In this document: positions 1-64,000 of the stretch, one piece after another
Numbering within the stretch: the stretch's first letter is position 1
Layout of the letters: each line of letters opens with the position of its first letter
Assembly: GCA_034780895.1 (NCBI GenBank)
Contig: JAUZTB010000087.1
Location: 66,050,988 to 66,114,987, forward strand
Source: Rhynchobatus australiae
Taxonomy: Eukaryota
Reading direction: 5' to 3'
DNA length: 64,000 nt
Program-made: the position numbers and the translations under genes
The notes under the pieces: model-generated
Databases searched by the model: none
Told to the model about the DNA's origin: nothing
What the model saw: the letters and a program-made list of their open reading frames with translations, nothing else

Positions 1-110
1 TTTAAATCTANNNNNNNNNNNNNNNNNNNNNNNNNNNNNNNNNNNNNNNNNNNNNNNNNNNNNNNNNNNNNNNNNNNNNNNNNNNNNNNNNNNNNNNNNN
101 NNNNNNNNNN

Positions 111-670
111 CTATGCCCTCTAGTTTTTGAATCCCCCTACCTCTGGGAAAAGACTTTGGCTATTCACCTTATCTATGCCTCTCACGATCTTATAAACCTC
201 TAAGGTCACCCCTCCACCTCCTACGCTCCAAGGATAAAAGTCCTAGCCTCACCAACCTCTCCTTAAAATCCAAAGCCTACAGTCCTGGAAACATCCTTGT
301 AAGTCATTTTTGCACCCTTTCTGGTTTAATGACATCCATCCAATAGCAGGGCAACCAAAATTGTAGGCACTACTCCAAATCTGGCCTTACCAATGGCTGT
401 AACACAATGTCCCAACTCCTGTACTCAATATCTTGACTGTTGAAGGCCAGCATGCCAAATGCCTTCTTGACCGCTCTGTCTACCTGTGTCATCACGTTCA
501 AGGAACTATGTACCTACACCCCTAGGTATCCCTGTTCTACAGCACTCCCCAGGGCTTTATCATTTACTGAGCAAGTCCTGCCTTGGTTTGTGTTGCCAAA
601 GTGCAATACCTTGCAGTTATCTGAATTAAACCCCATCTGCCATTCCTCAGCCTACTGGCCCAGTTGATCA
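111..670 (-). mobile_element. CR1 LINE 3' fragment
   Basis: Typical CR1 ORF2 C-terminal sequence in antisense (tactccaaatctggcc, tcaccctccacctcctacgctccaagga). Confidence 0.75.
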
Positions 671-1242
671 AGAGAGGGTACCAGAAGACTGGAAAACAGC
701 CGATATAGTTCCCTTGTTCATAAAGGAAGGAAGACAGAAGGCAGAGAACTATAGGCCATTTGTGGTCGGAGTGCTGCCTGTGGGACAAATGATTCCTCAC
801 GAATGAGAATTCCATAAGGATATCTGGTAGGAGAATCACAGTGGAGTTAAGGGAATGTGAGAGTGGACATGTTACAGGGAAATATGTGGGGGAATAGGAC
901 TGATCGATTACTCTGAGAACCAATATAGATTCAATGGGCTGATTGACCTCCTTTTATATTTACCTGAATGCAGGACTCTGGTGTCCACTTGCTGGAACAG
1001 TTGGGGGTTGGAATTGAACCTTGCACCTCCTAATTCAGAGAAGGCTTGCAGGAGTCCAGCTCCCCTCTAATTATAGTGCACCTCCACTGGCAGCCATGCC
1101 TGGATTCTGAGCCCTGGACTTCCCACTGTTATCCCCTCTGTACCCAACTATTCCCAACACTTTGACTAAGTCTTTGGTCACCCATCCTCTAATTATCTAA
1201 CATGGTTTGTTCAGAAAAGTTCCTGGAGGGCATTTTGCAATA

Positions 1243-1687
1243 GAACATAGAGCATAGAACACTACAGCACAGGCCCTTCAGCCCACAATGTTGTGCTGAC
1301 ATTTTATCCTGCTCTAAGATCTATCTAACTATTCCCTCCCACATAGCCCCNNNNNNNNNNNNNNNNNNNNNNNNNNNNNNNNNNNNNNNNNNNNNNNNNN
1401 NNNNNNNNNNNNNNNNNNNNNNNNNNNNNNNNNNNNNNNNNNNNNNNNNNNNNNNNNNNNNNNNNNNNNNNNNNNNNNNNNNNNNNNNNNNNNNNNNNNN
1501 NNNNNNNNNNNNNNNNNNNNNNNNNNNNNNNNNNNNNNNNNNNNNNNNNNNNNNNNNNNNNNNNNNNNCACTCAATCTATGCCTCTTATCATCTTGTACA
1601 CCTCTATCAAGTCACCTCTCATCCTCCTTCTCTCCAAAGAGAAAAACCTGAGCTCACTCAACCTATCCTCATAAGACATGTTCTCCA
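1243..1687 (-). mobile_element. CR1 LINE 3' end (gap inside)
   Basis: catagaacactacagcacaggcccttcagcccaca tail plus ORF2 end sequence. Confidence 0.75.
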
Positions 1688-2765
1688 GTGTTCATGGCTC
1701 AGTATTGTCACTGGCAGCACCGAGACAAAGACCTGTGGCAGTATGCCCCACCCTGGAGGAGCCTCTCTGCTTTGGTGTGGAGGTCCAATCCATGGGGAAA
1801 CAGAAGAGTGCCACCATTCCCACGCAGCTCCTTTAAAGTCAGCAACTTATTTATCTGTACGTTGAATTTCATGATCACAATACAGCCTCCACCAGCCTAC
1901 CACAACAGCAAGCTTCTCAACTGAACCTCTGCTGACCCTCTGCAGGATGAGTTTGATTGAACACTCATTCGCTTATACTGAGCAGACTAGTGTCTAAATT
2001 CATTTTGTATTTGTTTCAATTGTGGTGCAAGCACCACAGCACTTCAGAGCTTGAGTAGGGTTTTCATTCCTATTTACATAATTCAAAAGATAATAAATCA
2101 AAGATATTCAAGATGTGCTCATGCTAATTTAATGAAAACTGAATTCTCACACAGCCTGTGTCTGAACAGCAGACCAGAAGGACAGTCTTTAATCCTGGGT
2201 GTGCTGGTCATTACTGTAATTTAATGTTGTCTGCATGAGCTGAAAAGCTGGGCAGGATTGGGGGAAGGGAATGAATACATTTAGAACTAATTTGCAGAAA
2301 TGATATTTGATTGAGTGAGCACTCAATGTATGGAACAAGCTTCCATAAAGATTAAAAGATTTATTTCAGAAAATAATATTTTGTGGAACCGTGTATGAGT
2401 AATTTGAGGCATGATGAATGATAATTGTGGCGTGGCTGGGAAGAGGAATTGACTTTGTGTTTATGCCTTGCTATCACTGGGATCTTTTCATGACCTTGTG
2501 ACAGGTTAACTGATAAGTGATTGATCCCACAGAGAGCTAATGCTATAAAATGCCTTTAGCACTTTTTAAAGAGGATTGTTAGAACAAAACTGACACCATG
2601 TCACATACTGAGATACTGGGAAAAATATTATCATAATAACATCCATTATTACACAGATTTATCTCATGGAAACGGGTCACTCTGTCCAAAAGACCAATGT
2701 GTTTAGTGCTGGATCATGTGACTTGAGGTCAACCAGAGATTCTTTAAAAATGTCATAGGATCCGC

Positions 2766-3145
2766 AAAAAACAAAATGCTGGAGGAATTCATTGGAGGGA
2801 AATGGACAGTAGACATTTCGGGTCAGAACCCTTTATCTGGCTGGAGCAAGATAAAAATGCTGTAGGAATTCAGTGGGTCAGGCAACATCTGAAGAGGGAA
2901 ATGGACAGTCGATGTTTCCAGTTGAGACCCTTCATCAGTCCAGATGAAGTCTTCTGACCTGAAGCATTGACTGTCCATTTCCCTCCACAGATGCTGCCTG
3001 ACCCACTGAGTTTGATTTTTGCTCCAGATTCCAGCATTTGCAGTGCCTTGTGTTTCCATGGGATCCACTAGATTGGTTGTCTGACCTGCTGAGTGCTTCC
3101 AGCAGATGCTGTCTTTATTTCAGATTTCTTGCATCTGCAGTTTTT
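2766..3145. mobile_element. Cluster of Penelope-like inverted-arm repeats with decayed hammerhead cores
   Basis: Palindrome centred near 2938 (gggaaatggacagtcgat...attgactgtccatttccc); extra arms at 2766-2845 and 3075-3145. Confidence 0.6.
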
Positions 3146-3231
3146 TTTAATCTTCAATCAGAGATTTGATCACTTTTTCATCTTGTACACTGGGGTTCTT
3201 ACTTTAGAATTTTCTTGGAGAGCACTAAGTC

Positions 3232-3550
3232 ATAAAGTCATAGAGCACAAAAATGGGCCCTTCAGCCCAACTGGTCCCTACTGACAAAGATGCCCAGCTA
3301 AGCTTGTACCATTTGCCCGTGGTTGGCCCACATCCCTCTAAACCTTTCCTATCCACGTACCTATCCAAGTATTTTTTAAATGTTATTATTACATATGCCT
3401 CAATCACTTCCTCTGGCAGCTCATTCCACATACATACCACCCTCATGTGAAAAAGTTTCTCCTCAGTTTCCTGAAGTCTTCCCCTCTCACCTTAAGCCTA
3501 TGTCCTCTGGTTCTTGATTCCCTAACCATGGGAAAAAGACTGTGCATTCA
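3232..3550 (-). mobile_element. CR1 LINE 3' end
   Basis: Peptide RVVCMWNELPEEVIEA..ITFKKYLDRY. Confidence 0.8.
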
Positions 3551-4136
3551 CCGAGCTGGGAGTAACCTTAGGAACGCTGCCCTCAAATCTACATCCACGA
3601 GCAAGCACCAGCTGGACAGGTCCCATACAGGGCACGCGATGTGGTTCGCACTCTTGCCTGGCCAGAATGTCGACTTACTAACCTTCCTGTGAACCTCTGC
3701 CTCCCAGAAGCCTGGAATAAATCCCCTTCACATGGTGCACACCAGGTAATCGGGCATCCTAATAGTGTCAGCCTATTCATTTACAGGTAGGCGGGGCAGC
3801 ATAGTAAACTGAGACCATGTTGTCAGCCAAGTTGAAGGGGAATGGGGGAGGTGGGGGAGCTGGTAAATTGAACAATGTTACTATCTAAAGAAGAGCACAG
3901 GAGGCCTGGTAAATTCACCTCATTGGGAATGATTAAACCAGATTCAATTTCAGGTTAGTTTAAAGTCATGTACACCAGTGTGCAATGAAATTCCTTGCTT
4001 GCATGAAGCTCAGAGGGCAAGCTGTTTGTGGACTGGGTCCATCCTAGTGTTACAGTACACCACGACTTGTATGGATCAATTTCACCTCATAGCCCACTGC
4101 TTCCAGTTTGAATTTTTCTTTTAAATTTTCAAATGT

Positions 4137-4382
4137 TTTAAAAAATTTTATTTACAGCATGGTAACAGGCCCTTCCAGCCCAACAAGTCTGCGCCGCCCA
4201 ATTCAATCCCATGTTAACCTTTCCGTACGTATTTGGAATGTGGGAGGAAACCGGAGCAATTGCAGGAAGCCCACACAGACACGGGAGAGCATACAAACTC
4301 CTTACAGACAGCGACGGGAATCGAATCCCAATCACTGGCACTGTAATAGTGTCACGCTAACCACTACGCTACCGTGCTGCCC
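4137..4382 (-). mobile_element. tRNA-derived V-SINE (HE1-like)
   Basis: Minus strand has A box tagcgtagtgg, B box ggattcgattccc, V-domain-like tgctccggtttcctcccacattccaaa and a CR1-like tail. Confidence 0.8.
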
Positions 4383-5259
4383 AAAGTTGCACCAGTTGGT
4401 GAGATTTAAACTTTTGTCTTCTGCATTTTTACGTCCGAGGACTACAAATCCGGTAACGTTCCCATTCTGCTACTATAATGCAGTTCAACATCTCCATGTA
4501 ACTCATCCAGGAAGAGTGGTTGGTTTAACAGCTGCACTCATTCCAGTTAGGCACCGGGATCATTTTCCCCACGTAGCGATGCCAAGAATAAAGCCACCTC
4601 ATTTCAGATGCTCCTCTGAAAGAGCAATACAGGCTCATTCTCAGTGCCCTTATTCAAAAGACTGTCACCTTCTTTGGCACTGGCCTGAAGTTCCCATTGT
4701 GAAGCTAAATAAAGTCCAAAGGCACCAGGAAGGTGCTCACAGTTTACCACTCAGCTCATTAACTGCAGCAGGGGAAAGTTGACCTTCCTCAGGTTGGAGA
4801 TAAATGTCAGATTTCCTGAGAACTCAGAAACTTCACAGATCGCCTTTTGTTTTGCTATACGCCATTCCGCAATGACCTTCCCACTAGTGCTGTACCTCAC
4901 ATTAAACTAAGGTGCCTCCCAGGACAAACTTTTGCACAATTCCACAAATTTCTCATGTTAAGGACTGACTGGCAACGTCCACTTTCACTCCATTGAATTA
5001 TTCAACATTTGGTATGATTTCCAAATATCACACCCAAGGCAGACAGAGTGGTAACACGTTGAAGATGCTGACTAAAATACCTATTACCCATGGAAATTAA
5101 AATAAGAATAAATACCAGTTTCTCACTGCCAACAAATCACTCTGAGCCTCCATTCTCACTGTCTAGCAGACCATTGTTTTGTCTGCAGATTATCTTATAT
5201 GCATGGGGGCACCAGACTTCGGTCTCTATCCCTCCCAGATTTGTGCCTTTCTGTCCCAG

Positions 5260-5940
5260 CCTGCAGCTCTCTCATCTCCTGGTCTGTCACACTCATCCTT
5301 CTAGCTTTGTTTTCCCACTCCCTCCACCACCCCTCTCTCTCCCTCCTGCAGTTAACACCCTTCTGGTCAGCTGCTCCACCTCCCTCCAGACTCATTCTGA
5401 GATAGGTCCCACTCTCACAACTCTTTCTCCATTGCTGCATTGAGTCTCTCCTTCCCATCTCATGTACATCACTGCCTGGGCTCCAGTGGTCATCATGCTG
5501 CTTGTGCTTCTCCCTTCCTCCCAACCAGTGTTTCTCTTTCCCTCCCTCCCTGTGTCCCTTTTCCACCCACACTGTTTCATCTCCCAGTCCGCCAGTGCCT
5601 TTCTTCCTTCTAACAATGTCCTTGGTTTCCCAACCTGCATCTTGCTCTCTTTCCCTGCTGAAGTCTCTCCTCCTCTCAGCTTGGGGTGCACTCACTATCC
5701 CAACCTGTCTGTCTCAATCCTGTCTCAGACCTTGTCCCTGGGACCCTTCACCCCTGGCCTAATCACCCTCTCCCTCCCTACAATGTGTCCCCACTTCAGC
5801 CCACACCTTGGTCTATCCCCCAGCCTGTGCCTCTTTCCTCAGCCATGTGTGCTCCTCTCTCTCCTTCTCTGCTCTTGCTTCCCCCCCTCTCTTCCTCCTT
5901 CAAACCACATTTCCCTCCCTCTCTCCAACCTTGTGCTCAG
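5260..5940. repeat. Pyrimidine-rich (CT) low-complexity region
   Basis: Strong C/T skew that produces overlapping spurious Leu/Ser/Pro-rich ORFs. Confidence 0.7.
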
Positions 5941-6471
5941 CTGTCAGAACTCAAAAACAAATAAATGCTAAAATAAGCTCCAAGATCTATCAGGACAGAC
6001 CAGTGTGCCCAACTGACCAGAGACAAAAATGCATAGTGCTCTTACATAAAATTTATGAAGTTGTATTTTTAATGAGTCCATATGAAAACATTTCTAACAA
6101 ATTTAGGTACAGGAGGACTAATTTAGAATTTCCAAAGTTTCACTGACCTTGTAGTCATTAGTTATTCAATCAATGTTTTAATCCATTTCAGAAAGAAAGC
6201 TCAAATGGTGTACTTTTTCACAAACATCTCATCTCTGAAATAGCATGCCAGGCGGAAATGTTTCAGGCTCTGCATACGAGAGGTGATGGTATGAATCTGA
6301 TGCAGATAATACCAGGGAGATTTACAACAGGTTCAGACCAAGGAGGAAATTCGCTGTCAGTCAACACTATCTTGCCATTTGGAATGTCCCATGTGCTCAA
6401 TTGTATTACAACTGGATTGGCACTTCAGAGGGGAGAAGAGTTAACCACGTTTTTTTGGAACTGGAATCACA

Positions 6472-6905
6472 GGTCAAAGTCAAGATCAAAGTTTATTGTC
6501 ATGTGCACAAGTACGCATATGCACAGGTGTAATGAAAAACTTACTTGCAGCAGCATCACAGGCACATAGCAGCATATAAGCAGTATTCACAAGAGAAACA
6601 TCAATTATACATAATTGTTACGAGAAAGAACACTATTAGAACAAAATATAAACCAAGTCCATTTTAATGCAAAGTGATCAAAGTCTTGGTAAACTGCAGT
6701 GTTCAGAGTTTTGCCAATTGGTTCAAGAACCAAATGGTTGAAGGGAAGTAGCTGTTCTTGAACCTGGTCGTGTAGGACTTCAGGCCTCTGTACCTCCTGC
6801 CCACTGGTAGCTGTGAAAAGATGGCATAGCCCAGATAGTGGGGACCTTTGATGATAGATGTTGCCTTCTTGAGGCAGTGCCTCCTGTAGATACTACCGAT
6901 GGTAG
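6472..6905 (-). mobile_element. Rex1/Babar-like LINE 3' end
   Basis: Peptide CLKKATSIIKGPHYLGYAIFSQLPVGRRYRGLKSYTTRFKNSYFPSTIWFLN. Confidence 0.75.
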
Positions 6906-9199
6906 CCAGAACTAAATAAGAACCACAGTCTCTGCCTTCCCTCACTCACCTTAGAAAGGAAAGACTTGTATTTATATAGCATCCCTTTCAGGGCATTCCA
7001 AAATGAGTTAAAACCAATGAAGTACTTTCAAGAGTGGTCACTATTGTAATGTAAAAAACAGTGGCCATTATTCCAATGCAAGCTACCACAAACTGCAATG
7101 TGATAATAATCATATAACCTAGAATTTTTTTGGATTTTGAGTGAAGGGAAATATTTGCCTCCTCTACTTTTGCATCCATTGAGAGAACTTACAAGGCCCC
7201 TTTTAATGTTTCATCCAAAAGACAGATCATTTACACTGCAACACACCCTTAACTGTGCATTGGGTCCTCAGCCTGGGTAGCTGTAATCTCTGGAGTGAGA
7301 CTTGTACTCAAAACCTTTCAAATTGGATATGCAAATACTACCAACTGACTGAGCCAAAACTGACTCATCGCCTTTTTAGAGACTCTTGAAATGAAACTCG
7401 TTGACTAAGCGTTTGGTCACCTGTCCTAATTATAGTTAAACTTAGATTGAAAATGCTCCTGTTGAATCTTGGGGTACTTATTACATTAAAAAGTGCTGTA
7501 TAAATGTAAGTGTCATTGTTAATAATTTTCCCTGAAGGACGTTGATGAAGCAGTTGATTTTTTTTTTACAACAAATAATGAGTTTTGAAAAGAACTAAAT
7601 ATATTTCAGGCATCACCATGGAGGGTTGATAAGTCTTGCCCCTCAGCTTTAATGCTTTAGTAACATAAACCTTCACAGCTGAGGCATGGAGGTCCCACAG
7701 AGTATCCCATCCACCTTGGGAAGTGAATTCTGAAGAACCTACTGCCCTCCTATCACTGCATGATGTGATCAACACAATGGCCTGTTATAGCTGACTAAAA
7801 CTGATACAGTACAACAAAATCAGCTGTCCTCAACATGGTGATTCATATCAAAACTTTGTTCTCTTGCCTTGAAGATGCAGGCCAAAGTTGCGCCTTGAAG
7901 ATGCGTTTGAAGTTCAGCACTCTGGCTCCAGACATTTGAGATGTTCAATCGTATGTATCAAGGTTCCACAACTGCAAGCTGACAAATGCACAGATGAAGA
8001 CGCTTTCCTGGTGAAGGTATTTAGGTCCAGATCACTGGTGGTAACTACCATGGTCTTCTTCATACTGTGCCATGAGACATTTTATGTTCACATTAGAGTA
8101 CAGGCAAAACATGGGATTAACGCCTCACCCTAAAAATGTTACCTCTGACAGCACTGCACACCTTCCACGCTGCAGTGACAGCCCTAATTGTGTGCTTCGG
8201 TCTCTGACACGGAGTTAGAATGCACAGCTTCAAGTGCTACCAACTACATCAGTGCTCTGAGGTACATGGGTCATGCAGCACTTACCACTCAATCTGTACC
8301 AACAAATCAGAGACACAAGCTCAAGTCCCACCATGACAGCTGTAGGGCTTAGATGCAGTTAATAATCTGGAATGTAAAAAAAACCTACAAATATTGACCA
8401 CAAACTACTGTTTTGTCATTAAAAACCTATCTGGTTCACTAATAGTCTTCAAAGGAGGAAACCTGCCATCCTTATCCATTCTGACATCTATCTGACTCCA
8501 GATCCATCAATGCTGTTAACTCTGGAAAGGCCATAAACCTACAGAGTTCAAAGGCAGTGTGCTTCTAAGTCGAATCCCTAAGGATGAGCGATAAATGCCA
8601 GTTTCATTGGTGATACCCAGAGCCTGAAAAAAGAAATTTAAAATCGTGGCAACTCTAAAGTGAATGTTAACCCATGATCAAATTGCTCTGCCATTATCTA
8701 TTTCGAACTTCCCTCTGGAATCACTGCCCACATATCTCCACCTCCTGCTGATCTTTTAAGATCCTCCTTTAAACACCCTTCTTTGGTTTAGTTACTTATC
8801 TAACATTTACTCGATTAAACTCTTGAGATATTCTCTTGCATTTAAGAAGCAATGTAAATTCAAGCTGCTGTGCTGATAATGCCATAAAGTTTCCAGTCAA
8901 TCTGCTTCACTTTTTGAAAATAGTCTTACACCAATTTCAAAATAACCATTACTAAGAATGCTTTAATGTGATATNNNNNNNNNNNNNNNNNNNNNNNNNN
9001 NNNNNNNNNNNNNNNNNNNNNNNNNNNNNNNNNNNNNNNNNNNNNNNNNNNNNNNTGATGGAATAGGTAGGATTTCTAAGTCATTGGATATATTCCCATC
9101 CATGAGCAAATTCCATTGCCAGAGGTGGTTCAGTAGATAATCACTAACTGAATTTTGTTTATTCATGACCCATGTATTTTCACTATATTATACAGCAGG

Positions 9200-9560
9200 G
9201 TGGCTACTGCTGTTGATTATCCACTGAACCACAACAGGTTATAATTAAATGGTTTCTCCTGAATTTCATTCAGATTTATTGGTAGTGTAATCCCCTCGTG
9301 TTGGATTTCTCCCAAAGGGGAAAACATCATCTCTACTTCCATGGTATTAAACCCCTTCATGAATTTTAATGGCTTCGGTCAGGTTAATAGTCAGTCTTGC
9401 CCTTTTAAAAAAATAAGTACCAGCTTTTAGTCTTTCCTGATAGTTTTAACCTTTGTTTACATCTCATTCTTGTAAATCCTTTTAGGATTTTCACCAGTAG
9501 TTCCATAGCCTTACTGTAATATGGTGCACAGTACCCTAACCAAGATCAGCTAATTTATCA
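9200..9560 (-). mobile_element. Old CR1 fragment
   Basis: Degenerate similarity to the other CR1 3' fragments in the window. Confidence 0.45.
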
Positions 9561-9594
9561 TAGATCTGCAACCTTTATGCTCTCTCCATGGTGT

Positions 9595-10039
9595 TGTTGG
9601 ATTCAACTGTTTTAATTAGTTTTTTAACATGTATAGTGTTTAATACACCTCAAGTTGCTGCACAAAGAATGACCGCTTACTAGCTTATTGGTTCGTCCAT
9701 CAGGTGAATATGTGTCTTTTCATTGGTTGGTTTGGCCACAAGTATCTAATAGGTTTCCTGATTGGATTATTGTTAGCTAAGGAGTATCTCTTATCTCAGG
9801 TATAAAAGGTGTTGTTGTTTGTTAATCACTCTCTTGCTCTCTTCCTCCCCGGCCCTAGCTCACCTTTAGTTCCTTTTGTCTCGGCTCATCTCCTCGTAGT
9901 AAAGCTAGTGCCATGTGCTTTGTGACTGTTTCTTTGTGTTAAACTTTTCCAATAAAACTTTGTGAAGCACCAAGTTGTTTTCAACTCATTCCTGGACTCC
10001 TGAAAGAACCTGTGGATTTGAAGATAACCAGATCCGACA
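9595..10039 (+). mobile_element. Candidate solo LTR
   Basis: Termini TGTTGGAT...ATCCGACA (7/8 inverted match, TG..CA), three ATTGG (inverted CCAAT) boxes, TATAAAA at 9801 and AATAAA at 9951. No clear target-site duplication. Confidence 0.55.
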
Positions 10040-12464
10040 TCCTGAAGTAATAAGGGACAGAGAAGCAGAGGGCTGGAATGCCACTATCTGGTAACAGCTC
10101 AACAGCTGTGCACCAGGACACTTAATTCCAACCAGATTAGTGGTAATTAGCAGGAGCAAGGGGAGAGTTAGAAATCAGAGAAAAAAATCTTCATGATATT
10201 ATGACACCCAAAATTCTACATAGCCAACAAGTACTTTTATAATGTGGTCATGATGCAATAAGGGATATGGGGCAGCTAATTAGTGCAGGGCAAAGCTCTA
10301 CAAGTAGTAAGGCAATGATGATCAGAAATTTAGATCATTATTTTTGATCAAAATTACAATAAAAACATTTTTCTGTGATGGTTCAGGGATGGATATTGTT
10401 CTGGACACTGGATGAACTCCCTTTGACTTAAAAAATGTCATGAGATCATCTAGACTGGATTTCAGATAGAGTTCTGTCAGAAGAGCTGCCTTTGGATGAG
10501 TCTTAGATTGAGGCTAGTCTGCCTTTTAAGAATGGTGCAAAACATTCCAAGGCTATTTTGAAGAAGAGCAAGTGAACGATTCCCACTGTCTGGCCAATAG
10601 TTGGCTGTGTAGGAATTGGCTCCTCCATTTTCTATGTTACACTTCAGAAGTACTTGAATGGCTATCTGGCTTAAGATGGTAGAAAATGCTACAGTAGATA
10701 AATACAAGACCTTTGTTTGCTTTACATTTATATTCTCAAATTTACAATTTATTTTTAGTTGATTGTCAACAGAATTGCTTCATTCTGTTGCTTGAGGAAA
10801 ATGCTGTGAGATCTCCCTCCCAGCGCACATGCTTGCTGCAGTGTGGCTCAATTTATCTTGTACTCTAAACTTGGCAGTGCCCCTTGCTGGGAATCTCAGC
10901 TAACAGCCATAAGACTTAACATGAGAAAGCTCTCCTATCAATATTCTCGTCATCTCAGTGGAAGAGTCTGGAGGGAAAGGAAAAACTGAACTAATCTGAC
11001 AAAAAAAGTGCTGATCACCAGTTTCAATCTCTGATCTTCTGAACACTTTGCTACCATATCAACACCTTGGAGCCCAAAGGAAACAAGAGGCATGCTATTT
11101 GCTATATTTACCACTGCAGCTTTAGCAAGGCATTTCTGCTTTGCTAATCTTAAATTTCTTTTGCGGCTAAAATTTAGAAACATCAAGGGCTAAAACTTTG
11201 CCGCATGCATTACATATGATGCAGTAACCTACAAATGATGAACTCTGCTTTTGAAATTTGGCTCCTCTGACATTTCCCTTCCCCTGAGTTTTTCCCATAT
11301 GTACTTACAAAGCTGCCTTTAAATGCATCAATGTTATTCACCTCAATTATGCTATAAGTAATGAGTTCCATATCCTCACCAATTTGATTAAATAACTTCC
11401 TTGAGAATATATTCCTGGATTTATTGGGAACTATTGTATCTTTATTAAGCCATTTTGGACACGCCACAAATGGAAACATCTTCTTTCTGTTGACTCAATC
11501 AAGCCTCCGCACAAGGTATCATCCCCCATCCTGTTCCTTTGCTACGGAAGGCTTTGAAAGAAGAAAAACGGACGTTGACAATGATATGGAGATGACTGAG
11601 GAAAGAGATGATGTGCAATTTCAACATTTTCATGTTGCATGTTCTGTTAACATTGGATCTTCCATCTGCCACCAACCACTGACATCCAGAAGGACGATCA
11701 GCACATGGGCAAATTATCACCTCCAAACTGCACACCATCTTGGCATGGGAGATCTATCACCATAACTTCGTTATCACTGCATCTAACTCCTGGAACTCCC
11801 TTCCTAACCACACTGAGGGAGCACCTTTGCAGATGGACTGCAGTCATTCAAAAGACAGCTTCCCCTCACCTCAAAAGCAGTTAGACTTGGTAAGAGATAC
11901 CAGCTTTGATAACGATACCCACAGCTCAAGCATCAATAAAAAAAATGTGTGCAGCAACACTTTCGAAATTGAGTTAGTAGATTATTGACAAATGCAGGAA
12001 GATTGTCCTTCCAGTCCTAATTTAGGATCATCAGTCTTGGATATATTACAAAACACAAAGCCCTGTCAAAGCCCTAATTTAAAGCCCTGTCATGGCACAT
12101 GGCTGATTTGATACTATGCAGACAGACTGTGATATTCTACTGTACAATGCCCTCTAGTCCACCTCTGCTGAGACAGTACAACTATAGAGCAGTCTGGGTC
12201 ACCATAACTGATGGCACGGATCACAAAGGTAAGGGAATGATTGATTACCGTGCCTTTTCGCTCATGGTCTGGCAGGATTTAAGTGGCAGAGTGTGCAGGA
12301 AAGCAGGACAGGGTGATCACCAGACAATGGAGATGGTGCGAGCAAGATGACCCCAACCAACCACTCCAAGGCTTGGTATTCCTGATCTCACTGCAGCCAT
12401 AGTGAGCCTTCTTCACCAGATTGTGCAGGATGTAGAGCCTTGTATTCAGTGACTTTGCAACAAC

Positions 12465-13090
12465 AACAACAACCAGTGTCTACATAACATCCAAACTCAG
12501 TAAAAGCCACTGTGCTTCACAGGAGGAATATCAAACAAAAGGGAGAAGTGACCAAACACTTGATCAAGGCAGTAAGTTTTTAAGGAGTATGTTCCAGGGG
12601 GAAAAGGAGATGGAGGGACAGAGATGCTTAAGGAGAGAATTGCAGAACTTCCAGTCAAAACAGATGAAGGCATGGCCACCAGTGGTGAGGCAAAATATAC
12701 CAGGGAGCTCTAAGAGGGCAGAATTGGAGGAGCCCAGGGATGTTGACGGAGAAACAGGAAGGGATGAGATTATGGTTGGGGATTTGAACACAAGGATGAA
12801 ATCTTCACATCTGAGGCTGTGTTGAGCCAGGTGACATTGCTGATCAGCAAGCATGGGGCTGCTGAGAAAACAAGATGCGAGATAAGATATGGGGAGCAAG
12901 CTCTGCATGTACTGAAGTTTACCTGGAGAGTATTGGAATGGTCAGGAATGGAGGTAACAAAGGCATGGATGAGGGTTTCAGCAAGAGGTAAGCTGAGGCA
13001 GGGGTGGACTTGGCCATGTCGATAAGATGGAAATGACAGCCTTCATGATGACAGGGAGAAATGGTCAGCAGCTCAAATAGGGCTAAATGG
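12465..13090 (-). mobile_element. L2 LINE 3' fragment
   Basis: Peptide remnant SPMLADQ..FILVFKS and an L2 tail with (aac)n; a sense copy lies at ~37630-37938. Confidence 0.6.
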
Positions 13091-13467
13091 TGATGGTGGT
13101 GCAGAGATAAATTGCAGGACTTGTGACCCAGAGGCATAGACCAACAGTTTAGAAACCAGAGTTCAAATCCCACTGCATCAGCTGTTCAGTTAATATTCTG
13201 GGATTTGAGGGAAAGGAGGGGTGAAGGGGGGAGGAAAAAAAAGCTAGTCATTAGAAATAATGGCCACAAAACTATCGTCCTTCAGGGGAGGAATTCCTTA
13301 CCCTGGCCAGCCTATATGCGTCTTCAGGCCCACCAGAAAAGGGATGATTCTAAATGACATGGCTTGCCACACNNNNNNNNNNNNNATAGAGATGGGCGAT
13401 AAACACTGACCTTGCCAGTGCTATCTGGAGCAGGAAAAAAATTGAAAGAAATAGTAATGGAACTAAG

Positions 13468-13740
13468 ATCAAAAAACTGCAGATGCTGGAAATTAACAAA
13501 GAATGCAGGAAGCACTCAGCATGTCAGGCAGCTTCCGTGGGGAGAGAAAGAGAGTTCAAATTGAGGTCAAGGAATCTTCATCAGAATACACCATTATGAG
13601 GAAAGCCCTACTCTCCAAAACCCTTGCAAATACTTTCTCACAGATCTGATAAAGGGTCCTTGACTTGAAACTTGACCTTGTTCTCGACCCTTGCATGCTG
13701 CTTGAGATATGGAGTGTTCCCAGCAGTTTCTGCTTCTGCA
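13468..13740. mobile_element. Older Penelope-like inverted-arm repeat
   Basis: ctgcagatgctggaaa...cttcatcag arm followed by ctgataaagggtccttgacttgaaac arm; degenerate. Confidence 0.45.
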
Positions 13741-16184
13741 GAGAGGAGGAGTTGATAGTAACGAGACACGATTTGTGGAGAGGACCAAGGCTTTGGTTTG
13801 TGTCTCCCGTTTATTAGTTAATAATATATCCAGTAGTGGTAACAGCTCATGGGTGCCCTAGAGCCTCACACACTTCCTTGCTGGCCTTTGCCATTCACCA
13901 CCTGATCAAGCAACTTCATTACAACTTCAGCAGCTGTTGGACTTTGGCTTCCTTTCCCCACAACTTTTCTTCAGTCCTTCATTACTGTTCAAGGCCAATG
14001 TTGTGAACTCACTGTAACTGCCATCAGTCCTTTCCAGTTTGTGCCCAAAATCCCATTCCCACACACTCAACACCTGAGAACTCGACAAGATTTGAACTGT
14101 GCCTCCCTGGGTATGGGGCAAGTCATTTCTTCTCATCAGACCATCAAACAGGTGGGATTGGGAGGGAGGACACAAACACCTCAGTAATCATCCAGGAACT
14201 GTGGGGCTGTGGATACATGCACAGACATTGGCTCTGTAACATTAAGGACGAGGGGCAGTGTGGCTCCAAAAGGTGGTAAACTTGAATTCCAGCATGCAGC
14301 CCTGTCCCAGAAGCAATAAATGGCAGCAGATGCAATGCCTTCATAGTTGGAGCAGACGCCACTCAGGAAGGACCCTCAGACACACAGGGAGCAGGAGAGG
14401 TCCTGTGCTTGGTAAGTGAAAAGACACTAAATGTAGTACTTCAGTTCAATAGTTTATAATTCTCAGTTACATTTAAACTGGTATGTTTAAATAATAATTA
14501 TAGTTACAATAATTATATATTCATGCTTAATTCTCCTATTTTTAAGAAGACTTAAAAATTCTTAAAATGAAGGCACATCAACTCCATCAGAATATGTGCA
14601 GGTGAGCAGAAACAGAGGCTGATATTCTTGCACATCCCAACGGGCAGCCAAACTAACCTCAAGGAACGCAGCTTTGAATATGGTGAGATAACAGCAAAAT
14701 ACAAATAGCGCCTCTGAGCTTTGCTGGGTGTTGGGCATGAGCTGTTGCTCATGCTGGGAGCTCACTGGGTTTGCCTGACTCCTTAAAGGTGCTATATAAA
14801 TATAAGTTGTTGGTGTTGCCACATCTGGAGCCTGTACTGTTATGGTTCTCAAGGCCTACTAAATGGAATGGTTCCCAGTTCACGGGGGCCTTTGAGCTGT
14901 TTCAGCTATAACATTTAAGAAGAAACTAAGTAAGTATACTCAGCAGAAAAGAGTAGATTGTACTGGTAAATAGTGAAGAAATAAAATGGGAAGAGACTTA
15001 AATGGAGCATAAGCAATGGTGAGGATCAGTTGACCAGGCTATTGAACTAACCTTGGATGAACTGTTGGGAGTTATTGAACTAATTATTGAATAAAAACAC
15101 CACAGCTCTATTGGAGTGTACCTAAAATGTCTAGGTCTAAGTCAAGTCAGTTGTGGAAAATCATCGCCCTTCAGCATCTTCTCCAGACTCCGGCGAGCAC
15201 CTTCGCAAGTAAAACAAAGACATCGAGCCATCAGGCCACGACAGACTGCTTATTACAGACTGCTTCTGTGAATTGATGCCATTAAACAATTAACTGCTCT
15301 ACTAAAGAAGTGAGTATGCATAAATTGAAAGGAGAGACAATGTTGCCTTTGTAGCAGCTTCAGGTCTGCCTTGTAAGGGGGCACCTAATAATGCGCTGAT
15401 TTACTATTAGTCCTNNNNNNNNNNNNNNNNNNNNNNNNNAGGATGTTATCAAACTACGACATCACATTGACAGAAGGTTACTTGTTTTTCGCAGGAAAGA
15501 GACCACAGAAAAATCAGGAATTAAACAGAGGCAAGTCTTGCAGCTTCCACACTCTGATCTTCTAGATGAACCTGTCCTGCTCACAAGGAAGTGCTTGATC
15601 CTATATGTTTTGAGCTATGTGGCCAACACTCAATTCTATGAGCATTTCAAGTGTCAGCGTGGGATCATGTGGGCAGCTGTCAGGGAAATCTCCATTCACT
15701 GGAGCAAGTTGCTCTGCAAGTGACTGAGATCGATTTAATGTACATAATTTATATACAACTATTTTCCACCAACAGCATTTTCTGCAGATTTTAGCTTGTT
15801 TGTACTGGAAGAAGTTGCTGTAGCTTCTCTTTGAAGGGACTGTTTTCTGGGTGAATTGATTTTGTTCAGTGTGCAATAGACTACTTACCGTGAGACACAG
15901 ACTCCCACGTTCCCCTCCAAACCCCAAGTCTGGCTGATGTGACATTGTCAATAAACATTAGTCATAAAGTCAGAAAGTGCAAAAAGGCCCTTCATTATAA
16001 CCATCAATTACCCATCTGTACTAATTCCTCACACCAGCATTTGGTCTGTAGCCTTCCATGACGTGGGAATTCAAGTGTTTCTCTAGATGGTTCATATTGT
16101 TAATAACAAAAAAAATTAACAAGCATCTCATTGCAGTTCTGACCTCTTTTCTTGGCCTATGCAATGTTGGACAGATTCTTGTGA

Positions 16185-16640
16185 GTGAAAAACACCATGA
16201 TACTGGAGGAACTCAGCAGGCCAGGCAGCATCCATGGAGAAAAACAGACAGTCAACANNNNNNNNNNNNNNNNNNNNNNNNNNNNNNNNNNNNNNNNNNN
16301 NNNNNNNNNNNNNNNNNNNNNNNNNNNNNNNNNNNNNNNNNNNNNNNNNNNNNNNNNAAACAGACAGTCAACATTTCAGGTCAGGACCCTTCCTCAGGAA
16401 TGAAAATAGGAAAAGGGGAAGCCCAGTAAAGAGGAGGGGAAAGCAGAGCAGTGATAGGTGGACAGAAGAGGGGAGGCGGGCTTCCCCATTTCCTATCTTC
16501 AGTCCTGAGAAAGGGTCCTGACCCAAAAAGTTGACCGCCTGCGCTTTTCTCCACAGATGCTACCTGGCCTGCTGAGTTCCTCCAGCATCATAGTATTTTT
16601 CATCTAGATTTCCAGCATCTGCAGTCCTTTGTTACTCTAG
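16185..16640. mobile_element. Penelope-like inverted-arm repeat (hammerhead-bearing)
   Basis: Arms tgatactggaggaactcagcaggccaggcagcatc and gatgctacctggcctgctgagttcctccagcatca form a near-perfect inverted pair; same family as 62897-63870. Confidence 0.65.
16365..16402 (-). ncRNA. Minimal type I hammerhead ribozyme motif
   Basis: Minus strand reads CAUUC-CUGAGGA-A-GGGUCCUGACCU-GAAAU-GUU-GACUG. All conserved core nucleotides are present, with G-U wobbles consistent with CpG decay. Confidence 0.65.
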
Positions 16641-16871
16641 ATACTTGGGAGTCACTTACAGTTTGTTGGACCTTGCCAGGCATTGACTAAAAGTGACAGC
16701 TCTTCAGAAGGGCCTGTTGACAGTTTGGGGAATTCCAGAACCACTTTCACTTATAGGTGTGATATTTTAATCCTGACATGGAAACAAGAGGTCACTATCA
16801 TTGTGCAAGGCTCGCCTCTGAAAGTCGTTACATGGGTTGACTTGGTAAGCAATATCTTGCCCACTGTCTTG

Positions 16872-17325
16872 GTATTGGTACTGTTATATTATTGTCACTT
16901 GTACCGAGGTACAGTGAAAAACTTGTCTCACGTACCGATCGTACAGGTCAATTCATTACACAGTGCAGTTACATTGAGTTAGTACAGAGTTCATTGATGT
17001 AGTACAGGTAAAACAATAACAATACAAAGTATCACAGCTGCAGAGAAAGTGCAGTGCAATAAAGTGCAAGGTCACAACAAGGTAGATCTTGTCAGAATCC
17101 ATCTCATTGTATAAGGGAAATGTTCAATAATCTTATCACAGTGGGGTAGAAGCTGTCCCTGGTCTGGTGGTATGTGCCTTCAGGCTCCTGTATCTTCCAC
17201 CCGATGGAAGAGGAGAGAAGAGTGAATGTCCTGGGTGGATGGGGCCTTTGATTATGCTGGCTGCTTCACCAAGACAGCAAGAGGTAAAGACAGAGTCCAA
17301 GGAGGGGAGGCTGGTGTCTGCATGA
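16872..17325 (-). mobile_element. Rex1/Babar-like LINE 3' end
   Basis: Peptide AASIIKGPIHPGHSLFSPLPSGGRYRSLKAHTTR. Confidence 0.78.
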
Positions 17326-17471
17326 CCCATGCAGATATTTTTTCACGGATCTGATGTGCAACAATGTCTGGCTGGCAACAAAGGTGTCACGACTGGCAGA
17401 TATTTTAGGAAAAGTACGGTACAAACCTGTCAGGCAGCTTGTCCAGTCATCTTACTTGAGAACCCAGGAGG

Positions 17472-17990
17472 TTTATTTTTATTTCAAAATTAAAATTTAT
17501 TCATAATAAAAAAATATATACAAAGGAAGAAACAGTGCAAAAAACTTTTACATTCATGGTTGTTATATTTAGTTTAAACTTTTAAAGAAAAACACAAACA
17601 TAGCACCATTGCCATTCACGTAGATCCCTGAGATGATACCCCTTTTATTATTCGAGGGGTTTCCTCATCCACCTCTGCCCCTCCGTGTGCAGTGGCGGAA
17701 GGGGCCTATACTGTGGTCCTTGCCTACAGAGCCTCTGTGTTGGAGTGATTGGCAGAGTGAGAGTGGCTGCACCCAGCTTCAGTGCGTCCCTTAGCTCATA
17801 CTCCTGCAGCCTGGAATGTGCCAGTCGGCAGCATTCCCTTACAGACACCTCGCAGTGCTGGATGACCAACAAGTTTCTGGCAGACCAAAGGGCGTCCTTC
17901 ACCGAGTTGATGACGTTCCAGCAGCCCTTGATGTCTGTCTCAGTGTGTGTCCTCGAGAACAGCCCATAGATCAGAGAGTCCTCTGTTACG
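17472..17990 (-). mobile_element. Tx1-like (L1 clade) LINE 3' end
   Basis: Peptide CWNVINSVKDALWSARNLLVIQHCEVSVRECCRLAHSRLQEYELRDALKLGAA; A-rich tail. Confidence 0.75.
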
Positions 17991-18089
17991 CCAGCAGGCG
18001 ATTAAAGTAGCAAGAGTCTGATCAGGAATCAACAGCAAAAAGCAAAGCAAAGCATCTGCTGCCTGGCACTCACTGCACCATAGTGCAGT

Positions 18090-18450
18090 CAGGTATGGCT
18101 CAGTAGGTTGCACTCTTGCTTCTGAATCAGAAGGATGCTGGTTCAACACTCCTCTCTGGAGATTTAAGTAAAATACCAGGGCTGAGCCAGTAGAGCAAAA
18201 GTGCTGCGCTGTCAGAGGAGCCATCTTACAAATGAGGCATTAAACTGAAGGCCCGGATGCATTTTAAAGTGTGCTGGAGTTTTCCCAAAATCTCAGCAAA
18301 TATTTACCCCCCGACTGACATCATTGGAACAAATTATTTAGTCGTAATTTTTTTGTATGTAGGAGCTTGTGCAATATCACACATTAATTTCACTTCAAGA
18401 ACAACAGTAACTTCAATACAATTGTGTTCTGAAGATGTGAAAGGTGCTAC
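18090..18450 (+). mobile_element. Deu-domain SINE (SacSINE1-like)
   Basis: tRNA-like head (tggctcagtagg..ggttcaac), central gtgctgcgctgtcagaggagccatctt..gatgaggcattaaactga and an L2-like tail. Many decayed copies elsewhere (~6960-7355, 10480-10720, 27600-27920, 39560-39855, 47710-47940, 48835-49110, 51440-51665, 58570-58750). Confidence 0.55.
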
Positions 18451-18513
18451 AAAAATGGACAGATGAGGATCAAACATTTGGCAGAGAGCGGAAACTGTCA
18501 TTGCCCAGTGAAC

Positions 18514-18890
18514 CATAGAATTGTACAGCACGGAATGAGGCCCTTTGGCCCATCTCATCCATGCTGGCTATGATGCCCATCTTTGCTAATCCCATTTGCC
18601 TGCATCCCTCTACACCTTTCATAGCCAAGTACCAGTCCAAATGCTTTTTAAACATTGTAATGGTGTCTATCTCTACCACCTCCTCTGGCAGCTTGTCCCA
18701 CACACCCATCACCCTCTGTGTGAAAACCTTGCCCCTTAGATCTCCTTTAAATTTCTCCTCTCTTGCCCTAAACCTAAGCCCTCTAGCTCTGGACTCCCTT
18801 GCCCTGAGAAAAAGACTGATTATCTATCCTATGTATGCTCCTCAATTTTATAAACCTCTGTAAGGTTATCCTTTGCCCTCCTACCTTCTG
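18514..18890 (-). mobile_element. CR1 LINE 3' end
   Basis: Peptide GVWDKLPEEVVEIDTITMFKKHLDWY. Confidence 0.8.
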
Positions 18891-19339
18891 ACCATCTGGT
18901 AAGGTAAGCTACAGCACTGAGGTAGGTTTCTGCGTTGTTTGAATTTATCCTCGATCTGTCTCTTGCAACAGCAAGAGATCGAGGACCTCACCCCAATCCC
19001 CGAAGGACAAAGATTGTGTATAATTTACACTGAACTCACTACCTCACTCAAAAAAAAAGATTGAGAAGAATGGGCAGTGAAGGAAATGGAAAGATCCATC
19101 CTGCCACAGCACAGAGTGATTGGCAGAGTGAGAGTGGTACTTTATTCTGATTCACTGTTAAACAGGTGGATCATTTTGCTACAAGCAACATTGTGGGCTG
19201 AAAGGCCTGTTCCAATGCGGTACTGTTCTATATGTTCTCTGCTGGTGCACTATCTGTGCAGTGCATGGAGAAGGACAAGAATCAAATCTCTAAGCTGTTC
19301 ACATTTGTAAACATAAACATAAAATATGACCCTTGACAA

Positions 19340-19690
19340 TACAATGAGGAGTTATTTCCCCTAGCTAAGCAGTCTAGAACTAAGCCTCAATCTCAAAACA
19401 AGGGGTGGGCCATTTTGGACTGAAATTAAATGGGAAGAAATTTATTCGCACAGAAGATAACAAATCTTTGGAATTCTCCACTCTGGAGGATTTGGAGGCT
19501 CAGTCACTGAATGTTTCCAAAATGGAGATCGATAGCTTTCTGGATACTTGAGGAATCAAAAAGATATAGAGAGAGAGAGCTGGGAAAAGGTGTTGAGGTA
19601 AAAGATCAACCATTGTCTTGATGAATGATAGGTCTGACTCAAGGGACTGAGTGGCCTGCTCATGCTCATTTTTCTCATGTTCTTAATGTA
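19340..19690 (+). mobile_element. CR1 LINE 3' end, degenerate
   Basis: ctttggaattctc...ggaggctcagtcactgaat..gagatcgatag and the CR1 3' tail. Confidence 0.6.
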
Positions 19691-21086
19691 CATTTCCATC
19701 CAACTTGGGAATGTTGGTGAGTTGGACCAAGCCTCTGTCTGTTATTTAAGAAGAAAAATAATTAACAAGTATTCATCACATTTCACTATTGGGCTATGCA
19801 TTAGCAAACCAATTTTATTTCTTAGTTGGGGCCTTCTAAAGAGAGTCTACATGATGGAATGTACAAGGTCATAAAAATTCCTAGATAACTGCAATATCTT
19901 GTGCCAACCTATNNNNNNNNNNNNNNNNNNNNNNNNNNNNNNNNNNNNNNNNNNNNNNNNNNNNNNNNNNNNNNNNNNNNNNNNNNNNNNNNNNNNNNNN
20001 NNNNNNNNNNNNNNNNNNNNNNNNNNNNNNNNNNNNNNNNNNNNNNNNNNNNNNNNNNNNNNNNNNNNNNNNNNNNNNNNNNNNNNNNNNNNNNNNNNNN
20101 NNNNNNNNNNNNNNNNNNNNNNNNNNNNNNNNNNNNNNNNNNNNNNNNNNNNNNNNNNNNNNNNNNNNNNNNNNNNNNNNNNNNNNNNNNNNNNNNNNNN
20201 NNNNNNNNNNNNNNNNNNNNNNNNNNNNNNNNNNNNNNNNNNNNNNNNNNNNNNNNNNNNNNNNNNNNNNNNNNNNNNNNNNNNNNNNNNNNNNNNNNNN
20301 NNNNNNNNTTCTTTTTATAAGTAACCTGGGTCTGCTGGGACCTGTCTTGACTACGCCATTGACTCCCCCCACCCCCCACCCCACCCCACCCCACTACTAA
20401 CATCTGTCTTCAGAATGAGCTGGTAACCCGACACCTTCCCAAGTCTACATCAAAAGAGTCATGATTGTGTTCTGGGGAACAGCAGGAATGTTCTTCCCAG
20501 AGTCCTAATAGGAATTACCTGACCATCAACAATTTGATGATTGTGGGATCTTGCTATATTGAAATTGCCATTTTTGTTTCCCCACATTATAGCAATGACT
20601 ACACTTCAAGGTACTTGATTGGCTGTGAAGTGCTTTGGGATGTCCCAGAATTGTGAATGGGGCTTTGATAATTCAGGTATTTCTTTTTAACTGCCATCAA
20701 AANNNNNNNNNNTGATGCGCAGTTTCCAGATATAAATAGAAACGCTGTCAAATCTGGTAAAGGGTTAGGAAAACAACTGAGCTGTGTTTCCGTGATGCTT
20801 TAATGCACTTGATGAATTTTTCATAATTTTGCATGTAAATGATGCTCCTATTTATCTCAGTCTGATGCCAGGAACTGAGGGGGGTCGGTTAACTAAACAA
20901 AGTTATATCCATCAGGTGCCAGCAAAATTCATTCAAATCGGTGGGGTAGAATTTACCTGTACTATCCTACTGACTTTCTTTCATCTGATGAAGTAGTGAA
21001 ACGGACTGCCAGGTTGCTGCTACTACTGCAATAAGACGTATCACCGACCTCCCCACCCACTTCTGAAGTTCAGTAGATGTCGGTTT

Positions 21087-21425
21087 GGGTGGTGCAGTGG
21101 CTCTGCTAGTAGAGCTGCTGTCTCATGGCTCCAATGACCTGGATTCAATCCTGACCTGTGGGGAGTTTGCACGTTCTTCCTTGTGACCATGTGGGTTTTC
21201 TTCCTGTGCTCTGGTTTCCTTCCACATTCCAAAGACATGTAGATTGGTAGGGTAAATGGTCACTTAAATTGCCCCTGGTGTGTGTACCTGAACAGTAGAT
21301 TCTAGGGGAATGTGGGAAGAATAAAAAGGGATTAGCATAGGATTAGTGTAAACGGGTGCTTGCTGGTTGGTGTGGACTCAGTGGGCTGATGGATCTCTTA
21401 CCAAGCTAATGGCTCCATGACTCTA
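21087..21425 (+). mobile_element. V-SINE (older subfamily)
   Basis: ggtgcagtgg..ggattcaatcct..tgctctggtttccttccacattccaaagac. Confidence 0.7.
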
Positions 21426-21863
21426 TGGCCTTAATGTAAGAGTTACTTAAATGTTGTGTACTGCCAACCGATAATCTGCACAGCACTTGGAAGCTTCGGC
21501 AATCAGTCAGGAGCCATTGACTTCGTCAGTAAATGTGTCCATGCACCACCCTTTCCACAGGAGATGATGTGCATCATAGAGAAGCAAGCATGGAGCAGTA
21601 AAAGGCTGCTAGAGCAATGCACAAAGATTACATTGTGCTTTTACAGGAAATGAACCTCGCCATCCATCCGCACATTCACTGCATTTACCGCGGTCCAGAC
21701 TTCCTCTCCCACTAAAGCAAATGCTGTGGTACATTTGAATAATCCCCCCTTTGGTAGCCTAATGTCTCACATTGCTAGCCAGTGATCCCATGACACATTG
21801 CAGCCTCTTTTATCATGTTGAACACACCGTACGGATGCCAGTTATTGAAATGAACCATAGAAT

Positions 21864-22172
21864 CATGGAATACCACAGTCAAACAGCCCTAGAGCTCATG
21901 GAGTCCACGCGACTGTGTCACTAATCTGACACTAATCCTATTTCATTCTCCAACATTTCCATCAATTCCCCTCCAATTCTACCAGTTACCTGCACACTAG
22001 GGGCAATTTAACCTACCAACTAACACCACTTCGGAACGTGCGAGTAAACCAGAACACTCAGAGGAAAGGCGGACACGGGGAAAACGTGAAAATTCCACAC
22101 AGACAGCACTAGAGGTCTGGATCGAGCCCAGGTTGCCGGAGCGGTGAGGAAGCAGCTCTACTTACTGTGCAC
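21864..22172 (-). mobile_element. V-SINE (older subfamily)
   Basis: Same family as 25258-25598 and 39935-40135. Confidence 0.6.
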
Positions 22173-22835
22173 TGAACCGTCCTCTGTACCTGCAGCTTAT
22201 ACAGTGGAGACTGTTGCTCCACTCACCTGCTGAGGCAGCACCTAAAAATACCTGAATGCAAGGCTCATCTTAGCCTCGGACGATTAGCCACTAGTATTTC
22301 CATATTTCCTGCCCAAGGTATTTCCATATTTCAAACAAACATCACAAACCCCTCCCTTTTCCTCTGAAACATTACTAATTGCTTATCAGTTTTCAATTAC
22401 ATCTTTCTGCTTGAGCCAACATTTTCATGATGTAAATAGAGGTAAGCTTTGAAACTGGCAATAGCCCTGACTTGGAGGAACATCAGTTAGTGCTGGCTGA
22501 GGCTCTAATCGTTCTTTAACAGACCCCCACAGGATTCAGGGACTGAAAGGTATGTCAAAAGGTATATCACGTTTAATTAAAAGCTTGCAATTTCTTTTTT
22601 TGATACGTATATCGGGGGATTTATTTAAGAACCCACTCCACCCTGAAGTTTGGACAACAGCATAGTTGAGAGAGCAATTCCATCAGAGTACATTCACCGA
22701 AAACCTCACAAATTCCACTGTAGTTTCACCGATCTGCAGGAACATTGAATGGAATCAGGAATCACCGAAATACTTGACAGTTCACACAGCATCCAGGGAG
22801 GGGGAAGCTGACTTAGAGTTCCAGCTTCAAGGCGT

Positions 22836-23405
22836 CAGTTAGACCACATTTGGAATATTGTGAGCAATTTTGCGCCACGTATCTAGGGAAGAATGTTCTG
22901 GCCCTGGAGAGGATCCAGAGGAGGTTCACAAGAATGATCCCGGGAATGAAAGGCTTAACATGCAAGAAGCATTTGAAGTGTCTGGGCCGGTACTCGATGG
23001 GAGTTCAGAAGGATGATGGGGATCTCGTTGAAACCTAGAGGATGCTGAAAGGCCTGGATAGAGTGGAAGTAGAGAGGATGTTTCCATTAGTGGGGGAGTC
23101 CATGATCAGAGGGTACAGCCTCAGAATAAAGGGACATCCCTTTAAGACTGAGATGAGGAGGAATTTCTTCAGCCAGATGGTGGCGAATCTGTGGAATTTG
23201 TTGCCACAGAGGGCTGTGGAGGCCAAGTCACTGGCAGAGATTTAAGGCAGAGATTGATAGGCTCTTGATTGGTAAAGGGGTTAAGAGTTTATGGGGACAA
23301 GGTAGCAAGAATGGGGTTGAAAACAGAAATCAGCCATGATTATATGGCAGAGCAGACTCAATGGGCTGAATGGCCTAATTCTACTCCAATATCTTTTGGT
23401 CTTCA
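22836..23405 (+). mobile_element. CR1 LINE 3' portion
   Basis: Peptides LEYCEQF..ALERIQRRFTRMIPGMKGL and EMRRNFFSQMVANLWNLLPQRAVEA. Confidence 0.88.
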
Positions 23406-23892
23406 TGACTTTTTAAAATCAGAACTAGAAACAATAAGAGATTTAATAGATTTCAATAGGAAATTAGAAGACATAAAAGAAAAGACGGATGGGTAAGGTA
23501 GTACCCAAAGGAGGCACACAATAGGGCCAAATGAGGAGAAATTAAGACAAAAGGGATGTAGGTGAAACACAGAAGGAAATGGCTTCCTTCCTACCCAGCT
23601 TGTTTCTGAACCAGCTGAAAACTTACTACATCTACAGCTTTTACAAGTTCTGGCAGAAGGTCACCAACCTGAAATATTGACTGTGTTCCTTTCTCAAGAT
23701 GCTGGTTGACCTGCTGAGCATTTCTATCATTTATTAGTTTAATTCACATTTCTAGAATCCATATAATTTTGCTTTTGTACAGGAATGCTTTTGCAGAGTG
23801 ATCACTTTGTATGCAAAAAGAAACAGCTTATAAGTATGAAAATGGTTGATGCCAAGTGGTCCATCTGTTTTTTTTCCTCAGTTTCACCACAA

Positions 23893-24165
23893 TGGTGAAA
23901 GTAGAAGGGCAGCAAAACCACTGGAAATATCACCACCTGGAAGTTACCCTCCAAGACACATATCATCCCAACTTGGAAATATATCACTGTTCCTTCACCT
24001 TCACTGGGTCAAAATCCAGGAACTCCCTCCCTAACAGCATCGTGGGTATATCCACACCTCAAGGACTGCAGCGGTTCAAGAAGGCAGCTCAAGGCCAACC
24101 AGGTACAGGCAATTAAATGCTGGATCAGCTTGCAAAGCCCCATATCCTTTGAATGAATAAAAAAA
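23893..24165 (+). mobile_element. LINE 3' end (second CR1-like family); related copy at ~11660-11945
   Basis: tgggtcaaaatccaggaactccctccctaacagca..ggactgcagcggttcaagaaggcagctca..gaatgaataaaaaa; its tail is shared with SINE-like copies at ~8310-8640, 13125-13430 and 31000-31085. Confidence 0.6.
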
Positions 24166-24375
24166 TGGTCCAACTGGAAATCAAAACTGTCCACTAAAGC
24201 CTGTACATTTGCAGCAAGACTTCCCTGCTTTTGAGCTCCAAATAACTCGCAATAAAGGCCTATAATATCCCACTTCACAACTTTCTAGCAGCATCTTTAT
24301 GTCCATACTTATAATAGAAAGTCTTTATGCCAACATCTGCTTGCCCCTGTAAGCAGAACTGCTGTTTTTTTTTCA

Positions 24376-24606
24376 CATTTACACATTTACAGCGTGGTAA
24401 CAGGTCCTTCCGGCCCAACAAGTCTGCGCTACCCATTTTAACCTACCCATACGTCTTTGGAATGTGGGAGGAAACCGGAGCACCCAGAGGAAACCCACGC
24501 AGACACTGGAGAATGTACAAACTCCTTGCAGACAGCGACGGGAATCGAACCTCGATCGCTGGCACTGTAATAGCGTCACGCTAACCGCCATGCTACCATG
24601 CCGTGC
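24376..24606 (-). mobile_element. V-SINE (HE1-like)
   Basis: Close copy of 4137-4382 with B box ggttcgattccc. Confidence 0.8.
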
Positions 24607-24761
24607 TTTCATCTCCAATTTGTAGACAACCTGTACAGGCTATAGAGAGTGATGGTGGGAGAGGGCTCAGTGGAGCATTAGCACTGCAATAGATTAAAAG
24701 GGTTAAATAATCTGTTCACATGCTATAATAAAAATATTATTTATCTATTCAAGCATTTATT

Positions 24762-25155
24762 CTCACTGCCTCAATAAAGCAGCCAACATAATCAAAGACC
24801 CCACCCACCCCAGGCATTCGCTTTTTCTTCCCCTGTCGTCAGGCAGAAGATATAAAAGCCTGAAAGCACGTACCACCAGGCCCGAGGACAGCTTCTATCT
24901 CGCCATTATAAGACTATTGAACAGTTCCTAGTATGATAAAATTGACTTTTGACCTCACAATCTACCTCGTTATGGCCTTGCACATTATTGTCTGCCTGCA
25001 CTATGCTCTCTCTGTAACTGTAACACTTTATTCTGCATTCTGTTATTGTTTTCCCTTGTACTATCTCAATGCACTGATGTAATGAAATAGCATGTAAAAC
25101 AAAGTTTTTCACTGTACCTCAGTGCATGTGACAATAATAAATCAATTTACCAATT
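24762..25155 (+). mobile_element. Rex1/Babar-like LINE 3' end
   Basis: ataatcaaagaccccacccacccc..ggcagaagatataaaagcctgaaagcacgtaccaccagg; tail gtgacaataataaa. Confidence 0.75.
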
Positions 25156-25257
25156 TATTTTACAGGCTGGTGATGAGAAGATGGGAAGCCAGCTGAACTA
25201 AGTACTGAAGAGAGCTGGACAGTGGGGTTAGTCAGAGAAAGAAAGGGAATAGGTAGG

Positions 25258-25598
25258 GTCATGGAGTCATTGAGAGATACAAAACACAAACGGGTCCTCA
25301 GCCACCAAGTCCATGGCGACCATCAATCACCCATTTACATTAATTCTTTAGTTTGTTCTCCCCACATTTTCTTTAACTCCCCCCAGATTCTACCACTCAC
25401 CTACACACTGGGAGCAACTTACAGTGGGCAATTGGCCTACCAGATTGCATGTTCTTGAGATGTGGGAGGAAACAGGAGCACCCAGAGAAAACCCGTGCAG
25501 TCACAGGGATAACAGCCAAGATATACAGACGGCAGCAGAGGTCAGGACTGGACACGGGTGACTGGCGCTGTGAAGCAGCAGCTCTACTAGCTGCGCTA
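25258..25598 (-). mobile_element. V-SINE (older subfamily)
   Basis: gatgtgggaggaaacaggagcaccc core in antisense. Confidence 0.65.
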
Positions 25599-27979
25599 CT
25601 GAGGCAGCCAAGGAGAGGACAGGAAAGGGAAATCCACTTTTGGCTCTTTATGAAATGAGGGAGTGATGCTGGGATGGACAGTGGCGACGATGTTTTGAAT
25701 TGAAAAGGAGAGGATGGAAATGGGGCCTGGAATGGAGGTCTAAGCAAAATGATAGGGGCATGACTGCAGCAGGAGAAGGTGAANNNNNNNNNNTTAATAA
25801 AATCATTCAAAATGAGGAATTTTAATAGAGTAATTAAAGAGAAATTGTTTCCACTGGCAGAGGGATCAGAAATCACGAAGTTTAGTTAATTAACAAAAGT
25901 GCCAGAAATCTGATGGAGAATGTATTTTATGCAAGTTGTTTAGATTTGGAAACTCTGCCTAAAAGGACAGTGTGAGCAGCTTCAAAGTAACTTACAAAAG
26001 GGAACTGGTTAAATACATGCAAAAGAAAAATGTACAAAGCTATTGGGAGCTGGTCAGCTATTTTGAAGACCCAAAAAGGGCACGAATGCCAAAATGGTCC
26101 CCAACATACTGTAGATTCCCATGAAGATATTTTGAGGTAATGATGAGCAAGACTTCATGTTTTTGTTTATCTGCCTTGCTCATGAAAACCTCTTGCACTA
26201 TTTCATGCCTCAATGACCAAAATACAGGCAGCTTTACTTATTGAAGGAATCTTTTCACACTGCCTTCTGGGAAGGCTGTACTGTATGATTTTTTCAAACT
26301 GCGGCCACGTGCGGTCGGCAAGACTGCAGGAGGGAGGGTCATGAACTCATCACATTTCTAGTCCATCAAAGCTTCACTCTTGGTGGCCTGGGAACAGATG
26401 GTTTTAATGTGCAGATGTCCAGGGGGAGAATGAGTGTGGGAAAGGAAAAGAAACAGAGCCACTTCTGTGTCGTAACATGCGTGCATGTGTGTTTATTATG
26501 GAACAGAATGAGGCCATTCAGCCTATTACCATTTCTGTTTTTCCCACAGCCCTACAAACTATTTTCCTTCCAGTGCCAATCCAAGTCCCTTTAAGGTCCT
26601 GATCGACTCAGTTTCTACCACCTCTACAGACAGTAAGTTCCACATCACAAGTTCTTTTTCCACATACCTTTATACATATTGGCCAAAATTTTAAATCTAT
26701 TCCTTGGTTCTTGAGCCTGTAGCTGATGGGGGCAGCTTCCCGCCACCGCCCTGTCAAAACCAGGTGAAACTTTGAAACGTCAATCAAATCTCCTCTCAGC
26801 CTTTGCTCCAGGGGCAAAGATCCCAGCTTCCCCAGTCTAACCATTTTTAAAAAATTTTATTTACAGCGTGGTAACAGGCCTTCCGGCCTAACGAGTCCGC
26901 GCCACCCACTTTAAACCCATGTTAACCTACCCAGGGCAGGTGTGGGGTCTGGTGTCCAACTCCAACTCCTATTTTTTTGTGTTCTTGGGCCTGAGGCACC
27001 TTTGTCAGGTGCTTTGCCCCAAACCAAAGGGATTTGTGCAACATAGATAATGAATGGGATGGAGAGGGCTAGCATTCACTCTCACCGGACACATACCCCT
27101 TCCACAAGTCAACCCAGCATTCACACATGCTTCAGCTTCCATGTACTGAAAGCAGTAGATTCCAAACCTTAAACCATTCACTCAAGAGGCGGGAAAGATT
27201 CCACCCAAAGTCTGGTCCTGTCGAGGAAATGGGTTTTCTCTCTTCTTGCTAAAAGGATGAGCTATGGTCAGGCCCCAGGAATATTAAATTTCTCATCAGT
27301 GCTGTTAGTCACAACTGAAAATACTTCAATAATGAATTCCCATGTTAAAGTTTTTTCACTTATATATAAAAATATACCTCAGCCTCTTAAAAAGCTTTTA
27401 GTGCACTCTAACGTGGACAATCTATTCAAATGTATCTGCTGCAGTACTGCATCTATCACTGACGAACTTCCTATTACTTGCCAAGCGCAATTATTGATGA
27501 TTATTTTCAATTCCCAATTACATCCATCACATTGAAATGTGAAAGATTATGACAAATGTAGAGTGGCCCTTCGGTAATTAAGGGATCAGCCATCTCCCAA
27601 TGGTAGCACATGCGTCAGAACAATATAGGTTGAAGTTCGCTCCACAGACCTGAGCACAGAGTTGGAGACTGACACTTCTGACCAATACTGAGGGAGAGTG
27701 GACTCTTGGTGGTGTTTTCTTTCAAATGAGGACTTGTCTTTGCTCCCAGGTGGAAGTACAACCTGCTACAAGCAATAAATGAACAACATCTGGGGAGGTC
27801 TCCTGTTTTATTAATTCCTCACCCAACTGAAAGAGATAACTTTGTTTGTTATGTTATTGCTGTCTGTGGGACCCTGCAGTGTGTAAACTGGCTGCTGTGT
27901 TTCCTACCTTACATCAGCGCTGTATACCATTACAGAATGATACTGAAGTTCAATATTAACTGCAATGTGAAAATCATTA

Positions 27980-28330
27980 AAAAAGAACTGCAGATATTGG
28001 ACAGATGAAATAAAAACAAAATATGTTGGAAACCCTCAGCAGGTAAGGTAGTACCTGTGCAAAGAGAAACAGAGTTAATGCTTCAAGTCTGTGATCCCTT
28101 GTCGAAATACCTGAAGGGCCTCGGACCTGAAGCATTAACTATTTCTCTTTTCACAGATGCTGCCTGACCTGCTGAGTGTTTCCAGCATTGTCTGTTTTTA
28201 TTAACTGCTGTGTGCTTTTGCACTCGTGAACAGCATTAAATATATAAATCATACGTGTAATTTTGACTGTTTCTCTCCCCACAGATGCTGCATGACAAAC
28301 TGAATGTCTCCAGCATTTGCTTTTTTTTCC
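27980..28330. mobile_element. Older Penelope-like inverted-arm repeat
   Basis: tgttggaaaccctcagcagg...cctgctgagtgtttccagca inverted arms with a decayed core in the centre. Confidence 0.5.
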
Positions 28331-29084
28331 TAAATCAAGTCATCATTTGAAATAAACTGAAGGAAGACGGCAAACATAGAAACTTGGCGGTGGCCGGAAG
28401 AATTGAGAGCAGAAAAATAACTGGGAAAAGATTTCAGGGGGAGAGAGATAAATAAGCATAGACAATATGGGAAAGAATGTTGGAGAGGGTGTGAGGAAGA
28501 TAAAGATATAATGACATGGAAGAAAGCCAGTCTATTAGATCCATGCCAGCTGCCAGGGAACCAATTCTATCAGTCCCATTCCCACCCTGCAACTTATTCT
28601 CTCTTATGTCCTACATGTGTCCTACATTCGGTGTCATTTTAGAGGAGCCAATTCTCCTTCCATTTATCTATGGGATGTGGGTGTCACTCGCAAGGGCCAG
28701 TATTTATTCTCTGTCCCTAATTGCCCTTTGCAGATTATGGCTGGCTATTCAGGGAACGACTTTGGGCCCAGGATCACATACAGACCTGACCGAGCGAACC
28801 AGATGAGTTTTAGTTACAATCCAATTGTTTCACGGCCACCATGACTAAGACTTAATCTTCAATCGCAGATTTATTAAATATGAGAGTTTAAATTCCCCAA
28901 GTGTGATGGTGGGATTTGTCTCATGACTCCCAATCAGTAACCCCGACCTCTGATTGCTAGTACAGTAACTTAATAGCAATGCTACCACACCAGGTAACAG
29001 AGGGAAAGAGTGCAAGTGTCAACAAGAGAGCAATAATCACAGTAGAGGAAAGACAGAACAGTGAGATAAAGTGGATGAGGGAAA

Positions 29085-29089
<5 letters not shown>

Positions 29090-29115
<26 letters not shown>

Positions 29116-29160
29116 TGAAATCAGGAGAGAGAGAGAGAGATTAGGAGAGAAAGAAACAGA
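29090..29160. repeat. (GA)n microsatellite / purine-rich tract
   Basis: Runs of gagagaga. Confidence 0.9.
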
Positions 29161-31783
29161 AGTAAGCCAACTGGGTACAGGGGCAGGTTCGTCTCTCTGG
29201 ATATGTGCCAAGACCGGCAAGGCTGGCATTCGTCGACCACTCTTGGATGCCCATGAGACGATGATGAGCCTACCTCTCCAGCCACTGCAGTCAGCGAGTG
29301 ATTTTCTTTGCAGCGGTCTGGCACAATTAGGTCGGCCACTTCGTGGGGTATGAAGAGCTTGGAACCTCACACAGGCCCGGCTGGGTACAACTGGAAAGGA
29401 AGAGTCAGGTGGGCAGCTGCTTCATTAGTGTCCTCTTGCCACGTCTACCCTAACCCTTGCAGCAAGAGAAGCAACCACAAAAGAAGAACATGCTTGGAGA
29501 AAGATACGTATTTTGTTTTAAATATTGAGAACATTAAGGGATATTTGGGTTTGTGCAGGAAAACGGAGCTGCGGTAAGAGATCAGCTACACTCTTATTGA
29601 ATAGTGGAGCAGGCACAAGGGGCTGAATGAGCAGCTACCACTTCTATTTACATTCGTACCTAGCATTGACCATACCTAGGGGCACCTTGCTGTCTGAAGT
29701 AGTGCACCATCACAAAAAAAATCTTTTTCTTGTAATGCGCTGCCAAATGCGGTTCCCCAAGAGCAAGACAAAGAAGCAAAATGGGTGGCTGTGGACTGGT
29801 GTACATGTCCCTGGTCTTTGTCCCTGCTGAGCTTTCTGCTAGATGTGCTGACGAGGAATTGTTACCAACTTTGTAAACCCTCAGCCACAGGGGTCGTAGG
29901 CTACAAGAGAAAGTACGGGTTGTAGTACTGGGGAATGTGGGAGAGACCTCATCACCCAGAGACTGATTAGAATGTAGCAGCCACTACCACAGTGAGCAGT
30001 GAGGCTAAATTGCATCAATAATAAAGGGAAGCTGGATAAACACATGAGGGACTAAGGAGCTGAAGATTGTGCTGACAGTGAGATGGAAGGTAGGTTGTCA
30101 GTACTTGTTGGATCTTTTACTGGAGGGTTGATGATACTAATGTTTTGCCTCTAATATCTGATCAGAAGCTTGCATTACTTAGTCTCCATCTCTCATTTAT
30201 CCATATTAAACATTCCTTCCACACACTCACACACTCATCCAGCCCTTGTTCCTCAGTGTCCATCTTTCCTGAATCGCAGCACACTAATTCTGAAAAATTC
30301 CAAAGCCACGATCGACCAACAAGGCTCAATATTCATCACTTCCCAAAACAGAGACTATTCCAAAGACTGGCCCTATATCTGAATGCGAGGGCTCCCAACA
30401 GCCAGCCATTCAGTGATATCCCAGAGCACCCCAACAGCCAGTTGCTGAGGCTCATCAACAGCCAGCCTCTGAGGCCCATGATTTGCCAAGAGAAGTCCAT
30501 CAGCAGCGCATTACCAAGACCATGTCTCCACACCCAGTGATTTTAGGCCAAATACTCCTGAACCACTATCTGGGCCCAATCTCTGCACCATTTGGTTTGG
30601 TGCAAGGTTGCCTGCCAGCCTGGAGGCGGAACGCTACATCCTGCAGTGTAACCCAGAGCTACTGGTAACTGCATGCAATCCGAAAGGGAGTTAGAGCATG
30701 TGCTAGCAAATCTACAGTCTGTGTGTGGACAGGTAGCAGAGCTGACAGGCACACGTGTCACAGACCTCTCTTCAGTGTCTCCACTCCAGAAAAGCACAGA
30801 TATTTCCAGGAAATTCCAGTCAAAACCGGGTGCATTGGACCCCTAACAAGATGGGGGAAGAGGAAGCTCGTATGGAACATAAACACAGGGGCAAGTTATT
30901 GGTGGGCGATTTCAACAATGCTGATTCAATGCATGACCTGAATCAATGTGGTCAATCCCCATACCCCACCCACCATCCCCACTGGGGGCTGTGCAATCAG
31001 CAATCCCATAGGCACGACAGACTGGGCAATAAATGCTGGCCTTGTTGGTGACACCCACGTCCCAGTGAATGCATCAACAAACAGAAGGAGAACGCTGNNN
31101 NNNNNNNNNNNNNNNNNNNNNNNNNNNNNNNNNNNNNNNNNNNNNNNNNNCAGGACTTTAAGCTGGAGATATCAGGGAAAAAACACAGGAATTGATCTTC
31201 ACCAAATCACCCAATGAGTCACACAATAGAAAAACAAATGTTATAAGACTGAATGAGTGCATAACCAGAAGAAAAAACGATTAACAGCTAAATCCTATTT
31301 ATTGCAAGGTAGATGTATGGCAATAGCACCCATTTTAAACTACTGTACTGTGGGGGATGGGGGTTGACATATTTATTGCTGATCCCACTGCTTGCAAAAG
31401 AAGAATGTCCGTGTCTCAATAATCACAATCTACATTTCCAGTCCTAAGTCAGTATTAATGTGAAAAGGTGGAACAAAATGGACTGAATATTATCAACTGA
31501 AGCATCCTTACGTCTGCCTGGCTCCTGGTTTTTGCTTCAGGTCTTTGATTACTGAGGGAAGCACCTTTCCATTGGTCGGGGGATGCATGTTACATGTCAA
31601 GCCTGTGCTTGTGTAAAGCTTGTTGCCTCTGCAGAGATTTGGCTGCACAACAACATCAGATTGCATTGATAGAGCGCCACTAATGCAATGCAGAGTCTCA
31701 AACAGATGATGTTTGACACATTCCACCTACTGAGAGTGCTCCCTCTCCTGGGATACCCAGAGGGAAGGTCACGTGCGACATAC

Positions 31784-32443
31784 CTTAATCTTGTCGAACC
31801 TGTCGGCCAATGCTGCCACTTGGTGGTCTCGATGGCGCCCCACCAGCTTGCACAGGGCACAGATCAGCTGCTCGTCTGTCACACAGTACATGTTGACCTT
31901 CTCGCTCTCGTGCTCCAGGCACATCAGGCCGCGGAGGTGGGAGTCAGGGACGGGCTCGATGAGGCGGTGCCCGGTGAAGGGCTTCTTGCTGGGGTGGGTG
32001 GCCTTCAGGCAGCCGTCGCAGTAGGAGACCTCGCAGGTCACGCAGGTCTTCACCGCTGCCCGCGGCGGGTCCTGCTCGCAGAACTGGCAGGGGACACGCT
32101 CAGCCGTCGTCATGGCGCTGCCGTCGAGGGCCTGCTCCCGGCGGCTCTCGCCTGGTGAGTTGGGCCCGCTCACCGAGGCCTTCTGGAAGCGGTCGATGAT
32201 GTTCTGCAGGGTGACGTTGCGCTTCAGCCCCTCTAAGCCGCGGTGGTTGAGGGCGATGACATAGCGGCACGTCGGGCACTGGAAGGCGGCAATGGATTCC
32301 ACGCTCTCGTTGGACGCACAGTGAGAGACCAGGATGCGGTGGGCGCAGCTGAAGCAGAGGCTGTGGGCACAGGGTAGAAGCAGCGGATCCTCGAAGAGCT
32401 CTAAACAGATAGGGCAGGTCAGTTCCGACTCCAGTGTTTCCAT
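31784..32443 (-). CDS. MID2: Midline family E3 ubiquitin ligase (TRIM C-I; MID2/TRIM1 favoured over MID1/TRIM18), first major coding exon: RING + B-box1 + B-box2
   Basis: Translation [36 protein letters not shown]...[26 protein letters not shown] is 660 nt (220 codons) and ends at AAG|GTATGT, a phase 0 donor at 31783. This matches the exon size I recall for human MID1/MID2. MID2-type residues: CFS, NHRG, ESRRE, CEQDPPR, VPDxHL, DRF. MID1-type residues: SHC, SVES, GLMCLEH, VTD. Family assignment ~0.98, paralogue assignment ~0.6. Confidence 0.95.
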
Positions 32444-32499
32444 CTTCAGGCAAAGCAATCCTGTGTCGTCAGCAAAATCCAGGGAGGCTGGTGAGCTAT
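32444..32499 (-). other. 5' part of the same exon (56 nt before METLE); open, in-frame extension [19 protein letters not shown]
   Basis: Acceptor cctgtgttgcctttccAG at 32500-32501 and branch-point-like CTAAT at 32523-32527. The 56 nt equal 2 nt plus 18 codons with no stop. Confidence 0.8.
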
Positions 32500-34256
32500 C
32501 TGGAAAGGCAACACAGGATTCGATTAGACGGTTGCACTGGGAGGGAGGAGGGGCTCAGCTGAGGGAGGTTGTTGACTTACGCTGGAGCAGTGACCCATTA
32601 CTCCCAGACAGCTCCCGCCCGCCGCTCAGACTCAGCCACAAACTCCAGGCAAGTGCCCGCGCCTCCCGAACAGCTAGGGGAAGGGAGCCTTCCCACGCGC
32701 CGCGGACTTGGAGGGAGAGACAGGGCCGGCATCGCCCAGGAGTCGGCCGCGCGGCAGCCCCTGCCCCGCGCTCCACTCGGGGACGGCTCTGTGCCGCAAG
32801 CAGACAGCCCAGTGAGGCGGAAGATGCCCATNNNNNNNNNNNNNNNNNNNNNNNNNNNNNNNNNNNNNNNNNNNNNNNNNNNNCTCTGAGGCCCCGTCCC
32901 ATCACCGAACCTCCCGACCTTTCCCAAAAGCAAAATGCTGCCCCTTTCCTGGGGGGGGGGGGTGGGGGGGTGGGGAAGGGGGTTCCACGGATTCATCGGA
33001 TTCATTAGCGAACAGGAGACGGCTGCAAGAAAAACAAATCTAATCTAATCGTGTCCATCCAACTAGCTACGGGCTTCATTAACTACAACTGATTAGTTTT
33101 AGTGTTGCAAGCGCAGTTGGCAAGAGTTTATCGAGGGGAAACATGACAACTTGAAGACGAACCAATTTTTTGAAAAAGTACTTGACAAGCCTTTATTATT
33201 CCAATGAATGCAGTCGACACTAGTATGAAGGTATGAAAGCAACCTGCGGGTTTAAAGGGTCACAGTGCTCATTAAAATCAGCATGGGGTGAGGGATGAGG
33301 GAGGGAGGGAGGTAATGGGGTCTGTGAACGACAGGACATTGGAATGACAGCTGCTTATCAGAATTTTTAGCTGCACTGACCCTTCAGCTTGTTGATGTTA
33401 ACAGCACAGCAACAAATCCCAAGTCAGGGCCCCCATCCATCAAAAAAAAACTTCCTCAACCAGGAGTCACGGTGGAACTGATGCCAAAGGTGGGCTTTAG
33501 ATGGAGATAGTGGACGGGGGCTGGCAGGCTGGCAGGGCCTCACGTTTAATCTCTCTGACAGAAAGTGACTCTGCCAGTGAAGCACACCCACTGCACTGAA
33601 CTGGAATGTCGGCCTTGGGTTTTGCGCTCAAGTCTCTGTGTGGGCACTGGGATTCCTCTCCCACGCTTCTTAACACTTCAACTAAGAAAATATAAAATAT
33701 GGGATTAATGTAGGATTAGTGTAAATGGGTGGCTGAAGGTTGGCATGGACTCAGTGGGCCAAAGGACCCATTTCTGTTCTATATCTCCACGGTTCTAAAG
33801 TGCCCTCTGATTAAATCAATGATGAACTGCCACAAACCCCTCCCTCATTTCTGAGGGTCCAAACAATCCGCACTGGCAGCAATTAGTTCTGATGGCGGCC
33901 ACCGGCCTTTACAGCAACACCAATAACAATTGTCCAAAATCCGATGTGACATTGCTTACAACTTAAAGAAGGGTCACCTGCACAATTTGACAAACTTGCA
34001 ATGACTTGAGAATGAGGGAGAGGAGGAGCGTAATGAGGAAGGAAGGAAAGAAGAGTGGGAAAGGAGAAAGAGTATGAGGCCTGGATTTATAGAGTGGCTT
34101 TTTGTCGGCTGGGTATCCCACACAGCAACTCCCCATTAGCACAGATGAGATAATGAATGTAGAGGTATTGGTTAAGGGATAAGGACACCAGCGAGATCTC
34201 CCCTGCTCTTCCTCAAGTAGTGCCTAGGGATCTATTACCTGAATGAGCAGGTAAGT

Positions 34257-34590
34257 CAGTGGGCACCCTGGTCAAAATTTCCATTACTGTGAATAGCTAA
34301 ATAAGTAAAAGATGACCTGANNNNNNNNNNNNNNNNNNNNNNNNNNNNNNNNNNNNNNNNNNNNNNNNNNNNNNNNNNNNNNNNNNNNNNNNNNNNNNNN
34401 NNNNNNNNNNNNNNNNNNNNTTGTTATTTTGAAACTGTAAAAGATGGAAATAAAAAAGTAATCTTGCTTAAAATATTAAAGAAATGTGTCATCTTTATGC
34501 CTTTTGGAAATTAGGACATCTTTTACTCGCTTAGCTATTCACAGTAATGGAAATTTTGGCCAGGAGTGCCCAAACTTTTGCATGCCACTG
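34257..34590. mobile_element. Tc1/mariner-type element with terminal inverted repeats (centre in an assembly gap)
   Basis: The right end read inward is TA-CAGTGGCATGCAAAAGTTTGGGCACTCCTGGCCAAAATTTCCATTACTGTGAATAGCTAA. The left arm gggcaccctggtcaaaatttccattactgtgaatagctaa matches it over ~60 bp. Confidence 0.8.
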
Positions 34591-35904
34591 TAAGATCTCA
34601 TCTGCTGACAGTGCAGCATTGCCTCCGTGTTCCAGTAGAGAACCAGCCTGGATTTTGGGTACGTCTTTCATCTGGACTTGAAGTCACGACCTCCTGGCTC
34701 AGAATTGAGAGTGCTGAGTGAATGGCTGGTAGCACCCTCCTTACGTACCTGCTTCTCTCCCCTCCAGCCACACAGAAACACAACTTTCAGCAACACCTCC
34801 AACATGGGTAGTGTTACGAACTTGCCTGCCCAGATGGAAGAACCTCTCTGGTTCCACATGTCTGATGCAGGATTTCTCTGGAGATAAGGTTGTCCTCTAA
34901 CAACAACAACAAATATAGTCAACCCCTACCTTTTAAGGAGTGGGACAAATAGGTGCCCAGTCTTAAAAGTGGAGGTAGATAATTTTTTTTTGAAAGATTG
35001 GAGGATTGAGGGCCACGGTGATCTGTCTCAGAGGAGTTGAAACCTGGGATAGAACAACTGTGATCATACGGATTGGCAGGACAGGCTAGAGGGGCCAGGT
35101 TGTCCACTCCTGTTCCTATTTCCTTGTGTTCTTGCTTGCTCCATTCAGTCAGATCATGGCCGACTTCCACTCCAATCGGATTTACTTGCCTTTGCTCCAT
35201 GTCACCTTAATGTCCCTACTGTGATGATATTGTGCGTACTGTCTGAGAGCTCTAAACTTAAGACTTTAAGTTCTATCTGGCATAAGTATTTATGAGTACC
35301 CTCACTACAGGGAGATTATACCGTATCAACCTACACTTCAGAGACTAGTTTACTTCACTACATTAGTCTCTACGGCGAGGTCCAGCTGTCAGTATTCACC
35401 ATTTTGAGCTGTGGGTCCCTGGACCCAACCAAGGAGAAGATACTTCCAGCTAGTGAGGCAGCTTAATCACAGTTTATTTTATTTAAAGTGAGACACATTT
35501 AATTCCAATGAGTAATTCTAAACAACGACTTGTAACTTACAAAAGGATTTCCAAACACAAGCACAATTCTTACAAGCTGAAAAATCATACCAACTTGCAG
35601 AGGAACAAATCACCTGTCACAAAAACCTGAGGAATGAATTCTAGTCATCTTTCTTTCTCTGTCATTTCCCTACCCTGACTGCTTTTTAACATTTGTACTG
35701 CTTTTTCACTTAGTTGACATCATTGGCATGTGATGTTTTTTCAACCACATATTCAGACCAATTGACTGGAGTGTTTAATTAAGTAAACGTGGATCCCATT
35801 GTTCTCTTGTTTATGTTAAGAGGCTGAGCAGGGAATATTGGTTACAAGTTTAACCAAGCAAACAAGAAACATCTTGGGCCTTGGACAATTTCTGCTGTTT
35901 TTGC

Positions 35905-37095
35905 AAAAGGGATTTTGGCTGAGGAGTTGGTGCTGGAGGGAAGGTTTTAGATTTTTTGATCATTGGGATCTCTTCTGGGGAAGGTGGGACCTGTACATAG
36001 AGGACAGGATACACCTGAACCCGAGGGGGGCCAATATCCTTTCAGGCAGGTGCTAGGGTGGTTCAGGAAGGTTTAGACTAGTTTGCAAGGGGGATGGGAA
36101 CCAGAGGGGTAGGTCAGAGGAAGAAGTAGATGTGGAAAAGTCAGATCTAATATGCAGAGAGGCTTTGAGGAAGGAGCAGCAGAGTACAGGGTATAAAAGT
36201 AGAAAGGTGGATGGGCTAAAGTGCGTTTACTTGAATGCAAGAAGTATCAGGAATAAGGGTGATGAACTGAGAGCTTCGTTAAGTACATGGGATTATGATA
36301 TTGTGGCTCTTGCAGAGACTTGGCTTCACCAGGGCAGGAATGCGTATTGAATATTCCTGGATTTCAGTGTTTTAAAAGGGATGGGGGGTGTGGGNNNNNN
36401 NNNNNNNNNNNNNNNNNNNNNNNNNNNNNNNNNNNNNNNNNNNNNNNNNNNNNNNNNNNNNNNNNNNNNNNNNNNNNNNNNNNNNNNNNNNNNNTGACCA
36501 GGAAGATTGATGAGGGTAGTGTAGTAGATGTGGTCTACATGGATTTTAGTAAGGCGTTTGACAAGGTTCCACATAGTTGGCTTCTTCAGAAGGTCAAAGG
36601 GCATAGGATCCAGGGAGGCTTGGGCGTGTGGATTCAGAATTGGCTTGCCTGTAGAAAGCAGAGGGTTGTGGTGGAGGGAGTGTATTCAGAATGGAGGGCT
36701 GTGACTAGTGGTGTCCCACAAGGATCAGTTCTGGGAGCTCTACTTTTCGATAATTAATGACTTGGATGAGGGGGTAGAAGGGTGGGTCAGCAAGTTTGCA
36801 GATGACACAAAGGTAGGTGGTGTTGTGGATAGTGTGGAGGACTGTCGAAGCTTGCAGAGGGATACTGATAGGATGCAGAGCTGAGCTGAGAAGTGGCAGA
36901 TGGAGTTCAATCTGGAGAAGTGAGGTGGTACGTTTTGGAAGGACAAACTCCAAGGCTGAGTACAAGGCTAATGGCAAGATTCTGGGTAGTGTGGAGGAGT
37001 AGAGGGATCTGGGGGTTCATATACACAGATCACAGGAAGTTGCCTCAAAGGTGGATAAGGTAGTTAAGAAAGCTCTTGGGATGTTTAAGAGCCAT
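35905..37095 (+). mobile_element. CR1-clade LINE: ORF1 esterase C-terminus, ORF2 endonuclease start, gap, then RT domain (frameshifted)
   Basis: Peptides WCWREGFRFFDHWDLFWGRWDLY..IHLNPRGANIL, LKCVYLNARSIRNKGDEL..DIVALAETWL, DVVYMDFSKAFDKVPH, VTSGVPQGSVLG and SKFADDTK. Confidence 0.92.
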
Positions 37096-37299
37096 GATCA
37101 GAACTGCTATCTGACCTGCATCATCCACGGTCTTTTGGAGAAAGGGTTCCTGATATTTAATGCATTTTGACTTCAAGCAACGTCTCCACATGTTACAAAA
37201 GTCTGGGAATGTGTGGAATTAATTATAGATGGCTGACTTAATCTCCAGAGCAAAGTAAAAGCAAGAAGATTTGGATGCGATTTATCCAAGCTCTGACCT

Positions 37300-37625
37300 T
37301 GCATCGGGCAGAAGATACAAAAGCTTGAGAACGTGAACCACCAGGCTCCAGGACAGCTTCTATCCTGCTGTTATAAGACTATTGAATGGACCTCAAGTAC
37401 GATAAAGGTGAACTCTTGACCTCACAATCTACCTTGTCATTTACCTTGTACCTTACTGTCTACCTGCACTGCATTTTCTCTGTAACTGTAACATTCTGTT
37501 AATGCTTTTTCCTTGTACTACCTTGATGTACTTGCGTTATGAAATGATCCAAATGGATGTCATGCAAAACAGTTTTTCCACTGTATTTTGGTCCATGTGA
37601 CAATAATAAACCAATTCTAATTACT
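37300..37625 (+). mobile_element. Rex1/Babar-like LINE 3' end
   Basis: Close match to 24840-25155. Confidence 0.75.
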
Positions 37626-40383
37626 AATTACTCATCACCTCTGAGCTTGCTGACCTAAACTGGTACCTTGACTTTAAGATTTTTGCCCTCATTGTCAAAT
37701 CCTTCTCCTGCCCTTCAGTCCTCAGAGATCTCCTTCCAACTCAGGCCTCATTCTGTTTTCTGATCACCAATGGCAGCCATATCTTCAGCAGGTAATCTCT
37801 CTCCTCTATTAAGACTCCGTAAACTCAATCTCCTTGACCAAGTTTTTGATCATCATTTTCCTCTTTTTATGAAGCTTTGCTTGTTTGACTAAAGCTCCTT
37901 GGGATACTAAAGGTACTGTATAAATGAGAGTTGTTGTTTAAATTGAAATGTCTTCTGTCCAAATCAAAATTTCATTGATGACATGATGAGAAGAAATATT
38001 TTTCATATAGGTAAGACACAATGCCATTTTTTTTAAGACAATAAAATGATTCATGTTTGGACCCATGGAGTCACTCATTAGTTGGTCCCGTGTGGGAGAA
38101 TTTTCTGACCNNNNNNNNNNNNNNNNNNNNNNNNNNNNNNNNNNNNNNNNNNNNNNNNNNNNNNNNNNNNNNNNNNNNNNNNNNNNNNNNNNNNNNNNNN
38201 NNNNNNNNNNNNNNNNNNNNNNNNNNNNNNNNNNNNNNNNNNNNNNNNNNNNNNNNNNNNNNNNNNNNNNNNNNNNNNNNNNNNNNNNNNNNNNNNNNNN
38301 NNNNNNNNNNNNNNNNNNNNNNNNNNNNNNNNNNNNNNNNNNNNNNNNNNNNNNNNNNNNNNNNNNNNNNNNNNNNNNNNNNNNNNNNNNNNNNNNNNNN
38401 NNNNNNNNNNNNNNNNNNNNNNNNNNNNNNNNNNNNNNNNNNNNNNNNNNNNNNNNNNNNNNNNNNNNNNNNNNNNNNNNNNNNNNNNNNNNNNNNNNNN
38501 NNNNNNNNNNNNNNNNNNNNNNNNNNNNNNNNNNNNNNNNNNNNNNNNNNNNNNNNNNNNNNNNNNNNNNNNNNNNNNNNNNNNNNNNNNNNNNNNNNNN
38601 NNNNNNNNNNNNNNNNNNNNNNNNNNNNNNNNNNNNNNNNNNNNNNNNNNNNNNNNNNNNNNNNNNNNNNNNNNNNNNNNNNNNNNNNNNNNNNNNNNNN
38701 NNNNNNNNNNNNNNNNNNNNNNNNNNNNNNNNNNNNNNNNNNNNNNNNGTGACCAACCAGAGCTGGCAAGCCCTAAGCTATTAGCAGTTTAAAATAAAGG
38801 CCCCCGATGGAGAATCTGCAAATGTGACATTAGAATTTGCTAAATCAGATAAATCAAAGATCATCCCAGCAGCTTAAAATGGACTGCCTGATCTGTCTGA
38901 GGCTTTTCAAACCAAGGGAAATAATCCTAAGGCAGAGAGTGGAGGGAACCAAGGGGCTAAAGTGTCAACTATGGACACTTTGTAAGACCAGAACAATATT
39001 ACAATTGAATAACAAGGACAGAAGAAGGGTGAAGGAGATGAGGGGAGACTTGTATCAAGTACACACACACACACACAATTACAAATACAAAAACATACAT
39101 GGATACAAACATACAAAGGTATACTCATGTTATCTTGTGAAGGGTCGAAGAAATAGAACAACCTGCAACATGCTACGTTGAGAACTGAAAATGCTGTAAT
39201 CTATTTATTCACAGGACACAAATGTATCTGGCAAGATTGCCATATATTTTCTGCCCCTAGTTACCGGGAGACGGCAGTGGTGAGCCAGCTGCTCGAGCCC
39301 GTTACTTGTGTGGGGAAGTACTCCCGCAGTGCTGCTCAAGGGTCAGAATTCATTAGGAGATAAATCGAAGAAATAAAAGATGCTTATGAGGCAAAAGGAG
39401 TGAAATTATGAAGGAGCTAGGCAATTAGGCAGATAGAAAATGAAAGCACACAAAACTGGCACCATGCAATAAGCATGACCCATGGCCCAGTGGTGGCAGT
39501 CCTGCCTCGGTGACAGAAGGTTGAGATTTGAGTTGGTTTCTGTACTGCAGGTAATATTTTTCCATAAGACATTAAACCTAAGCCCTGCCCGTCCCTCTTA
39601 GCTTGATATAAATGACCCGGCGGCACAGCTTGAAGAACAGCAAGGTGATTATCCCTTGTGACCCGATCAATTTTTTTTGTAATTCAATCGGTTAAAATAC
39701 CTGACAGTTTATAACACTGGTTGCCCACGGGATCTTGCTGTGTACAGATTGGCTGCCACATTTCCCACAACATTTACACTTCAAAACTACTTCATTGGCT
39801 GTGAAGCATTTCGGGATGATGTGATGTACAGAGCTACAGCAATGCAAGTTAGTCTTCCATACTGGTATCCAGAGGCCCATGGCCTGACAAAAGAAAAGAG
39901 CAGATGAACGCCAGCGACATTGACAACCTCAGATTCATAGAGTCATACAGCATGGAAACTGGCCTTCAGCCTGAGTCCACACTGACCATCAACATCCCAT
40001 TTACACTAATACTATTTTAATCTCCCCCCATTCACATCAGTTCCCCCTAGATTCTACCATTCACCTACACGCTGGGGTAAATTACAGCGGCCAATTAACC
40101 TACCAACCACCATGCCTCTGGAATGTGGGAGGAAATGTGGGATAGAAGAACATCAGAGCACCTTATGTCTCAGGGAAACACTGAGCTATACAGGTTTGAC
40201 GTTATTAAAATTAGTGCAACTGGCCAGCTGAAAAGTGATGAATAGGTAGAAAATGTGCTGTTCCTCCAAGCCCAAGAGCTTTACAACTTTTGCAGCACAC
40301 AAGCAAGATGTCAGCCTTGCCCTGGCTGCTAGCTCTCAGCCTCTAAAACTGAAGGTCATGGGTTCACATACTGCTCTAGAGTC

Positions 40384-40785
40384 TTTTTTTAATTTCAGAA
40401 ATAAACTTTATTCATAAAAAATATACAAGAAATACAAAAACAGTGCATGGCTTTCTTTACATTCATATCCATGTGGTCTCCTTGGATGATACAAACTTTG
40501 GGTGTCTGAGAGGCTTTTACACACAGTTTTGCTCCTCAATGCCCAATGGCAGCAGGACCTTAGACTGTATCCTTCCCCATAAAACCTTTGCATTGGCTGC
40601 ACCAAGCTTCAGTGCATCCCTTAACATGCAGTTCTGTAGTCTAGTCTGTGCCAGTCAGCAGCATTCCCTTATAGACATCTCATTGTACCAGAAGACCATC
40701 ACGTTCTGGGCAGATCAAAGTGCATCTTTTACCAAATTGGTCAACTTCCAGCAGCACTTAACGTTTGTCTCGGAATATGCCCATG
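40384..40785 (-). mobile_element. Tx1-like LINE 3' end nested in a Deu-SINE
   Basis: Homologous to 17472-17990 (ggctgcaccaagcttcagtgcatccctta); SINE head on the left (40345-40383) and SINE body on the right (40790-41140). Confidence 0.7.
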
Positions 40786-43700
40786 CTCAGAGTTTTGCAT
40801 GCACAATCCAGGGTAATACTTCTGTACAAAACTGAGGGAGTATTCTGTTAGCAGATTGCACTAATGGGCACATCGCCTTGTCAGAGACATTAGATGTAGT
40901 TCCTATTTGTTCTCTCAAAAGAAAGTAAAATACCTCATGTCTTTATTTTTAAAAGCTGGACTGAGAGAGTTTCCTTGCCAATACATCCACTAAGATTTCA
41001 AGAAAACTTACCTGGTCATTTACTTGCAGTATTCAAATTAGCCCTCATGTTTCCTATTACATCAGTGACAACACTGGCAAAGCATCTTGTTGTCTGCAAG
41101 ATATTTTGGCATATTCTGAGGCAATGAAGTTGCATTTTCTTCTACCTGTAACATGTACCTTCATATTTTCTTATGACAGAAGGAGGCCATCAAGCCTTTG
41201 CCAGTTCTCAGAGTATTCTGCTCAGTCCCATCCCTCTCCCTTATTTCCCCCGTAACTTTCTCTCTCACATGGACAACTTTGTTGGTGAATTACTTTAACT
41301 CTGGGAAGGGAACCAGAAGGTGGTGTACAGTGGGTTCAGGCTCGGGCTGGGGAGTGAGAACATGTATGAGACCTGCCTCTTGTGACAAGTAACGTCTGTC
41401 ACAGCCAGAAACAGATCCCACTCTCACTTGAAGGAATCCAACATGGAGCAAGGTCAGAGTGCTCCTGAAATTCTAAAAGAAAGACACGTGTTCTGGTGGG
41501 GTCATTATGGTTAAGATTGAATCCTTGTTCCTGATGGACAACAGGGGTAAAATGGACCTGTTTGACAGAGCTCCGTTCTGTGTTCCAATGCCTCAAGTTT
41601 TTACTCCTGGTTGGAAAAACACAGGAAAGAATGACAGTGCTCCACTTGCAACTGAATGTTTCAAAATCACAGCTGTGTGGACTTGAATAAGTCCATAGAT
41701 ACAAACATCACTCACATACAGGTACTCAATCAGTGTGGATTGGTTGGTTTGGCAATATACTTAACATAAACTTCCCAGTGCACTATAAGTAAAGCTCAGT
41801 TTTTAATTACAAAAAACATTTTTAATTTAGTCTCTTCTTTTTGCTTTCCATAATTAATTTTGCAGCATAGAAAATCCAGCTTCTCTTTCGTCAGACTCAT
41901 TTGCCTTCATCCTGTGTCCAAATCAGGTCAAGTTAAAAACGCATATAGCAAGTCAGTCTGGAACATGGACCTTTACATCTGGTGTTACTCGAGAAATGTG
42001 GGCAGGAAATATACAGACTTGTTCAAGCCACAGACTGGCACTACAAGATGGTAATCCTCCAATAGCAGTACTGGAAATTGTTTTTATTCCTTTTGCGAAG
42101 GACAGTGTCAATTAAACAGAACCTGTGGGGAGCTGCAAGAGCCCATCGATCACATCTGGCCCAAATTATAAGCTCGCANNNNNNNNNNNNNNNNNNNNNN
42201 NNNNNNNNNNNNNNNNNNNNNNNNNNNNNNNNNNNNNNNNNNNNNNNNNNNNNNNNNNNNNNNNNNNNNNNNNNNNNNCCCAAATTATAAGCTCTCAGTT
42301 GGGGGGGGGGGAGGCAATGTAAGTTTTCTGCCCCTTCAAAAGCAGGAACTCACAGCTCAAGATTGCATCCATTTCAATACAGTAGCTAGCAGTCTTGTTC
42401 ATTGAAATCATGTGGAGGCGTTGCATGTGTAGGGCAGGATGGACTTCAAAGGACAGAGCTGAACTACATGGATGGGTGAAAAGCAGCTGTGTCTAGCCAA
42501 TCTCACAAGCTCTGTGAGCTATTCTTACTCAGTGCTGGCTTGACCCCCATGCTTCTCAAAGTTAAAGCAATTCAGCAAATTACAAGGGGCATGCTGTAGG
42601 GGGAAGTAAACTGGACTGCAGTTTGGTACTGAGTCTCTCTCCCCTTCCCTGCACAGAAACAGGCCCTGCCCTTTGACCCAAACCACCCCCCCCCCCCAAA
42701 TTACAAGGTCTCTTAGGGAGGCAAGGGTATAAATCAGAAACACTCAGGCTAAAACTCCTGGAAGATCCCCACTTGACGACCACCTTAGGCAATCAACATT
42801 AGTCCAGGAGACACTCTTACCCCAATTCACATCACATATGCCCATCTCTTATGAAGAGCGACACAAGACTGTTACTGCCAGACATGAATCCAGCCCTCAC
42901 TTGAAGCAATTTAGAACACAGAAGCAAAGTTAAAAGTGATCCCTAAATTCTAAAAAGAAAGCATTCTGGCAGGTTCACTGTGGACTAGGCAAAGAAGAGG
43001 AAAAATGGACCAATTTCACAGAGCTCCATTCCATATGGTAAGATGCCTGAAATAGGTTGGGAGCTTTGATGGACCTTGGGCAGTGGTCAAGCATCATGAG
43101 CTTCCAACTTAAGCACAAGTTAGACCACATGAATATGCTCTGCCCAAATATTCGTACACTGATGTGGCAACAAGGCCACGACACATTTTGTATCCTACCT
43201 ATACATGGAGCCAGCAGGAAATCAGTGCTTTTCTCCCAGCTCAGCGCATTCCCAAAGGCCTTCACTCATGCCATGCAACGGTCTGTATCTCAACTCTAAT
43301 CATCCTTATTTGTTCCATTTCTTACCACCAGACCCACCAAAACTGATCTCTCTCAGTCTTAGATGTGGACTCCCAGCATCTACAAACGCTTGTGATTATG
43401 GAGTTGAGTGGTAACATTACAAACTCGAGAGCCTAGCAATTCTTTAATTCCTATTAATAGCATTAAGAGAGCATTGCTGGTCAGCCTGGTGCTGCATGTG
43501 GAAGCCTATGAAGATCAAGACCTTCATTTGAAAGACTCACAGAATAGTGTTGTTAGGTTATGTCAGTTTCAGCACTGGCCTCTGTATTGATTACAAGTTC
43601 TCTCAGCTGCAAGTATTTTGCCTGGGAGCTGCAATCTTGTGCAATCTTTTAAAGGAATTGCCACAATATAACAGCACTCTTCCAGCTACAGAGAAAAGTG

Positions 43701-44349
43701 TTTCTACTTAATGAATGAATGGATGCTGCAATGATGAGGGGGAAGTGGAAGGCTGCTCCCAGAGAGACCTCGACAGCCTGTTCTTTGTCTAAGGGGGTCT
43801 CAGTGATCTTCCAGGACCATAGTAAAGTGCTTCTGCTAGGAGATTACCAGAGAGGTCTCTGTAAGGATATGAGGGCAGTCTCTGAATGCCGACAACAGCT
43901 AAAGGGAAATGAGAGTCTTTTTTTCCCCTTGTATATGGAGTTTGGTTACTGTCCTCCTGCTCTTTCCCCTTCACTGTACCTCCCCACCCCATTTCCCCCA
44001 ATGCAGCAGTGAGCAGCAAACTGTGGGACGTGACAGAGATCAGCAGCAATTAGCCTGCAATGGTCCTGAGGCTCGGAAGCTGAGCGTGATCAGGAAATCA
44101 CAATTCTCAGCGAGGATGAGAACTGCAGTGCGATTGCTTCAGGGAAGCAGCATTAAGTAAAATCCAGCTGGAGATCAATTTTTCATTTTACCACTTTCTG
44201 TGCCTCTTTGTGGCACTTTACGCTAGGAAAACATTCTAGGGCAAACAAAAATCCTGCCGAGAAGTCAGAAGGCAAATTTCCCAGTGGTGTAAGACATCCA
44301 AAAATGAATGTAATATTATCGTACTCAAGGCAGAGGCAATTTTCCTTCG

Positions 44350-44565
44350 GGAGCTCCAGTTTCCTCCCACATCCCAAAGACATGCCAATTGATAGGTTAA
44401 GTGGCCACTTAGATAACCCATCGTGTGCACATGAGTGACAGGATCTGAGGGGAGTGGATAGGAATGTGGAGAGTCCAGGTAGGATTAGTGTAAAAACAGC
44501 TGCTTCATGCTCTGCACGGACTCAGTGGGCTGAAGAGCCCGTTTCATGCTGTTTCTCTCTATTAC
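44350..44565 (+). mobile_element. V-SINE 3' part
   Basis: gctccagtttcctcccacatcccaaagac core plus tail. Confidence 0.65.
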
Positions 44566-45057
44566 TATGAACACAATATCATGGGAATACAGCAGTACTA
44601 GAGAAAGGGCCAAAATATCAAACTAATACCCTTTTTGCTCTCTTTGTGGCCAAAAGCATTCTATGGTATTACTTCAAAAAAAAAGCATTGAATCTCCTGC
44701 CTCACATCTGTTCCTCAACCATCACCAAAGCCAACCACCTAACCATTCCTGGTTTTGAGACATCGCTTTACACATTTCCCACATTAAAACATTAGATGAA
44801 TTTCAGAAAAGTACTGTTGTCTGTGATGTGCTTTGGCACACCTTGAAGATNNNNNNNNNNNNNNNNNNNNNNNNNNNNNNNNNNNNNNNNNNNNNNNNNN
44901 NNNNNNNNNNNNNNNNNNNNNNNNNNNNNNNNNNNNNNNNNNNNNNNNNNAGTTTTCTTTGCATTGAGATTACAAGGGGAATATTTCTGCAACTCTCATC
45001 AAATTAGACATTACAGGTGTTGTTGAGGTAACAGCTTTTGCTGCCACTTTTGAAACA

Positions 45058-45071
45058 GTAACCATGGAAAC
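45058..45071. promoter_or_regulatory. RFX X-box-like site GTAACCATGGAAAC
   Basis: 14-bp imperfect palindrome matching the GTTGCCATGGCAAC-type consensus at 11/14 positions, in apparently unique sequence. Confidence 0.4.
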
Positions 45072-46343
45072 AATTGGTTGTTAGTCAGTGAGGCAATCTC
45101 AAACAGAGGGTTAAAACTCCTGATGTGATCACTGCGTCTTTTTCAAATTACCACCACGAAATAGACCAGTCTGTGGAAAACTCAATCACCTCACGACACC
45201 GGATCATTGTTTTAACCCCTCCATCAGCTAAACAGCTACTGAGTCCCCAAAACAATGTGAATACAAAATAATCCTTGCCACACACAACCACAGACATCCC
45301 AAAAAAGCAAGTGAAGAAAGAAATCTCTATTCTAAACAGTGCGATCACTTTGAACCAATTATAGTCACATCAAAACTGGGGATCACAAGTAAATAAAATA
45401 ATGCATTTATTAGCAAGCTACAGTAATCATAGACCACTGGATACTTCCCAAAGAAAAAGGAAAGACCCATCCAAAGAAAACTGACCCCTGCTTTTCTGCA
45501 AGGCTTATCCCTAAGATACATGGAAAAAGTAATACATTGCATTGTACATCCACGTTGTCATACACACAACACACCACTTTAAAAACTTCACTTTTTTTTT
45601 AAAAAACTGTATATATTCAAAAAATGCTATTTAGTTTTTTTTTAAAAAAAGAGCACAAGGTTTCCTACAAGTTTGACTGAAAGTGCACAAGAGGGTGGAA
45701 CCTCCCACTGTCTCCACTAATCCGGTCCCACAGCTGTCGGCAGTGAATAGGCAGCCATTTGATACCCACCAGTGGATTCCAACCGGGCTCTGATTGTCTG
45801 GACATAGCTGAGAGAAAGGTCACCATCACAGCACTATCAAACTGGAGGTTTAGCAGCGGTGATCCAGCTGCCAGTAGCCCAAGTAGTCCAAACCCCACTC
45901 TCTATCAAGCTAATAGGCACGCCTGAAGCAAACAGGAAAATCGAATATACAATGACAGGAAAAATCAACTCCACCTAAAACCACCTCCGTCAAAGTGTGG
46001 CAAAGAGGGGAGGACTAGGCGGGACCTCCAATCTTCAGCCAGTCTGCCAGTGACCCTCCAGCTAAGTCTCTGCTTTCTGTCTCCAGTTTCAGCCCGAGCT
46101 CACTGAATAAACAAGGAGGATCAGGTTCTACTCAAGAACGTCTGCCTAACAATAACTTCTTGTCAACAGGACTTTTGGAATTTTCATCTTAGACATGACA
46201 AGGAGAAATGGCGCAATCTGTAATGTAATTAAATACTCAGCAGAAAATAGGGGGCCTGTGATTCCCAAGCTCCTAACGGGAGACAATTTCTTTCCCACGA
46301 GCAAATATCAATTTACTGATTGCAACCGTGACATCAGCCAGAG

Positions 46344-47340
46344 CTGTATAATGTGGAACATCCCATACTGAAATCCCTGGATGTGTTACAGCCCATAACA
46401 AAACCGTGTAGGGTGTTGCGGCTTATACTAAACCACTTTAGTCTGTTACAGCCTCTAACGAACATGGCCTATAGTATGCTGCAGTCCATAATAACCCCCT
46501 TGTAGTAGGTTACAGCCCACAATGAAACCTTATAATCAGTTACGCCTACAATAAACCATAATAATCTATTACAGCCCATAGTAAGCCCCTATACTGTTAC
46601 AGACTATACCAAAACTTTAGTCTGTTACATGCTACAATGAATCTCATATTTGTTACAGCCTAAGAAGAAAATCAGTGCTGTCTGTTATAGCCTATCTTGA
46701 ACCTCCATTGTCTGTTGCAACCAATAACAAACCCCTGTAGTTAGTTATTGCTTATAATAAATGTATGTAATATCCTACAGCATATTATACACCTCTGTGG
46801 TTTCTCATATTCCATCATAAACCCTTGCAGTCTCTTACCATCTATAATGTACCCCTGAAGTCTCTTATTGTCCATAATAAACCCTGTAGTCGGTTACAGA
46901 CCATAATAAACTCCCATAACTTCTTTCAGCCTGTTATAAACTTCAGAAGCCTCTTACATCTTCTAATAAACCCCTCTAGTCTGTTATAGTCCATAATAAA
47001 GTCCTGTAGTCTGTTACAATTTTTGATAAACCACTGTCATCCATTACAGACCATAACAGACTGCAGTGGTCTCTTACAGTCCCTATAACACACTAATCTG
47101 TTACAGCTACAATAACACTGTGCTACATTCTATAATCAATGTATTGCATGCTATAATAAACCCGTACAGTCTGTTAAAACCTACAATGAACCCCAAGAAT
47201 GTAGCGCAATCTATAATAAAACTGCTCATAATTAAATTCTATGCATTGCAGCTTATAACTAATTTCTATAGTTTCACATTTCCAAAAAAATCCCTATATT
47301 ACAGTCCACAATAAACCCCATAGTCTGTTACAGCCTACAA
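46344..47340. repeat. Degenerate tandem array, ~30-bp unit (consensus ~gtctgttacagcccataataaacccctgta), roughly 33 units
   Basis: ttacag and ataaa motifs recur with a 30-nt period, clearest at 46860-47090. Confidence 0.85.
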
Positions 47341-50029
47341 AAGTAATCTTTTGCTTCCACAGATGCTGCTTGACCTGCTGCATTCTTCCAGCGTTCTGTT
47401 TATTGTTCGATGCTTTACGTAATTGGGTTCTAAAATAGCGCTGCTTCCATGGTTCTATAACAAAGCATTGTAAGCACCCAGATGTTAGAGGAGCAGCCCA
47501 CACCCAAATTCCATAGCACTTTAATTTTCCATACTCACCAGTCTCGAGCTGTTGAACTTTTGAGTGCTAGCCTTTCAATTGGCTCCCANNNNGCATGCTG
47601 TCAAGATCAAGAACTGAAGGACCTGGGGTTCTAACCAGTGGAGTGTTACAAGGAACTTTTCTCAAGTTGATTGACTGCAGAGTAGCAGCCATCAAAAGTA
47701 CCACAGTGTTGGTCTCTGGTAATCCCAAGGCAGTATTCTCACCACTAAGCCCAAAGGCTGTGGATTCCAGTCCCACTCCTGATACTGGAGCACAAAGTTT
47801 AGGATGACAATCTCAACTCAGCACCAAGGGGTGACCGCACTGTCAGGGGTGTCATCTTTTGAATGAGATATCAACTGAGGACCACATCAATTCACCCTCT
47901 TGGGTGGACACTATTTCAAAAGAGAAAATAAACTATTGTGCATCTTTATAAGTCACATCATCATGCTATGTGCCATAGCATCTGGTAGACCAGAGCTGTT
48001 GTGATCGGGGCAGAGGTCAGGCTAGGAAAGCCCGAGGAAGGTTAGGGTGGGAGATCAATGGGTGGGTGCGAATCTTGATATTGGGTGTTAGAGAGGGAGA
48101 TCAGCAGCAGGATTGGGGCAGGAGCTTGGTGGAGGGATCAAAATGAGAGTCATTAGAGGTGATGTGGTGGGTCAAGAGGAAGGGCTCTGGATGACAGATC
48201 AGCTCTGAATAGAGGTGGGAGTCACAGGCTGGGGAAATGGAGGGTCACAAAGGGAGAGTAATGCAGGATGAGGCACAATGAAGAACCGCGACAATAGCTT
48301 TGTATTTAACAGAGGACCAAGTTGAGGTGGGTTCCTGGCTTTGCAGGAACACATGGCCTGTTCTCTCCTTGGTCATGGATCTCAAAGTACAGGTGAACAT
48401 AGAACAATGCAGGACAGTATAGGTCCTTTGGCCCATGATGTTGTGCTGCCATTTTATCCTGCTCTGAGTGGTTCTCTTCATTGTTCATCACTGTACACAT
48501 CTGGATATATTCACATGTTAGTGCATCAAACACACAGAGGAACTGGCCAAAAACTCAGACTTGTGGTATTTGCAGAAAGTCCCCAATTTTTCTTTGAAGT
48601 TAGGTTTTCAGCGAAATTGGATTGGGTACCACACAAACATATGGCCCTACTCAATCTAATTTCCAGACCATAGTCAATGAGCCTGTGGTCTGGTCAAGAC
48701 TGAGCCCTGTGAACAGAACAATCCCGCTCTCCACTAATTTCCCACATTACTATTAACTCCTCCTTCACATTTTCCCATTAACTCCGACCAGATTCTTCCA
48801 CCCACCTACACCCAGGACAAACTACAGTAGCTAAAAACTTGTATTTACTTTAACAATCTCAGGAAGTACCACAACACTCCACAGCCAATGAAGGACTCTT
48901 TAAAAACAAATGCTGTTGCTGTCGAAACACAGTGGCCAACTTAGGTAAGGCAAGATCCCACAAACGATGAGATGCTGATCAGAACATTTTTTCTTTTATT
49001 TTGCTGATATTGTTTGAGGGATAAATATTGACCATGATCCTGGGATTATATCCCTTTGTTTCATCCAATAGTACTGTTCTTTTCTTTTACATGCACTTGA
49101 GAGGGCATACAGGAATCTAGCCAGCTGCACTCTTACTTGCCCACTTCAATACAGAAGGAGGTCATTCAGCCCACTGAGTCTCTGCCAGCTCCTAGCAGAG
49201 CAATCCAATCAATCCCACTCCCTTTGTAACTCTAACATTCTCTCTCTCCTATGAATTCCCCTTTGACTTTTTTTGGTCATTTACCTACACGAAGGGGTAG
49301 CTGTGCCACCATATTCAGCAATGAATGAATATGACCTCCAATGTGAAGCTGATTTTGATCTGGGATTCCTTTCCCCTGTTTGGCCTATTCCTCCTCTAGT
49401 TACGATGGCAACCTCATAGGGAGCTGTTTCTGCTGGAGGCTAAAGAACATGAGCAAGGTTTCATGCCAAAAAATATCCACTTGATGCTCCCCTCCCTCTG
49501 GGAACCTTCACTTATGCATGGAATTAAAAAGGGACAGGAACAGGTGAGAATGCATTAGTCAGAAGTGATTACTTGAGTGAAGTAGCATGACAATACAGTG
49601 ATCACATCCAATTGCTGTGAACAGACCAACATGTGATGCTTCTCCCATGAGACCTCATCAGTTCTTCCCCATTGCCTGTCTTAGAATGGTCAATTAATTT
49701 GATGGCTTAAAATGATGCTCACTTCTACTCACGGTTTCTCATCACTGAATGAGCATTCACTTCATTGGCTTGAAATATTAGCCCCTCAATGGATCTGAAT
49801 TACCAACTGCCTGATAATCTGCTCAGTGTATTATGTTTTGTGCATTGCTCCAAGCTGCATTGGCTGCCATCAATGTTGATCAGCTGACCACAGCATAAAC
49901 ACCTGTGGAGTGCAGCTCTAACAAAAGAGAATTTTGTCTGGAGGTCAGAGCACTAAGGGAATTGTCACACATCAGGATTGCTCCTGTGTTGCAGCAAACA
50001 CAGACAGAGCATCTAGGATCAAAGGCCAC

Positions 50030-50320
50030 AGGTCTAGAAGGCACAAGTTTGAGGTGAGAGGGGAGAAATTTAAAAGATCAGAGGAGTAAGTTTTTCCACA
50101 CAGAGGAGGGTGGTTATCAGGAACCAACAGCTGGAGAATATGGTAGAGGCAGATACAACTACAACATTTGAAAGGTGTTTGGACAGGTACTTGGATAGGA
50201 TAGGCATAGAGGAATACAGGTCTAAAGCAGGCATATGGGATTTACATAGACAGGCACGGTCAGTGTGGACAAGGTGGCTACGTTTCTGTGCAAAACAACC
50301 TTTCCTGAAGGCTGTGACTC
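50030..50320 (+). mobile_element. CR1 LINE 3' end
   Basis: Peptide VEADTTTTFERCLDRYLDR. Confidence 0.7.
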
Positions 50321-52879
50321 TGCAATGTCTGGTGCAACAATTTTTCCAAGTGTTATATCACATGATGCAAACTAGTTCTTAAAAGGCACCCTGCACCTAA
50401 ATATACATTACACTTCCCCTTAAAAAGAAATAAACCTATGCATTCAAATTATTTACACATACAAATTCAATTGCTACTTACATCAACATGTAGTTCACCT
50501 GATCTTTTACTATCAATCTTCACTGAATTCTTTACTGCAAGCAGTACTTGCTATCTTTGAAGTATCCACTCCAGGAACCAGGAATTCTAATGAATCACCT
50601 CCCTAGGTGGACCTCCAGTCTCATATTCTGCCCTGTTATTGTTGTCTCAACTCAAGTTTCTTCGATGAGCTTGAATACCTTGTAATATGTATTCTGGATC
50701 ACCATCTTTTTGAATCACCTGCATGGCTTATCCAAACAAAGTCCAAAAACTCTTCAAAAATCAGAGGACTTAAGCTCATACATCATTGGATTCCATGAAC
50801 TCAATTGCAGCAACCTCTAGTTTGATTGCTTCTTAAGGCTCTCCATCTGTGTCTCTCTGCTTTCACATCACCTTGCATCCCGTCTACCACACTGACTCAC
50901 AGCAGACACTGGACTTTTCTTCTTTCCTATTGAAATCTCCAACCTTCCCTTTCAGGATTATTGCCAAAGCCTTCAGCTCTAATTGATGTTCTTAGGTGCC
51001 TATTCCACTCTGGGGAAAACATTCCAATGTGGATCATGGCTCCAATCCAATTTCCTAACTAGTATGACTTGAGACAGAAATGATCGCTAACGTGATGTAC
51101 TGTGGGTAAAATCAATGTTGGGTGAGACAGCGGCGGGAAAAGCAGGACAATGCAAACCACACAAAGTGAAATTGCTGGAAATGAGAATTGCGAGAAATGA
51201 GAAAGCTCACAAACAAGATTCAAAAAAACTTTTTCTCCTCTCTTTTGCTTCTTCTCATGGTCTGATACCTGATTCTAGTGTCTGGGTCGTGAACTGACCA
51301 TGGCCTGCAGGACAAGTTGTGTCACCTACTCCAAAATCCATCCAAGCTGACACTTTATTGGGGGAGCTTTGCAGTCCCAGGGGTGCACACTTTCAAAAGG
51401 CCCCCTCACTCTGGTTGACTGCTTCAAATCTCCAGTGTCTTGATGAATATTTATTCTCTAGTCAACATCACCATAGAAAAGGATTACTTTGTCATCACCA
51501 CATTGCTGTTACTTGGAGCTTGCTGTGAGAAAATTGGCTGCCATATTTTCTACACCACAACAGTGGCCACATACCAAAATACATCATTGGCTGTCAAGTA
51601 CTTTTAGACTTCCTGGGGATATAAAAGTTTCCATCTCAACAAATTATTTCTTTGAGGTGCTATAAACCACATGAGAGCACCCTGGTTAGTGTGACTGTTT
51701 GGAACTTGCAAGCTTAGAAGGGAATTTGGTGATGAAAGGAGATCGACCCGAAACATTAACTCTTCTTAGATGCTGTCTGACCTGCTGAATATTTTCAGCA
51801 TATTGTTTTACCTTGATGAACATAATGTCAGTCATGGTCTCATTTTACCAGTCTGTGATCCACATCTTGTTTTTCCACTCTCCTTAATCACACTGCCTCC
51901 AATCAGAATAATTAACTGCTTTCTACTTACACCATGGCAATTGCAATAATTCTGCTACAAACAAGCAGCAGATGTAAATTTGTGAAACAAAATACGAGAT
52001 GAACTAGGTCTTCTCCCCCTTTGTGATGTCTGGATTAGCTCTCATTTCCTACAGGTGAAAGACATGTTCCCAGCTGTGTCACATGGCTCTCAAAAAGACC
52101 CTGCAGGGAAAATGCCTTCCTCATTTTATCCAAAATAGCAAATCTGAATATGAAACAGATTTCATACCTGTGTTAGATTAACACAAGGAATTTCATCCCC
52201 TTCTTAGTCTGTTACTGTCCTTGAATCCTTTTGTTTGTTTTAAGACTGAGGCACCCTGTACTGAGATTGAGACAGGCAGCAATTGCATTGGAGTGGAGGA
52301 GGGAGGTTCGCCTGCACCCTTCCACCTGCAATCAAACAGCTTTTCCCAACACCTTCTGCCCATCCCTGATATTTTTATTACTAATAAACAAATGTGCACT
52401 GAGAAAGTTTCTGTTATCCATCAGGCACTAACATCCCTTCAGAGATCCTTCCCTTTTTATTTCCTTTAAACACCTTGGTCCAGTTTTACTTCATAAGATA
52501 AAAGTGGTGGGGAGGCAACAGTTCATGAACTAAAGACAAGTGGAGTCCCACCACCCAAGGTCAATCTGCATGAGTGCTTGCTCAGCCCACTGTCTCTTGG
52601 AGAGATAAACTGCCTGGAGGCAAGAACTGCCTGCAGGTGAATGTAAACATCTCAAAGTGAAGACACCTCAAACTCTGAGCAGCTTCTACGGTATGTTTAG
52701 AATGCCTGTCAGAGAGCACTGGGAAGGTGCTTGAAGTTTCGGCATTGGACCAGACAATTTGACCAAGTAATCCATAAGGCTCCTCCCAAGCCTCCTCAAT
52801 TTTCCTCATCCATAAGGCTCCTCCCAAGTTTCCTATTCTCACTGCTTTTTCCCTTACATACAAACTAGAAGAGGAAGGC

Positions 52880-53200
52880 AGTTAGAACTGCTCCACCATT
52901 CAAAAACAATTGTGCCAGACCTAATCTCTCATCGCTGCATTCCTGCCTACCCCCACTAACCTTTCACCCCTTGATTATCATGAATCTATCCAGCTGTGCC
53001 TTCCTAAGGCTCCACTTTTACCACTTGGAGAGTTCCAAAGATTCACGACACTAAGGGGAAAAAAAACTTCACCTCATCTCTATCTTATATGGATGGCCCC
53101 TTATTTTTAAAACAGTGGCTCTGATTCTAGATTGTAACACAAGAAGCAGCATCCATTCCACATCTAACATGTCAAAACCTCTCAGGATCTTGTGTATTAA
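52880..53200 (-). mobile_element. CR1 LINE 3' end
   Basis: Peptide KILRGFDMLDVE...LKIRGHPYKIEMR. Confidence 0.7.
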
Positions 53201-54639
53201 TCTAGCCAGGAGCAAAGGTCGACATGCCATTGAGGGAGAAAGCCCCCACAATAATCATTAGGCATGTTATGGGTGCACAGACATCCTCATATGTGATTAG
53301 TATGCACATGTTCAATATATTTCCTCGAAATTTAAATGCAAGCCTCAGCGTGGACACCACACCTAGCTTCCCTTGGAGGCATTTGTATTATGTGCCTGAG
53401 TTATCAGTTTCACAGTCTCATCACTCCCTAGGCAAAGAAGTTAGATTTGAACTCCCCTTGGATTTAATAATGACCAAACTATACTTCTAACCCCCTAAGT
53501 TTGATACCCGACCTAAATCTTGGTTGGAATGAGAGCAGAGTATACTGGAAATACTCAGTTATGAGAAAAATAGTCATGTTTCAGCCTGGTGACCCTTCAA
53601 AACTAGAAATTAGAATCTAAAACTAGTTTCACCCACAAATTGTCTCTCTCTCTCTCTATAAATGAGATTTTTTTTTGCAATTTAATTTTTTTTAAACTGC
53701 AGGTTAAGTAGATAACTTATCTGAACACAAAGGGACCGAAACTAGTTGTGGTGCTGAGCTGATGTATGTAAAAGCAGTGGAGGGGTTTCAAGTAGGGTTG
53801 TTTATTTGCTTTTTCATAAGCAAGATTGAGCCTTCTTGTTATGAAAGAAATATTGTTCAACTTTCAGTTTCTACAAAGCATAACCAAATTGAAATTGATA
53901 ATAACAAACTAGTTCAAACCATTAATTACTCAGTAAAACCTTCAATTTTCTCACATTATCATAAACACCTTTGAATTTTGCTCCTGTTCCACCCATGTTT
54001 TTACTCTTCTGCCTTTTCTCACCAGTCACGCCACAGACCTGCACACCCTACAGACCACGGCACTGCTCAGTACTCTACACCAGCATTTTGAAAGGCATTC
54101 TTAAAGCAAAATGAATGAAAAGATAAAATGTACAAGCCTGATCTTAAGCCTGATTTCTCCCCCCTCATTCTGTCCTCATTCATCTTATATTTACACCTCC
54201 TCCAGGCAGCTGAGCTGTGCTAAACAAGTCATTCACCATCTTCTCTCAACTGGCTCCATCAGCACAGGGGTCATTCAGTGACTCTTGATCTCACTCTATA
54301 ATGGACATCCCCTTTATTTCCTCCACCTCTCCCCTCACTTAAAACAGGCTGAAGGGTCACCAACTAAAACGGTACCTCTGTTTCTCTTAACTGAGTTTCT
54401 CCAGTGCACTCTGATTTTATTCCAACCGAGATTAGGGTCAGTTATCAAACAGCACTGGACCCCTTCCAATATGCTATCGGGAGCTGACCGTCTTCCCTGA
54501 CATTTATAAGACATCCGTGACATTCACTCAGAAGGAGTTCTCTTTGTATTCTGGTGAAATATTCAGTTTTTTAAGCAACACCTAAAATAGATTACCTGGA
54601 CCTGAGTGATGGATATAAGGAGTGAGATATCAGAGGACT

Positions 54640-54825
54640 TGGTGGAGGTGGGTATGATTATAATGTTTAAAAGACATTTAGACAGCTACATGGATAGGAA
54701 AGGTTTAGAAGGATAAGAGCCAAACATGGGGAAAATAGGACTAGCTCAAGTAGACAACTTGGTCGGCATGGATGAGTTGGACCGTAGGTCCTGCTTCTGG
54801 GCTGTATAACTATGATCCTATGACA
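54640..54825 (+). mobile_element. CR1 LINE 3' end
   Basis: gtggaggtggg..tttaaaagacatttagacag..ggataggaaagg plus tail. Confidence 0.65.
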
Positions 54826-56544
54826 TTTATGCTATTATTGCTTCTGGGTACTTGTTGCGCACAGGTTGGCTTCTGCATTACAATGGCGACTACACATCAG
54901 TAGTGTGTTAGGCAGGTGGTGAAACACGCTATGGAAATGCAGATACTTCCCTATTTGGTGACCCAGCTGCAGGAAGGAGGGAAAAGCAGGTGGAGAACAG
55001 AAGTATCAATCATCCCTCCGACCCAGTGTCGGATGGAGGTCCCCACCCCAAGCACTTACTTACCTCTGACCCTACTGACAGCAAGGCTAGAAAATCCACC
55101 AACAACTCATGCTCAAAGGAGGACAGGATGCATAAAGTAAAATGTTATTTGAGTTCAGTGTACTTCATTGACTGCAATGTGCTTTGAGATATCCTGAAGC
55201 AGTGAAAAATGCTTTATATCTGCTAATTCCTTCTCTTCATTGTAAACTGGGCATGAATATCAGGTGTATAATATGTTTCAGTGTCACGTTCCGTGGAGAC
55301 AAACGCAAATCGCATGTTCACTGTTAATTACACGCACTGCTCGTTCTATTCAACACCAGCAGTTAATAAACATTGCCATGTGGTTGCCTCAGTGACCGTG
55401 GATGATTAGAAAGAACTATTCGTAACAAGATATGGCTTTCTTATTTAAAAAAGCATTAATGGACTGTCACGCTCACGGATATCCTGGCGAGCTAATCATT
55501 TGCTTGCACCTCTTGATAAATACCACACTAGCCTAGCTGAATGCTATACATCACTGCCATGACTGAATGATTAAAGAGAAAGACAGATGACATTATATGA
55601 ACACCTTGCTGCAGCAGAGCTCAAAGTTTTATCCTTGGAAATCTGCCCCAACAGTCACACATTCTGCTAAAACCCCCCAGGGAATAAATCCCAAAAAGCC
55701 TTTTCCAGAGAGAAATGACCCACACTATGACAGAAAATTCTCAGAACAGAGTTTTCATATATTTTAACCATCCCTGTATGCACCAGAGAATGCAAAACCC
55801 TCCAAGAGTCTTCAGGAAGGAAAGTCGATCTCCAGGAATGTGCTATATCTGGGGAAAAAAGCTCTACCACCAAAGGTTGGAGATTTCAATAGGAAGTCTT
55901 TTTGAATGATTATTGATATTCAATTAATCAATAAATAGTTTACTGATTATTAAAATAATGCAAAGAGTACACTTGTGAGGACATTGTGCAACCCACAGGA
56001 GGCCCCTTGCAGCTGAAGATGGTGGACCCTTTGATGAAACTTATCAATCACCCAACAAGATCTGGCAACTCCAGCACCAATGGCAAAGTAAATCTCAAAG
56101 TGTGATTCTCACACTTACTTTGTCATGTCCATGACCTAGAAATTTAATGGTGTCACGTATGTTTTCCAAGTTTCACTGGATTATACTGAACTGCAGTGTA
56201 AAATTGACTAATGACTGCTGTTGGTACAATGTTGTGCTTGTGGTCCATGATGGAACTTTGATCATGTTGTTTACTGCATGTAGCACGCTTAAGCCCCAAT
56301 AAAGTTGAACGTGCACAGGTGGTGTTTGCTGTCACTGCTGCTGTATTGGAATGAATATGTGCAGCAAACTCAACCAGCCAAGCACAGGAAAGCAGGTTTT
56401 AACAGACGACCCTGTGCTTGTGATGTGTAAAGGGATAAACTATTAATTACAGCTTTGCTGGGGGTTTGTTGCAACATGCATCAAAATGGGCTCAGCCAAA
56501 TCATAACAATGGAATGAACTTGATCCTTTAGTTGATGCCTCTTA

Positions 56545-57405
56545 GAACACAAGAAATAGAAGCAATAGGCCATTTGGCCCCTCCACCATTCAATAAGATC
56601 ACAACTGATCTTTCACCTTAGCTCCACTTTTCTGCACTAACCCCCTATCCCTTGACATTCTTGTTATCCAAAAATGTGTCAGTCTGCCTTGAATATATTC
56701 AGTGAAGGAGCCTTCACAGCTTGGTTGGATCAAGTTTTCTAAAGATTCACTACTCTCTGGTTGAGGGAATTTCTTTGTATCTCAGTCCTGCATGGCTGAG
56801 CCCTTATTTTGAGACTGGTTCTGGTAGAAATATCTCCACATCTAGACTCGTAACAATTTTATGTTTCAATGAGATCATCTTTCATTCTTCTAAACTCTAG
56901 AGTATATGGGCTGTCATCTGTTTTCTCTCTCTTCATGGGACAATCCTACCATCCCACGAATCAATCTGGTGAACCTTTGTTGCATTCCCTCAATCACCAA
57001 TGTATCCTTCCTTGGGGAGACCAAACCCAGAGAATTTTCCAGATGTGGTCTCACTAGGGCTCTATATAATTGCAGGATGACATCTTTCCTCTTGTGCTAA
57101 AATCTTCTTGCAATAAAAGTCAACATACTGTTTGCCTTCCTAAAGCTTCCTGTACCTGCCTGTTAACTTTGTGATTCTTGTACAAGGACAACCAGGTCCT
57201 TCTGAACACTAACATCTTTCAGTCTCAGTCTCTCACCACTTAATAAATATTCTGCTTCTCTATATTTTCTACCAAAGTGGATGACCTCCACGTTTTTCTA
57301 CACCATATTCCATCTGCCACATCCTCACCTATTCACTAAACCTGTCTGTATTCCCTTAAAGCCACTCTCCATTCTCCTTACAACTCACACTGCCACCCAG
57401 CTTCA
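56545..57405 (-). mobile_element. CR1 LINE 3' portion, degenerate
   Basis: Tail agaaatagaagcaataggccatt followed by antisense ORF2 C-terminal sequence. Confidence 0.7.
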
Positions 57406-60007
57406 TACCATATTGTTTCGGGGCATATCTTTCATTTGCGTGCCTGTCCGTGACACCATGCTCTCCAGCCCTTTGCTCAAGCTTGAATTGCTGTCCATTG
57501 ATATATGACAGACTCCAGTTGAACACTGCTGCTTTAAGAGGTCCAACCATTAGGTCAAACAGCTCAGGTTCTTTCATGCGATGGTGTGACTCCCAAAGTG
57601 TGACAAATATGCAAAGCCACAGAAAGAATTGCAAATCTCACCACTTCATTGCGCGAGGCTAGATGGCATCTGGACAAACTGCCGAGGCAGGTCCACAGTG
57701 TTTTGTAGCTCTCGCTCTTGTGAATGAATATTAAGCCTGTATTTCCAATGCATTAAGCAGAAGTAAATGATTGACAGCTTTAAAGCAACACATTCAATTC
57801 ACTTTCTGTCTCCACATTTGCATATCTGAGCACCTCAATGGCTGAAATATTTGATCTGATTTTAACTGGTTGGTGGGATAGAGTTCAAGGGCATGGTTTG
57901 ACATGTTGATGCATTCTTAGCATTTCAGCCTTGGATATTTCTGGTATGAAAGAGTCATCCATTGAGGGCAAATGAGGGCCTTCTTCAGGCCTTATGGTGC
58001 CACTGTGGCCAGATATCGTGGAAAGCCCCCACAACAGCTGGCCTTCCCGCGAAACATGCCACCCTGAAAATGATGGCAGGCATGTGCTCGGTAAGTTTGG
58101 ATCCTTGTTTTAAGCTCTTTAAAACCCCTCCCAGTACCAACCCGCCCCCATCCCAAGGACAATTCTTCAGTGAGCGACTGCTCAATTTATGGAGCAGTCT
58201 ATAGGACAAGTAATGGAAACAGTTTGTGGTGAATCATTGCAATTAAATGGTTTCCACATTTTAAAAAAAAATCATATTTTGGTACAATGCAGGAGTTGCA
58301 GTTTGCATGTGGTCACATGGAGATTGTGCAAAACTCCACTAAGGCAGCAGAGATCAGGATTGAATCCAGGTCACTGGAGCTGCATGCACCTGCTGTGCCA
58401 GTGTGTCTGGATGAAAAACTATTCCAGCCATGTCTTCCTTTCATGTCTAGCTGGAGAAGGACCAGGCGGACGAGTCACAGTAATGGCCTGTGCCCACCCA
58501 TGACATTGTTTCTCTCCGGGGTTTACGTCAGCCTGTCTTTGTGAATGAGGAACAAAGGGTTTCAGTACAAAGAGAAGACTTGCATTTATGCAGGACCTTT
58601 CACAAGCTGTCCCGAGGCACTTTACAGCACTTCTGAAGTGCAGGAATGGTGGCAGTCAGTTTTTGCACAGCAAGCTCCCACAAGTAGCAATATCATACCA
58701 GCCACTGTTCTGGCATTGACTTGATGGAGGAATATGAATAAATATTTTTCACAATGAGCAAACAGGTCTGTCTGCCAAACCAGGCTTGCAAGGAACAAGT
58801 TTTCTTTTCAATATTTGCCAAGCAAAATCAAATAAATGTCCCTGAGTCAGTGACAGTTAGAGTGTTCATTTTCCAAGTGGGCATTGTAATGTCCTGTCAA
58901 ACTGCAGAAAGTTTCCTGCACTCCCTGTCAGTCTCTTCATTCATTGCTGAGCTATGTCACAGCGCCTGAGCTGGGCCATGTCAAACTCAATCCCCTCACC
59001 ACATAAAACCTTCTCAAAGGCACCATCAAACCCTTGAAATCAGAATTTCATGCACCACCCCCCAATAGCTTCGAAGTATGCCTTTACCTTCTGAGAAAGA
59101 CAGGCACTCTGCTTTGTTCCAAGCTTGCACTGCAATCAAACAAACTACACTCATTGATGGGCAAGGGCAATGGAGCCAGTCAGCCAACTAAAGCAGAGAT
59201 TTCACCCACCCTGCTTCAGCTAAAAATGCTATTAGTCAATGGATCAGTGCCTGAGGGTACAGCTTAATGGAGCTTCGAAGTTGGTGCATGCAATTGTATA
59301 GTTAAATTTACATNNNNNNNNNNNNNNNNNNNNNNNNNNNNNNNNNNNNNNNNNNNNNNNNNNNNNNNNNNNNNNNNNNNNNNNNNNNNNNNNNNNNNNN
59401 NNNNNNTTCTTCGGGCTCGTCTCTCTCACAGTATTTATTTGTGTGTCACTGTGTGCCTCTCACACGGTGTGTCTGTTCACTTATCCCTCTCACACTGCCT
59501 GTTTGTGTGTCACTCTCCATGGGAGACTCTTTCTGCACACCCCTGCGTGTGTGTGTTAAAATGAGGAAATGGGGTCAATGTACAGTCCTCACACTAAAAT
59601 TTTCCAGTCTTGAATCATACTCATCTGTCCAAAGCTCCTAGAAGGATGATTAATACTAAAACCTCCCAGGAATGTTGAAAATAAGGTCTCTGAGCATCTG
59701 GCTGTTAGATTTCTTACTCCTTGGTTTGTCCTGGTTATACTTGATGGAACCTAGTAAGTAGAAGCAAAGTTAACCTTTAGACAGAGCCTGGAGGGTTTTG
59801 TCCAAGTACAGTTGCCTGCTTGGTAGATAAACACTAAATCAGAACCTTATTGACATCAGTTACCTTCAAAGGAATGGAAGATGTGCAAATGCAACCATGA
59901 CAGCCCACTGACTTCAGAGCCAGAAGGAATGGGTTCAATCCCCATTCTAGAGAACAAGCAAATAATGACACAGCTTTGAAGTCACTCAAGTATTCAGAAA
60001 CAGGTTT

Positions 60008-60355
60008 GGAATCAGAATCAGGTTTATTATCACTGACGTACAATATGACATGAAATATTTGATGTGTTGCAGCAGCAGTGCACTGCAAGACAAGGATATC
60101 AAAAATATTTATGTTTGTAACTTATAGTAAAAGAGGAATAATGAGGTAGTGTTCATGGACCATTCAGAAATCTGATGTCAGAGGGGAAGAAGCTGTTCCT
60201 GAAACAGAGTAGATCTTCACACTCCTGTACCACCTCTCCAATGGTAGTAATGTGAAGAAGGCATGTCCTGGGTGGTGAGGGCCCTTAAAGGATGTCACCT
60301 TCTTGAGGCAACACCTCTTGGAGATGTCCTTGATGGCAAGAAGGACTGTGCCAGT
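60008..60355 (-). mobile_element. Rex1/Babar-like LINE 3' end
   Basis: gaatcagaatcaggtttattatcactgac tail; gggaagaagctgttcctgaa. Confidence 0.7.
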
Positions 60356-61571
60356 GAGAGTTGAGGATAATTATTGAATCAGCCAGCTTTAACAGCATTA
60401 AAGCAGTATTTATCTCAGTGCTGCTTGTGGAGCCTCACAGTGCACCAACAATCTGCTGCATTTTAACCAGATTAAGTGGCATTGCAAACAGGCAGTGTTG
60501 TCCATGACTCAAAAGTCAACTTGCCCCCAAGAACATAAAACGGTGCAGCACAGGAACAGGCCTTCAGCCTGTGGAGACCTCAACATATAATCCAGGCTGG
60601 CACCCCATAGTGTTGAACTATCAGGTGCAGCCTATGATCACGATATTACACCAAACTGATCAGCCTTCTCAGAGGAGACTTGGTCAACATTTGTCCCTCA
60701 GATGAATCTAGGTTAACAGCTTATTTATCTCTGCCTGGTTCCCAGTAGCTTGTTGTACAAATTTATTTCCATCAGCTTTGGCTGTAATGCCCTGCAAGGT
60801 CTATTGGTTAGTCTTTAATATCCTGAGTAGATTTTTAAAGTGTGTCTGGGATACATAGAATAAAATATGCATCCTCTATTACTACTAGATTAGCTTACTT
60901 TTATCTGGAAACTACTGGACTGAGTTAAACACCTTATGGCAATGGTTTTTAAGCACCATGTAACTCAGAAATTCATTCTTTCCAGAGTGAAGCACAGGAA
61001 CCACCTAATCTGAAGGTGTATAACATCTGGTCAATTACACTCAAGGCCTTGGAAACATTCATTTGCACCTCAGTGCACTAGAAGTTCAAGGCCTTGAGCT
61101 ACTGTATGGATGTTAGATGCAGTTTTCTTTCAATTAATCAGACAAATTCAGTTTAGTTGCTAAGCTTTAATTGCCAACAGTACAAATTTTGATTTCAGTC
61201 ATTTCATCAACACTAACTGCTGGCAAAAACTGTGTCTGAGATGCAGAATCAAAACCTCTGCAACAACAGTAAAACCATAGCCAGCAAAACATTATATATT
61301 AGTGACGAATTGAAGTTGTCAGCAGCTATACACTGAGAAATTAGATGTGTTATGTATAAACAGTATTGGAGTGCAATTTTTAGAGAATAGTTTAAACAGA
61401 AGATGATTGCTTTTAGTGGTAGTGCCCCCAAATGAGCTGGAAATTATAGGTTCAGATTTCGCACTTGGAGTGCTGCTTTACCAGAGGAGCTGTTTCAAAT
61501 GAAATGGAGTCCATCCACTCAGAACCTCGGAATCCTCTGGAGAAATGGGCGATGCTTCTTCAATGTTGTCG

Positions 61572-61860
61572 AGTCAGAGTTGTGCAGCACACAAACAGGC
61601 CCTTCAGCCCACCACATCCATACCAATGTTTTTACCTGTCTGCGCTAATCCCATTTGCCTGCATTGGGACCTTATCTTTCTATGCCTCGTCTATTTAAGT
61701 GTCTGTCTAAACATGGTGACTGTATCCAATTTCACCTCCTCCGGCAGTGCATTCCATATAAATCAACCACCGTGCAAAAAAATACCCCTTAGATCCCCTT
61801 TAAAACTCTCTCCTCTCGACTTAAAGCTACACCCTTGTTTGTGATACCCCTACCATGGGA
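61572..61860 (-). mobile_element. CR1 LINE 3' end
   Basis: Same family as 3232-3550 and 18514-18890. Confidence 0.7.
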
Positions 61861-61929
61861 TTTGTGCCCCAACCAGAGGCAATATATCCCAGCCAATATT
61901 ACAATTAACAACCACTCATTACTCAGGCA

Positions 61930-62480
61930 CCCTGGCTTGATAATAATGATATAGGACAGGTATTACAGGCTACAGGGTTACAGATTGTGGCAGAATACAA
62001 TCCTGATGCTACTGATGATCCATAACCTCATGGATCCTCAGGGCTGAGTTGCTGCATCTGTTCTAAATCTATCATTTAGCAGAACAATGGTAATACTAAA
62101 CACAAATGGAGAGTCACAACAAGACTGTCTCCATGTGGGCTGTGCAGTGGTCATTCCTGTCAATACTCCAATGAAATATGCATCTGTAGCAGGCAGTTTG
62201 GTCAGGACGAGATGAGTTAGCTTTTCCCTCATTGGCAGTTTGACCTCAGGACCAGACTGGTAACTGAGCCAGCTAATTCAATGCAAATGTTACTGTATCA
62301 CTCTTGGTGGTAGGTGTTAAAGTCCCAAAAGTTCTATGCCCTTACTGCCTTAATGACTTCAAGTTAGTGTTCAACATCGTCAGCTAAGAGAGGGTAATCA
62401 GCAAGAGGTTTCTTGGCCCATTTTGACTGGATGCCATAAGCCTTTGGTGGAGCCAGAATCAATGTTAAGGATATTTGTGA
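61930..62480 (-). mobile_element. Decayed LINE endonuclease-region fragment (CR1-like)
   Basis: Peptide REKLTHLVLTKLPATDA resembles the TR..LDLVLT motif of APE domains; highly degenerate. Confidence 0.45.
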
Positions 62481-62954
62481 AGGTGGTTAATGGGGAGCCT
62501 GAGCTCAGTATCAACACTAATGAGCTGAGACGATGAATAGTGTTAACACTGAAATGAGCTCAGACACACATAGCATGGTGTACACAAGTGAAAAAATTAT
62601 GTGAATGCACAGAAATAACACTCAAGTTCAGCCAATAGATTAATACAGGCAGAGTACAAAAACATGTTCAGAAAAGGCTGCATATAGTGACAATATCATA
62701 CCTTGGCAGAATAGATGACTATGTAATTCTCCTCTCATTATTCTTGGTGACCATATTACTGTAATATCTGAGTGTGATTTTTAAGTACATCCTTTACAGG
62801 CAACTGTCCTCCACTCTCTGCAATTCTTTGAGGATTTTATCAGGGAAAGCTACTGTAGTTTTTCTCTTGGCTCTTCAAATAGGATCTATTTTCTGAGTAA
62901 CACACAAAGTGCTGGAGGAACTCAAGTCAGGCAGCACCTATGGAGGAAAATAAA

Positions 62955-62992
62955 CAGTCGAGGTTTCGGGTCAAGACCCTTCATCAGGACTG
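62955..62992 (-). ncRNA. Minimal type I hammerhead ribozyme motif (Penelope-like element terminal repeat)
   Basis: Minus strand reads CAGUC-CUGAUGA-A-GGGUCUUGACCC-GAAAC-CUC-GACUG. Stem I is CAGUC/GACUG, the core is CUGAUGA plus GAAA, stem II is GGGU/ACCC. One change (CUC) relative to the inferred family consensus GUC/GUU. Confidence 0.7.
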
Positions 62993-63739
62993 GAAAAAAA
63001 GAGGGCAGAAGGCGGAATAAGATGGTTGGGGAAGAGGAGTACTCACAGGTAGGTGATAGGCGTCACCTCGTGACCAGCCCATCTATTCCCCATCTCCTTT
63101 CCTTTCTCTCTTCCACCACCCCCATGGTCTACTGCCTTCTCCTACCAGATTCCATCTTCGTCAGCCCTNNNNNNNNNNNNNNNNNNNNNNNNNNNNNNNN
63201 NNNNNNNNNNNNNNNNNNNNNNNNNNNNNNNNNNNNNNNNNNNNNNNNNNNNNNNNNNNNNNNNNNNNNNNNNNNNNNNNNNNNNNNNNNNNNNNNNNNN
63301 NNNNNNNNNNNNNNNNNNNNNNNNNNNNNNNNNNNNNNNNNNNNNNNNNNNNNNNNNNNNNNNNNNNNNNNNNNNNNNNNNNNNNNNNNNNNNNNNNNNN
63401 NNNNNNNNNNNNNNNNNNNNNNNNNNNNNNNNNNNNNNNNNNNNNNNNNNNNNNNNNNNNNNNNNNNNNNNNNNNNNNNNNNNNNNNNNNNNNNNNNNNN
63501 NNNNNNNNNNNNNNNNNNNNNNNNNNNNNNNNNNNNNNNNNNNNNNNNNNNNNNNNNNNNNNNNNNNNNNNNNNNNNNNNNNNNNNNNNNNNNNNNNNNN
63601 NNNNNNNNNNNNNNNNNNNNNNNNNNNNNNNNNNNNNNNNNNNNNNNNNNNNNNNNNNNNNNNNNNNNNNNNNNNNNACCTGCCAGCCTGTGCTCCTCCC
63701 CCTCCCTGACCTTATTCTGGCTTCTGCCCTCTTCCTTTC

Positions 63740-63780
63740 CAGTCCTGATGAAGGGCCTTGACTGGAAATGTTGACAACTG
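63740..63780 (+). ncRNA. Degenerate hammerhead ribozyme motif (inverted partner of 62955-62992)
   Basis: Reads CAGTC-CTGATGA-A-GGGCCTTGACTG-GAAAT-GTT-GACAACTG; stem II is disrupted. Confidence 0.5.
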
Positions 63781-64000
63781 TTTATTTCCCTCCATAGATC
63801 CTGCCCAACCTGCCGAGTTCCTCCAGCATTGTGTGTTGCTCCAGATTCCAGCATCTGTAGAGTCTCTTTTGACTTACTGCACCATGAACTGTGTGATGCA
63901 AGACACACGCAATCCACCTCCAATATATTGATTACATTGCAACAGCCAGTAACTATTCTGTTTGGATAATGCATTATGGTAACAGTCATAACATCAGCCA

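Follow-up and report, generated by a model that had tools for sequence, protein, structure and literature searches.

Outward-Facing, Damaged Minimal Hammerhead Motifs in a Probable Penelope-Like Element Insertion of the Ray Rhynchobatus australiae

Introduction

Minimal hammerhead ribozymes (min-HHRs) were described in the pLTRs of metazoan Penelope-like elements (PLEs) by Cervera and de la Pena (2014; PMC4209133), and the class of elements has been known since that year. These motifs are marked by an extra nucleotide after position 9, a G10.1-C11.1 pair, and a palindromic 15.2-16.2; monomers did not cleave, and dimers showed low cleavage. Statements on published systems, here and below, refer to parts of the cited sources. 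In those parts, the hosts named in PMC4209133 are fishes, coelacanth, frog, and reptiles, with no shark or ray among them, and the word "shark" is absent both from its supplement file 2 and from the text of Craig et al. (2021; PMC8557442).

The latter authors dealt with the EN+ PLEs, in which an inverted, 5′-truncated copy, a one-sided tail of 30-40 bp, and trouble during assembly are recurrent features. In the Poseidon element PAc of Anolis (Frangieh et al. 2024; PMC11167929), reverse transcription starts internally, downstream of the hammerhead, and the ribozyme is protein-assisted. Insertion of PAc in vitro takes place without ribozyme cleavage. A further related group, the animal non-LTR retrozymes (PMC7229834), is formed by head-to-tail tandems with a complete ribozyme in each unit. 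Retrozymes were reported from one chondrichthyan genome in a preprint (bioRxiv 10.64898/2026.07.22.740005), according to which one of nine frog dimers cleaves.

In this work, a hammerhead-bearing repeat was examined in a 64,000-nt stretch of R. australiae DNA, hereafter the window. The locus most probably represents a single old insertion of an EN-bearing PLE, probably of Neptune type, composed of a 5′-truncated 3′ end of the element and a shorter inverted copy of it (probability of roughly 0.85). The window locus adds a damaged member to the known class. No published description of this elasmobranch family was found in searches of openly accessible papers.

Layout of the Locus

The locus consists of two arms, which agree in 133 of 159 aligned positions (84% identity). 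The left arm (62895..63062, minus strand) is an inverted, 5′-truncated copy of the 3′ end of the element without its terminal tail, and is defined by its identity to the right arm and by a jump in repeat depth, from ~5-47 in the neighboring flank bin to 1e4-1e6. The right arm (63678..63841, plus strand) is the forward copy of the same 3′ end, delimited likewise by identity and depth. Between the arms lies an assembly gap of 509 N (63169..63677), which the preliminary description did not mention. The visible part of the middle (63063..63168, plus strand) is repeat sequence too; based on depth and on joints in contigs, this pyrimidine-rich segment is the upstream portion of the forward copy, probably 3′ UTR or pLTR of the element, and it gave no match to PLE ORFs.

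The pyrimidine content flips from 21% to 77% across position ~63062, where sequence and composition place a probable inversion junction, bracketed by a 5-bp inverted repeat (63052..63067). This short repeat is a possible microhomology for template switching. In addition, 12 joints, each found in one or two contigs, put 63063-63168 upstream of the right arm and collinear with it. Because of the composition flip and the 12 collinear joints, the locus is read as a forward copy (63063-63868) which follows a shorter inverted copy (62895-63062), with both hammerhead motifs reading outward, that is, head-to-head.

An alternative, in which each arm stems from an insertion of its own or the pair was mis-scaffolded around the gap, draws on the 509 N between them, on the lack of a locus-spanning contig among the contigs listed from four runs, and on the density of the family, with nine arms aligned within the window. 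However, the inversion junction near 63062 sits in read sequence to the left of the gap, family contigs join the segment following the junction to the right arm in collinear order, and an equal layout without a central gap is found at 2.9 kb, 16.4 kb, and 28 kb of the window. We therefore regard this alternative as very unlikely.

The arm alignment stops at 63841-63845 and repeat depth continues to 63868. The right arm thus carries a one-sided terminal tail of ~25-30 nt (63842..63868, plus strand), recognized from the end of the alignment and from depth, which is missing from the left arm. The ends of the locus are not flanked by a convincing target-site duplication; the best candidate is 6 nt long and lies 25 nt off the left end. 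In all these respects, that is, 5′-truncation, an adjacent inverted copy, a one-sided tail, and a gap in the fold-back, the locus resembles the units of EN+ PLEs (PMC8557442), most likely those of Neptune. It differs in the length of the tail (~25-30 nt as compared with 30-40) and in that no ORF is present in its read sequence. Judged from its relatives, the element probably belongs to the Neptune clade.

Directly after the motif, a putative 3′-splice-site-like feature, namely a pyrimidine tract with a terminal YAG, is located at 62938..62954 (minus strand) and again in the right arm at 63781-63797 (plus strand). According to the arm alignment this tract belongs to the element, and the YAG occupies the aligned column in all seven window arms that cover it (nine arms aligned). 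An ATG follows the YAG directly in four of the seven. Judged from sequence, the tract and the ATG may correspond to an intron end and an ORF start of the element itself.

The Hammerhead Motifs of the Two Arms

The letters quoted in the preliminary description for 62992-62955 (minus strand) agree exactly with the window sequence, and all the elements claimed there, i.e., stem I, both core strands, the extra A, stem II, and an NUH site, are present. In detail, the left-arm motif (62955..62992, minus strand) is a minimal type I hammerhead with a stem I of 5 bp, CUGAUGA, the extra A, a stem II of 4 bp closed by a tetraloop, and GAAA. Its core fits CUGANGA and GAAA, and the NUH is CUC. The minimum free energy fold shows the 5-bp stem I and the 4-bp stem II, with both the extra nucleotide between 9 and 10.1 and the G10.1-C11.1 pair in place. 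The energy of the fold is not unusual (z of -1.3; 24 of 200 shuffled sequences were as good).

A descriptor of the minimal hammerhead retrieved a single site in the 64-kb window, 62992-62955 (minus strand), and none in 300 locally shuffled windows. Similarly, 20 unrelated motifs linked to PLEs served to build a covariance model, whose top match in the window was 62954-62993 (minus strand; 27 bits, with a rough E value of ~9e-5). The support from the model is only partly independent, since its core was chosen with a pattern derived from the window. The search with Infernal and Rfam, proposed in the preliminary description, turned out negative: the window holds no Rfam match at the gathering score, and none of the hammerhead families of Rfam appears at E ≤ 10 in 62800-63950. 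The minimal hammerhead motif at 62992-62955 (minus strand) is real.

The mirror copy, which had been described as decayed, is indeed so. The right-arm motif (63740..63780, plus strand) retains the core strands, and its stems I, II, and III are damaged: stem II is broken, with a G-G at its base, a U occupies position 15.2, and stem I has a 3-nt insertion. This motif is not among the eight covariance-model matches of the window at E ≤ 5.

As for stem III, the 3′ strand of the left-arm motif reads C15.2-C16.2-U16.1-C17 (minus strand), with the palindrome broken at 62962. The C at 16.2 means that the left copy has lost its palindromic stem III. A palindromic 15.2-16.2 is thus found in neither copy, given C16.2 in the left arm and U15.2 in the right, and a descriptor requiring this pair has no site in the 64-kb window. 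The majority of the family, on the other hand, restores G16.2 at 62962 in all four runs of contigs (66, 64, 61, and 67% of depth). Consensus sequences of loose ends behind 63755 (241-289 contigs per run) give ACGU together with intact stems I and II in three of three runs. The earlier proposal that stem III is the palindrome ACGU therefore holds for the family majority and fails for the very copy from which it was quoted.

Compared with the min-HHRs of PMC4209133, the motif shares the core strands, a helix I of 4-5 bp, the lack of a real helix III, and, in the family majority, the palindrome. The arrangement is also similar, as single motifs or opposite-strand pairs 100-700 bp apart occur. The differences are a helix II of 4 bp, against 7-8 bp in the motifs of Schistosoma, and the damage of both copies.

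The Repeat Family

Repeat depth was obtained from contigs of four public runs, which represent four organisms and four studies, and is not a copy number. Summed contig depth rises from ~4-140 in the bins of the flanks to 1e4-2e6 within the arms, and the change is abrupt at both borders, near 62895 and near 63868; the element is a very abundant repeat. Over 63063-63168 depth is mostly 1e3-1e5; within the forward copy it declines in the 5′ direction, in agreement with published PLE insertions. For instance, in run X1 depth amounts to ~5e5 at 63720-63744, ~6e3 at 63707, and 3e3-3e4 in 63070-63168. The 64-kb window contains no tRNA gene, hence no visible SINE head.

One contig of organism B spans 62600-62987; it starts in unique flanking sequence and covers 93 nt of the left arm, which indicates that the insertion is older than the split from organism B. 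Contigs of organisms C and D enter the left arm by just 21-24 nt, which is too short to count.

Further fold-backs with outward-reading motifs are located at 2760-3060, 16170-16630, and 28005-28330. All four two-arm loci of the window are therefore fold-backs, each with its own center and arm lengths, and a one-sided extension accompanies three of the four (this locus and those at 2.9 kb and 16 kb). The locus at 2760-3060 comprises two decayed head-to-tail units on the minus strand and an inverted unit centered over the hammerhead core. At 16258-16357, a gap of 100 N is flanked on both sides by identical 16-mers, suggestive of overlapping contig ends that were not merged. With the same 16 letters on either side of that gap, the sizes of fold-back gaps may be inflated.

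The head-to-tail pair brings up the reading of the repeat as an animal non-LTR retrozyme producing circular RNA. In favor of this reading are the type I-like hammerhead of the element, the report of retrozymes from a single chondrichthyan genome (bioRxiv 10.64898/2026.07.22.740005), and the one decayed pair of head-to-tail units, at 2790-2940. Like the retrozymes (PMC7229834 and the above preprint), the repeat is non-coding, hammerhead-bearing, and PLE-related. Unlike their head-to-tail units with complete ribozymes, the window locus is head-to-head with one damaged motif per strand; no tandem array is found there, and the motif is minimal instead of canonical. The probability of a retrozyme is close to nil. 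From the interpretation first given to this repeat, the PLE-kind minimal type I hammerhead and the PLE origin are retained, and the "retrozyme-type" label is given up, as the damaged motifs point apart and form no tandem.

The preliminary description also viewed the fold-back as a non-autonomous family of its own, in which a hairpin RNA is re-inserted whole by PLE proteins. Depth of the upstream segment is ~20-fold or more below that of the motif, so short forms dominate; four of the four two-arm family loci of the window are fold-backs; and non-autonomous PLE derivatives have been published (PMC8557442; bioRxiv 2026.07.22.740005). The structure of the copies speaks against such a family. Centers and arm lengths differ at all four window loci, the joints listed (15 of 315 arm-to-arm joints in contigs) are scattered over many positions, and convincing target-site duplications next to the ends are missing. 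Moreover, A/G differences between the arms are three each way, and being equal they leave no editing scar. A self-propagating hairpin is thus unlikely. Non-autonomous status is not needed, because an inverted truncated neighbor and a one-sided tail are the ordinary product of a PLE (PMC8557442), and an ordinary PLE insertion accounts for the layout, with four different centers in the window.

Thirteen of the 15 listed joints (of 315) begin at 62985-62993. This clustering suggests that the turning point of many fold-backs in the family coincides with the motif's 5′ border and lies upstream of the predicted cut.

The Same Core behind Penelope-Like ORFs

A degenerate core motif of 20 bases was found at ≥126 loci, i.e., at least 122 in metagenome data (10 of 64 parts scanned) and four in genome contigs. 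Scans of viral contigs with the core motif gave no match. By BLAST, none of the at least 126 loci listed resembles the window element outside the core. Matches to PLE ORFs were obtained at 37 of the 126 loci among the matches listed, and at 33 of the 126 listed loci (four of the 33 being query loci) the C-terminal end of the ORF lies 67-180 nt upstream of the core on the same strand. The four genome-contig loci are of two kinds: two are like animal motifs, and two lie amid long bacterial-looking ORFs and are probably due to chance.

In the search pattern stem I was left out and helix II was fixed. The matches listed provide 63 distinct contexts, and in 29 of them stem I has ≥4 pairs, compared with a shuffled mean of 4.9 (maximum of 12). 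Alignment A2 contains 20 distinct motifs, from 19 of 34 ORF-linked loci, after removal of identical strings. In these 20 ORF-linked motifs stem I shows 26 double-sided changes, a figure reached by none of 500 shuffles and inflated by relatedness. The covariation that had been called for is thus found in stem I, across unrelated core-sharing families of other animals, and helix II is uninformative in this regard, being fixed by the pattern. The stem I of the window motif is one more pairing variant beside those of the unrelated families. Opposite-strand pairs of motifs in the core loci are head-to-head in nine cases and tail-to-tail in none, among the matches listed.

Many unrelated families (L001-L122) have an identical core, a GGG/CCC stem II, and ACGU, and their stem I varies with compensation. 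They offer a ready set for a curated model of the minimal hammerhead, for which Rfam gave no match here. A record titled as a bacterial MAG holds animal-type PLE hammerhead motifs and the end of a GIY-YIG ORF (L123:3854-3880 and L126:5001-5967); its PLE motifs are probably host DNA binned into the MAG.

In the locus L005, an RT/GIY-YIG frame of 595 residues ends 132 nt ahead of the motif, and an inverted motif is present too. Protein searches starting from L005 reach PLE proteins of sharks. The linker CX2-5CxxC is found in 94 of the 101 GIY-motif proteins which were retrieved through the motif; as regards the shark relatives, it is present in P0032 and P0093 and degenerate in P0121. The Pfam scores of the PLE domains are mostly under the curated cut-offs.

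The protein P0121 (zebra shark, according to its source) contains RT and GIY-YIG motifs followed by ~130 more residues that end in the translated core. This is the only one among 130 proteins with the translated core (chance expectation of 0.0014, for a motif picked after the sequence had been seen). The frame of the core in P0121 is also given by the window arm, where a Pro replaces the Arg of P0121, matching the change at 16.2. A BLASTP comparison of the left-arm frame with P0121 left the core unaligned (best E of 0.35), the short shared motif being missed. Since only the core is common to P0121 and the window element, the former represents a different subfamily.

The translated left arm matched none of the 12 candidate proteins and nothing among 1.84 billion representatives. 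Records joining these exact flanks to an ORF were found neither in the viral-contig searches nor in the protein searches, nor among the metagenome matches listed. The proposed link to PLE ORFs is consequently borne out for the core, which stands behind ORFs in the 33 of 126 listed loci, and not for the exact subfamily. The window locus had been said to lack an RT/GIY-YIG ORF, and this is confirmed for the read sequence: when the window was searched by tblastn with 130 PLE-like proteins, the best E was 0.009, outside the locus. Such a lack of an RT/GIY-YIG ORF is expected, as the copy is truncated.

Origin of the Locus and Predicted Inertness

According to published PLE biology, the RT/GIY-YIG protein of the element would have nicked the target. 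Reverse transcription would then have started ~100 nt downstream of the hammerhead and ended early, leaving the forward copy (63063-63868); the inverted copy 62895-63062 could stem from template switching or from a second priming. This scheme draws on PAc (PMC11167929), which similarly has its hammerhead in a pLTR and the end of the element ~100 nt downstream. PAc belongs to another clade, has a different sequence, and is active, whereas the window copy is a stump. The copies have kept the motif in full, which is consistent with an RNA template that was not cleaved. In an active parent, cleavage would occur only in the dimer, through two paired ACGU palindromes, and would be weak, possibly with help from proteins.

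No RNA cutting is predicted for the copy at this locus, because both motifs are damaged and neither has a partner on the same strand. In detail, the left motif is without the palindrome, the right one is without stem II, and the two lie on opposite strands. Transcripts from either side would contain the antisense arm ahead of the motif. In co-folding, the arms form a predicted duplex of ~-220 kcal/mol, and the stem probabilities of the motif drop from 0.76-0.89 to 0.00 when both arms are present. The motif is thus predicted to be buried in a long duplex of the arms.

With this family, sharks and rays join the animals whose genomes are full of PLE minimal hammerheads, a finding of modest importance. 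The window copy itself, being damaged, adds little. The huge copy number of the family is suited to tests, through junction statistics, of how the inversions and tails of PLEs arise.

Neighboring Features

A coding exon with RING and B-box domains, from a TRIM gene similar to Midline-1/2, is located at 31772-32554 (minus strand) in a GC-rich part of the window. Its best solved match is Midline-1 (E of 1.8e-58), and the hammerhead locus lies ~30 kb upstream on the same strand.

Given this Midline-1-like coding exon, the left motif or the splice-acceptor-like tract might be regarded as co-opted on the minus-strand pre-mRNA, all the more as the left motif folds well when alone and the insertion is also present in organism B. 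The broken palindrome, the missing same-strand partner, and the predicted masking by the duplex argue against a function of this kind, and the exon is ~30 kb away, with the locus not known to lie inside its transcript. Co-option is extremely unlikely. A broader and speculative view would regard the ray stumps as self-standing hairpin-RNA retroelements that PLE proteins re-mobilize in one piece, whose 5′ ends are determined by the hammerhead region and whose acceptors seed cryptic exons or intronic double-stranded RNA, e.g., in Midline-1; this is improbable, to the same degree as the self-propagating hairpin family discussed above.

Unrelated to the fold-back, a partial reverse transcriptase of LINE type lies at 36497-36754 (plus strand; Pfam RVT_1, E of 1.7e-10).
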